The notes: a model not told the origin generated them from the sequence alone. Shown: positions 1 to 64,000, numbered from the stretch's first letter. The stretch: DNA of 64,000 nucleotides from Paraphysomonas bandaiensis (GCA_965644295.1 CBFFRP010000655.1:18792-82791), one strand, 5' to 3'. Made by a program: numbers and translations.

Positions 1-67
1 TTCAAGACTCACATCCAGGGTTAGTAAGTTAGTTTTTTGTGAAAGAGTCCTTATTTTTATGTCATAG

Positions 68-1399
68 ATGTACATGTACGACTTGGCTCAACAGCACAAA
101 GCTATTATGGTCAACGTTGAACACCGATTCTATGGAGAGAGCTACCCTACTGCTGACATGAGCACTGAAAATCTTGCATATTTGTCATCACAGCAGGGTC
201 TTGCCGGTATGTTGAAGGACTGATGATTAGTAGTATGTCTAATGTATGTCCTGTTTCTGTTTGTGCAGACTTGGCCCGCATTATCCCCCATGTCAAGAAG
301 CAGTACAACACTGAATCGAGCACCGTAGTTACTGTCGGTGGATCCTATCCGGGCAACATGGCTGCTTGGTTTAAGCTGAAGTATCCTCATGTGAGTTGGT
401 TTGAATGTGTTGGTACGTCAGTTACAATTGTCTAGGTGACTGCCGGGTCCATTGCCTCATCCGCTCCCCTCATTGCCAAGGCCAATTTTGAGGAGTACAT
501 GGAAGTTGTTGGAGATGCTCTGGTTTACTTTTCAGGACAGCAGTGCTTTGATGCCTTTACGGCAGCTGCTGAGGATGTTGCTAAACTTTCTAGCCAGGGC
601 CCCGGGTCGGAGGGTTATTCCCAGCTGGAAAAGGATTTTAAGACATGCTCACCTATGCAGAGCACTCGCGATCTTGCTATTCTACTTTCGGACCTTATGG
701 GCAACATTCAGGGCACTGTGCAGTATAACAACGAGCACAATGGTGTCATGAACGTGACGGACATTTGTGCCACCATGCTGACCCCCGGCAAATCTCCTTA
801 TGACAACTTCGTTGCTTTGAGCGCAGACTTCCTTGCTTCCTGCGGACTTGAATGTGAAGACGCCTCTTGGAAGGATACTATCGCATATCTATCTGCCATT
901 CAAAAGGATCCTGACAATAATGGGCGACCATGGACTTACCAGACATGCAATGAGTTTGGTTATTATCAGACAACTGACTCCAAGAACCAGCCATTCCACA
1001 GCTGGACAGAACTCAACATGGACTTCTATCGCGATATGTGTTATGAGTCTTTTGATGGTTGGAAGTCAGATCCCCAGACGGAGTGGATGAACGAGGTGTA
1101 CGGTGATATTCACATTGATGGTACTGATATCATCTTCCCGGCAGGTGCGCTACACCCATCATTATATATATGTCATGTCATAATACTGCGCCTATTTTAC
1201 ATCAGGCACGATTGACCCTTGGCACGCTCTTGGCATAACCAACAGTACCCCTCCTCTTCCTCAGCCCACCGAGAAGGAACTCTACATTCTTGGTACTGCC
1301 CATTGCAACGATCTTTACGCCCCGGCTAACTCAGATCCCCAATCTCTTACTGATGCTCGGGCAGTTATCGCTGATCAGGTTGCCTTGTGGGTCGCTTAG
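68..1399 (+). CDS. Serine carboxypeptidase S28 family peptidase (PRCP/TSSP-like), 5'-partial, spliced
   Basis: Exons ~68-207, 270-390, 436-1144, 1206-1399 joined at GT-AG introns give EHRFYGES, GGSYPGNM (catalytic Ser), WTYQTCNEFGYYQT, DPWH and GTAHCNDL, all S28 hallmarks. TAG at 1397-1399. The N-terminus lies upstream of the window. Confidence 0.93.
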
Positions 1400-2119
1400 A
1401 AACTCTTGGAAAGAGTTAAATGTGTATGGTAGTATATAATTGCCAATGTTAGATTCTATGGATAGCGAGAATATTCATATTGTTAGCTGTCTGTCGGCTC
1501 TTGCTGCGCAAGATAAATACCGTATTGGTTATCAGCCCTAAGCACGCACTGTGAGCGAATCATATCTGGCGGGTAATATAATAATGTAAAGCCGTTGTTA
1601 TACATGTTACACGCACGCCTAGCTAGCTCGGGTGGAGGGTGGAGGGTGGACACTCACCACCACTCCGAAGTTTTTCAAAAGCATTTTGCGAATAAATGCA
1701 ATATAAATAACGGGAAACGTGCGATAGTTTGCTGGAACTATGAAATAACTGAATGTCTAGCATTACACAGGGTAAAATAACACGCTTCTCTTAGTCTTAT
1801 TGTCATTGTACAGAATACATCATTAATTTATTTGGCTCCATCACATGTAATACGTAATACACAATACTCGGTTACAGTCGTTGATAGAATTAAAGGAAAA
1901 ATAGTGTGTGTTCATTTTTATCTTGCAATTTGGCTGTATAAGAGTTAAAGTTTACTGCAGATTAATTATAAATTATAATAGTATAATCTATGGCTCGAGG
2001 GTATAGAGTATAAAGAAGTGCAAAACGAGCAAAACCCATAATCAAAACAGGAGAATTACCAATGTTTACACACATACTGCGTACGAATGAGGTACATACG
2101 TTTAAATCAATGTTATTTT

Positions 2120-3488
2120 TCATCTTCTATCATCCCCTCTTCTCCCACTCCAATTATCTCTGCTCCTGCTGTTTCTATCTCTTGATCTGCTGTGTTTTCT
2201 ATACCTTCGATATTCTCTCTCTCTATCATTCTCCCTAGACCTATCACTACGCCTCCTGCTTCGCTCTCTGCTCCTTTTTCGGCTCCTTCCCACGCTCCTT
2301 TCTCTGGACCGGTATCTACTACTGCCTTCCCGTTCTCGATCCCTAGACCTGTCTCTTCCATTTTTTCTATAGCTTCCCCTCTCTGATGATGTCTCCTCAC
2401 TCTTCCCTCGATCCCCATCATCCACTAGATTAGTAGAAGAACGCGTGTCTTCAGAGAGACCTTTTTCTAGTGAGTCTTCAATGGCTGCCTCCGTATTGAG
2501 ATCATCGGAGATATATTCTGCTTCACAGAGGGGTTCAATCCATTCCAACTGCCGAATATATACATCACAATAATACAACGTATGACGGAACTATAGAACC
2601 TTAGGTAAACTATATAGTTTTTGTATTTCACTCCCAATCTGTTTTATCGTAGAAAGATCCGCATCAAAAATCTGCCACCATTCTGTCCCTTCTTCTGTTG
2701 GTAGTCCTACATTCAAGTCAATCGCTGAAAGTCTCACGGCAGCACAGGCCAATAGATGAGATCCAAATCGAAGGGATAAGTCCGTACGCATGCTATCATT
2801 CAGATATCCCCAGGCGCGTTGTGCCAGATCCTCCGAGCCGTTCAGAACACGAATATAATACAGGAGATATTTATGGGGGTGATCGATGATATTATAAAAA
2901 GAGAAGCCGAGTTCTTTCAGAATAATTCGTTCGACTGCAATCAATTCTGCTCGGACAAATATTATAATTAAGAAACTTTAACACTGTTAGCATACCATTC
3001 TTCCACATTGTATATCTCTCCCCCCCAATTTCAAAGGAAAGTCGACGAAGTTTTCGCCTCGACATATATATGTGGTTGTACACTATGAGAATCTGTACAC
3101 AGTGAGACATGCTCTGAAGTATATAACAATTCACACACCTCACGAAGAACTTTAGGAGACTCTTCAACTTTAGACGCAAGTAATAAACATCCCATTGCAA
3201 CAGTGAATACATCATACCGATTCAATGATTTTCTGTTATGAATATGAGCATTATATAGATATGTATGTATGTATGTATGAATTACCTGAAATAAAATCTC
3301 TGTAATAAATTTTGTGCTGTTGTAATAACAACTTGAGACAACTGTAACATAATTCCTCCTTCTTGAATTAATTCACTTCCAAATACTCTGTGTATGTATT
3401 CAACATCAGCAGTGATCCCATCAGTGAGTGATGGCGATGGAGATGATAATATATCCACAGGAAGTAATCCATTACCAGTTTGATACAT
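2120..3488 (-). CDS. CCNL1: Cyclin L (cyclin box plus C-terminal RS domain), 5 exons
   Basis: Spliced pieces SPSLTDGI..FGSELIQEGGIMLQL..TAQNLLQRFYF, MGCLLLASKVEESP, ERIILKELGF..HPHKY..AWGYLNDSMRT, then an Arg/Ser-rich tail (RSRSRDR) in ORF 2120-2578. Confidence 0.93.
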
Positions 3489-4861
3489 ATGGAACGATAT
3501 GATAACTTAAAATAGATAGAAAATATCAATTCTTACTTCAGGTAACATATAGAGAGGTATGTGTGCAGTGCTGATATATATATGTATGCACAGCCAGCTC
3601 TCTTAACTGCATGGACCACAACTGCTGCTGTATATGCATATACATGCAGAGTGTAGCAGTATAATGCTGATTTCCATATATAAAATAATGGAAATATAGA
3701 AAAGTCCAATTTTATTTATTTTCATACTAAAAAACCACGAAAAGGATAATGAAATCTAAATATCTAGATATCTTTATCATGCATGTGGTGGCGGATATTA
3801 AGTATTGAAATGCATAGTACTTAATCTTGTTTCAAAAGTAACTTGATAGATGAAGACTGGAGCTTGGAAGCTGTGACATGTCGTTAGGTGTCAGTTGAGA
3901 GAATCGTCGAGTGATCTGTAGCTCCTCTTCATATATAGCAACGAGTATTCACATCACTACTACTGCTTTTTTTGTATGTTTTCAACTCATCTTACGGAAG
4001 GATCAGCAGAGTGATTGCATGCTCGCCTTCAGTCGTACAGTGCATATCATTTCTTCTTTTAATTCAATGCAGAAATATTTATGTTAAAAATAGAGTAATC
4101 AACTTTCTCTTACTGCAATCAAATTTTTGTAATTGTTTTCTTAGTTGCAAATCATTAACATAGGATAGAACTGCACTGTTAGTTGGAATATATAATATTC
4201 GAACCATTCTACTTTCACCTTCCCCGTTGCATTCAGTACGTCTATAGTGGACTCTTTATTTAATTTAAATGATGTGCAAATGCCACAACCCTCATAGCCT
4301 GTTAGAATGCATGTAGTAGTGCTGAAATGCAACATATGACTGCAACAAGGTGTCGAATATATACCAATTGCACCTGCTACAAACACTTATATGTACGGCC
4401 TGAATTTTCATCGAACAAGAGTGGCGGCTATAACAACAAGAGCAAATCGCTTATTCAAAGGATGAAAGAACGCTTAGATTAATACACTAAATCAAGGAAT
4501 GTGCATGTCAGTATGTTACTAGCAGCACAGATCTTCAGTCTTCGTACAACTACAAGATGTAAATCACCAATAAAGAGTGTGTAACACATCACCATGACAT
4601 ATATATATCCCAATTTCGTTTAGCTACATATATATATAACACACGTTGTCATCTGTATCTATATATCGCTGGGGCGAAAAATGTACCCCTTAAGAAAGCA
4701 GTGAAGGTACATCCACCATTATCACTTCCAAACGTCATCTACTCCCCGTTAGAAATCTATGTCTAAACCTCCAAGACAAAGGCTTATTCGATGGGTATAG
4801 TGAGTTTTCAGCACTGGTAACAACCGTGAGGTAAATCCTTTAACAGAAGGAAGTCGCTATC

Positions 4862-6325
4862 TCAGCTAGGTCTTTTCCACGTTGTTTCCTGCGTTATTTC
4901 ATTGTGGTAGTATACCTGATTGATTAAGTTTAAGTTGCTAGCTACGAAATTCTGTCACTGACCTCTTTATCAGCGCAACGCTTCTCTACCCACCCTTCAG
5001 GCAGAGGTTTTGAACCACGGAGAGTGCCGCCCTTTTCTTCTGGACTTGTTTTGTGCTTATTTTTTCTTTTCTTCTTCCCGATATTTTTTCCTTCATCATC
5101 GTCTCCTTCTGATGTAGATCCTATTTTTACTCCTGACTTATTGAAGATAGACACCTTCCGATCAAACACAGATGATTTACGTAATCCTGTCTTTACATCG
5201 TGCCTCAAATCTGGCTTTGCGATCATAGTCAAGCTCTTGCGCCTGCGCCTTCTTCTGGGCAAGTCCAACACTTCAGAAAGTTCAGGCACCCCAATGTTTG
5301 AACTCTCAGATTCACTAGTGGTAGAATTTTTCGCTGCTGTGGTAATACGCAGGTTACAGTGACGCAATATTAGTCAACCGACAGCAGAAACAACAGAAAT
5401 GTGACGTACTACTACCAACATCATACAATCATACAATAAAATAAATATTTGCTAATATATTCAGACATAACTGACCACTGGCTTCCTTCAAATCTGCAAA
5501 ATCGCCACTCGCATAAGCTCCTGCTCTACTCGGGTTGGTGTATATTCGTTTTTGCAGTAACTCTAATAAGGTGCTCTTTCGCTTAGCAGTGACGTGCTTC
5601 TTCCTGGAATTGGCTGCATTAACCTGTCGCAAGGTTTTAAGATGCTTGATGCGAATTTCTTCAACAGTTTTCTGCAGGACAGCGATAGAGCTCATTTCGC
5701 TGTACATAGAATGATTCGCCCTGGTTGCTGTGAGAGCCATCCAGAAATGTTCACCTATGATTCTACGCCTAAGCTGTCCCTGGAGTTCATTCACGGGGAT
5801 AATCATAGTAGGATGACTTTTAGCGAGGGCAATAAACTTTTTCTGTGAGTAGGTATCTGTACTCGTTTGGAGGTTCGATTGCAGATGTATTAGCACTCGC
5901 TGGCGAAGTGATTTCTTTGTATGTATGGCATTCATTAATTCTATCACCTCCTGAGCCTCAATGTAACCACACTTTCGACGGTCATAGAGGTAAAACACTA
6001 ATGTACTAATGAGAGATTTCTGAACAGTTAAAAAGTTCCAAATCGCGATTACATATTCAAGAAAGTTTAAATAGCCGCCCTTTTGAACCCCAAACAGACC
6101 AAACAGAAACATGTTAAAACTCGTCATCTCTATTTTGAAATAATTTAAGAATTCATCCATTCTAATGGTATTTGTACTGTTTGAATCCATGTCAGAGAAG
6201 GCAGTGAATAAGGTGTCCATTGTATCCTTTGTCATGCCCAGTGTATACAGCAATGAGGCTGATTCCTGAGAGCGTCCGAATATAAGATCATCAGTGGTAA
6301 ACTCTATGGATAGAGAACAACCCAT
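4862..6325 (-). CDS. N-myristoylated EF-hand (calcineurin-B/CBL-like) protein with C-terminal WW domain, 3 exons
   Basis: MGCSLS start; EF-hand-like segments FSDMDSNSTNTIRMDEF, GYLNFLEY, YDRRKCGYIEAQE. Removing the 46-nt intron 4917-4962 gives LPEGWVEKRCADKE-VYYHNEITQETTWKRPS*, a WW domain. TGA at 4862-4864. Confidence 0.8.
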
Positions 6326-7031
6326 TTGCTTGAGTGGTTATGAAGATATCAGCCCAGCTGAACGTAATTCTATGTGTGGACTTCTCTCTGTATGTATGAT
6401 ATCAGTTACTGGTATGTATGTATGGCAGATGTCGTACACGTTCTTTCCTCTGTACATATACAACATAGACGTCCAGGAATGTACCGCTGTATATGTGTAC
6501 CGGTATATTTAGTCGTGTACTTATACACTATACTGTGGCAGTGTACACGGTGTGGGCTGGGGGGCTGCGATTGCAATAGATATGGATCCAGATATGCATG
6601 TGTCCACTCTAGCACTTGCAGTTAATCCAACCTATACTCATACATACATGGATAAATCGAGTCAGTAAGGATTTAGATCAGTAGCAGATGCTATATTAGG
6701 AAGTTTTTCAGTGGTCATTATACGTCGTACTCTATTGAGACAATTTCACCTCTATCGACAAGTGCATGTGGCTGTTGAGGGCACTATGACACTAGACACT
6801 TTACGGTCTAGTCTATTGTACAGTGTAAGTAGTTGGGCTTGAACATTACTTTGTGTTCATGATTGTGTAAAGTGACCGTTATCTATCACTGTTGTCCCAG
6901 TCATGGACTCAATGTATATGTAGCGTTGTCTATCGTCCAGTACAGTCGATATTTTATATAAATTTCAGTGTCAAAAGTTATATTGTGAATGTCAGGACTA
7001 TAGATCATGTCTTCTTTTCTGATTTATATAT

Positions 7032-7531
7032 TGTTATGCTCCCTCAACAAAGTCGGACTCGCACCTTTGGGGATAAGTACCGGAGAGATTCTCTCTGGGA
7101 AACTAACGTGAGCCGCAAACATAGTCAGCAGATATTGTTCTGCCCACTCATAGCCGACTGCTTGTGTGGTACAAGGGACACCAATAAGTGTCACTTGTGT
7201 AGACGTCTTTGGGCCCTGACGAATAAACAGGCATCCGGAAATGGGCCCACCACAAGGGCATCCGGGACAGGGCCCACCTCAAGGGTTAATGGGCTGCCTG
7301 CTAAAGTCAAGCATCCGTGTTGTTCACCTTAAGGACTCAGAACGGAAGTGGTTGCACCTTGGTGCTTGCGGCGACGCACAAGCAGCTTTCGTAGCGTTAA
7401 ATAGTAGGATAATAGAGTTTGTACTGATTAGTTACGGGTAGAGGTCTAACAAGGTTGACTAGCAGTCATCTAGCTACTAAATTGGTGCAGGCTTTTAACG
7501 CCTATTGCTAAATAAAAGACTTTCAATAATA
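7032..7531 (+). mobile_element. Solo-LTR-like dispersed repeat (copy 1)
   Basis: GC-elevated ~500-bp island starting TGTTATG and ending ..TTCAATAATA (one mismatch from a TGTTAT/ATAACA terminal inverted pair). It has an internal 27-bp tandem duplication (~7230-7285) and AATAAA at 7511. Segments 7329-7420 and 7500-7527 match the reverse complement of ~14575-14825. Confidence 0.5.
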
Positions 7532-8252
7532 TTGTTATGCTCGAAACGAAGTTTTGTCAAGTGTCTTGATAAGATCGCAAGCGGTTAGTAGTCATGAGTA
7601 CACAATAAAATAATATTAATTAAAACTGAAAAAAAGGTACAATGCTGAAATACATATTCAGTCTGCTTTGTGTCAATACGTCAATAGTATTAGCACAGCA
7701 CTCTACTAGCACACTAGTACTATAGTTCTTCAACGCTCTCGACAATAGATGCAGCTATTATTGGAATAATATTTCTAATCTGTAGTTACTTATCATTTGT
7801 TACTTAATACCTTCATATGTTATATATTCCGCTCTATGAAAAAATATATCCTAAAACTATATGTGCACTCGGAATCCGGCGACAACGCCTACAGCTTTCT
7901 TGACTAATGTGGAGACAACTACATCAATATCTATTCGATTTCATACAAGCTAAAGAATGAGAATTTTTCTGTAAACTCCTCACTCTTGAAACCTATGATA
8001 CATGGACAGTGAGAGGGTATTGTGTGTCTATGATCATTATTACAGTATCGCAAGTAAACGTCAAGTCCCTCTAATACTCAATATCACGTGAAGACATCAC
8101 TCTAAACATATTAGTACACAAGTTCTTACACCGCATACTAAATAAATTAATAATACCTACTTATCATAATACACACGCACAAAGTAGACTACAATATATC
8201 TAGCTGCTGGTACATATAACAAAACAACACACCACTTTAATAGAGCCGAAAC

Positions 8253-8495
8253 TCATCTTAGCTTCATTGACAGTGCCGACTCAAGTGTGGGGCGGTTTTT
8301 AGGTGCGAAAAATACCCGGGCCCCATAGTCAATTATATTGTCAGGTTTAACTCGCAATACCTCTGATTTAAACATTGTCAGAATCACGTTAAGTTCAGGA
8401 TGTTCTCTAATATAAGCCTCCCGAGCCAAAAACTCATCATCACAGGTCCAGATAGTTTCTTTGGAGCAACTCTCACTATTCTGGTTGCTGGTCAT
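8253..8495 (-). CDS. Small RIIa/Dpy-30-type dimerisation-docking domain protein (RIIAD1-like)
   Basis: YIREHPELNVILTMFKSEVLRVKPDNIIDYGARVFF fits the RIIa D/D pattern. Probable ATG at 8495 (MTSNQ); upstream exons cannot be excluded. Confidence 0.7.
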   Translation of the reverse strand: MTSNQNSESCSKETIWTCDDEFLAREAYIREHPELNVILTMFKSEVLRVKPDNIIDYGARVFFAPKNRPTLESALSMKLR

Positions 8496-9695
8496 ATCAA
8501 AACAACACAAGAAAGTAAAGTAGATCTGTGTGTATATATATCTAATCAACAAGGAAAGCCTACAGCTCCACTCAGTTAAGGATACAATTGAACTCTATGG
8601 GAGGCAGTTGTGACACCCTGTGAGGAAGATAAACAGTGTTAATGTCTGACTATACGGAGTTGGATAGAGTTCTGTTAGCTAGTGTATATATGAGATAGAC
8701 GTGCTGTGTACATGTATATATAACTGACTGTTGATGTATACAGCAGCATACAGCATGTACCTATGTACGGTATACGTATATTATACTGCACGAATACGTG
8801 TATACATCCACTGTTGTACATATGGATATGTACTGCTGTATGGTGTATATGGACACAGCCACGTACATATCTAGTGGTAGATATATATGGACACACTGGC
8901 CCTGTGTGTACACATACATTCATATATGTATGTATACTATGGATGAGATCTATATTTAGTCAATGGTAAGCAAGAGGAAAAGAAAGCCACCTTCCGTGAA
9001 GGATGTGAAGGTGATGATACTGGAGGGTGTGTGTATGATGTATGACATAAAGCGATAGAGGGATACTGCTCTGTATAATCAACACATACAGCCAGTGACT
9101 CTCTGCTGCGATATATACAATGAAAACTAGATGTGGTTAGTGAGATGGATAATGAGATTAAGGCTTTACAGAGTTGTATTTTATGGGTTCGTTATCCTAA
9201 ACGAGTAATCCAGATGAAACGGAAGGCAATACAGACATAGAAATACTCCTCATATGAAGCAGTGACTTGTGTGTTGAATCAAGTTAAAGAAAGATTCGTG
9301 AAATTATAGCCAGTAAGTTATTAGACAAAGTGAGCCAGAGCTAGTGGAATGATGTTGTAGAGATTTCTAATGTGTATCATCATTGATTACAAGTAACACA
9401 ATATTTGGAGTACTTTAATAGTTCAATTGCTTTCAAAACTACTACAATATTTTAAAATTTAAACGCATTTAGAAACTGTAGAGCGTAGAATCAAGAGAAT
9501 TGTACAAATCTCAGAGTTGCAACTAATGCAATATATGCTGAGCTTTAAATGGTGCAAGGAGAACTTGATGTGAAGCACTTAAAGGCATCAAACACTTACC
9601 AACATCTACGAGAATACAAGTAACTTCCTGAAGAATTACTACTATATGTTGTGATATATTATGCAATTTACATACAAATATGGGAACATCTATAT

Positions 9696-10982
9696 TTAGA
9701 ATATCATTTCCTCTGGTGGGGATGCAAAATGAGATTGCTCTACATTTTCTAGGAGATGCTTATAGAGGCGAGAATATTTAAACCCAAATGGAATCGTGAT
9801 GATAGGTCTCCGTCGTAATTTTCTTGAACTACTTTTTCCAATGTCATCAGTACCGTCCTTACTTTTAGCATTATCCGATGATCCGCTAATAATAGACAAT
9901 CCATCGTCATTGGATTCATATGTAATATATTCCACGAGATAGGGTTGTTTACTTGCACTTCCACCTCCCGAAATCGTACTACCGTCTATAATAACTATGA
10001 CCTTACTCCAACCCCTAAAAGTAAAATTTAACAGGGGGCCGAATTCAATCATAAACTTTCTAAGTTTGCCGAGAACCTCCAGTTCCTTCGAAGGAGAGGG
10101 TGAGCCCCGGACCATCACATTGCCGTTGGAAATGAACCGATCCACCTCAAGCAGGGTGACTGCCTCGCGCTCGGTCATGGACCCCCTATGACCTCTGCTA
10201 CTATTGCTGTGTGAATTGAATATACTAGCTAATCTAGAATGATTATCCCGTTTTCCCCATCTGGCAAGGCTGTCCCTTTCTGCAGCATGTTCCTGCAGTC
10301 GCTCCAATGCCATTTTCTCCTGCTGTTTCATTAGATTCTCACTGGCAGCTCTGCTCGATGTAGTAGTCCTCTTTGCAAACCCAGCTCGTGCAACCCATTC
10401 ACTCTGTTGGTCCATTGTTCGGCTCCGACGCTTCCTAGTTTGCGGTATTTCTTCCACTTCTTCGGTGTCCGCGTCCGTATTAGAATTACCATCATACCAC
10501 GGGTTACGGAGACCTGCAGACACTAATAAATCCCCAATATTTATTAAGAGGCGGTCAATAGCGGAAGAAGCTGTGCTGTGGCCCAGTGACTGTCTAGAAG
10601 ATAGGTGCATCGGTGTCCTGAAGCTCTTTGCAATTCGACGCACATTAGTTTCGTTACCATCACTAGACTCTGCTTCACTTGTAACTTTCTCTTTGACATA
10701 AAACACAAATGAATACGATGTCGGAAGAGGCTTTGTAACATCAAGACTACCGCGTCTTTCCAACGTGTCCACCATAGTCTGGGCTGTGTCTGCTAATTCG
10801 TTCAAAGACTGTAGAAATTTTAAATTCGCGTTCTTCACATCAGCAGTGCTCGAAGAAAACAAGTCAGGATGAATGAGTTTCACAAACGGAGACAAATTGC
10901 GTCGTATAGAAGTTGATGCTTGTCTAATCAACTGTGGCTTCGAGAGATTTCCACGACTGCATACATACAGAGACGACAACAT
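9696..10982 (-). CDS. TCAIM/DUF4460-like (J-domain-like HPD) mitochondrial protein, intronless
   Basis: Ser/Arg-rich, acid-free N-terminus (presequence-like) followed by LSPFVKLIHPDLF..KNANLKFLQSLN, the DUF4460/TCAIM N-terminal motif. Single ~428-aa ORF. Confidence 0.7.
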   Translation of the reverse strand: MLSSLYVCSRGNLSKPQLIRQASTSIRRNLSPFVKLIHPDLFSSSTADVKNANLKFLQSLNELADTAQTMVDTLERRGSLDVTKPLPTSYSFVFYVKEKVTSEAESSDGNETNVRRIAKSFRTPMHLSSRQSLGHSTASSAIDRLLINIGDLLVSAGLRNPWYDGNSNTDADTEEVEEIPQTRKRRSRTMDQQSEWVARAGFAKRTTTSSRAASENLMKQQEKMALERLQEHAAERDSLARWGKRDNHSRLASIFNSHSNSSRGHRGSMTEREAVTLLEVDRFISNGNVMVRGSPSPSKELEVLGKLRKFMIEFGPLLNFTFRGWSKVIVIIDGSTISGGGSASKQPYLVEYITYESNDDGLSIISGSSDNAKSKDGTDDIGKSSSRKLRRRPIITIPFGFKYSRLYKHLLENVEQSHFASPPEEMIF

Positions 10983-11559
10983 CACACTAACAACTGAGAG
11001 GACAAACCGATAAAACTATTAATCTAACTGAAAAGTGCTTTATTTCACGACAGATCATCGATCAGCTAGCATGATGAATGGTGGGAATTATCGTTAATGC
11101 ATAACAGACAACAACGCCAGTAGAGTGAGAGGAATAGACAAGCCGACAATGAAGACAACCATCCACTCACCGTACACTTATAGTACAACCATAAATTACA
11201 GTAAATTCTAGTTTTTAGATACCTTTTTCTACAAGTTTTTGTATAATTTTAGATTTAGAGTCTAGAATTTCTGAAATGTGGGATTTTTATAGGAGGTTGG
11301 CACACATTATTGAAAAAGCATATGAAAAAACAAAAAACGAAACTGAAATATATAACGTTTAAAGATACCTTTTTGTAGTGCATATAATTACCACAAAAAT
11401 TTCGCATAGAAGATACACAAACGATCAGTTGAGATGATAGCATGATATCATAACAGCGTACACATACATACATGCATACATACATACATATATATAGCTC
11501 ACTATATCTCCACAGTCAGCAGCTAGCCTCAGTATCTTACCTTTACATATTTTATAAAG

Positions 11560-13276
11560 ATGGGAAACGCTTTTAATAATCCTCTTGATGAGTCTAAACA
11601 GGCTCGTATGAATGAGATCATCTCTGAAGTGGTCGGAGTGTTCGCTAAGGAGTTTCCTCTTCATTATAAAGATGCTCTAATTGAACAACTTAAAGAAGAA
11701 GCTCAACCAGAAGAAGAAGATGATAGACTTCTTCCTGATGCTCCTACACCTGACTATGAGCTGAAGACTGGTACTATGACTAAGGTATGTATGTAGAGAA
11801 GATATTTTGGCGATAGATATGTAACGGTGTGTATAGAGAGGAGATCTTGTTAAGAACTGGAAAGTTCGTTACTTCCGTGCTCTTAATGAAGCTGATAATT
11901 TCCGAATTGAGTACTTCGAGAAGGAGGGTGGTAAGATGAAGGGTCAAGTTAACTGCTGTGGATACCGTGCGGAGGAATTCGATGAGGACGAGGTGAAGGA
12001 GTATGGGCCCAACGGTAAATTCGGTATCAAACTCGTACCTTACGACAGCAGGAGGCGCCAGTGGGCATTTTCTTGTGAAACTGAGGAGGACAAGACGGAG
12101 TGGCTCAAAGTTTTTAATAATGCCTGCCGTAAGGCCAAGCCACCTGTGAACGACAACCCCCTGATCGCCACTGCTTTCCGCGGCGCTCTCAAGGCCGTTC
12201 GTTGGGCATACGGCTTTTACGGATGGTACTCTATCACTGGAACTGAGGCTGAGATGCTTGGTGGTCTCTGCAGTGATATCCTCAACAGGGAGCTTATAGA
12301 TGATGTTATCTACAACATTCCTGCTGGCCCCCAGAGAAATGCTGTGGCTGGTATGGTGCGCAAGACTGTGGACACCACTGTGGTCGCTGCAGTCAGCGCT
12401 GCCTGGAACTCCTCTGTGGCCGCTTGTGAGAGCCTCCAGGACACGCTCAAGAGCACTGCCTCAAGTCTTCTTACTCCTCTTTTTGAGCAGGAAGTTGCCC
12501 TCAAGGCGAAGATTGTTGATACCGTAAGTGGTACTGTCAATCCATTTCTGGAGGACGTTGGTGGTCGTATCTGCCGTCCTATTGTGCGCATTTGCTCAAC
12601 TCCTATCACCAAGGCTTACATAGCCGCAATTAACGGCCTCTCTACGTTTATGAAGAAGCAGATTTCGGATGGAGCTTTCGATAAGGATTCCTTTGATCAC
12701 AATATATCCTGGGCCCACAGAAGTGTGGAATACTGGTGGTCTGGACCTCTCGAAGAGACTAACCGTCTCTGCTGGAAACTTTACACATCTGATCTTGGTG
12801 AGGTGGCAGCCTTTCTGTCTGGGGGATTCACTGCGTACTCTCTATATTCGGATGCTCTGGATGCTATCAGGGACCTCACACATCGAGCAATTCACAAGTT
12901 CGAAACCTTAGTAAGGGAGGCTGGAACATTCACTAACATGGATGCCGTTCTTAATGATGTGCTCTCCAAAATGGTTCATGATGCCAAGCTATCTGTCAAG
13001 AATGTTCTCAATTCTATTCTGGGTGGAACCCTACAAGAGCCCCTTGAGAGCGGTGTAATCAGCCCTTGCTTGGAGCTCACCAAGCCCATCCAGGACGTTA
13101 TCGACTCTATCCCAGTCCCGGGTCTATCAGATCTGTTCAACTTGACCTCGTTAGTGGAAAACTGTCTTGGTGAAATTGTTGATGGCGCTGTGGGTGCGAT
13201 TGTTGATGGTTCCTTCGGAGATGTCGCCCAACAGATTGAGAGCACAGGGTCTGAGCTTGGTCTGCAGACTGTCTAA
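11560..13276 (+). CDS. N-myristoylated PH-domain Niban/FAM129-like protein, 2 exons
   Basis: MGNAF start. Intron 11785-11836 joins KTGTMTK to RGDLVKNWKVRYF (PH domain, ending EDKTEWLKVFNNA), followed by AFRGALKAVRWAYGFYGW..GTEAEML and a long helical region typical of Niban-like proteins. Confidence 0.75.
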
Positions 13277-13873
13277 CTTGTTGTAATGTCTTCCTTCCTT
13301 TGCTGTGATGTCTGTGCACATGTTGCCAACTAGTCGTCTGCCAATTGAAGCAGCCATTATTATTTAAGGCTTCTTGAATACTGTGCATACTTTCTAGGTT
13401 GCCTGCTGCAGACTTGTCGTTAGATATTACTACATGCAAAGTGTAACCTAAGAAACGCAAATTAACTGAGAAATAGTTTCAAAAAGTATCAACAAAAGTT
13501 TGGTAGTGGCTACGATCGTTGTATTATCTATATTATCTGCTCTGTCCGTTCTACTTCTCATAGAAATATCCTATAATACCAGGGTATGATACTGTAACAA
13601 AACTCAGTAACCGCAACATTCAATCAGTAAGCATTGTGATAAAAGTTTCACATATATTTTGTCTTCAGAGCACCGGGTATTTTAAAAAGTTCAACTTCAA
13701 TATTCGATTCAAACTGAAAATATATCATATCTTAATTATGATGAGATAGTCAATAGTCATATGGATGTGATTTCATTACATTACACTATTACACAATTGT
13801 AGAGAATCCACAATGATGAGTCTAACTTCTAAAGCAGATCATCACACTCGTCGTTATATTTCAGTCTAAGTCT

Positions 13874-14005
13874 CAGGGCCAGGTAGAAATATATTGGATT
13901 GCAATATATTGCAGAATGAATATTGCGATTACTAATTTTTGCTCGCTACAATATATTTGTTATTATTTTAGCGAAATTTGGCCTCGCAATATATTGCAAT
14001 ATATG
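13874..14005. mobile_element. Possible DNA-transposon (hAT/MITE-like) terminal remnant
   Basis: Begins CAGGG and carries the palindrome GCAATATATTGC twice (13901-13912, 13986-13997) plus degenerate variants, resembling subterminal transposase-binding repeats. No partner terminus or TSD found. Confidence 0.3.
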
Positions 14006-14573
14006 ATATATATAGCTCATGCGTGCGCGTCTTCGAAAATAGATTTGATTAATCATAAATGTGATGAACATAGTAATGCAGGAAAGTGGATAATAATGCA
14101 GAACATAACTATCATATACAACGGAATAGTTACAAGTATAACTGATAATGACGATCGTTATGATGACGATCACGTATCTTCTACAGATACTCTCTCTAAT
14201 TCAGTTCATGATATATTCATTGAGCATCATAACTCACATATACTATCATCTTATATTACGATGAATCCTAATATCAAACAATTCTGATAGTTATCTGCAA
14301 CGAAGAACGCTATTCATGTTTAATATTAGAATTCGTATTGTCTCTGTCAAGCTATTCACCAATAGCAAACTCCTAACTATTAAAAGTTCTGCCTCTTCAT
14401 ACAACTAAAGACTAAGACTATCCAAATATATTTTAGTATGATCTGTAAGAGCATGTTAGTTAGTCTGAAGTAGAAGATCATACTGATGACAGTGCAAGTG
14501 ATCTATTTTCATATATCTAGATCTTCGAAACAGGAACTTCAAGCATATTACTGGAGAGTTCATATGTCACAGA

Positions 14574-14825
14574 GTAGTGAATGTCTTATTATTAGCAATA
14601 GTACTAATATAGTATTGCAATTTTTATAACTTACTAGTGCTTTACTCTTAACTCTGATATCCTACTATTTAACGCTATTAAAGCTGCTTGTGTGTCACCG
14701 CAAGCACCAAGGTGCAAGGTGCAACTACTTTCGCTATATCACGCAAAGCAAACGCAAGCGAGTAAGCCGAATGTTGATATAATACCTGATATCTGAAGAC
14801 TTCAAGATTTCTGAATCCTTAAGAA
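14574..14825 (-). repeat. Diverged second copy of the LTR-like repeat at 7032-7531, inverted
   Basis: Reverse complement reads ..GTTGCACCTTGCACCTTGGTGCTTGCGGTGACACACAAGCAGCTTTAATAGCGTTAAA-TAGTAGGATATCAGAGTT, versus GTTGCACCTTGGTGCTTGCGGCGACGCACAAGCAGCTTTCGTAGCGTTAAATAGTAGGATAATAGAGTT from 7350. CTTAAGGA(C/T)TCAG and CTATTGCTAA..AAGAC anchors are also shared. Confidence 0.75.
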
Positions 14826-16364
14826 ATCTGGGTAATATCAAAGAAGAACATGAGTAGCATATTAAGGACAGCTTGTAACGAAAGAAATACTCATAATTAC
14901 AACAACTAGTATTGCAACTCTTTTCTTTATCTTTAACCTCTCAGGTACATATTACATAAAAATAATCATTCTATTTTATAATTTACCAGGTTCTGGCATT
15001 ATTCCGGCACCCTAATGTGGTACGGGTACATTTGTTGTAGGCATTATTGAAATTTGGGGATTTATTATATTGTTTCTTTGAGCTAATCTAGTACAATTAC
15101 CATTCTATTATATGTAGATACGATAGATTTCAATCAATACTTTGATTTTGCATTTGTCTTCTTAATGTTAATCAGGAAACACCTATTTTTTCTTACAGTA
15201 GGAAGCAAGCTACATTTGACTATTATATATACAATCTAGATATTAGGTTTTCGAAATATGATGATGAGGATAATCGCATTTATTCAAGTATTAATTGTTA
15301 CCGGGCAATTGAATTCTGTAGCTTCAAGATATTGATTTAGGACAGTAAGTGACAAATAGATCACAGTTTGACCACGCCGAGATTACAAGTATTAGGAGTG
15401 TGTATGAGCTGTGGAGTATCTATATATATGGTCTCTATTTATTGCTGACGGTTTTTGGCATGTTGGAATAGCATGAGTGACTATACTACTGTGTAGAGAT
15501 CTGGTGGTGACTGCTATATGGCTGCTAGCTAAGGTTAGAAGCGAGTTGTACTTACTTGTCTGGGCTACGCTAGGACGAGTGAGACCCTATCTAGTGATAT
15601 ATATACTGTGTGCTGTGGCATATATATTATATTTATTTACATGCTTGATGAGCTCTACACATCATCACTTTGGATTCACTATGTCATACTATTTTCATGC
15701 TTATCACGTCACTCACATTACATTAGTATGCACCACATCATACATTGTACGCACTTACACCAATCTGACATTCATCATTATCGCATTATACATACCATAC
15801 ACTTTACACATAATATGAACACCACGCTGCGTTGGTACTAATTCTTCTCTAGCTGCAGATAGAAGGAACTCGACGTCAGTGTAGTACATTCATTTATGTC
15901 CATCCTCTTATAATACCTCTATATGTATGCATATTTCCCTCTATGCCTTTCATTACACACTTATTACTTATTACCATGCATGCTGTAGCATAGTGTACAT
16001 ATGCTTGTATAAGATCCAAGTCTTGTCATAAGCACGATATGCATGTATATGATGTATGTTTAGTATATGTACGCTTTGTATCACCTAAGAGTCCATTCAT
16101 ATTGTTATGAGGCTGTTGTTCCACTGTGTGAGGTCTTCATATCACTGAGATTTCTCTGAAGCTTTCAAGTAATGTAAGTTCCAGATATGGCAGACATTCA
16201 TGCTTTTAAGTTTCCCACACCATAAACATCAATGATACAATATTGTTTTACTAGTAGTCACACTGTCAGATTAGTGTTATAAAACATAAAACCCATCATA
16301 TTTACTCCACTACAACTTACATGTATTATTCTCTACTGCACAAGAGAAAAATGAGCACATCATT

Positions 16365-19300
16365 TTACCCGAACACATTGTCAACAACACTGCTATCAAT
16401 ATTCGGTGCTCTTACAGCCTCGTTTGTACTGGTATGACTTGAGTTTACGGCGGTTCCAAACTCTGTGGCATCGTTACCTTCGTCAGAATTAAAAGCATTG
16501 CGACCCTCTTCAGGTTCTCGCACAACGGCATCAGTTGCTTTGCTATTATCAAATGACTCAAAACGATTGTCTGTGCGCTCCTCAGACAAGCCACTGCACT
16601 CCTGTGCCACATGGTCCCTTTCACCACTGTCATCAGCAATGTCCACGGAATCTGTCAAATTAACAGATTTCTCACGAGACCCTTCTTCACTAACAACGTT
16701 ACCAGTATCTGCCAAGTTATCTAATCTCTCACGAGGACCCACATTACTCTCAGAGCCATCATTCACTAATGATTCTTTTAGTTTCTCAGGAGACCCTTCC
16801 TCAGCGCGACTACTTCTCTCATTTTCATTGAGAGGTGTAAACAGCACAGATGCTGCCGGAGAAGTCTGTGTGACCACCTCACGTGGATGGTCACTTGGCC
16901 CACTACTGCTACCACCATTGCCCTGTATCACATCAATTCCAGCGGCCAGACTACGTTGCAAAGCCAGAATAGCAGCACGAGCGGAGGTGGTGCCGTCAGG
17001 TTTGTCGGCAGAACTTGAGTCTTTGGCAGCGATACTTGCACTTTTGTGCGGGCTGGAGCTGTCCGTATGCATAGATCCCTTGTTATTATCCGACTGGCCT
17101 TCAAAGATATCGGAGTCGTTTTCCACAGCACATGAGGTGTCAATGTCAGAGGTTATCGGTGTAGGGGTGGCGAGAGATGGTGTGCCACCCGAGGCTACAG
17201 GTGTAGAGGTGAGTGATGGTGTGCCATCAGAGCCCATCTCTTCAGGAATTACTTGCAATGACACGGTACCACTGATAGCAGAAGAATTTGAAAAATGTGG
17301 AGTACATATAGAGTAAAGTTGCCCCTCGCCCACTTCTTCCTGAATAGACGGTCCAACTTTTCCGTGCTGCTTCTTCGTATCAGTGGAAGGAGTATCCTTC
17401 TGTCCTTCGCTGTCCTCGCCCCCGATGGACTGCACAGACTGTCCCTCCTCGCCGTTGACAGTCTGAACTGGCTGTCCCTCTTCACACTGAACGGGTCGAG
17501 CTGGTTGCTCCTCTTTCGAATTCATGTACGTCGCTATTGCACTCTGAATGATGGCATTGATGTCAGCATCCTTGGTCCCTGCTTGATTTGCCGTTGATAC
17601 CGCAGCAGCAATTGCCTTCTCCATGTCACTGTCAGGGGGCACTGGAGGGGCTACACTGGAAGCAGCAGTTCCGGTGTTATTCGACTCTGATTTGACCTTC
17701 CGCTAAATATAAAAATATTACTGTTGCACGCTATATATAAAGAATATAATAAAAAGATACACAACCATGTATTAGAAAATAAAAGTGACATGTAACCAAC
17801 AGTTGAATCGTACCGGAATAACCTTGCTTGCATGAAAAAGTTCCTTTGGAGCGCCAGAAGCAGCCTTTCCCTTTTTAGGACTACGCGCATGTTAGAGGTA
17901 CCACATAGATAACAAAATATATACCTCGAGTACGCTGACGAGGATCCGCCAGCTGCTGCTTTGTCTCGAACAGCACTCGAGGCAGTGTGGGTCATATGCA
18001 TATTCCCTTTCCTTCTCGGCCTATTCGGACTGACAGAACCGTCCTCACCAACAGAGCTTTCAATAACAGCTGACCGGGCAGCGAAGGACGTGTCCAGTAC
18101 AGGGACAGGGGGAGGTGGTAGTGCACCGATCTGCTCAGCGGTGGCAGTGACAAGAGCTTCATAATCGCTACTTTTAGACTTCAGCTGACTAGCCAGAGTA
18201 GGTTTCATCAGCAGACTCTCTCTCTTCGTGGCAGATGCTGTAGATTTCTTGGCCGCTGCAGTAGAGCCCGGCTCTGTAGGGGCGGTGGATGCGTCGTCGA
18301 AGGTGTCCACACTTGTAACAGACATTTGCCGCAGAGGTTGCTTGCTTAGACGCTCGAATATCGACCCTGTGTACTCGCTTACCCTAGATTGCTGCATGTA
18401 AGTAATATTTACCTTTTCTGGACCGGCCTGCACTGGAGCTTCTTCTGCTACTAGTCACTGAATGAAGCTACAAAAAAAAACTTGTTAATAAATATAGCAT
18501 TTGTCGCATCATAGACACATTCAAGTGCAGTGAAGGTATGACAATCACTCAGTCAACGTTCGACAACTCACATCACTGTCCAGGGATTGCCTCAAAGTTT
18601 GGGATTCCCCTACCCTTCTTATATCTCCACTAGTTGCTCGACTGAGATCCAATGCTTTAGTTCTCTCCACTTGGCCATCCTCGGGCAGACTGGCATCATC
18701 ACTCATGAGTGGGTATGAGGTTGCGTAGTCATCAAAAGATTCTTCAAGAGATGACTGCAGAACCAGTAATTCCGACTCCTTCGGAATGCTGGGGTTAAAT
18801 GTGCACCCTTCCAGCTATAGGAACACAAATCAAACACATCACATTAATAGAGCCTCTCTAGTACTTATGCCACACTTGAAATATCGTACATCACATATAG
18901 ATGAATAAAGCAACCAAAGAAGTTTTACCTCTTGCTTAGCCCGGGCTTTGGCATTTTCTATCATGACCGTTTTCCGTCTACAGATAACGTCATAATATTG
19001 CAGCATTTTCAGGTTGTTCATAGTACTAACCTTTCCCCGGCCTTGATAAGTCTATCATGAACCGGAACATGAGCCTCCTCCGGTTTGCGCCTACACAAGA
19101 TGATGAGTATTCGCATTTTATTCTGTGCTGCATATTCTGGTAATCTTACAAAACGAGCCAACCGAAAGACATAATAAGCAGACAATATCATCGAATGGCT
19201 AACAACCTTTTGGGGGCGCTCTTCGCTCTCTTATTTAGCACTGGAGTGAACGTTAACTCAGGGTCGTCTACAGGTTTAGCTTTCTCAGCTGCTTCCTTAC

Positions 19301-21530
19301 GAAGAACTGCGGCTTGAGAGAGCCTATCAAATACACTCCCGGTCTCCGTATTCGACGAAGGTGGGGAATGGGGAGCAACCCTGCGCCGAGGGCTCGACGG
19401 GGACGAGCAAAGAGTGGGAGAAAATGTAAGTTCTTCTCTTTCCTCGGCAAGTATTCGCTCGCGAACAACTGCATACCCACGATTGATGCTAAATATAAGT
19501 TTGCAAACGAGGCACATTTACTTACGCTCTCTTTTCTTCTTGTACTCAGAAGCGCTCTGATTAAGTCTCTCGTATATATCCTTTCCGCCACTAGCCGGGG
19601 TGCCATTTCTATCTTGTGTGTAACTGTGGGCAGTAGGCCGAGAGGGTGTAGATACTAGAGTGGGCTTAAATGGAAGTCGCGCTTTCTGCTCAGCCTCAAT
19701 TCTTTCCTTCAATGCTATGCACAATATCACAACTGAATGCGGGCAGATGAAATGCAGGCACTTGTATACAAAATAATACAACCAAGATAATCTTACCATC
19801 CTTTCTCTTCTTCAACTCCTCAGCTTGTTGGCTCAACCTAGCACCATATATCAAATTGTTAGGTGCCACTTCTACCGATGTACCTGAGATGTACGGGAGT
19901 TGAGCTGCGGGGTGCTGGTGATTGTCCATCTGACCCCATTGACTGTTTACTATTGCTTCTTGACACAGGGCGTCCAGGAGATGGAGGACGGGCTTTCAGC
20001 TGGGGTTTGAAGGTACATTCCTGCAGTAAATGGCGTTACACCCTTCTATGCAGCATAAAACAGCCGCTACTCATGTCGGTTATACTGCTTCTACGAGAAT
20101 TGCACAGAAGAACAGACACTAGATTGGCTTAAGAGTACCTGTAACTCCTTGTTGGCGAGTTCATCTTTCTTAGCCTTCATTTTGGAACTAATCCTGTTAT
20201 CAGCAGCACGGCATCTCTCCTCAAAGGACCCTAATTAAATATTATAATATATAAACGTTAATGCTGCGGTTGTGCCACAGAGCACGAGTACAGAATGCGC
20301 ACCCAAAGTTGAACGCACCAGTTACTTCAAACTTCTGCTTCTCCTTGATCCCATACTCGGGAATACCCCTCCGAATGCGATCTTCTCTCTCGCGTTCAAT
20401 CCTTTGCTGCTCTTCCTTCCTAAGTTGTTCTGCTTTCGCAGCTAATCGTTCTTCCTTTTTACTTGCATCTACGACCAGAAAGTAAACCAGATCCCAAATA
20501 GAACAAAGCTAAGGTTTCATAATGATTAATTCACTTACCCATGTAAAGTCGGTCAAACCGCTTTCCATCAGACAAAGAGCTCTGTGTACTACTGTAAACG
20601 CCCCTGCCAGCGCTAGCGGATCTTCCCTGCTGTTTTCCTTTGGCAATAGTGGGGTGGAAAGTGCACTCCGCTATATATAATGTTATATTTCAGCGTTCCA
20701 CTACTGCGACGATACATATGTGCACAATTTCCCATGCACCATTAATCAATATACAACTAACACGAAATCTCAACAATAAACGCATTGGCTTAGTCATATG
20801 AAAGTAGAGTATTGCCGCCAATGCACTGATGGCAGTGACATACCTAGCTGTTCTTGCTCTATTTGCTTTCTCAGCTTATCGATTTTCTCCCCCTTGTGTC
20901 TGGCGCTTTCATATAACCTGGTGGGTGTGCTGGCCCTGGCTCTCTGGCTACTCGCGGCTACACTGCTGCTCGTGGTGACGAGTGTCGGCTTGAATGGGCA
21001 GTCAGCTGGTGGGCGACTACTTATATCCTGTTGTCTCGCCTTTCGGTTGGCAGCCTCTTCATAAAGCCTCCTGTAAAGAAATTTTGGTGTCATCAACGAT
21101 AAAGAAAATACTAGTTCATGCAGACCTAGATACTGGTGTATGACTTTCTCTTTGTGATCTATGTGAACTGGTGACATGCGTATCTGGCTTGAACGTACAG
21201 CCTTCAGGGGTCTTTTGCATCATGTTTTGCATCCGTTCACGGTGAGCTTCCGCATCATGATACAAGTGGCTGTACATCACATCACATGAGTACCTATAAG
21301 ATACACGTTGGCAATAATACATACTCTGGAGATCGGGATCTCTGGGGGTGGGTAACTTTAGACTGCTGTGCATCGGCGACAGTGTCAAATCCATTCGGTT
21401 CCTCCCTGGATGAATTCAGATATCTCTCAGTAACTGACTTGTGAGTGCCCATATCAGGAGACTCTAGAGGTGAAACATGACTCCCATTAAGAGCAGTATT
21501 CTCTATAGATAAGTCCTCAACTTCAGACAT
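16365..21530 (-). CDS. Large multi-exon low-complexity/coiled-coil protein with repeated (E)CTFxP and (F/Y)xRL motifs, probably cytoskeletal
   Basis: ORF pieces 21294-21530, 21116-21394, 20794-21177, 19188-19517, 17651-18433 and 16365-17642, plus small exons, contain GCTFKP, DCPFKP, ECTFHP, ECTFKP, LPFKP, ELTFSP, ELTFTP and GCTFNP alternating with RLYE/FDRL/YERL/FERL. Exon boundaries are approximate. Confidence 0.7.
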
Positions 21531-21853
21531 CTCAATGAATTCGATTTATCACTACAAGAAATCAGTGTTCATTACCACACACAAATAACACTGATAAAAA
21601 CAAGTTCATACCAGCCGCTATATATTATTTAATAAAGTATTTAACGTAATATCCAAGTAGTTAATAGTCTCGTAAATTAAACGAGACTGGCTTATTAATA
21701 TGCTACTTGGAGGTGATAGAGGTGGCTTAAAACAGCACGACAATGCTCGTGATTTCTATCAAAGGGCTATTACACATGCGATGGTATATACGAGTTGATT
21801 ACAAGGCAGGGCAACAATTCATAGTGATGTTAGAATAACACTGAGACGAGGGC

Positions 21854-21987
21854 ATGTATGTATGTATGTATGTATGTATGTATGTATGTATGTATGTATG
21901 TATGTATGTATGTATGTATGTATGTATGTATGTATGTATGTATGTATGTATGTATGTATGTATGTATGTATGTATGTATGTATGTAT
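21854..21987. repeat. (TATG)n microsatellite, ~33 units
   Basis: Perfect tetranucleotide run between two divergently transcribed genes. Confidence 0.98.
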
Positions 21988-22550
21988 AAGTACAGGAGTC
22001 GATGATACGTACTTGTGTATATGGTATGGTAGTATACATACAGAGATGGAAGCAGGGAATGGAATACTCATCTCTGTCTAATGTCTAGATGTACTGTACG
22101 TATGATATGGTATGATTGTTCCAGATCCCTAACTGCTGCTCCTGCTTACTATCTACCACCCCAACAGAATACATCTGTATATACTGCTGTATATCTCACA
22201 AAAAACCGTTGTCATAATTCAAATCTACAGAACAAAAACAGGCATATAACACATACACACATCTACGTCCAGAGTCCACCTATACATACATACACTCTCT
22301 ATACCATACATACATACATGTATAGTACATACATATACAGTAGCACTCGTAACAGTGAGAAAAAAAACAGGCTCTCATGACTATAGAAATCAGCACCTAA
22401 ACTAACAGTTTAAAATTTCCTCATAAGATGCTTGCTTGGCAATATACATGCCAGCATATTGAGTATATCATATGTGGATAATCTCCTATGTATAAAGGAG
22501 TTCTATTCTCTTCTTTCATTTGACTGTATTGTTAATTATTTGCTTGGATT

Positions 22551-25491
22551 ATGGCCGCTAAAATTAAAGATGGTCTCTTTATCGGAGATGCAGAGACTAG
22601 TCAAGACCCAGAGTTTCTTGAACTTAATAAAATTAATAGTTTAATAAATTTTGCTGGACGTGAAGTACCAAATGTGTGGGCTGCACACGGTACGCTTTAT
22701 TCATTGTATACTATGACGAGATAATATATGCTGTAGGGTTAGTTTACAATACTTATAACTGGGAAGATAGGGAAGACTTCAAAGTGTTTGATCCTAAGAA
22801 TGAAATTCTGTCCGAGATTGTATTATTTGTTGATAAGTCATTGAGGTGTGTACGTCAGTGATGGTGTAATCTTGATTGATTTTGACGGTGGCAGACATGG
22901 GGGCAGCGTATTGATGTTTAGTTTGAATGGAACAGGAAGATGCACAGTAGCAGCATGTGCCTATCTAATGCAAAAATATGGGTATGTTGCTGTACTAACA
23001 ATACTCTTCTTTTGTTTGCATAATACGATATTATATTAGTTGGGGGTTTGAGAAGTCCTACGACTTCGTCTACTCCAAGAAGCCAGATATAGAGCTCAAT
23101 AGGTGTGTTGAAGCAATATAGGCAATTTGTTTTTACTATCTTAATGTGTAATCTTATATACAGGGGATTTGTGGAGCAACTGTTTATATTGGACAAGAAA
23201 CTCAGGGCGAAAAGATACCAGGTATGTTTTATTAGATTTCTTACAATTACAGGCACACTCTGTGACGGAATGATGCAGGGCAAAGAGCTAACTGAGTATG
23301 ACCACATGCGAATCAGTGGCTGGGATCCAGCTTATTTACTACACGCTCAACACAACTCACAATCACCTGAACACAATAAGAGACTCACAGCTGCATCCGC
23401 ACATCGTAAGCTTCCGTTGCTTGAATTATCCAATCTATTCTGTGTGACGAGTTACGTTTCAGTGATTCCGGAGAGCTCGGTCTCTGATGAACTGCTCATG
23501 ATTAACAGCTATATTAATAGCAAACTTACGGTGTGTCAAATGTGTGTGACTACGTATTTTCTCACATGCACTACTATACGTAGATATCATCGCTTCCCGG
23601 ACCTTACCACGATGCCATGAAGACACACAAGAACTTCACGCTGCAGATAAATCTTGCAAACAACCAAGAGGTAATATTGTCACTGTACATTCGTTGTGTA
23701 GTGCATATGTTGCGGCAGCAGGGAAGTTGATAATCTGGGGTATATCTTATTGTATTTTTAGGCTGGTGTGCATCTTCAGAGGCGCGCCCCGCCACCCTCC
23801 AACTATCGCCCCCCGAAAGGTGGCATCCTCAAGGGTGGGGCTAGTAATGGTCGAGCTGCGGCCAAGCGTCACACTAACAAAGTGGATGCGAAGGCTGCAC
23901 ATAGAGGTTCGACAGGAAGCAGAAGGAGCACCATGCGGGACTTGGAAGAGAGTGATGACGACATCGCTGATTTCGCATCTGGAGCGAAGAGAGAGGCCTC
24001 GCCGCCGTTACTTCCCTCTGAACAAGCATCTGTAGTATCCGATGGCAGAGGACGATATGATGCATATGATAGCAAGCTTGAACCTTTTCCACAAGGGTCA
24101 GTGGCCTCCACTGGAAGTGACCTGTACGACTTTGTCGGCCTCAATAACACTTCAGCCGCAAGTGTGAGGGGTAGTCATGAGGGCCTCGGTTCGATGGTCT
24201 CATCGTTGGACATGACTTCAGCACACGGGTCCACTGCGGAGAGTAAAACTAAAGAGAGGGTAGACAGTGGAAAGACTCCTGAAGAGAGACTACATAGTTT
24301 GTTAGGGAGTCTCCAGAGGGGAAAGGTGGAGACCACCATATGCTGCATCATTTCATCCGCTTTTTTGTTTGTCTGCACTGCTTGCTTTTATTTGCCTACT
24401 CCTCCGCTTGGGTGACTTTGATGTGTGTTTCTCTGAAGCCTTGTCATATGAGTTTTTGTTACTTGTGTAATACGTACGTCATGTAGACTCGGACAGCTTC
24501 CTCTGAAGTTGCGCCCGCTGCCGAAGAGAAAGGGTGAGTGTATTTAATCGCGGGGATGTATATCTAACATGTTGTTCTATTTATTTGTCCTTGTAGGAGC
24601 AGTAGAGAGTATGCTAGGGGGGACTTGTGGGCCAAAGCTACAGCCAGGCAGCAGCAACAGCAGCAGCATATAGACCCTTCGATTCATGATGTGGCGTCTA
24701 TGCCTGTGACACCTGCGTATAGGGCACCAGCTGGGCGTACACGAGAGCGAGAAGCTAAAGAAGTCCGCGGATCGGGCAGAACAGCAGGGATGGGTATGCC
24801 TGTAAGAGCAGGAGGGGCTGTGACATCATCATCTGCCGGTGCCTCTGGTGGGTGGATGCAAGAGGATGGCAACCAGCAGCACGCCTCTCAATACTATAAC
24901 CACAGTGGGGGAAGAGTCAGGAGTAGTAGAGGGCCCAGTAGCTCCGGTAGCAGCAGACACCAGCCTGCTGGTAGTGGTGGTGCAGGAACATCACGCAAAC
25001 CACCCCAACAGTACAGACATGGTAGTCCGGCACCACAGGTATCTCGAACAGGCTTAACCTCACGAGCGGCAGGGATGAGAGGAGGTTCCAATGGTGACAT
25101 ACACAGTGCAACAAGCAGTATAGGTGAGTTCTTGTGCATTCAATGGTGTATTTGTTATTACCGATATATCTGTTTTGAGTGTTGATATGTAGCTGAAAGC
25201 GCTAGTGGAGATGATATGGTGGCAGAAGCAGTCAGGAAGCAACGACAGAGTGTTCCGGGAAGAACTTACAACAGCTCAGGTTCAGGCAGGTCGTCAACTC
25301 CACCAAGGCAGAGGTCGGGAAGTGCGCAAGTATCATCATCTCTGTTACAGAGTACTGCATCCTCTAGCAGGCGTGCTATGACCCCTAACAGAGATAAGAG
25401 GTCTAGTACACCCGTTCGGGAGAGGAGAGAGACTCCTACCCGTGACAGACGCTCCACCCCTCAACGAGAACCTAGGGGATGGAGATACTGA
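22551..25491 (+). CDS. Dual-specificity phosphatase-like protein (probable pseudophosphatase) with long disordered C-terminus, multi-exon
   Basis: MAAKIKDGLFIGDAETSQDPEFLELNKINSLIN..., then across introns SVLMFSLNGTGRCTVAACAYLMQKYGWGFEKSYDFVYSKKPDIELNRGFVEQL. This is a DSP fold, with Ser where the HCxxGxxR Cys would be. Confidence 0.82.
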
Positions 25492-26777
25492 TAACATAGC
25501 CAACCAGCCTCTTTACACGCTTATAAGATATTAATGGTAGCACAGTATATACCCCATACCATGTAAGACCAACTTCTAGATGGATGACGTCATGCATGTA
25601 TGAAGCAAGATGAATCAAGATTTCGATTGCAGCGTGTGTATTGTATTATTGCAGCCAATGTCGTCCCCTATGCAGGCTACTACGTAGCTGCAATCAGCAG
25701 TGGGAGAATGATTGAGTAGTATGCAGGCATCTTATGTATTAAAACACTATTAATTGTGTGGGTGTGCAGTAGTAAATCTAATATAAGAATAATACTATGC
25801 TCTATCATAGTGGAATGTGAGAGGATATGTGCAACGTAAGTAGAAACGATTTCATTTAGTTACTCTCCTCAGCGAAGTCGGACTTCTTTTACAGATTCAG
25901 GTAATGTTCTGGGGGGGATAAGCGATAAGGCTAGGTTTGTCAACCAAATTGACTAGGTTTAATTATATTTCCCGATGAATATTCTTTGTTACTCAAAACA
26001 TACGCGAATAACTTAATGCCACAGTGAAGTACATATGAAGCATAAATGCTAAATCATAACATTGTAAAATGTAATTCGTCGCTGTTTAACCTTAGCAGTG
26101 GTAAAACAAATTTATAACTTTCAATCTTCATTCATTTAAAATTGATCTTTTATAATATTACAATTAACCAATTATATTTTCATCTGAATGACACTATTGT
26201 AAAAACTTTGATTTTTTAAATAGATATATATCAATCATCGATATCTCGTTTGGCAGTTATTAAATTTCGCCAAGTAAAACGTCCATACTCCTTACTGACT
26301 AACTTTAAGTCGTGTGAAGCCTGATGCCGCGGCAAATGAAAGGTCAGTCACGGCACGAATAAGCTTGCACTTCATAATAAATTGACGCTGTATAGATTTA
26401 AATACGGAAATATTTCTTTGAAAATACAATTAATTTTCCATATGTTTCTGTTGTAGAGTACACAGTAGTAGGATTCTTATTTCTTATTTGAGACAGATGG
26501 AATAGCGGCATTATACATTATGCTGCTAGGAACTATCACTTGTCGATTTGTCAGTTCATATACTATCAATACCAAAGAAATCTTTATTCTCAATTCTCTT
26601 AATACTTATTACGCACCTCGCTATATCATAACCAAGCCTCATGAAATACTTTCCCTGCACAATTGCAAACTAGACCACGGCATCTAGCTAGTAAAGTAGA
26701 TTCAGATCACATCGCACTGCGTCGCACAACTGAACTTGCAAGTGGTAACTACACTACAGGGACAGCTACAAGTGGAT

Positions 26778-28836
26778 CTACTCCGCCTTGGATGACACGC
26801 GGATTGATCTGTCCATGGAGCAACTGACAAGTGAGGATGCTCTGTGAGTCCAGCCGAGCCCGGTCACAGCCTTCTTATGGATCTCCAGCCTCTGCGGTAC
26901 CAGACATACGCATAAGTCAAGAAGAGGAAATATATGGCTCTTACATTCATCTCGGACCACTCCTTCACCACAGAGACGGAGATAGCACCAGCAGCAGATC
27001 CGCATGCAAGGTACACACCTGCACCCACAAAAACGTTAACAGAGCCAAGCACAGATGGTAGCATGTGGCGTACCAGAGTAGTCAAAAGCCACGGACGTCA
27101 CGGCTTTAGGACTGAGGGCTGCAAGGAAACAAAGTGATTAACAATAAATCAACGCAGCAAAACTATATACTCTTATATCGCATCTAATTACGAATATACT
27201 ACTATGTCCTATACTAAAAAAAACACCACGGCACAGTCTATTCCACCGTCAAAAAGCAGATGTGTAACTCACCCTCTATTTTTTGCAAGGACTTCTGCTT
27301 TCTGAGGTCCCATATGTGGGCGCAACCATCTTCACCGCCTGTAGCCAGCATGTATCCATTCTCGTTAAACGACATGCTCAGCACACCTCCTGTGTGTTCA
27401 GAGCAGTTAGCGACATTAGCTTGCTCCCGAATGTCCCAGATGCGGACCGACCCATCAGAACCTCCTGTTGCAAGAATAAGGCCATCTGGGTGAAAGCAGC
27501 CACTTTGAATTGGGGAGAGGTCCTCCCCACCCTGTCCCTGTGCCTTATTCTGTTGCACCAATGATACACCTCTGTTTACATCCAGAAAGCACCAGGAGCT
27601 GTCCGAGGACACAGAGACCAGATAATCACCTAGTGCAACAAAACGTAGCATGTTAATACCAAGTCGTAGCAGTGGACTTTCTAAATAATAGAGAGAAAGT
27701 GATTTATACCTGTGGGGTGCACTGTGAGGCCAGTCACGTCAGCACTGTGTGTAGAGAACGAAGTAGCTTCAGAGTAGGAAAAGGAATCTGTACTTGTGGA
27801 CGGTTTCCACACCTTGACTGTGTTGTCCGCTCCACCAGTGAATGCCAATGGGCGTGTTGTCTCTGCATTTTCATGAAGAGCAACGGCAGTAACTTTCTTG
27901 GAGTGTCCCTTTAAAGTACAAAGGACCTCTCCGGAGGGTATACTAGTCAATATGGCATGCTTGTCCGCACCCCCAGTGAGGGCCAGAGAGGATGCTTCCG
28001 AGGACAACAGAGCAAGACAAGTGACCCCTGGTTTCGAGGACTGATGCGGAGTGAATGATGCCACCTGAGAATAACCCGCAACATCCTCTTTCGAGCTGAG
28101 GTCTGCCGGGGGCTTCCTTCCTTTCCTTCCCTTGGTGAGTTCTCCATATTTCTCTGTAATTTTCTCCAGCACACCCTCGCCCAGACCTGTTTCCGTGGCT
28201 CCACCAGATACCTCCATAGCCTCAGTATCTGGGGCGGACATGGCCCCATCTGTAGGGACGGTAACCCCCTGACTCTGTAGCATAGAGAGCATAGCCCGGG
28301 CCTCGTCGCGCTCTCGCATAAGTCGCGCGATAACACGGCACGCAGCGTCATGCTGGTAAAGCGCCTGAGAAAGCTCCTGTCTGGTGCTATCCAGATGCTG
28401 CTTCAGTGTAAAGGTCTCCAGCATAAGCTCATCCCATTCATTCTGTATTAAATAATTACAGTTGATACAAGAAAATTAAAGTTTGTATTTACCTGAAAGA
28501 GAGTAAGCATTCCGGGAATGCTTGTCGCATTGAGAGGTCTGGGTTTCACAGCTTTGTTGGCTATATTACCATATAAATAATTGATTCAAATGAATCATAT
28601 TTTTTGTTACCTTGAACTGAAACGAAATCCTCTTCACTTGTAGTCTCTCCGGTCATGGGGCACGTGCCGCTCTCCTTTATATGCTTCAGAACTAATTGTT
28701 TTTCATATAAATGACCGGTGCGTCTTGATACCACTGGTTCCTGAGGAACCTCTCCTGAAACTAATAGAGTGTGTTAGTTTATATGATATATACAGGGATA
28801 TATATATATATGCATGTACATACTTGCACAATACAT
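26778..28836 (-). CDS. PRPF19: Pre-mRNA-processing factor 19 (U-box, coiled coil, WD40)
   Basis: [27 protein letters not shown] U-box, [51 protein letters not shown], then WD40 repeats (FHPDGLILATG..VRIWD). Confidence 0.96.
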
Positions 28837-30409
28837 AATACTTGACTGGATAATAAGCTGCCGTGCAAACAAGTAAAGAAAGCGCTTTGATTATAAGTTA
28901 TCTAACACTGATTATTCAGTGCAATAACAAATTTCAAATAAGGCGCTGTGAGAATGCAAATGAATGTTTGTTGCACAGCAATTGAGATGGAGGACCGCAC
29001 TGGTTCTATATAATAATGTGCAGGTATACATACATACATACATACATACATACAATCATACGTATAAGGGCTAGTGTATAAAATTATTGGACGATCCACA
29101 CTGCTGCACAAGTGTGTGGTTTAAGTACAAAGTCATGAGGCTTTTTTTTTAATTGAGTAGTTTAGTTTCTCTGGCTTTTATGTAGAAAACTACCTTTCCC
29201 AGTTCTATTTTCCCATTTTTCAGTGAAAACTGGGATTTAGTTTATCATAATCCTGGTTTCCGTATCCATATAATACATTCTTATAAAAATATACGATGAT
29301 AGAGTGTTCCACTCAAGTGGTATCTATATATGAAGATATCAGTATCCTTACATCACTCCTAGTAGAGTGGTTGTGTTGATTAAACTAAGCAATGCATACA
29401 TCTTTATAATTATCCCAACGTGTTTCTTGTGAATAGCGCCAAGCAAACTCTATCTACATCTATCCAATACATATATACATGCGTCATATATGATTATGAC
29501 AAGCACCACATAATCTTTATGGGGAGGGGACGATAGAGCTGATCTCACAGGACCCAGAATAAGGTAGATATTCACTATCGGAATGTAGCAGTAATGATGG
29601 AAATCATCTTCTGAGCTCCTTCAATCGAGTGCCTTCCGAACGAAGTCTAGTCTTCACAAATTGAAATTTTATGTGGGTTCCGTCTGGTCGCACAGTAGGC
29701 ATTTCTTTAACTCAGACCTCAGCATCGGAGAGAGAGCCGCGATTAGACAACCCTTATTCATTGTTGATACGTTTGTCCAGTCAGGGTTAGCAGTAGTATT
29801 GGTCTGTTCTCCAAAGTACCTTGGTTGCTGCATCACCCACACCAGTGACAGTTTTGTGCGAAATGTGTATGAATATGACCCTACAGTATGCGTGTATGCG
29901 TAACTCTGAGTTTATAAACCGTCGAAGTTTCTGGCTTTTACTTATGATTAATTCAAGCCATTCTTATTTTTTCTTTCTCTTCTTTATTAGATTTTTTGGG
30001 CGCTAAGAATTACGTAGAAACAATAGGCTGTTGAAGGCAACATATTCATGCCGCTTACAGTGAACTACTTAAAGTGGTTCTCGCGGGAATATCTAAATTG
30101 TAGAAGAAATATATCAACTTGACAGTATTAAAATATATAAGGAATAAGGACTACTTTAGTCTGAGCTCTACTACTTGTTTTCCTGAATATCTTTTCTTTA
30201 GTGAAAAGCCACACTAATCGCCACGTGTGTGTCGAACTTCCTACATGCAGCAGCAAGGGTATAAAATTGTGTAGCACATTAATCTAATACTACTCGTGCC
30301 GACTAACTTTGCTTGAAAATGTTGTTTAAGACACTAAATAAATTTAAGTAAATTGGCTATTTATTAGTCGTTGGATAGACCGCCGAGAAATAGGGGAAGT
30401 TGTGTACAT

Positions 30410-31316
30410 TTAAAACACACGGAAGATCTTCTTGACGTTCTGAGACTGTTAAATATGAAAGTCAGTACAAGTGGGTATACGAATTGCTGAGAGTAGCGTA
30501 CCTTGTTGAGGGTGGGTTGGTGCTCAAGGACGTTGAACTTGACGGTTTTAGCGAGGGGTCTGCACTGGCCAACAGTAACCACATCACCCTCAGTGACATT
30601 GGTAAAGCAAGGAGAGCAGTGGACAGACATATTGGAGTGCCTCTTCTCGAATCTGGAGTGAAAGCAGTTGTCAGATGTAAAGATCAATAAAATAAGGAAA
30701 TGCATTCGAGAATATGTACAACAGTAGCACTATGAGGCTGCATATAGCACCATATAAACGAGGTAGTACGAATAGTACTCTCATACAACAGAAGCCACTA
30801 AAACTATTGAGCCATACAGAATGTATGCACTCCATCGTAATAAGTGCCATGCAATGTAGTCAAATATACGGGACACATGCAGATGTGGTTACCTTCTGTA
30901 TTTCTTAACGTATTGAAGGTAATCGCGACGAATGACAATTGTTCTCTTCATCTTGTTGGAGATAACAATACCCTTGAGGATACGGCCACGGATAGAGACG
31001 TTGCCGGTGAAGGGGCACTTCTTGTCAACGTAGGTGCCCTCAATGGCAGACTTAGGGGTCTTGAACCCAAGTCCGATAGACTTGTAGTATCTCATACCCT
31101 AAAATTTTAAAAGGATTAATAAATTATGTAACGATATATAAGATAGATGAGATACCTTGCGAGTCTTCTTGCCCAGAGCGCGCTTTCTGCCAATGAAAAT
31201 GGCATCCTGCTTCTGGTACGCCTTCTCGGTCTACATCAACAATACAAAAGAATGACTCCATGACAGAATATAACACGACTTCACTCAATTACCTGATCGG
31301 TCTCACGGAACTCCAT
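30410..31316 (-). CDS. RPS11: 40S ribosomal protein S11 (uS17), 5 exons
   Basis: [16 protein letters not shown].., [85 protein letters not shown]. Confidence 0.97.
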
Positions 31317-31666
31317 AATTCAGCCAATTTAATGTCTACTCAATGTATGTATATATATTCCTTGTCGCTCACTATGCAGTCCTCGTTTTTGCCAGCCAAG
31401 TAAACCCCATATCTTCAATCGACGTTTTCAGTTTTGAATTGATGGAACCTCTATTCCATTCGATGTTTTGTTTTTGGTGAGCATATCACTCCTGCATTGC
31501 ATACATATGTACTGTATGTATATCGTGAAATACCTATATGACAACCTCCCATAACATACCACTGCACACCATTGATCAGGTTTACCAGTGCAGTAACTAT
31601 TATTTGCTGCTTATTGCCTCTCAAAACAATTTTTAATTTATTCTTACTTACTTCTGAGGCCGTAAA
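31317..31666. promoter_or_regulatory. Probable bidirectional promoter between RPS11 and RPB5
   Basis: Only 350 bp separate the head-to-head start codons of two housekeeping genes. Confidence 0.6.
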
Positions 31667-32305
31667 ATGAACAGCAATACAGTTGGTGGTTTGTCTCCAG
31701 AGACATCTAAACTCTTTCGAGTTAGAAAAACTTGCCTGAAAATGTTATCCAAACGTGGATATATTGTGCCTGATGAGTATCTAAATATGACGACCGAGGA
31801 GTTTAGACTGCAGTTTGGTGATGAACCATCTCGAGAGAACCTCACAATATTCGTTGAAAAAGCTGATGATGCAACTGATCAGATATTTGTTTTCTTTCCA
31901 GTCGACGAGAAGGTTGGAGTAAATCCAATTAAGGCTTACTGCTTGCGAATGAAGGAACAAGGAGTAAAACGTGCCATTATTGTTGTCAAGAATAATTTGA
32001 CGCCATGCGCGAAGCAAGCACTGAAGGAATTGGGGGTGCGAGGTTATCGTATGGAATATTTTAGAGATGCCGAGATGCTTGTCGACATTACTGAGCACAA
32101 ATTAGTTCCTGAGCATGTAGTGCTTACTACACAGGAGAAAAATGAACTTCTGATTCGTTATAAGTTGAAGCCATCCCAATTACCTCGTATCCAGCTACAG
32201 GATCCCATGTCCCGCTATTTGGGACTGAACCATGGACAAGTAGTGAAAATTGTTCGTCCAAGTGAAACTGCAGGAAGATACATCACATACCGTATATGCA
32301 CGTAG
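31667..32305 (+). CDS. RPB5: DNA-directed RNA polymerases I/II/III subunit RPABC1 (RPB5), intronless
   Basis: LFRVRKTCLKMLSKRGY..DITEHKLVPEHVVL..LPRIQLQDPMSRYLGL..GQVVKIVRPSETAGRYITYR, 212 aa. Confidence 0.98.
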   Translation: MNSNTVGGLSPETSKLFRVRKTCLKMLSKRGYIVPDEYLNMTTEEFRLQFGDEPSRENLTIFVEKADDATDQIFVFFPVDEKVGVNPIKAYCLRMKEQGVKRAIIVVKNNLTPCAKQALKELGVRGYRMEYFRDAEMLVDITEHKLVPEHVVLTTQEKNELLIRYKLKPSQLPRIQLQDPMSRYLGLNHGQVVKIVRPSETAGRYITYRICT

Positions 32306-33771
32306 AGTCGTAGATTTCTCTCCACAGTTTTTGTATAACCTAAGTAGTTAATCGTTATATGTTTACGCACTTGCCAACAACGCCTACAACTTTTTTGCTG
32401 TTCTTATCGCTCTGTGATGTATTGCTCCATATAGACAAAGCATCTGAATTATCTCGCAATACCAATTTTAGTGCAACTCCCCCGTCACAAATTAACTACA
32501 AAGTCAACAATTGCAAGGCAGGCTTGGCTGCTTCATAGCATTCACTATTCACCTCGCCAAAGTCTAATATTCTACTCACGAATCAATTATTGATTTTGAA
32601 AAAACGTATATATATATTCAATATAGTATCATATGTATCACATCAGCTTCGCAATCAAATGAGAATTGGGTAGTCTTTTGTGACTGAATCGAATGAAGTT
32701 CTAAAGGAGACCATCACTGGCATCAGAAATCCGGCACTGCTATGCCACAAACTGAGTACATACATTTCAGGTAGCATAATTGAATAGTACTTTAAGTTGT
32801 ACGTACTGAGATAGTCTGAATGGTATGTATGATGCAGTAGAGTGTATCAACATTTGATTCGCACCTTCGCACCGAATGTGAACTTGTGTACCATTGTACT
32901 TATTCAACATTATTATTCTTGCAACACTACGCCTACGACACACACACATGCCTGTAGTTAAGTATACAAATAGAATAGCATATTTAAAAATGAACCAGAT
33001 TCTTCAATGCTAATATATAAATTCTATTTGTCAAACGTATCTCGATGGAAACAGATTACTCACACCTAAAAATAGCCCAAGAAAGCTGAATTCTACGCAA
33101 CCTATTTCTTTGGCTGTAAGCAGAGTTATTAAGTAGAAATCGTCATTGTTTATGATTGCAAAAACAAGTAGTTATTTTAAAATCTTAAATAATATTGTCT
33201 AGCTATAGTTCACACAAACAATATAGAATACTTCCGTGGGATTCATCCTCCTCGTAGCACGTACTGATCTACCTGTACTTACATTACATCTCTATTGGTT
33301 CTGCTTACACTAACCCATGTGCATTGTATGTCATATACACCATCTACGAGTATATTAAGGACATACGAGCAACTAGACCCTTGTACAGCCGATAGTTTGC
33401 TTAGTATGTACAGGGAAACACAGAGATTGTATACTGCAAGCCTAAGGCACACCGCAAAACACTCCTTCTTAAATATCTAGCCCTATCATTGCTTCTAGGA
33501 GATATAGTATCCATGTTAATAGCCACTGTCATAGATACACTGTATACTGAACTAGATACTGCTGCCGATGCTGCTTGAAATCCTTCCTTTTTATGTAGAA
33601 ATGTTGGGATTTATTGAATGAAAAAGTATAAAAGTGTATTATTATGATAGAAACCCCAGAAAAACTTGTTATTATACACAGCAGCCGTAAGATGTCTAGA
33701 CGTATGTGAAGGCCTGTACATTACCTCTGCACTGTGAACATACCCACTCCAGTGCAGTACATTAACTGATT

Positions 33772-34245
33772 ATGCCCTTCATGAACTGTCTCTATAGAAT
33801 TTTCAATAATGCCAATCGTCTAACTTGTATTTCTCTATCATCCCGACTATTAAGTAGCTCCAATAAATCGACTTTACTTATAGCAGAGTCTGTTGGATTG
33901 TGTAACGCTAATCGTCATATATTTTTATGCTGTGATCAAACAAAACCAAAATGTTGTTCAATTGAAGATGGAATGGAATCATGGAATTTTTTGAAACGAC
34001 GATTAAAAGAGTTAAATTTATTAGGTCGGAAAGCGACTGTTGTTCGTACAAAAGTGAATTGCTTACAAGTATGCAAGAAAGGCCCAATAGCAGTTGTGTA
34101 TCCTGAAGGAGTGTGGTATCATTCGTGTACCCCAGATGTCTTGGAAAATATTATTCAAAAGCATTTAATAGGAGGTGAAGTTGTGTCAGAGAATGTAATA
34201 TTTGAAAGGAAGTTTTCAAGTGACTCACAGTTTGAACCGAGCTAA
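33772..34245 (+). CDS. Thioredoxin-like [2Fe-2S] ferredoxin with N-terminal organellar presequence, intronless
   Basis: [51 protein letters not shown] is the Trx-like ferredoxin signature. The N-terminus is Ser/Arg/Leu-rich. Confidence 0.9.
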
Positions 34246-34772
34246 GCATGTAGTTTTGTATTCTACTATTTATATTCTCGATAATACTATTAACGGTATA
34301 TATAAATAATATCATAGCAGCATACGCCTTACTTATAGACTATTTGACTGCATCACAAGATACTTGCATATAGTCCCTAATTTCTGTGGATACTATTGGT
34401 GATAATGTTTAGTAAGTTTCAAGAATAGATTGCAGATATGCAAATGATAAATGTAATATTAGCTTCTACAAAAGTTCACAGCAAGTTGTTTACTTTAATA
34501 AGCTATGCAACGTGCAACGCTTTTCATTTAATATTCAAAATATGTCAAATCGTTTGAGTTGAAGATAGAAGATAGCAAGCATATCGTAAATGGAGAACTA
34601 TTATGTGATATGTAAAGCTTCAGGCAAATAATAGATACTAGCTACGCTACCTACGAACTAACCTAGCTACACCCATTAATCTACAAAGCACAGTCATCTG
34701 AGCAAGCCAACACACACAAATCACTTCTTACGCAATTCAGTACGCAACAGGATAGATATCGTACATCAGACA

Positions 34773-36322
34773 TTATCGCGTCCGAAAAGAAAGACTCATA
34801 GTTTCGCACATAATGGAATTGCTGGCCAGAGTTCTTACATGATTATTCATACTCAGGGTCAAACCCCACCACAAAAGACGTACGTTGTAGCTGCTGCTTC
34901 AGCTTCTTAGCATTTGCAATCGATTGCAGAATATCCTCGCTTGAATTAGCAGACACACCTTCTTGGGCCCTGTATATCCGAAAATATTAGTATCCAGTGA
35001 CAAATAGCAGGGAATATATATTTAACGCAAAGTTCTAACTGCCGCATAGGTTGCACATCTTGATGATATACACAGGGAAAAGCTGGTTCCAGATAGTACC
35101 TGTGGGTGTTGCTTTTGTATTCAGTCTTGTCATCTCCAAGAGAAAAGTGACATCTACGCGTTTCATCGATTACCTTCCGGAGTTCGGCTTTTCGATCCCC
35201 TACAGTGATTGTCACGTCTACGCTAGATACAATAAAGAGTCCAAATGGCTATACTACACTTACCATGATTGTAACATTCTTCCGGTAGATTTTTATACCC
35301 TCTCCTGTAGTCGGAAGTATAATCCACTTTCTCCTCGCCCATTGATATTTGATGCCTTCGGAGGTGTGTCTTTAATGCGGTCACTTCATCTTTCATCTTG
35401 CTAAAGTCATTCGTGTTGCCATGGTAGCACATTGCATCCTAAAGTACAACATTCAGGCACCAATGTCGCCAGAGAATACAATACGCATACACAACGGGTA
35501 AACGGAAATTACATGAGTAATGGGAAGCGTATACGTACTTGGGCAACAGATTTATAATTAGGCTTCTCTGATCCGAAGTCAATTGAGCTCTTCTGGGCTG
35601 GGATAGAAACAGTGGGCTTCGTTTTTCCCAATTGTCCAGCTGGCGAAAAGCACATAACAAAATCATTGAAAAATGGAAATGTAGTAGTTTTAATAATCTA
35701 AGCCTTCAAGAGAATAATCCATATGTCCTAAACTGTCTTGCGTACCTTCAGCAGATGCTCGGAGCCCAGCCCTTGCTGTCGTCTCGTAGTCCACTTTCTC
35801 GTCACCCAGTGAAAAATTGGCCCGAGTTAATTGAGCCTGGACACATAAACCTGACTTAGCAATGCAGTGGTATTTATTATGCGCATTCAATTACAACACC
35901 AACATGATAATATACTAATAGCAAAGTACTGCACATAATATTCAGAGTGATAGCTAAAATTACCTTCATATCTTTATTTCTGGCCGTCTGTGACTTACGT
36001 TCTTCTATATCAAAACCATGCATAACATTTTTCTGCTGACTGTGAGCATCACTTAAATATTCCACCTGAATAAGAAGTTATGTCGATTCAATAAAGACAC
36101 GAAAAGAGTGTTTGACAATATTTTTTATGTATCTGCACTCACCGAGTCGTTTCCAAATAGTATGGATGTCTTCGTGTTCGCTAATTTGCGGTTCCTCAAT
36201 TCAGATACCATTTTACCTCTGTCATAACTGCCTATTTTGGAGGCTACATCTTCCATTGCTGATGATGTTGTGGTCACCCAGCGTTTGCTAGGTGAGCGTG
36301 GAGATTGTTGATTAGAAGGCAT
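34773..36322 (-). CDS. Multi-exon protein with repeated (H/N)FSLGDxKxxYxT/S motifs, candidate axonemal microtubule-inner protein
   Basis: Repeats KTSILFGND, TRANFSLGDEKVDYETT, RRHQISMGEEKVDYTSD, RRCHFSLGDDKTEYKSN and QRTSFVVGFD occur across ~6 exons, each separated by a short helix. Confidence 0.6.
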
Positions 36323-36883
36323 TTAGCAAATTTTACAAGTATGTAGAATACTAATGAAGTTCTAATTGTAAATAAGGTATAGCAGGTGTCTGATATACTC
36401 AATCTTAATGGACGGTTAAGTATCTATATCACTGCAGGCCAATGTACTCTATAGCTACCATATGCACACACGAGAACTCGAAACCGTCACAACTGAGACA
36501 CTTGTAGAGCACTGTAACTGTATACACGCTCTGTAGTAGATGACTGTATGATGAAGAAAACTAACGGATTTTTCCCAGATACACACCAACTGTTTGACGG
36601 TAGTTTGTGGGGTATGAATGGTTCCATTATGCAGTACCACACAGACTGTACTTTTGGAATTGTACTGTACAAAAAACTTTCCTTTTACACGAGTACAATA
36701 CAAACACCAACATGAACTCCAACCCATTATAGTACTACGAAGTCCATAAGTACACTATCGAAGTACGATAGTCCATAAAGTCCATATATATATACATATA
36801 TTTCCTGTACATACATACATATATAGACATCCATACATATCACACCAACCTAACCACAGGCTCTTAACTCCAACCTATAGAAA

Positions 36884-39816
36884 ATGCCAAGAAGAGTCCC
36901 TAAGAAACAAGATATTCAGCAGATAGAAAAGGAGGAGATCGGCAATGGTATCCTCTCTAATCAAGATATGATTCTCCTTAAAGACAATCAAGAGCATGCT
37001 GTAGAGCTCTATAAGAAACACGGGTTTATAAGAGAATGTGAGGAGGCAGCGGATAGATATATAGCAAACTGTGAACGGTTTAATGTGGATGTTGATCCAG
37101 GAGTTGTCATATGTCTCAGAACAGGGTCAGTCAATGCATATGTCTTACACACCACCATAGAGCTAATAGTCAATTCATATGTAATGGTATGTGTGTTTTT
37201 GTAGGTGGTATATGCTACATCCTACCAAATATTTCAATGAAGGAGCTATGCTTCCATTACTTGGAGTCTTGGACCAAAACCAACACGTGAGATGCCTAAA
37301 CTTAGCCTATACTGGTAATCACTTATATATAAGTTGTGCGCATGTACAATGCGATGCTGCCTATCTCGTGAAGTTGATATTTGCAATTTATTTGTATACC
37401 TTCATGTTAGAATGCACGTTATTGTTGCGTGATAATCGTGCCGTCTGTAGCCATGCAGGACAAGCGCATCAGAAGCAGTGGAAACGGCAACTCTAATGCA
37501 AGAGTGCTTAATTTTATTCTGCGTCAGAACCAAGCCATTGAAGAACTGAACCTCTCTAATACTGGTGAGATGATATGTCTGTGGGATATTGACTATGTAA
37601 TTACTTGAATGTATAACATTGACTGCCGAATCACATAGTTTTAGTATACTCAGCACTTGTTCTATTTCACTCTTGTAAACGCGGTAATATATGTGCGTAG
37701 GTCTAGATGATGATGGTCTCAAGGAAATAGCACAAGCTCTTAAGGACAATAGAAGTTTGAAAAGGCTGGATGTTTCAGGGAATTATTTTGGTGAGAAAAG
37801 CTGTATATCATGATAGTAGATTATTTTCGATTTGTTTTCTTTTTGGTATTTATCATCGTAGTAGAATGTGTGTAGGTGTTGTGATACACTGTGCTTGTCG
37901 TTCTTTTTGTCTAAACAGTGTCATAATCTTCAGGTCTAGACGGAGCGCTGAGTTTGAGGGATGCATTGGAGTCTGGATCATCTCTGGAGAAGCTTGATCT
38001 GTCCATGAATGCTCTTTCCTTTCAGGCAATCCACGCTCTTCAGAGCTCCTGTGCATGCAACGGTATTTCACACTTTTTGTATGACTGTGCTGCACTGTGC
38101 CTTGTATTTTATGCACACGTTACTACTTGAAGTAGAGCACAGTAATGCACACAAGTCCATTGCATTCTCTCGTGTAAAGTTGCCTATTCCATGTGAAGTC
38201 ACTCTCGCCATTACTGTAAGGAGTAAAAAAAAATATATGTATATAGAACGTATAAACTAAGGAGTATATATGTTCTATATAGTTTAATATATTTACATAG
38301 GACTCGAGATGCTCACCCAAGGAAACTACATATTCGAGGAGATTCTTAATTCTGTGTCCCACGGAGTGGCTCTCATATTCGCTGTTATCGGTTCTGTCAT
38401 ATTGATGACAGAGGCCACTGAAACATACAACACAGACTACCATTTCTGGGGTTGTCTTATCTTCTCATTTACACTCATGTTTTTGTTTGCGGTATCCACA
38501 CTGTTCCACTCTTTCTTTATGCTGCCTACAGGTGAATAAGAATAACTCTCATTTCATCGCATCTTACTGTTACATGTAGCTTCTTATGTACTTCAAATTT
38601 TGGATCATGTTGGCATATATATGCTGATAGCAGGTATGCCTCCCAATGTGCACTGCACCAAATGCCCATGACTTCTGGTTGATATTGTGAGAGTAGTCCA
38701 TTTTCACTCCATTTATGTTGTTGCTGAAACTAATGAATATCTTGCCACCGAATGTATATCTTGCCACGCTTCATATGGGCAGTCATAACCACATCTCCGC
38801 ATATATAACATATAGATTCTCATCCCGTGCTCTTCTAATGTGTCCATGACAGGGTCATATACTCCGTTTCTATTGATAGGGCTGCATAACTACACCTCTG
38901 CCACGGTTCTACTAATTGCCCAGTGGATAGCTGCTGCTGCAGGAACAATGTTCGTCAGTGAGTACTCCTTTCCATACATCTGTGCTGTATTTCTTTGAAG
39001 CTATTCTGTTCTTATTCGTATTTTGTATATCATAGCTGGAGCTGATCTCAATAAGCCATCCACAAGTAACATCGAGCTGACTGCATTCGTTTGTATGGGT
39101 GGCGCTGCGGTGTTTGTGTGGCACCATATTCTCGAGGCATTTACGGCTTCGGCAGTCAAGCTACTTGTAGCAGGTATGTCTGTGTGCCCGTACGTAAATT
39201 GTATACCAAGATGTGTGCAAAATAACTTATATCGTTCTCTATACAATTTTACTTTGCCAAGTACATATGTGTATATTATGTTGGCAATGTTTATTCTGAT
39301 ACTGTATGTATGCGGCATGAGTTCAATGGAGGAGCTGGATTATCTGATATTTTCACAGGAGGGGCTGCTTACGTGATAGGAATCGTATTCTTTATATGGG
39401 GACAGTACAAGCCCATATATCACTCAGTGTGGCACCTTTTTGTAATGCTAGGTATCTTGGGATCAGACTCGTCTCACGTACGCTTTAATTGTTTTGTCAT
39501 GCAGGGGCAAGTCTACACTGGTTCTGTGTTTATTTCTTCATAGTCAATACTAGACTAGGCGGTGTTATGGAGGGTGTATACGAGGATTGTATGAGGGATG
39601 GACTGCAGACCTGGTATGCATAACACATACGTATTGCATTTCAGAATTATACATAGATTTTACATGTAACATTCACATTGTGAGCTATAATAGCCCACAG
39701 CATATTATCTACAGCATAGTAATACATATCGTGTCTGATAATTTTCGTACTGCAGCGTGCAGGAGCTGTACGATGTTGTAAACATGACCGCGATAGGCAC
39801 GGATTCCTGCACCTAA
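36884..39816 (+). CDS. RNI-like LRR fused to haemolysin-III/PAQR 7-TM domain, ~12 exons
   Basis: LRRs (LNLSNTGLDDDGLKEIAQAL, LDVSGNYFG, LDLSMNAL) are spliced in frame to EEILNSVSHG, STLFH, LDHVGIYMLIAGSYTP and HSVWHLFV..GASLHW (PAQR motifs). Probable TAA at 39814-39816. Confidence 0.85.
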
Positions 39817-40870
39817 TTAGTTGCAGTTTTCTCGTTTCCGACTAGAACACTGTGCGGAGGATACTCACTGTGCTAGTTGGTGAGAATGGTAAAACTTTTG
39901 ATTTGTCATTGAAGTAACTGCACGTCGTCTACAACAGTGCTCTGATAACGAAGGCCAGTGTGGGCTACTTAGTGTGCTAGAGTTATAATGCTTAAGTTCA
40001 TTTTCATCGCTTATATGTATTGTATAACCGATAAACTAATAATAGATCGACTCCAACCTATTCCTACGTACGTACTTGTAGCTTGTTGATGTGTATCGCT
40101 AGTAGCTGTCCTGTATTCTGTGTTGAATCGAAATACAGAATCTACAAAACTACAGCAACAGGAATAATATACGCAAAGCAACTGAAAATAAAGTAGCTCT
40201 TAAAAGTTAAATATAGACTTATAGAGAAATATATTGGAGTTGGTAATAGATATTTTGCTATATTCACACTACTACAACGCCACTACGCCACACGTACAAT
40301 CTCTCCAAATATATATTTCAGTGATTCACAGTGTGTTATAACTAATAACTAACAAAACCGAACTCAAATCGCCTATTAATATGTTACTGATATTGAGCTG
40401 CCTGGAGTGTGTGATTTTGATACTAAAGTAGCAACAGTTTACCACAGGGCTATAACTGCATATATACATTGGTGTAAACACTGTCTAGTAGATTATGGTT
40501 TTTCGTTGCAACTCTGTGGTTACGACATAAGCAAGTACTACTTTTACCGAGTACTTCACACATATATATACATTATTGACATCACTTTGAGGACCTTGAA
40601 GAATTAACTATACTTTATTGAAGAAACACTTTATATATATGTTAAATACTATTCATCAATGCATATTATCGTACTAAACTGACGTTATATCTGCTAATAG
40701 TGCTAACTGAAGAAATCACTTGTCGCAGTTTTCCCATCAAAACTATACATATTTATGTATACACTCGTCCTTGTGACTAGCCTTCGGCTGCACAGAGAAA
40801 ATAGTTGTAGATATTACTGATGATATTTCGGAGATGGAAATGTCAAAAGGTGAAAAACTACTTGTATCTT

Positions 40871-43800
40871 TTAAGATTCACACTCCTCTACCGCCCCAGG
40901 ATCAAAGCCTTCCCCAAGTGTGTGCAGACATGAAGAATAGCAGGATAATCCATCATTACCAAATACATGGAGATATTCGAGAGATGTCATATTGCACAGC
41001 GAATCGGGAAGAGATCCAGTAAAATGGTTGGAAGAAAATAGAATGTGTTTGAGTTGAGTCAACCCGCTAAGTGAAGATGAAATAGACCCAGAGAGAGAGT
41101 TACTGGATAAACTGATGTACTCAAGTGATGAAATACGATCCAAAGTAGAGGGTAGACTGCCAGTTAAAGAGTTGCTATACAGTCCTAAGAATTTCAACGC
41201 CTGCAGTCTTCCGATTTCATCTGGTATACTTCCAGTAAAAGCATTTACACCGAGATTGATATAAGCGGCGCCTGATAGACTACCAATTCTGGAGGGGATG
41301 GTGGAAGAAAATAAATTTAATGAAAGATCAAGGTGAGAGAGAAACTGCAGAGACCAAACTTCTTCCGGAATGGGACCCGAAAGGTAGTTGTTTGACATGT
41401 CCAAGAATGTTAAATTCTTCAATCCACCTATTGTGGGTCGTAGCTGACCGCTCAACCCAAACCCTTTAGTATTAATACCGTTGACGTCAACAGTATACTC
41501 ATCACTGCCGATATTACGGTGAAAGCTACAATTTACACCCGTCCAGAAGCATACATGTATGTCAGGTATCCCGAATGTACAGCTCCAGCCAGTAAGATTC
41601 ACAGACTCATGTTGGCCAGAAGGAAGATTATACAATGCCAAATCACATAACGCCATCTCAGTAGCAGAAATATTCTGCATATTATTCACTAGAGAAGGCA
41701 ACAGAGAAGGCGTACACGTGGGCACTACTGTTGGAGATACAGTAGGAGCATTAGTGGGAACTACTGTTGGACTCACTGTGGGCAATGATGTTGGAGATAC
41801 AGTAGGAGCATTAGTGGGAACTACTGTTGGACTCACTGTGGGCAATGATGTTGGAGATACAGTTGGAGCATCCGTGGGAACCACTGTTGGACTCACTGTG
41901 GGCAATGATGTTGGAGATACAGTTGGAGCATCCGTGGGAACTACTGTTGGACTCACTGTGGGCAATGATGTTGGAGATACAGTAGGAGCATCCGTGGGAA
42001 CTACTGTTGGACTCACTGTGGGTGCGGATGTTGGAGATACAGTAGGAGCATCCGTGGGAACTACTGTTGGACTCACTGTGGGCAATGATGTTGGAGATAC
42101 AGTAGGAGCATTAGTGGGAACTACTGTTGGACTCACTGTGGGTGCGGATGTTGGAGATACAGTAGGAGCATTAGTGGGAACCACTGTTGGACTCACTGTG
42201 GGAAATGATGTTGGAGATACAGTAGGAGCATCCGTGGGAACTACTGTTGGACTCACTGTGGGCAATGATGTTGGAGATACAGTAGGAGCTTTAGTGGGAA
42301 CCACTGTTGGACTCACTGTGGGTGCGGATGTAGGAGCATGCGTGGGAACTACTGTTGGACTCACTGTGGGCAATGATGTTGGAGATACAGTAGGAGCATC
42401 CGTGGGAACTATTGTTGGACTCACTGTGGGTGCGGATGTTGGAGATACAGTAGGAGCATCCGTGGGAACTACTGTTGGACTCACTGTGGGCAATGATGTT
42501 GGAGATACAGTAGGAGCATTAGTGGGAACTACTGTTGGACTCACTGTGGGCAATGATGTTGGAGATACAGTAGGAGCATCCGTGGGAACCACTGTTGGAC
42601 TCACTGTGGGCAATGATGTTGGAGATACAGTAGGAGCATCCGTGGGAACTACTGTTGGACTCACTGTGGGCAATGATGTTGGAGATACAGTAGGAGCATT
42701 AGTGGGAACCACTGTTGGACTCACTGTGGGTGCGGATGTAGGAGCATGCGTGGGAACTACTGTTGGACTCACTGTGGGTGCGGATGTTGGAGATACAGTA
42801 GGAGCATCCGTGGGAACTATTGTTGGACTCACTGTGGGTGCGGATGTTGGAGATACAGTAGGAGCATTAGTGGGAACTACTGTTGGACTCACTGTGGGCA
42901 ATGATGTTGGAGATACAGTAGGAGCATTAGTGGGAACCACTGTTGGACTCACTGTGGGAAATGATGTTGGAGATACAGTAGGAGCATCCGTGGGAACTAC
43001 TGTTGGACTCACTGTGGGCAATGATGTTGGAGATACAGTAGGAGCATTAGTGGGAACCACTGTTGGACTCACTGTGGGTGCGGATGTAGGAGCATGCGTG
43101 GGAACTACTGTTGGACTCACTGTGGGCAATGATGTTGGAGATACAGTAGGAGCATCCGTGGGAACTATTGTTGGACTCACTGTGGGTGCGGATGTTGGAG
43201 ATACAGTAGGAGCATTAGTGGGAACTACTGTTGGACTCACTGTGGGCAATGATGTTGGAGATACAGTAGGAGCATTAGTGGGAACTACTGTTGGACTCAC
43301 TGTGGGCAATGATGTTGGAGATACAGTAGGAGCATCCGTGGGAACCACTGTTGGACTCACTGTGGGTGCGGATGTTGGAGATACAGTAGGAGCATCCGTG
43401 GGAACCACTGTTGGACTCACTGTGGGTGCGGATGTTGGAGATACAGTAGGAGCATCCGTGGGAACCACTGTTGGACTCACTGTGGGCAATGATGTTGGAG
43501 ATACAGTAGGAGCATCCGTGGGAACTACTGTTGGACTCACTGTGGGCAATGATGTTGGAGATACAGTAGGAGCATCCGTGGGAACTATTGTTGGACTCAC
43601 TGTGGGTGCGGATGTTGGAGATACAGTAGGAGCTTTAGTGGGAACTACTGTTGGACTCACTGTGGGCAATGATGTTGGAGATACAGTAGGAGCATTAGTG
43701 GGAACCACTGTTGGACTCACTGTGGGAAATGATGTTGGAGATACAGTAGGAGCATCCGTGGGAACTACTGTTGGACTCACTGTGGGCAATGATGTTGGAG

Positions 43801-46800
43801 ATACAGTAGGAGCATTAGTGGGAACTACTGTTGGACTCACTGTGGGTGCGGATGTAGGAGCATGCGTGGGAACTACTGTTGGACTCACTGTGGGCAATGA
43901 TGTTGGAGATACAGTAGGAGCATCCGTGGGAACTATTGTTGGACTCACTGTGGGTGCGGATGTTGGAGATACAGTAGGAGCATCCGTGGGAACCACTGTT
44001 GGACTCACTGTGGGTGCGGATGTTGGAGATACAGTAGGAGCATCCGTGGGAACCACTGTTGGACTCACTGTGGGCAATGATGTTGGAGATACAGTAGGAG
44101 CATCCGTGGGAACTACTGTTGGACTCACTGTGGGCAATGATGTTGGAGATACAGTAGGAGCATCCGTGGGAACTACTGTTGGACTCACTGTGGGCAATGA
44201 TGTTGGAGATACAGTAGGAGCATCCGTGGGAACTACTGTTGGACTCACTGTGGGCAATGATGTTGGAGATACAGTAGGAGCATCCGTGGGAACTATTGTT
44301 GGACTCACTGTGGGTGCGGATGTTGGAGATACAGTAGGAACATCCGTGGGAACTACTGTTGGACTCACTGTGGGCAATGATGTTGGAGATACAGTAGGAG
44401 CATCCGTGGGAACTACTGTTGGACTCACTGTGGGTGCGGATGTTGGAGATACAGTAGGAGCATCCGTGGGAACTACTGTTGGACTCACTGTGGGCAATGA
44501 TGTTGGAGATACAGTAGGAGCATTAGTGGGAACCACTGTTGGACTCACTGTGGGAAATGATGTTGGAGATACAGTAGGAGCATCCGTGGGAACTACTGTT
44601 GGACTCACTGTGGGCAATGATGTTGGAGATACAGTAGGAGCATTAGTGGGAACCACTGTTGGACTCACTGTGGGTGCGGATGTAGGAGCATGCGTGGGAA
44701 CTACTGTTGGACTCACTGTGGGCAATGATGTTGGAGATACAGTAGGAGCATCCGTGGGAACTATTGTTGGACTCACTGTGGGTGCGGATGTTGGAGATAC
44801 AGTAGGAGCATCCGTGGGAACCACTGTTGGACTCACTGTGGGTGCGGATGTTGGAGATACAGTAGGAGCATCCGTGGGAACCACTGTTGGACTCACTGTG
44901 GGTGCGGATGTTGGAGATACAGTAGGAGCATGCGTGGGAACTACTGTTGGACTCACTGTGGGCAATGATGTTGGAGATACAGTAGGAGCATCCGTGGGAA
45001 CCACTGTTGGACTCACTGTGGGTGCGGATGTTGGAGATACAGTAGGAGCATCCGTGGGAACCACTGTTGGACTCACTGTGGGTGCGGATGTTGGAGATAC
45101 AGTAGGAGCATCCGTGGGAACTACTGTTGGACTCACTGTGGGCAATGATGTTGGAGATACAGTAGGAGCATTAGTGGGAACTACTGTTGGACTCACTGTG
45201 GGTGCGGATGTTGGAGATACAGTAGGAGCATCCGTGGGAACCACTGTTGGACTCACTGTGGGCAATGATGTTGGAGATACAGTAGGAGCATCCGTGGGAA
45301 CTACTGTTGGACTCACTGTGGGTGCGGATGTTGGAGATACAGTAGGAGCATTAGTGGGAACTACTGTTGGACTCACTGTGGGCAATGATGTTGGAGATAC
45401 AGTAGGAGCATCCGTGGGAACTACTGTTGGACTCACTGTGGGCAATGATGTTGGAGATACAGTAGGAGCATCCGTGGGAACCACTGTTGGACTCACTGTG
45501 GGCAATGATGTTGGAGATACAGTAGGAGCATCCGTGGGAACTACTGTTGGACTCACTGTGGGTGCGGATGTTGGAGATACAGTAGGAGCATCCGTGGGAA
45601 CCACTGTTGGACTCACTGTGGGCAATGATGTTGGAGATACAGTAGGAGCATCCGTGGGAACTACTGTTGGACTCACTGTGGGTGCGGATGTTGGAGATAC
45701 AGTAGGAGCATTAGTGGGAACTACTGTTGGACTCACTGTGGGCAATGATGTTGGAGATACAGTAGGAGCATCCGTGGGAACTACTGTTGGACTCACTGTG
45801 GGCAATGATGTTGGAGATACAGTAGGAGCATCCGTGGGAACCACTGTTGGACTCACTGTGGGCAATGATGTTGGAGATACAGTAGGAGCATCCGTGGGAA
45901 CCACTGTTGGACTCACTGTGGGCAATGATGTTGGAGATACAGTAGGAGCATCCGTGGGAACCACTGTTGGACTCACTGTGGGTGCGGATGTTGGAGATAC
46001 AGTAGGAGCATCCGTGGGAACTACTGTTGGACTCACTGTGGGTGCGGATGTTGGAGATACGGTAGGAGTTTTAGTGGGAACCACTGTTGGACTCACTGTG
46101 GGCAATGATGTTGGAGATACAGTAGGAGCATCCGTGGGAACCACTGTTGGACTCACTGTGGGTGCGGATGTTGGAGATACAGTAGGAGCATCCGTGGGAA
46201 CTACTGTTGGACTCACTGTGGGTGCGGATGTTGGAGATACAGTAGGAGCATCCGTGGGAACCACTGTTGGACTCACTGTGGGCAATGATGTTGGAGATAC
46301 AGTAGGAGCATTAGTGGGAACTACTGTTGGACTCACTGTGGGTGCGGATGTTGGAGATACAGTAGGAGCATCCGTGGGAACTACTGTTGGACTCACTGTG
46401 GGCAATGATGTTGGAGATACAGTAGGAGCATCCGTGGGAACCACTGTTGGACTCACTGTGGGCAATGATGTTGGAGATACAGTAGGAGCATCCGTGGGAA
46501 CCATTGTTGGACTCACTGTGGGTGCGGATGTTGGAGATACAGTAGGAGCATCCGTGGGAACCACTGTTGGACTCACTGTGGGTGCGGATGTTGGAGATAC
46601 AGTAGGAGCATCCGTGGGAACTACTGTTGGACTCACTGTGGGTGCAGATGTTGGAGATACAGTAGGAGCATCCGTGGGAACTACTGTTGGACTCACTGTG
46701 GGCAATGATGTTGGAGATACAGTAGGAGCATCCGTGGGAACTACTGTTGGACTCACTGTGGGCAATGATGTTGGAGATACAGTAGGAGCATCCGTGGGAA

Positions 46801-48740
46801 CTACTGTTGGACTCACTGTGGGTGCGGATGTTGGAGATACAGTAGGAGCATCCGTGGGAACTACTGTTGGACTCACTGTGGGTGCGGATGTTGGAGATAC
46901 AGTAGGAGCATCCGTGGGAACCACTGTTGGACTCACTGTGGGCAATGATGTTGGAGATACAGTAGGAGCATTAGTGGGAACTACTGTTGGACTCACTGTG
47001 GGCAATGATGTTGGAGATACAGTAGGAGCATCCGTGGGAACTACTGTTGGACTCACTGTGGGAAATGATGTTGGAGATACAGTAGGAGCATCCGTGGGAA
47101 CCACTGTTGGACTCACTGTGGGCAATGATGTTGGAGATACAGTAGGAGCATCCGTGGGAACTACTGTTGGACTCACTGTGGGAAATGATGTTGGAGATAC
47201 AGTAGGAGCATCCGTGGGAACCACTGTTGGACTCACTGTGGGTGCGGATGTTGGAGATACAGTAGGAGCATCCGTGGGAACCACTGTTGGACTCACTGTG
47301 GGTGCGAATGTTGGAGATACAGTAGGAGCATCCGTGGGAACTACTGTTGGACTCACTGTGGGCAATGATGTTGGAGATACAGTAGGAGCATCCGTGGGAA
47401 CTACTGTTGGACTCACTGTGGGTGCGGATGTTGGAGATACAGTAGGAGCATCCGTGGGAACCACTGTTGGACTCACTGTGGGCAATGCTGTTGGAGATAC
47501 AGTAGGAGCATTAGTGGGAACCACTGTTGGACTCACTGTGGGCAATGATGTTGGAGATACAGTAGGAGCATCCGTGGGAACTACTGTTGGACTCACTGTG
47601 GGCAATGATGTTGGAGATACAGTAGGAGCATCCGTGGGAACTACTGTTGGACTCACTGTGGGCAATGATGTTGGAGATACAGTAGGAGCATCCGTGGGAA
47701 CTACTGTTGGACTCACTGTGGGTGCGGATGTTGGAGATACAGTAGGAGCATCCGCGGGAACTACTGTTGGACTCACTGTGGGCAATGATGTTGGAGATAC
47801 AGTAGGAGCATTAGTGGGAACTACTGTTGGACTCACTGTGGGTGCGGATGTTGGAGATACGGTAGGAGTATCCGTGGGAACCACTGTTGGACTCACTGTG
47901 GGTGCGGATGTTGGAGATACAGTAGGAGTTTTAGTGGGAACCACTGTTGGACTCACTGTGGGCAATGATGTTGGAGATACAGTAGGAGCATCCGTGGGAA
48001 CTACTGTTGGACTCACTGTGGGTGCGGATGTTGGAGATACAGTAGGAGCATCCGTGGGAACCACTGTTGGACTCACTGTGGGAAATGATGTTGGAGATAC
48101 AGTAGGAGCATCCGTGGGAACCACTGTTGGACTCACTGTGGGCAATGATGTTGGAGATACAGTAGGAGCATTAGTGGGAACTACTGTTGGACTCACTGTG
48201 GGTGCGAATGTTGGAGTGGTTGCTGGATGTCTCGTTTTGTCCGAGTTTAGTTTTTGACACAAGAAGTTTCCATTCGACTGGCATGGGTATGTTTTCCATG
48301 TTCCATCTGCTCTCATTCGGCCACATTGCATTTGGTTTCCCTTTTTAGGTTCTTGATTTCCCCAATTAGTATAGCTCGTTGAGCTAGTTATATTATTTTC
48401 AACCCATCCCCATTTGTCATCAGTCTTGTGCATACCTATCCAGAATACATGTTGAAAAGCATTGAATATGGCTGAATTCACTTGTTCACTTGGCACTACT
48501 GCTAACCATGCTCCATCTGACTGACACACCATATGTGCACCACTCCATTTTTCTTTCTTGTTTGACGATTCAACGAATTTGTAGCAGTGATTATCACCAG
48601 TGATGGACACGTAGCCATTACTGCACTCAGCATGTGCCTGTCGCATTATCATTATACTACACATATACATTGCATGGGATAGACATTACCTGTATCCACA
48701 TACACAGAAACAAAAAGATAACACTGCATCTATCAGTCAT
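40871..48740 (-). CDS. Secreted ~2,600-aa C-type lectin domain / PT-mucin rod / plant-type LRR protein
   Basis: Exon 1 (48690-48740, MTDRCSVIFLFLCMWIQ) and the 52-nt GT-AG intron 48638-48689 complete a signal peptide ..AHA/EC. Then a CTLD (CYKF..WSGAHMVC..WIG..WGNQEP..C..W..PC..FLC), ~2,160 aa of 20-aa PT repeats, an LRRNT (GWSC..VCFWTGVNC) and ~7 LxxLxLSxNxLSGxIP repeats. Confidence 0.92.
41721..48220. repeat. Coding minisatellite, 60-bp unit (PTVSPTVVPT[D/N]APTVSPTS[L/A]), ~108 units
   Basis: Consecutive 60-nt sequence lines are in register. Five 48-bp deletion units (~42330, 42740, 43085, 43855, 44680) each shift the register by 12 nt. Confidence 0.98.
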
Positions 48741-49264
48741 CTTGTCTTTCAGAGATACTTCACCTTGCTTGGATTACTTATCGACTAGAATCCAAGTATG
48801 GATGTATGTATGAAATTGATGTAATGGTCCCTCTAACGGAACTCTGACTAGTCCTTATAATAGACTTCAATCTACTGTATTATACCACCCTTATATGTTC
48901 TGAAGACACTTCATTGCTGCACTTCATCTGGAACGAACTTCTTCAGATCTAAAAGTTGATCTCAACCACTTCATATGAGAGTTCGATAAAGGGAAAAACC
49001 CCAACCAACGGAAAGGACTGTATTCTATATGTATTTAATGTATTCCTAAGCAACAATGTATAGTAAAGTGCTGTACACGTGTCCCGTATACAGTGGACAC
49101 TGTACGGTGTACATGAATTCTGGTATTGGAATTTTGGCACAACTTGTTCTGCTAATATCAGTTGGAAGAAGCCGTTGTGGACACAAGATAGAATTCACAC
49201 TATACAACTATCATATCACTTCGAGAAAGAGTAATAGTATTCCTTCATCCACTGCCAAACCATC

Positions 49265-49894
49265 ATGAAGTGTACATTGGAAATGGAGCTTATCATGGGG
49301 TTGTCGACCTTAATTCTAACAACAGGGACGTGTATTCCTGGGGATGAGTCATACTGCTCATTCAAGGGGTACTGTATGAGAGATGGACATACTTGTAAGT
49401 GCTATGATCCTGATCACTACTACCCTGCGGACCTGTGCAAGCACTACATCCCAGAAACTGAATCCCCAAGTGCAGCACCAGGTAGGAACGACGATTCCCA
49501 ACATGTTTATACGTATAATGATCGATGTATTGCAGCATTTGATCCTTCCACTTTAAATCTGGTATCTTCCTCATCTACTCCAATTGACACTACGGTGTAT
49601 ATCAGTATGGGTAGTATTTTGCTTGGGACTGTTTGCTGTATCTGCTGTGCACTGGGAATCAATCGCATTGTCCAGAGTGCCCAAAAGAAGTTGAAGTCTA
49701 GTGTGCGTCTTTCAGCACTACCGACTTTGGGAGAGGTCTATCGACAGCCTTTAACTCTTAAAGAACTGGGTAATCCACAACGAGAGCGCGAAAAGCCTCT
49801 TACACTCAAGCAACTTGGACCTTACGTCCAACCAAAAACACAAGAGAATCACAGGATAACTTGGTATGACATTGGACGAACGTCTATACCATAA
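49265..49894 (+). CDS. Small type-I membrane protein with one EGF-like domain, intronless
   Basis: Hydrophobic N-terminus; CIPGDESYCSFKGYCMRDGHTCKCYDPDHYYPADLC (6-Cys EGF spacing); TM VYISMGSILLGTVCCICCALGI; cytoplasmic tail with duplicated PLTLK(E/Q)LG. Confidence 0.75.
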   Translation: MKCTLEMELIMGLSTLILTTGTCIPGDESYCSFKGYCMRDGHTCKCYDPDHYYPADLCKHYIPETESPSAAPGRNDDSQHVYTYNDRCIAAFDPSTLNLVSSSSTPIDTTVYISMGSILLGTVCCICCALGINRIVQSAQKKLKSSVRLSALPTLGEVYRQPLTLKELGNPQREREKPLTLKQLGPYVQPKTQENHRITWYDIGRTSIP

Positions 49895-51155
49895 TGTCAC
49901 AACTGTGTCAAAGTTGTATCCGAAATACCTGCTGCAGGTGTCAATTACGTTTTATTATAGAATATTATTAATTCCTTTTGTACTGTCTGAAACTCATGCC
50001 AGTATTATGATTCGAAATTAATTACATGGCGGGCCGTGAAAAATCGGCACAGATTATCATGTTGCAATACTTATGCACATAGTTTTGAAGCATTTTTAGT
50101 GTATAAACTAGAATTTATCTTACTGAAATAACATTTCTTCTAACACTTCGGTACAATATATACAAAATAAGAATAATATATATATGAATTTTACTATAAT
50201 CTATATTGGACACGAGGCACTTCATACATTCGTACAAATGCTCCAGTAGTGTAGATGAAAAAATATACATATTTGTAAACTACGCTCATCTAACTTCTGC
50301 ATCACAGTCATTCAGAACTAGTATTTGGCAAATTGTATAATCCGTCTCTTAGTTTCAGAATGAACATCTTTGAACACATTAAAGATCCTATAGTAAGTTT
50401 GAACCTCTACTAGCTACATGAAATTTGAACCGCTTTTGATTATATGTAGTAACTACTGCACACACACCAATTATATCCTACTAGCATCTAATTGATATAT
50501 TATGTGAAATATTAATCTATATGTTGTGTTTTGCTGTTTGAGCAATTAAAAGCTGTAATTCTAAGATATTGGAATTATGACGGTTACTGGAGAATACAGT
50601 AGTGGTTAACTGTATTATGAGAAGTGATATCATGACGACGTAAGATCGTACTAGAAATGAGTGGTAGTAGAGATAGCGTGATATATTGCTTATTATTTTT
50701 TTTTAATCTTCTCTCATATTAACTTCATTCATGAGTGAATACTCGTCCAGTTAACTTAGTAAATCATCCAATCGTGTCATAACTTGACACTATATACTCT
50801 TTACTTGTAGGAAAACAGTACGAAACAGAAGAAATGTGGTACATTGCAATTTAACGGATGTTTAATTCGATGGTAACAAATTAGCGACAAGAAGACTTTA
50901 AAAATTTAGCCACTCTGTTTTATTGTAATAATAAAAGTATGTAGCAATGCAGTGTGGGTGTGTTGCCTGAGGCAGTTTTCAGCAATAAAAACTCTTGTAT
51001 TAATACTTTACGATACATATCAAAATCATATGACACTGTAGAAAAGTACGTACGAGATGACTTACCAAATATGAACTACTTTGAGCTTAGTCATCTCGAA
51101 AAAGTTGTTCTATATAAAATATGCTATAATACAATGTCACTGTATATGTCATCTC

Positions 51156-51608
51156 TCACTCGTGTGCTTTCGGAGGTGAAGATATAGAGGTACTGCCGTC
51201 AAGTATATCTGATGGAGCACTAACGTAAAGTGGGGTAAACGACTTCCTGAGTACATCCTCCGAGCCTGCTCGACTTCTACCACCATCAGAGTCACTGGGC
51301 ATTACGCTATTCGTACTACGGGTAATTTCACGTCGGCTATTGGGTACGGCGAAAAACATATCTCCATTAGCACAACTGTTTTTATCACTCGGAGAAATCG
51401 AGTAATACTCCACCCTGGCGTTAAGATCTGACCCTCCAGGCAATGTATTCGGAAGGTATACAAAAGCAGTGCCAGTGTGAAGCTCATTCTTAGGGCCAGG
51501 ATTGACAACGAACTGTCCTTGGGGTGCTCCAGAAATTACAGAGGGTGAAGTACTTTGAGTTGAATGACATTGGTCAGGATTAGCATGAAGGGATGGAGAA
51601 GAACCCAT
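51156..51608 (-). CDS. Hypothetical protein with N-myristoylation-type start (MGSSPS)
   Basis: 150-aa ORF, GC-richer than its AT-rich flanks, with an MGxxxS start. No family recognised. Confidence 0.55.
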   Translation of the reverse strand: MGSSPSLHANPDQCHSTQSTSPSVISGAPQGQFVVNPGPKNELHTGTAFVYLPNTLPGGSDLNARVEYYSISPSDKNSCANGDMFFAVPNSRREITRSTNSVMPSDSDGGRSRAGSEDVLRKSFTPLYVSAPSDILDGSTSISSPPKAHE

Positions 51609-52347
51609 ATCTAAACAGAGATCGTACAGTGAAGTTTCGAAGTATCGTATACGTACAGCCGCTCAGAATTTCTACGACATACTACCACGTAAAACTAGGA
51701 ACTTAAAGATGAAAATTAGACAGGCGGCTGTTCGGCGTAGATAGTGAAGTGTATTAACTCTCTGGTATCAACAGAAAAGCTTGACTTGTTTCATAGTGAT
51801 GTTTGTCAACACTATGGGAACTATTGGCGACCTTTTTTCAAGGACCATCTATGGTCGTATTCCAAGGTCGCGTATTGTAGAAGATGTACGGGAATACTGC
51901 TGGTATAGCTAAACGGGCGTCTGCCCATTTCCATTTGACGTCACGTACAGGAGTATACCGCCGTATATCGCGAATGTATGGATGGGGCTGTACTAGAAAG
52001 ATGCAAACTGAAAACTGAAAACTGAAACTGAAACTCTTCCCACAAAAAGATTTATGGGAGGGTTTTATTAACTGACGTACGAACACTTTGTATATGTAAA
52101 AAAGGCCGAGGGATGTGGTGGATGCCTGCAAAAATTTTAGTATTCGACAAAACTAATACGACTCTTCGTGACGTATCAATTTGAGGTTGATGATTCCATA
52201 TGCATCTGGCTAAAAAGTATTAATATATATATGCAACAATTGGTATAGTGAAGTAATGCCGAGAACTTTTGTCAATGCAATGAAACACAACTAGATCCCA
52301 TAATAATTTTGTTTCTTCGTGTTGATTGTGCAATACTCAACACTAGA

Positions 52348-55300
52348 ATGATAATACATAATTTTATGTTGAGCATATGTATAGTGGTGCTTACATTTAT
52401 TGTTAGCGTTGCTGCCATGGATGTTCCATACTTGAATACGAGCGATGTAACATGTATTTCTCATTCCAGTGACGTATTGCGAGATAGCCGCAACGGCACC
52501 AATTCGACATGTATGTATTTAACACTTGTAGATCAGTTTGGCGACGGCTGGGGTGATAATTCGTCACTTATATACTGGGCAACCGTTAATGGTGAAGACA
52601 GTAATATCGTGTACTTGAATTTATCCTGCAACTGCACTAAGATGATTGGATGTGTACCTGCCTTTGAGGCTAATACGGAGCAAATGTTTCACTTCCACTT
52701 TGACACAGGTGGTCGGACACCGGACTACTTCTGGGAAATTCAGTGGACAGTTCAGCTAATAGAAAATGGTGTATGGGGCAACAAATATTATGGTGGCTAC
52801 AACACAACGATGTCATTCGAATATTCTTATGTGTTTGATACCTTCACTGCGCTTTGGCTTCAAAATACGCTTGTCCACCCCGAAAATTGCGACGCGGGCG
52901 TCAACTCCTATAGTCCTATGGTCCTTACTGAATCATTTTTACAGAACTGGTATGGCAATGATACTGACGTTTACGAGCGGTACAGTACACCCGAAGACAG
53001 TACGGGTTATCTGAGTAGTGCGTGGTACATCACCAGTGCAACCAACAGATCTATTTTGTATGGATTCAGCCAGCCTGCTTGCGAGGAGCTTGGTGCAAAT
53101 TACTCCTACACTAGCTGTTTGGAGGATGGAGAATATATATTCCGCTCTACTGGATACTGTGACCCCTTATCTATGAATTTCACTTGGTGGTTTTGCGGTG
53201 TGACGGCTGAAGGGCTCTTACATATGGAATTCAATGTCGTTGACGGAGAGTGCTACCCCGTAAGTAATGGCACGAATATTGAGGTGTGTGAAGGTGATGG
53301 AAGTGGGGAAGATTCAACCGCTGTTACAACTTCTACTCTTTCGTGTTATTCTGATGACGAACTGCCCACTTTAGCCTCCAACGCTACGTGTTTGTATGTT
53401 ACTCTCCTTGATCAATTCGGAGATGGCTTTTCGGAAGACACCGGCTTTTACCACTGGACCACTGTGAATGGCGAAGAGGGGACGGTTGAATCTTATTCCC
53501 TCTCTTGTGACTGCAATAAACGAGTAGGGTGTGTCGAACCAGTAGCAGGTGATCACATGACCTACTTCACTCTTGAAGCTTTTGATGATAATGGGGCAAG
53601 TATATTACCTACACAATACTGGGAGATGCATTGGTCAGTTCAGATAGTTGAGTCTGGAGTGCTTAAACAGAAATTCTACGGTGGATACAACACAACAATG
53701 GTGTTCGAGTACACTGATGGATCGTATGCACTGGAGTACCACGAAAGGCTTTGGAATTTTCCCGATGGGTGTACTGATTGTCAGAGAACTGCTGGAGATG
53801 GAACTATATCCTATGATAACTTTGTGCAGCACGTGTCTGGGAATGGTGCTTCTAGCAGTTATGGTAATGAATCTACATCTGATTTTTTACAGACAGGATG
53901 GTATATCTCTGACGTATCCAGATCTCACTTATATGCTTTTGGTAAACCATGGTGCGATATGTCCCAAACTAATGAAGCATCCTGTGTGGCCTGTCTGGCC
54001 GACGGAGAGTACATATATCGTTCAACCGGTGCTTACGACCCTGTTGGTCACGAAGCACAGTTTGAATTCTGTGGGATAGTTGGAAATATTACTGATGAAG
54101 TTAGATTCCGCATTGTTGATGGTGTGTGTTATCCAATTGCTAATGGGGATGTGTCAGAAGTATGCGCGGACACGTTGACATCCAAACCTACATCGAGCCC
54201 CACTCCAGCACCTACGGACGCTCCAACAAGCAGCCCGAGTATTGCTCCTACTGCGAATCCAACTCGTATTCCTACTAACAGTCCAACGTGCTCTCCCACC
54301 TCACTTCCTACTTTCAATCCAACGAAAGATCCCACTCAGTCACCCACTTCTGTTCCCACGTTGCACCCAACTCTTTTTCCTACAACTAATCCCACTCCAA
54401 ACCCTACCCTAAATCCGACTGAATCCCCAACAGTGGCGCCCACTTTTGTTCCCACTGCATCTCCATCAGTGAAGCCGTCTGTTAGTCCCACGATGGCGAC
54501 AACTATTAGCATTACTCCAGAACTTGAATGTTATCCCAACCCTGGACCGGAACCTTTAGGAGACAACGAAACTTGTTTATATGTAAGTCTAGTTGACCAA
54601 TTTGGAGATGGATGGCCGGGGAATGTGAGCTACATGTACTGGGTGGAATCCCAAGGAGTTGTATCGAACTTAATATATCACGAACTGCCGAACTGTGACT
54701 GCACAAGAGTTCTGGGATGTATACACCCAACAGATTTGAACAGCGATCTTCGATTTTATATGACTGTAGATGCTGTTGATGAAAACGGTGAGTCATATAT
54801 TCCTGCCAAAGCATGGGAGATCCATTGGACTGTTCAAATTGTCGAACGTTCAGTATTGAAAGAAAAGTATTATGGTGGGTTTAATACAAGTCTAAGTTTT
54901 GGGTATTCTCGTGCAGAGGAGACATTTGAGTTGGTATGGTGGGAGAATCTATGGACTGTTCCTGAAGTGTGCAATCCTTGTGAAGATTCATCATCTGGTG
55001 TGATGTCTTTCGGAGACTTCCTCGAGGATGTTGTTGTAGCTGGGAGTAGTAGTGTTGGAAGTTTCGGTGAGGAGGAGTATTATACCCAGACAGCTTGGTA
55101 CGTTACTGATGATGAGGGTTTAAATTTGTTTGCCTATGGCGAACCCTTTTGTCGGGATGATGATGATATTTATGATTTAGCGGGTTGTCTCTCTGGCTTG
55201 CAAGATGGATCGTACGTTCTTCGTACAACAGGAGCTAGAGATCCTGAGGGGGGAGATTCGATGATTGAATATTGTGGGGTGGTAGCTTTTGCTACAGATG

Positions 55301-58300
55301 AAATTAATTTCGTTATTGAGGATAGTCAGTGTCAAGTTGGTCTTTATGGCGATGTCAGTCAAGTGTGTGATGGTCTCACTGCACGACCATCTGGCAGCCC
55401 AACTACGCGCCCAACTGTACAGCCTACTCTTTCTCCAACGCCAGTACCGACATCTCTTCCCACTATTCCACCAACTGGCTCGCCCACGTTGTCACCAACT
55501 TTTTCGCCCACAAGGAAGCCCACAAGTTCTCCAACCAGTAAACCTACGAGGAAGCCTACATTGGCCCCAACCAGTAAACCTACAGCTTCCCCTACATTTA
55601 TTCCCACGGTGAGACCCTCGAGGGATCCCACCCATGCTCCCACAAGAGCACCAACTGTGCGGCCCACCTTTTCTCCTACGACAGACCCTACCGGGCAACC
55701 AACAGGTGTTCCGACAGAGTTAGGTACGCCGTACGTGGAGAGTGACCTGATGTGCAAAGATAAATGTAATATAGATCTTCTCGAATACGAAGGAGGCAAC
55801 TCAACTTTAAATGGCACATGTCTTTCTGTTACCTTGCTTGACCAGTTCGGTGACGGTTGGTCTGGGGCAGAGTTCTTCTACTGGGTTCAAATAAATGACG
55901 ACTACACTACTCTTTTCAATATAACCGTGGACTGTAATTGTACAATGATAGCGGGTTGTATTTATCCTTCAGATTTGAACATCGATCAGCTATATCATAT
56001 GACAGTGGATGCTGTTGATGATAACGGTGATTCATACGTACCGGCCTATCCATGGGAGATCCATTGGACAGTTCAGATAGTTGAGGACGGTGTGTATATG
56101 GATAAGTATTATGGCGGATTCAACACGAGTATGACTTTTGAGTATTCTCGCGCGGAGGAGACATATGATTTGGTATGGTGGGAGAATCTATGGTCATACC
56201 CTGAGGCATGTGAAGGGTGTAACGATTTGAGTGGTGGGGGTATAACCTTTAACGATTTCCTTGATAGCGTGTTGCATACTGGTTCCGAGAGTGAAGGTAG
56301 CTATGGTAATGTTTCTCTACCTGACTACATTCAATCTGCTTGGTACATCACGGACTCCACGAGGACTACTCTTCACTCATATGCGGAGCCTTTTTGCGGG
56401 GGTGGTAATGGTAGTATTGAAGTATGTGGTTCATGTTTGGAGGATGGTGAATATGTTTTCCGTGCTACAGGTGTATGTGATGATGATAGTGGTGATGTAA
56501 CTTGGGAGTTCTGCGGTGTGTCTGGTGGTGCACAGGACCAGTTGTTGTTTACTATAGTGAATGGTGATTGTCATCCTGGTCCATATGGATCTGTCGATGG
56601 TGTATGTGCCGACGATACGACGTCATTCCCAACTAGTGTACCAAGTTCAGTACCGTCTGTAGTCCCCACTGGATTTCCAACATCAATTCCGACATCAGCA
56701 CCTACAGCGGTCCCAACATTAGTTCCGACATCATCCCCAACTGGTGTACCAACAAGTCTTCCAACAAGTACCCCAACTTCGGTTCCAACTTCATCTCCGA
56801 CATCTATTCCAACATTGATTCCCACATCTACCCCAACAAGTGCACCGACAAGTTATCCAACAGGTGTTCCTACATCACTGCCAACGTCAGTTCCTACTAG
56901 CGCCCCTACCTCGAACCCGACTGCAATTCCTACTTCGTCCCCAACTGGTGTTCCTACACGTGTACCTACGGTATCACCAACGAGTATACCAACATCACTT
57001 CCCAGCAGTATGCCGTCATCAGTCCCTACTGAACTTGGAACGGTGAATCTTGTTCCGGAGCTGGAATGCTATCCTAACCCTGGGCCGGATCTCTTAGGAA
57101 ACAATGATACTTGTTTGTATGTGACTTTAGTTGACCAGTTTGGAGATGGCTGGTCGGAGAATGTGAGCTATATGTACTGGGTTCAGATACGAGATGAATA
57201 TTCGAATGTGGTGATGCACACTCTTCCTGACTGTGGGTGTGCGAAAATGATGGGGTGTATCCATCCATCTGATTTGAACTTGGATCAGCTGTATCACATG
57301 ACTGTGGATGCTGTTGATGAAAATGGTGCGTCGTACATTCCAAGCAATGCTTGGGAGATCCATTGGAGCGTTCAAATTGTCGAGGATGGTGAGTATAAGG
57401 AAAAGTATTATGGTGGTTTCAATACAAGTCTTACTTTTGAGTATTCTCGTGCGGAGGAGACGTATGAGTTGGTATGGTGGGAGAATCTATGGACTGTTCC
57501 TGAAGTGTGCAATCCTTGTGAAGATTCATCATCTGGTGTGATGTCTTTCGGAGACTTCCTCGAGGATGTTGTTGTAGCTGGAAGTAGTAGTGTTGGAAGT
57601 TTCGGTGAGGAGGAGTATTATACCCAGACAACTTGGTACGTAACTGATGTGGATGGTATTGCATTGTACGCCTATGGGGAACCCTATTGTGGTGATGGTG
57701 ACGATGATGATTTGACGGCATGCTTATCTGGCTTAGCGGATGGTGTTTATATCTTGCGTCACACTGGCATCTGTGATTCCAATCGGGATACTGTTACTTG
57801 GTCGTATTGTGGTGTGTCTGGGAATGCACAGGACGAGTTGGAGTTTGTCATTAGCAGTGGGGCATGTCACCCTGGTCCATATGGTGATGTGGTTGCTGTG
57901 TGTAATGATACGACGACATCGAACCCTACCTCTGTACCGACCTCTGTTCCTTCTGCACTTCCAACATCTTCGCCAACTTCAGTACCAACATCGTTTCCTA
58001 CGGCAGCACCCACTGGAGTGCCAACAGCGGTGCCAACTGGCATTCCGACTTCGATTCCTAGCAGTGCTCCGACATCTGTTCCGACTTCTCTTCCAACATC
58101 ATCTCCAACATCCGTTCCAACCGGTGTACCCAGTAGTACACCAACAGGAAGGCCAACATCAATACCAACAGCTGTTCCAACTTCGTCTCCTACAAGTGTT
58201 CCATCAAGTGCACCAACGTCAATGCCATCTGCTGTGCCGACATCGATACCATCTTCCTCCCCAACATCACTACCAACAGCGTTCCCGACCTCTGTTCCGA

Positions 58301-61300
58301 CATCATTGCCAACAGGTGTTCCTACTTCTGTTCCGACATCGTCTCCAACTTCAGTTCCCACCTCTGTACCGACATCTGCACCGACAGCCGTTCCAACAGG
58401 GGTTCCAAGTGGTCAGCCTACATCTGTTCCAACTGAGCTTGGTACCCCCAATCCTGATCATGATATGATGTGTTATGACGAATGTACTCTGTATACGGAT
58501 CATGTAGTCAATCCCATAGTCAATAATACGGTCAATGGTACTTGTCTTTTTGTAACCTTGCTTGACCAGTTCGGCGACGGTTGGTCAGGAGCAAATTTCA
58601 GTTATTGGGTTCAAATCCGTGATGAGGATAGTGAATTGACAGAATTCACATTGGATTGTAATTGTACAATAATTGCGGGTTGTATTTATCCTTCAGATTT
58701 GAACATCGATCAGCAATATCATATGACAGTGGATGCTGTTGATGATAACGGTGATTCATACGTACCGGCCTATCCATGGGAGATCCATTGGACAGTTCAG
58801 ATAGTTGAGGACGGTGTGTATATGGATAAGTATTATGGCGGATTCAACACGAGTATGACTTTTGAGTATTCTCGTGCGGAGGAGACATATGATTTGGTAT
58901 GGTGGGAGAATCTATGGTCATACCCTGAGGCATGTGAAGGGTGTAACGATTTGAGTGGTGGGGGTATAACCTTTAACGATTTCCTTGATAGCGTGGTGCA
59001 TACTGGTTCCGAGAGTGAAGGTAGCTATGGTAATGTTTCTCTACCTGACTACATTCAATCTGCTTGGTACATCACGGACTCCACGAGGACTACTCTTCAC
59101 TCATATGCGGAGCCTTTTTGCGGGGGTGGTAATGGTAGTATTGAAGTATGTGGTTCATGTTTGGAGGATGGTGAATATGTTTTCCGTGCTACAGGTGTAT
59201 GTGATGATGATAGTGGTGATGTAACTTGGGAGTTCTGCGGTGTGTCTGGTGGCGCACAGGACCAGTTGTTGTTTACTATAGTGAATGGTGATTGTCATCC
59301 TGGTCCATATGGATCTGTCGATGGTGTATGTGCCGACGATACGACGTCATTCCCAACCAGTGTACCAAGTTCAGTACCGTCTGTAGTCCCCACTGGATTT
59401 CCAACATCAATTCCGACATCAGCACCTACAGCGGTCCCAACATTAGTTCCGACATCATCCCCAACTGGTGTACCAACAAGTCTTCCAACAAGTACCCCAA
59501 CTTCGGTTCCAACTTCATCTCCGACATCTATTCCAACATTGATTCCCACATCTACCCCAACAAGTGCACCGACAAGTTATCCAACAGGTGTTCCTACATC
59601 ACTGCCAACGTCAGTTCCTACTAGCGCCCCTACCTCGAACCCGACTGCAATTCCTACTTCGTCCCCAACTGGTGTTCCTACACGTGTACCTACGGCATCA
59701 CCAACGAGTATACCAACATCACTGCCCAGCAGTATGCCGTCATCAGTCCCTACTGAACTTGGAACGGTGAATCTTGTTCCGGAGCTGGAATGCTATCCTA
59801 ACCCTGGGCCGGATCCCTTAGGAAACAATGATACTTGTTTGTATGTGACTTTAGTTGACCAGTTTGGAGATGGCTGGTCGGAGAATGTGAGCTATATGTA
59901 CTGGGTTCAGATACGAGATGAATATTCGAATGTGGTGATGCACACTCTTCCTGACTGTGGGTGTGCGAAAATGATGGGGTGTATCCATCCATCTGATTTG
60001 AACTTGGATCAGCTGTATCACATGACTGTGGATGCTGTTGATGAAAATGGTGCGTCGTACATTCCAAGCAATGCTTGGGAGATCCATTGGAGTGTTCAAA
60101 TTGTCGAGGATGGTGAGTATAAGGAAAAGTATTATGGTGGTTTCAATACAAGTCTTACTTTTGAGTATTCTCGTGCGGAGGAGACGTATGAGTTGGTATG
60201 GTGGGAGAATCTATGGACTGTTCCTGAAGTGTGCAATCCTTGTGAAGATTCATCATCTGGTGTGATGTCTTTCGGAGACTTCCTCGAGGATGTTGTTGTA
60301 GCTGGAAGTAGTAGTGTTGGAAGTTTCGGTGAGGAGGAGTATTATACCCAGACAACTTGGTACGTAACTGATGTGGATGGTATTGCATTGTACGCCTATG
60401 GGGAACCCTATTGTGGTGATGGTGACGATGATGATTTGACGGCATGCTTATCTGGCTTAGCGGATGGTGTTTATATCTTGCGTCACACTGGCATCTGTGA
60501 TTCCAATCGGGATACTGTTACTTGGTCGTATTGTGGTGTGTCTGGGAATGCACAGGACGAGTTGGAGTTTGTCATTAGCAGTGGGGCATGTCACCCTGGT
60601 CCATATGGTGATGTGGTTGCTGTGTGTAATGATACGACGACATCGAACCCGACCTCTGTACCGACCTCTGTTCCTTCTGCACTTCCAACATCTTCGCCAA
60701 CTTCAGTACCAACATCGTTTCCTACGGCAGCACCCACTGGAGTGCCAACAGCGGTGCCAACTGGCATTCCGACTTCGATTCCTAGCAGTGCTCCGACATC
60801 TGTTCCGACTTCTCTTCCAACATCATCTCCAACATCCGTTCCAACCGGTGTACCCAGTAGTACACCAACAGGAAGGCCAACATCAATACCAACAGCTGTT
60901 CCAACTTCGTCTCCTACAAGTGTTCCATCAAGTGCACCAACGTCAATGCCATCTGCTGTGCCGACATCGATACCATCTTCCTCCCCAACATCACTACCAA
61001 CAGCGTTCCCGACCTCTGTTCCGACATCATTGCCAACAGGTGTTCCTACTTCTGTTCCGACATCGTCTCCAACTTCAGTTCCCACCTCTGTACCGACATC
61101 TGCACCGACAGCCGTTCCAACAGGGGTTCCAAGTGGTCAGCCTACATCTGTTCCAACTGAGCTTGGTACCCCCAATCCTGATCATGATATGATGTGTTAT
61201 GACGAATGTACTCTGTATACGGATCATGTAGTCAATCCCATAGTCAATAATACGGTCAATGGTACTTGTCTTTTTGTAACCTTGCTTGACCAGTTCGGCG

Positions 61301-64000
61301 ACGGTTGGTCAGGAGCAAATTTCAGTTATTGGGTTCAAATCCGTGATGAGGATAGTGAATTGACAGAATTCACATTGGATTGTAATTGTACAATAATTGC
61401 GGGTTGTATTTATCCTTCAGATTTGAACATCGATCAGCTATATCATATGACAGTGGATGCTGTTGATGATAACGGTGATTCATACGTACCGGCCTATCCA
61501 TGGGAGATCCATTGGACAGTTCAGATAGTTGAGGACGGTGTGTATATGGATAAGTATTATGGCGGATTCAACACGAGTATGACTTTTGAGTATTCTCGCG
61601 CGGAGGAGACATATGATTTGGTATGGTGGGAGAATCTATGGTCATACCCTGAGGCATGTGAAGGGTGTAACGATTTGAGTGGTGGGGGTATAACCTTTAA
61701 CGATTTCCTTGATAGCGTGGTGCATACTGGTTCCGAGAGTGAAGGTAGCTATGGTAATGTTTCTCTACCTGACTACATTCAATCTGCTTGGTACATCACG
61801 GACTCCACGAGGACTACTCTTCACTCATATGCGGAGCCTTTTTGCGGGGGTGGTAATGGTAGTATTGAAGTATGTGGTTCATGTTTGGAGGATGGTGAAT
61901 ATGTTTTCCGTGCTACAGGTGTATGTGATGATGATAGTGGTGATGTAACTTGGGAGTTCTGCGGTGTGTCTGGTGGCGCACAGGACCAGTTGTTGTTTAC
62001 TATAGTGAATGGTGATTGTCATCCTGGTCCATATGGATCTGTCGATGGTGTATGTGCCGACGATACGACGTCATTCCCAACCAGTGTACCAAGTTCAGTA
62101 CCGTCTGTAGTCCCCACTGGATTTCCAACATCAATTCCGACATCAGCACCTACAGCGGTCCCAACATTAGTTCCGACATCATCCCCAACTGGTGTACCAA
62201 CAAGTCTTCCAACAAGTACCCCAACTTCGGTTCCAACTTCATCTCCGACATCTATTCCAACATTGATTCCCACATCTACCCCAACAAGTGCACCGACAAG
62301 TTATCCAACAGGTGTTCCTACATCACTGCCAACGTCAGTTCCTACTAGCGCCCCTACCTCGAACCCGACTGCAATTCCTACTTCGTCCCCAACTGGTGTT
62401 CCTACACGTGTACCTACGGCATCACCAACGAGTATACCAACATCACTGCCCAGCAGTATGCCGTCATCAGTCCCTACTGAACTTGGAACGGTGAATCTTG
62501 TTCCGGAGCTGGAATGCTATCCTAACCCTGGGCCGGATCCCTTAGGAAACAATGATACTTGTTTGTATGTGACTTTAGTTGACCAGTTTGGAGATGGCTG
62601 GTCGGAGAATGTGAGCTATATGTACTGGGTTCAGATACGAGATGAATATTCGAATGTGGTGATGCACACTCTTCCTGACTGTGGGTGTGCGAAAATGATG
62701 GGGTGTATCCATCCATCTGATTTGAACTTGGATCAGCTGTATCACATGACTGTGGATGCTGTTGATGAAAATGGTGCGTCGTACATTCCAAGCAATGCTT
62801 GGGAGATCCATTGGAGTGTTCAAATTGTCGAGGATGGTGAGTATAAGGAAAAGTATTATGGTGGTTTCAATACAAGTCTTACTTTTGAGTATTCTCGTGC
62901 GGAGGAGACGTATGAGTTGGTATGGTGGGAGAATCTATGGACTGTTCCTGAAGTGTGCAATCCTTGTGAAGATTCATCATCTGGTGTGATGTCTTTCGGA
63001 GACTTCCTCGAGGATGTTGTTGTAGCTGGAAGTAGTAGTGTTGGAAGTTTCGGTGAGGAGGAGTATTATACCCAGACAACTTGGTACGTAACTGATGTGG
63101 ATGGTATTGCATTGTACGCCTATGGGGAACCCTATTGTGGTGATGGTGACGATGATGATTTGACGGCATGCTTATCTGGCTTAGCGGATGGTGTTTATAT
63201 CTTGCGTCACACTGGCATCTGTGATTCCAATCGGGATACTGTTACTTGGTCGTATTGTGGTGTGTCTGGGAATGCACAGGACGAGTTGGAGTTTGTCATT
63301 AGCAGTGGGGCATGTCACCCTGGTCCATATGGTGATGTGGTTGCTGTGTGTAATGATACGACGACATCGAACCCTACCTCTGTACCGACCTCTGTTCCTT
63401 CTGCACTTCCAACATCTTCGCCAACTTCAGTACCAACATCGTTTCCTACGGCAGCACCCACTGGAGTGCCAACAGCGGTGCCAACTGGCATTCCGACTTC
63501 GATTCCTAGCAGTGCTCCGACATCTGTTCCGACTTCTCTTCCAACATCATCTCCAACATCCGTTCCAACCGGTGTACCCAGTAGTACACCAACAGGAAGG
63601 CCAACATCAATACCAACAGCTGTTCCAACTTCGTCTCCTACAAGTGTTCCATCAAGTGCACCAACGTCAATGCCATCTGCTGTGCCGACATCGATACCAT
63701 CTTCCTCCCCAACATCACTACCAACAGCGTTCCCGACCTCTGTTCCGACATCATTGCCAACAGGTGTTCCTACTTCTGTTCCGACATCGTCTCCAACTTC
63801 AGTTCCCACCTCTGTACCGACATCTGCACCGACAGCCGTTCCAACAGGGGTTCCAAGTGGTCAGCCTACATCTGTTCCAACTGAGCTTGGTACCCCCAAT
63901 CCTGATCATGATATGATGTGTTATGACGAATGTACTCTGTATACGGATCATGTAGTCAATCCCATAGTCAATAATACGGTCAATGGTACTTGTCTTTTTG
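52348..64000 (+). CDS. Giant secreted/surface modular glycoprotein (>3,880 aa, 3'-partial): repeated ~280-aa Cys/Trp-rich LxDQFGDGW modules on PT/S mucin stalks
   Basis: ATG at 52348, signal peptide MIIHNFMLSICIVVLTFIVSVAA/MDVP. Frame +1 was stop-free in the stretches translated by hand, and the ORF track lists no frame +1 ORF here, consistent with no stop before the window edge. Modules start near 52450, 53340, 54520, 55750, 57060, 58470, 59780, 61190, 62510 and 63920 (partial). Confidence 0.92.
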   Translation, partial: MIIHNFMLSICIVVLTFIVSVAAMDVPYLNTSDVTCISHSSDVLRDSRNGTNSTCMYLTLVDQFGDGWGDNSSLIYWATVNGEDSNIVYLNLSCNCTKMIGCVPAFEANTEQMFHFHFDTGGRTPDYFWEIQWTVQLIENGVWGNKYYGGYNTTMSFEYSYVFDTFTALWLQNTLVHPENCDAGVNSYSPMVLTESFLQNWYGNDTDVYERYSTPEDSTGYLSSAWYITSATNRSILYGFSQPACEELGANYSYTSCLEDGEYIFRSTGYCDPLSMNFTWWFCGVTAEGLLHMEFNVVDGECYPVSNGTNIEVCEGDGSGEDSTAVTTSTLSCYSDDELPTLASNATCLYVTLLDQFGDGFSEDTGFYHWTTVNGEEGTVESYSLSCDCNKRVGCVEPVAGDHMTYFTLEAFDDNGASILPTQYWEMHWSVQIVESGVLKQKFYGGYNTTMVFEYTDGSYALEYHERLWNFPDGCTDCQRTAGDGTISYDNFVQHVSGNGASSSYGNESTSDFLQTGWYISDVSRSHLYAFGKPWCDMSQTNEASCVACLADGEYIYRSTGAYDPVGHEAQFEFCGIVGNITDEVRFRIVDGVCYPIANGDVSEVCADTLTSKPTSSPTPAPTDAPTSSPSIAPTANPTRIPTNSPTCSPTSLPTFNPTKDPTQSPTSVPTLHPTLFPTTNPTPNPTLNPTESPTVAPTFVPTASPSVKPSVSPTMATTISITPELECYPNPGPEPLGDNETCLYVSLVDQFGDGWPGNVSYMYWVESQGVVSNLIYHELPNCDCTRVLGCIHPTDLNSDLRFYMTVDAVDENGESYIPAKAWEIHWTVQIVERSVLKEKYYGGFNTSLSFGYSRAEETFELVWWENLWTVPEVCNPCEDSSSGVMSFGDFLEDVVVAGSSSVGSFGEEEYYTQTAWYVTDDEGLNLFAYGEPFCRDDDDIYDLAGCLSGLQDGSYVLRTTGARDPEGGDSMIEYCGVVAFATDEINFVIEDSQCQVGLYGDVSQVCDGLTARPSGSPTTRPTVQPTLSPTPVPTSLPTIPPTGSPTLSPTFSPTRKPTSSPTSKPTRKPTLAPTSKPTASPTFIPTVRPSRDPTHAPTRAPTVRPTFSPTTDPTGQPTGVPTELGTPYVESDLMCKDKCNIDLLEYEGGNSTLNGTCLSVTLLDQFGDGWSGAEFFYWVQINDDYTTLFNITVDCNCTMIAGCIYPSDLNIDQLYHMTVDAVDDNGDSYVPAYPWEIHWTVQIVEDGVYMDKYYGGFNTSMTFEYSRAEETYDLVWWENLWSYPEACEGCNDLSGGGITFNDFLDSVLHTGSESEGSYGNVSLPDYIQSAWYITDSTRTTLHSYAEPFCGGGNGSIEVCGSCLEDGEYVFRATGVCDDDSGDVTWEFCGVSGGAQDQLLFTIVNGDCHPGPYGSVDGVCADDTTSFPTSVPSSVPSVVPTGFPTSIPTSAPTAVPTLVPTSSPTGVPTSLPTSTPTSVPTSSPTSIPTLIPTSTPTSAPTSYPTGVPTSLPTSVPTSAPTSNPTAIPTSSPTGVPTRVPTVSPTSIPTSLPSSMPSSVPTELGTVNLVPELECYPNPGPDLLGNNDTCLYVTLVDQFGDGWSENVSYMYWVQIRDEYSNVVMHTLPDCGCAKMMGCIHPSDLNLDQLYHMTVDAVDENGASYIPSNAWEIHWSVQIVEDGEYKEKYYGGFNTSLTFEYSRAEETYELVWWENLWTVPEVCNPCEDSSSGVMSFGDFLEDVVVAGSSSVGSFGEEEYYTQTTWYVTDVDGIALYAYGEPYCGDGDDDDLTACLSGLADGVYILRHTGICDSNRDTVTWSYCGVSGNAQDELEFVISSGACHPGPYGDVVAVCNDTTTSNPTSVPTSVPSALPTSSPTSVPTSFPTAAPTGVPTAVPTGIPTSIPSSAPTSVPTSLPTSSPTSVPTGVPSSTPTGRPTSIPTAVPTSSPTSVPSSAPTSMPSAVPTSIPSSSPTSLPTAFPTSVPTSLPTGVPTSVPTSSPTSVPTSVPTSAPTAVPTGVPSGQPTSVPTELGTPNPDHDMMCYDECTLYTDHVVNPIVNNTVNGTCLFVTLLDQFGDGWSGANFSYWVQIRDEDSELTEFTLDCNCTIIAGCIYPSDLNIDQQYHMTVDAVDDNGDSYVPAYPWEIHWTVQIVEDGVYMDKYYGGFNTSMTFEYSRAEETYDLVWWENLWSYPEACEGCNDLSGGGITFNDFLDSVVHTGSESEGSYGNVSLPDYIQSAWYITDSTRTTLHSYAEPFCGGGNGSIEVCGSCLEDGEYVFRATGVCDDDSGDVTWEFCGVSGGAQDQLLFTIVNGDCHPGPYGSVDGVCADDTTSFPTSVPSSVPSVVPTGFPTSIPTSAPTAVPTLVPTSSPTGVPTSLPTSTPTSVPTSSPTSIPTLIPTSTPTSAPTSYPTGVPTSLPTSVPTSAPTSNPTAIPTSSPTGVPTRVPTASPTSIPTSLPSSMPSSVPTELGTVNLVPELECYPNPGPDPLGNNDTCLYVTLVDQFGDGWSENVSYMYWVQIRDEYSNVVMHTLPDCGCAKMMGCIHPSDLNLDQLYHMTVDAVDENGASYIPSNAWEIHWSVQIVEDGEYKEKYYGGFNTSLTFEYSRAEETYELVWWENLWTVPEVCNPCEDSSSGVMSFGDFLEDVVVAGSSSVGSFGEEEYYTQTTWYVTDVDGIALYAYGEPYCGDGDDDDLTACLSGLADGVYILRHTGICDSNRDTVTWSYCGVSGNAQDELEFVISSGACHPGPYGDVVAVCNDTTTSNPTSVPTSVPSALPTSSPTSVPTSFPTAAPTGVPTAVPTGIPTSIPSSAPTSVPTSLPTSSPTSVPTGVPSSTPTGRPTSIPTAVPTSSPTSVPSSAPTSMPSAVPTSIPSSSPTSLPTAFPTSVPTSLPTGVPTSVPTSSPTSVPTSVPTSAPTAVPTGVPSGQPTSVPTELGTPNPDHDMMCYDECTLYTDHVVNPIVNNTVNGTCLFVTLLDQFGDGWSGANFSYWVQIRDEDSELTEFTLDCNCTIIAGCIYPSDLNIDQLYHMTVDAVDDNGDSYVPAYPWEIHWTVQIVEDGVYMDKYYGGFNTSMTFEYSRAEETYDLVWWENLWSYPEACEGCNDLSGGGITFNDFLDSVVHTGSESEGSYGNVSLPDYIQSAWYITDSTRTTLHSYAEPFCGGGNGSIEVCGSCLEDGEYVFRATGVCDDDSGDVTWEFCGVSGGAQDQLLFTIVNGDCHPGPYGSVDGVCADDTTSFPTSVPSSVPSVVPTGFPTSIPTSAPTAVPTLVPTSSPTGVPTSLPTSTPTSVPTSSPTSIPTLIPTSTPTSAPTSYPTGVPTSLPTSVPTSAPTSNPTAIPTSSPTGVPTRVPTASPTSIPTSLPSSMPSSVPTELGTVNLVPELECYPNPGPDPLGNNDTCLYVTLVDQFGDGWSENVSYMYWVQIRDEYSNVVMHTLPDCGCAKMMGCIHPSDLNLDQLYHMTVDAVDENGASYIPSNAWEIHWSVQIVEDGEYKEKYYGGFNTSLTFEYSRAEETYELVWWENLWTVPEVCNPCEDSSSGVMSFGDFLEDVVVAGSSSVGSFGEEEYYTQTTWYVTDVDGIALYAYGEPYCGDGDDDDLTACLSGLADGVYILRHTGICDSNRDTVTWSYCGVSGNAQDELEFVISSGACHPGPYGDVVAVCNDTTTSNPTSVPTSVPSALPTSSPTSVPTSFPTAAPTGVPTAVPTGIPTSIPSSAPTSVPTSLPTSSPTSVPTGVPSSTPTGRPTSIPTAVPTSSPTSVPSSAPTSMPSAVPTSIPSSSPTSLPTAFPTSVPTSLPTGVPTSVPTSSPTSVPTSVPTSAPTAVPTGVPSGQPTSVPTELGTPNPDHDMMCYDECTLYTDHVVNPIVNNTVNGTCLF
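55951..64000. repeat. Near-identical 2,724-bp (908-aa) coding tandem repeat, ~3 copies, runs off window
   Basis: Shadow ORFs recur at exact 2,724-bp offsets (56261/58985/61709; 57740/60464/63188). Identity begins near 55951 vs 58675, and only scattered substitutions separate the copies. Confidence 0.97.

Follow-up and report, generated by a model that had tools for sequence, protein, structure and literature searches.

A giant open reading frame of Paraphysomonas bandaiensis encodes a mucin-like protein with beads of an unnamed domain family

Introduction

Heterotrophic nanoflagellates such as Paraphysomonas, a heterotrophic, silica-scaled and bacterivorous chrysophyte, are major marine bacterial grazers, and to our knowledge almost nothing is known about their surface proteins. 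An initial annotation of 64,000 nucleotides of the Paraphysomonas bandaiensis genome (the window; C655:18792-82791), made from the sequence alone, proposed that the last part of this stretch encodes a giant extracellular filament built from many copies of a module for which no domain name could be given. This locus raises the question whether such a frame is a real gene, what the repeated module is, and where a protein of this design would act.

Results

A stop-free reading frame runs off the end of the contig

Translation of frame +1 from position 52348 (Table 1) gave 3,884 codons without an in-frame stop, confirming the giant frame of the initial annotation. From the base composition, the probability of finding no stop over this length is ~1e-89, and 139-305 stops occur in each of the remaining five frames of this region; a spurious reading frame was rejected on these numbers. 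The nearest upstream in-frame stop is located at 52249-52251, and no ATG is present between this stop and position 52348. The window ends where contig C655 ends (position 82791). The frame is still open at 63999 because the assembly stops there, not because the gene ends, and it is missing from the ORF list, an omission already pointed out in the initial annotation, because no stop closes it before the source sequence ends.

In a hydropathy scan the sole hydrophobic segment of the 3,884 residues was found at residues 1-30. Its sequence is consistent with the signal peptide that had been proposed, with a putative cleavage site. Past this segment, neither a transmembrane (TM) helix nor a GPI signal was detected in the visible 3,884 residues.

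Parts of the region 51800-56200 are present in 16 sequencing runs, 10 of which are recorded as RNA. Contigs from three marine metatranscriptome runs (two studies) and from one culture run were compared with the locus. With identities of at least 99%, the metatranscriptome contigs tile positions 52741-55542 and the culture contigs positions 52600-55860, both without joints, and therefore no intron is evident. The region 51800-52534, which comprises the upstream spacer and the first ~190 nt of the ORF, was covered by none of the four runs, and the silence of the upstream spacer argues against carry-over of DNA. The tiled contigs leave out the first ~250 nt of the ORF. Almost none of the gene's words were found in three culture runs from 2015, two of which carry the same species label. 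Since assembled contigs of RNA libraries may contain DNA, and strand, ends and level cannot be read from them, we state only that the gene is probably transcribed. We conclude that the sequence represents the 5' side, with at least 3,884 codons, of a real Paraphysomonas chrysophyte gene and that no intron is present in the visible part.

Nine complete modules are connected by Pro/Thr/Ser linkers

The motif DQFGDG occurs nine times in the ORF, corresponding to nine complete modules and ~27 residues from the start of a tenth, so that the earlier count of at least ten copies is not reached. The cores of the nine modules are 279-293 aa long and contain 12-15 Cys (~12-13 had been given) and 6-10 Trp; their acidic character and their richness in N-x-S/T sequons were both borne out, with net charges of -26 to -43 and 3-11 sequons per module. 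Modules 1 and 2 abut without a linker, as described before. The later modules are separated by stalks that consist of 59-67% Pro/Thr/Ser, as had been proposed, and that measure 121-189 aa instead of ~110-180 aa. With respect to the long Pro/Thr/Ser domains expected of a mucin, the ORF contains seven complete linkers and an eighth of ~189 aa in front of the cut tenth module.

Table 1. Features of the reading frame in the window (positions counted from its first nucleotide) and giant open frames with modules in the same genome.
Feature	Position or contig	Strand	Details
Open reading frame	52348..63999	+	3,884 codons, stop-free, cut by contig end; frame +1 translation
Predicted signal peptide	52348..52416	+	residues 1-23, hydrophobic core then V-A-A; hydropathy scan; paralogs start alike
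Module 1	52453..53289	+	most divergent; nearest are modules of contig C275, 50% identity
Module 2	53287..54165	+	abuts module 1
Pro/Thr/Ser linker	54166..54528	+	121 aa; sub-threshold Pfam PT repeat
Module 3	54529..55368	+	B-like
Pro/Thr/Ser linker	55369..55752	+	128 aa
Module 4	55753..56607	+	type A
Pro/Thr/Ser linker	56608..57066	+	153 aa
Module 5	57067..57903	+	type B
Pro/Thr/Ser linker	57904..58470	+	189 aa
Module 6	58471..59331	+	type A, repeat copy 2
Pro/Thr/Ser linker	59332..59790	+	153 aa
Module 7	59791..60627	+	type B, repeat copy 2
Pro/Thr/Ser linker	60628..61194	+	189 aa
Module 8	61195..62055	+	type A, repeat copy 3
Pro/Thr/Ser linker	62056..62514	+	153 aa
Module 9	62515..63351	+	type B, repeat copy 3
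Pro/Thr/Ser linker	63352..63918	+	189 aa
Tenth module, first ~27 residues	63919..63999	+	type A; cut by contig end
Near-identical in-frame tandem unit	55951..64000	+	2,724 nt (908 codons), ~2.95 copies; direct self-comparison
Giant open frame	C655 (gene under study)		3,916 aa (3,884 from ATG)
Giant open frame	C652		3,738 aa
Giant open frame	C275		2,767 aa
Giant open frame	C36		5,176 aa
Giant open frame	C335		7,450 aa
Giant open frame	C217		5,128 aa
Giant open frame	C644		2,708 aa
Giant open frame	C169		4,216 aa
Giant open frame	C109		5,626 aa
Giant open frame	C543		4,886 aa
Giant open frame	C360		2,059 aa

The distal part of the gene is a near-identical tandem array

The last six modules (modules 4-9) fall within the tandem unit, which has the order A module, linker, B module, linker. 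Ten differences separate unit copies 1 and 2, and three separate copies 2 and 3. Tandem Repeats Finder reported no repeat in the array, as a period of 2,724 nt is beyond the 500 nt that it allows. This part of the gene is a recent tandem amplification of a two-module unit, or else its uniformity has been kept by gene conversion. The contig ends inside the array, and the assembled copy number of the unit may include a misassembly.

Contig C652 (11,215 nt) is a single open frame from end to end, on the minus strand, and encodes seven modules, three of which are 98.2% identical to the A module at the protein level. No direct overlap between C652 and C655 could be demonstrated; judging from the modules, C652 is likely a continuation or an allele of the C655 gene.

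The module represents an unnamed domain family

The six distinct modules of the gene align with a mean column identity of 57% and 10 invariant cysteines. The same skeleton was found in 25 modules from 12 loci of the Paraphysomonas genome, into which all nine C655 modules fit, and D32, G35, W99, G119, G231, G239, C253 and C272 are invariant across this 25-module alignment. The alignments reproduced the conserved pattern that had been read from the sequence: C..TCL.V.L.D.FGDGW, C.C..GC, WEI.W.VQ, YGG.NT, WYI, C.L.DG.Y..R.TG, W.FCG, F.I..G.C and VC are all present in the C655 modules. When the module profile was searched against 1.84 billion cluster representatives (clusters at 50% identity), there were 700 matching representatives with E<=1e-3, 126 of them with E<=1e-30, which identifies the module as a real family that is diverse and has no name.

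The statement that the module has no named domain held throughout these comparisons. Pfam searches with the 25 modules at E values up to 10 returned no family, only scattered chance matches, and a profile search of the PDB sequences with the module gave no match. In four segments of the C655 gene (the N-terminal 652 aa and modules 3-5), Pfam detected just a sub-threshold PT repeat (PF04886), whose best score of 22.6 bits (E 7.5e-5) lies below the gathering cut-off of 26.2 bits. No REJ domain was matched in these segments, and vWD, C8, TIL, CysD, SEA and cystine-knot domains were absent both from them and from the 25 modules. A search of the ESM Atlas by features led to unnamed short clusters (best 0.87, below the recognition threshold), and the literature searched for the module motif contained nothing relevant. 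A homologue search with the module alignment, restricted by its word index and by length, gave only 3 matches.

With one module as query, at least 76 matches were obtained in the genome, including giant open frames on 11 contigs (Table 1); smaller genes with a single module are also present. With at least 11 loci carrying module-bearing giant frames and hundreds of relatives in public data, the gene is not unique, and what the initial annotation had called a candidate for an undescribed system turns out to be a protein family. As a giant modular surface glycoprotein of mucin-like design, the protein is of a familiar kind, and it is the bead that is an undescribed domain family. This bead family is widespread in marine data, and the Paraphysomonas genome contains a heavy expansion of it.

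Each module consists of two related beta-sandwich subdomains

An AlphaFold2 model of the whole module, built with the 25-sequence alignment, contains two beta-sandwich subdomains. The N-terminal subdomain (residues 25-142) was modelled with pLDDT values of 85-95; it is followed by a disordered acidic loop (150-180) and the C-terminal subdomain (196-279), which reached a pLDDT of 81 when folded alone with 38 sequences. A Foldseek search of the PDB with the whole module and with the C-subdomain yielded no match at E<=1e-3 (best E 0.33, for the C-subdomain), and the ESM Atlas searched by shape gave TM scores of at most 0.36. In these searches, no full-length match to a characterised domain was found at the level of sequence or structure.

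Comparison with all PDB representatives by VIA-align gave best Z values of 6.0 for the N-subdomain (TerD, 2qz7) and 4.7 for the C-subdomain (SpyCatcher), both below the tool's noise range of 7-8. Because these values are within noise, no fold family is claimed beyond a generic beta-sandwich. TerD (2qz7, 2kxt), a Ca2+-binding beta-sandwich, aligns over 113 residues with an rmsd of 3.6 A and shares Asp/Gly-rich loops with the module; in contrast to the module, it is bacterial and cytoplasmic and does not have the module's cysteines, the identity is 9%, and the sequence profile search was blank. CnaB/transthyretin-like pilus stalk domains (SpyCatcher 4mli, Spy0125 2xic, SpaC 6m7c) recur as weak neighbours of both subdomains. 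Like the module, they are small beta-sandwich beads, in their case of long Gram-positive surface filaments. However, the values are at noise level (Z 4.7-4.9, Foldseek E >=0.33), sequence similarity is absent, and the isopeptide-bond motif of CnaB-type domains is lacking in the module, which is disulfide-rich instead. The recurrence of such adhesin stalk domains among the weak structural neighbours is only a hint.

In many relatives, the C-subdomain opens with its own M-x-D-x-x-G-D-G-W strand and loop. Alignment of the N- and C-subdomain profiles with hhalign gave a probability of 84% and an E value of 7.4e-6 over 87 columns, bringing together the L-x-D-x-FGDGW start, the Cys pair, the DG-x-Y strand and the Trp strand. 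The profile match and the second GDGW of the relatives reveal an internal duplication: at the level of sequence profiles, the ~280-aa module is an ancestral unit of ~110-140 aa repeated twice in tandem. In the C655 gene, the acidic loop modelled with low confidence is the decayed form of the second GDGW loop.

Paralogs point to a membrane-anchored filament

The 3' end of the C655 gene lies beyond the contig, and its paralogs show how such proteins end. The C335 paralog is complete: it starts with a signal peptide, continues with 15 modules and closes with one TM helix at the C-terminus and a short tail. It shares the module family, the Pro/Thr/Ser stalks and the beads-on-a-string plan with the C655 gene but differs in its modules, which are ~39-41% identical to those of C655, whereas the two-module A/B super-repeat is found in C655. 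The C275 paralog ends with a module, a TM helix and a tail of 18 aa, and in the C217 and C36 paralogs one TM helix is followed by a tail of 250-420 aa. A TM helix is thus located at the C-terminal side in every complete multi-module paralog examined (C335, C275, C217 and C36). This speaks against a secreted, unanchored component of mucilage, a stalk or a cyst matrix, which we regard as very unlikely; such a protein would agree with the visible 3,884 residues, where neither a TM anchor nor a GPI signal was detected, and with C652, the likely continuation, which is open throughout without an anchor.

A second type of paralog (C169, C109 and C543) combines a single module with about six TM helices. 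A REJ domain was detected in both of those scanned, C169 and C109, which on their domain content are polycystin-1-like, and C543 has the same TM pattern. Together with the metagenomic relative P0024, in which the module is joined to REJ, these proteins would allow the C655 sequence to be the ectodomain of a giant polycystin-1-like receptor, with REJ and a channel-like membrane region in the missing 3' part. They resemble polycystin-1 and the sea-urchin REJ receptors, as the module sits at the tip of REJ-containing multi-TM giants; the visible part of C655, in contrast, contains neither a REJ match nor a TM region. Furthermore, the REJ receptors carry one module only, at the tip, and the paralogs with many modules and Pro/Thr/Ser stalks (C335, C275, C217 and C36) all end in one TM helix. 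In a quick maximum-likelihood tree of the modules, with SH-aLRT as the only support values, REJ-type modules fall into clades apart from the C655 modules. We therefore consider a polycystin-like end highly improbable. In the same tree, the modules group partly by gene, which indicates amplification within genes, and the A modules of C655, C652 and C275 join.

We prefer, as likely to be correct, the reading that a real gene encodes a giant mucin-like glycoprotein of the secretory pathway that serves in the cell coat or in adhesion and probably has a membrane anchor. The predicted signal peptide directs the protein into the secretory pathway. The compact, acidic, disulfide-rich ~280-aa modules that follow, each predicted to comprise two homologous beta-sandwich units with a D-x-F-G-D-G-W loop, are strung on long mucin-type Pro/Thr/Ser stalks. 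By analogy with the multi-module paralogs, the C-terminus is probably formed by one TM helix with a tail in the cytoplasm, as in a type I membrane protein. Provided that the stalks carry O-glycans and are extended, the visible part would reach ~0.3-0.4 micrometre from the plasma membrane, a length that we estimated at ~0.25 nm per linker residue. The protein might then serve as a cell-coat or adhesion filament with the modules as binding or spacing beads, and scale-case material, prey surfaces and divalent cations are candidate ligands; the DxFGDG loop might bind Ca2+, as the initial annotation had suggested. For the extracellular filament proposed originally, the signal peptide, the Cys-rich modules, the sequons and the Pro/Thr/Ser stalks were all found, and a surface filament would fit the TM end of the paralogs.

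Relatives carry adhesion and receptor domains

In relatives, the module is found together with FG-GAP, C-type lectin (Lectin_C), LRR, subtilase plus EGF, and REJ domains, partner domains that are all of the extracellular adhesion or receptor type. Many relatives of ~950 aa have a single module together with FG-GAP repeats and a PT stretch. Such an FG-GAP-type module protein is encoded in the Paraphysomonas genome at C335:115786-118839, and relative P0099 (MMETSP1103, taxon 36769, Paraphysomonas) is 100% identical to it over all 1,018 residues. The HSP90 of the genome is likewise 100% identical to an MMETSP transcript, followed by matches at 92% or less, with Ochromonas and Ectocarpus at 85-86%. 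The genome is accordingly assigned to the MMETSP1103 strain of Paraphysomonas or a very close one; a diatom origin is not favoured, given the 100% match to a Paraphysomonas transcript, the modest SIT matches and the lack of LHC matches. Mallomonas annulata, which belongs to the Synurales, an order of scale-bearing chrysophytes, contributes two family members. Three partial proteins labelled 'Symbiodinium microadriaticum' also belong to the family and may be contaminants, the family being otherwise chrysophyte; names were checked for only ~30 of the 700 profile matches, and this phyletic pattern is anecdotal.

No LHC genes were detected in the genome, and the organism thus appears heterotrophic. 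Its feeding on bacteria would give a role to an adhesin with which this phagotroph captures or recognises prey, the modules acting as lectin-like beads on mucin stalks. This would agree with the C-type lectin and LRR domains joined to the module in relatives and with the adjoining gene, which encodes a lectin-mucin-LRR protein. However, the module has no likeness above noise to a known carbohydrate-binding fold, and the family is also present in Mallomonas, which belongs to a scaled algal order. Prey capture as the main role is in our view unlikely.

Silicon transporter genes are present in the genome, with modest SIT matches. The named carriers of the family, Paraphysomonas and Mallomonas annulata, are both silica-scaled chrysophytes, and the estimated length of the filament would be on the scale of a cell covering. 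The protein could accordingly be imagined as a tether from the plasma membrane to the silica scale layer, with acidic modules that keep the scales in place or at a distance from each other, perhaps by means of divalent-cation bridges. Against this, silica should repel strongly acidic modules unless cations bridge them, the taxonomic argument comes from the ~30 name-checked matches, and the literature searched contained no scale proteome and nothing relevant on chrysophyte scale proteins. We rate a scale tether, too, as an unlikely role. The more general idea that the GDGW double-sandwich is an extracellular superfamily specific to silica-scaled chrysophytes, with the giant members tethering or spacing the silica scale case, is a shade more doubtful; if true, this superfamily would be the first molecular handle on the extracellular assembly of the chrysophyte scale case. 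For silicanin-1, absence from both Paraphysomonas and Mallomonas is stated explicitly in PMC5525289.

Discussion

A membrane-anchored coat or adhesion protein, the reading preferred here, has close counterparts in design among the membrane and gel-forming mucins of animals. Like these, the C655 protein has a signal peptide, very long Pro/Thr/Ser repeat stalks, Cys-rich domains between the stalks and a recent in-frame amplification of repeats, and the single-pass anchor is seen in its paralogs. Unlike in animal mucins, no vWD, C8, TIL, CysD, SEA or cystine-knot domain was detected in the C655 gene, and the bead is an unnamed pair of beta-sandwiches. A likeness to integrin-alpha-like FG-GAP proteins is seen in the many ~950-aa relatives; the C655 gene itself, in contrast, is without FG-GAP, and no integrin leg domain was found among the structural matches.

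At least 11 giant genes and at least 76 module matches in one genome are devoted to one unnamed domain, which also occurs joined to integrin-like, lectin, LRR, protease and polycystin-like proteins. If this domain were named and modelled, hundreds of proteins listed as 'hypothetical' in marine metagenomes and metatranscriptomes could be annotated, and chrysophyte candidates for attachment of the scale case, recognition of prey and sensing at the cell surface would become available. The locus also illustrates a technical gap: when a giant repeat gene breaks an assembly, an ORF list that leaves out frames still open at a contig end will miss it. The adjoining gene for the lectin-mucin-LRR protein is located at 40874-48670 of the window, and its PT repeat scores 825 bits.

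A probable continuation on a second contig and further module-family genes

The gene under study runs as an open frame to the end of its contig (C655), and a second open frame with the same Cys-rich GDGW module fills the whole of contig C652 (Table). Three of its seven modules are 98.2% identical to the A module, one of the two module types in the tandem unit of the gene under study. The C652 frame is probably either the continuation of the gene under study or an allele of it, and an assembly break within the repeats would part the two.

On contig C335, an FG-GAP and module gene lies approximately 5 kb from a giant paralog. Module-family genes may be clustered. A second long ORF is present in the stretch of contig C36 that carries a module gene; we take its C-terminal motif to resemble a Ty1/copia-type retrotransposon polyprotein. 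Polycystin-1-like giants with about six TM helices each are encoded on contigs C169, C109 and C543. The two that were scanned for a REJ domain, those of C169 and C109, both contain it, and the C109 protein additionally carries LRRs.

Table. Features in the window and on other contigs (C) of the P. bandaiensis assembly
Feature	Location	Strand	Remarks
Module-bearing open frame	C652, entire 11,215-nt contig	-	3,738 codons, seven modules
FG-GAP + module gene	C335:115786-118839	-	100% identity to Paraphysomonas MMETSP1103 transcript
Giant paralog	C335, about 123900-146300	-	7,450 aa, module-bearing open frame
Second long ORF	C36, within 86000-112000	+	1,594 aa; same stretch as 5,176-aa module gene
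Polycystin-1-like giants	C169, C109, C543		4,200-5,600 aa; one GDGW module each
Lectin-PT-LRR protein gene	window 40874-48670	-	2,599 aa; divergent neighbour of gene under study
Repeated ORFs	window 57740-58468, 60464-61192, 63188-63916	+	other frames, over 189-aa PTS linkers
Repeated ORFs	window 57867-58361, 60591-61085, 63315-63809	-	other frames, over 189-aa PTS linkers

Module proteins labelled Symbiodinium

Three partial proteins of the module family (CAE7527248.1, CAE7546477.1 and CAE7409873.1) are labelled Symbiodinium microadriaticum, and two of them rank among the top matches in the search with the module profile, at E 3e-157 and 1e-145. Since the family was otherwise seen in chrysophytes only, these proteins may stem from a flagellate that contaminated the assembly concerned.

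Silicon transporters

At least seven silicon-transporter-like genes are present in the P. bandaiensis assembly, located on several contigs (C348, C406, C398, C150, C149 and C298). They reach only 35-89 bits with the Pfam model, which is diatom-based, and both of their halves often match one and the same half of the profile, which suggests that they encode divergent chrysophyte SITs. A search of the same assembly for an LHC gene found none.

Surroundings of the gene under study

The product of the divergent neighbour has a C-type lectin domain towards its N-terminus and LRRs at its C-terminus; the PT-repeat rod between them is very long and scores 825 bits with Pfam PT. The GC skew across this region is approximately +0.36. 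Lectin and LRR domains also occur fused to the module in module-family relatives.

The repeated ORFs in other frames (242 aa and 164 aa) coincide with the Pro/Thr/Ser (PTS) linkers between the modules; most likely, they are frame shadows of low-complexity coding DNA rather than genes.
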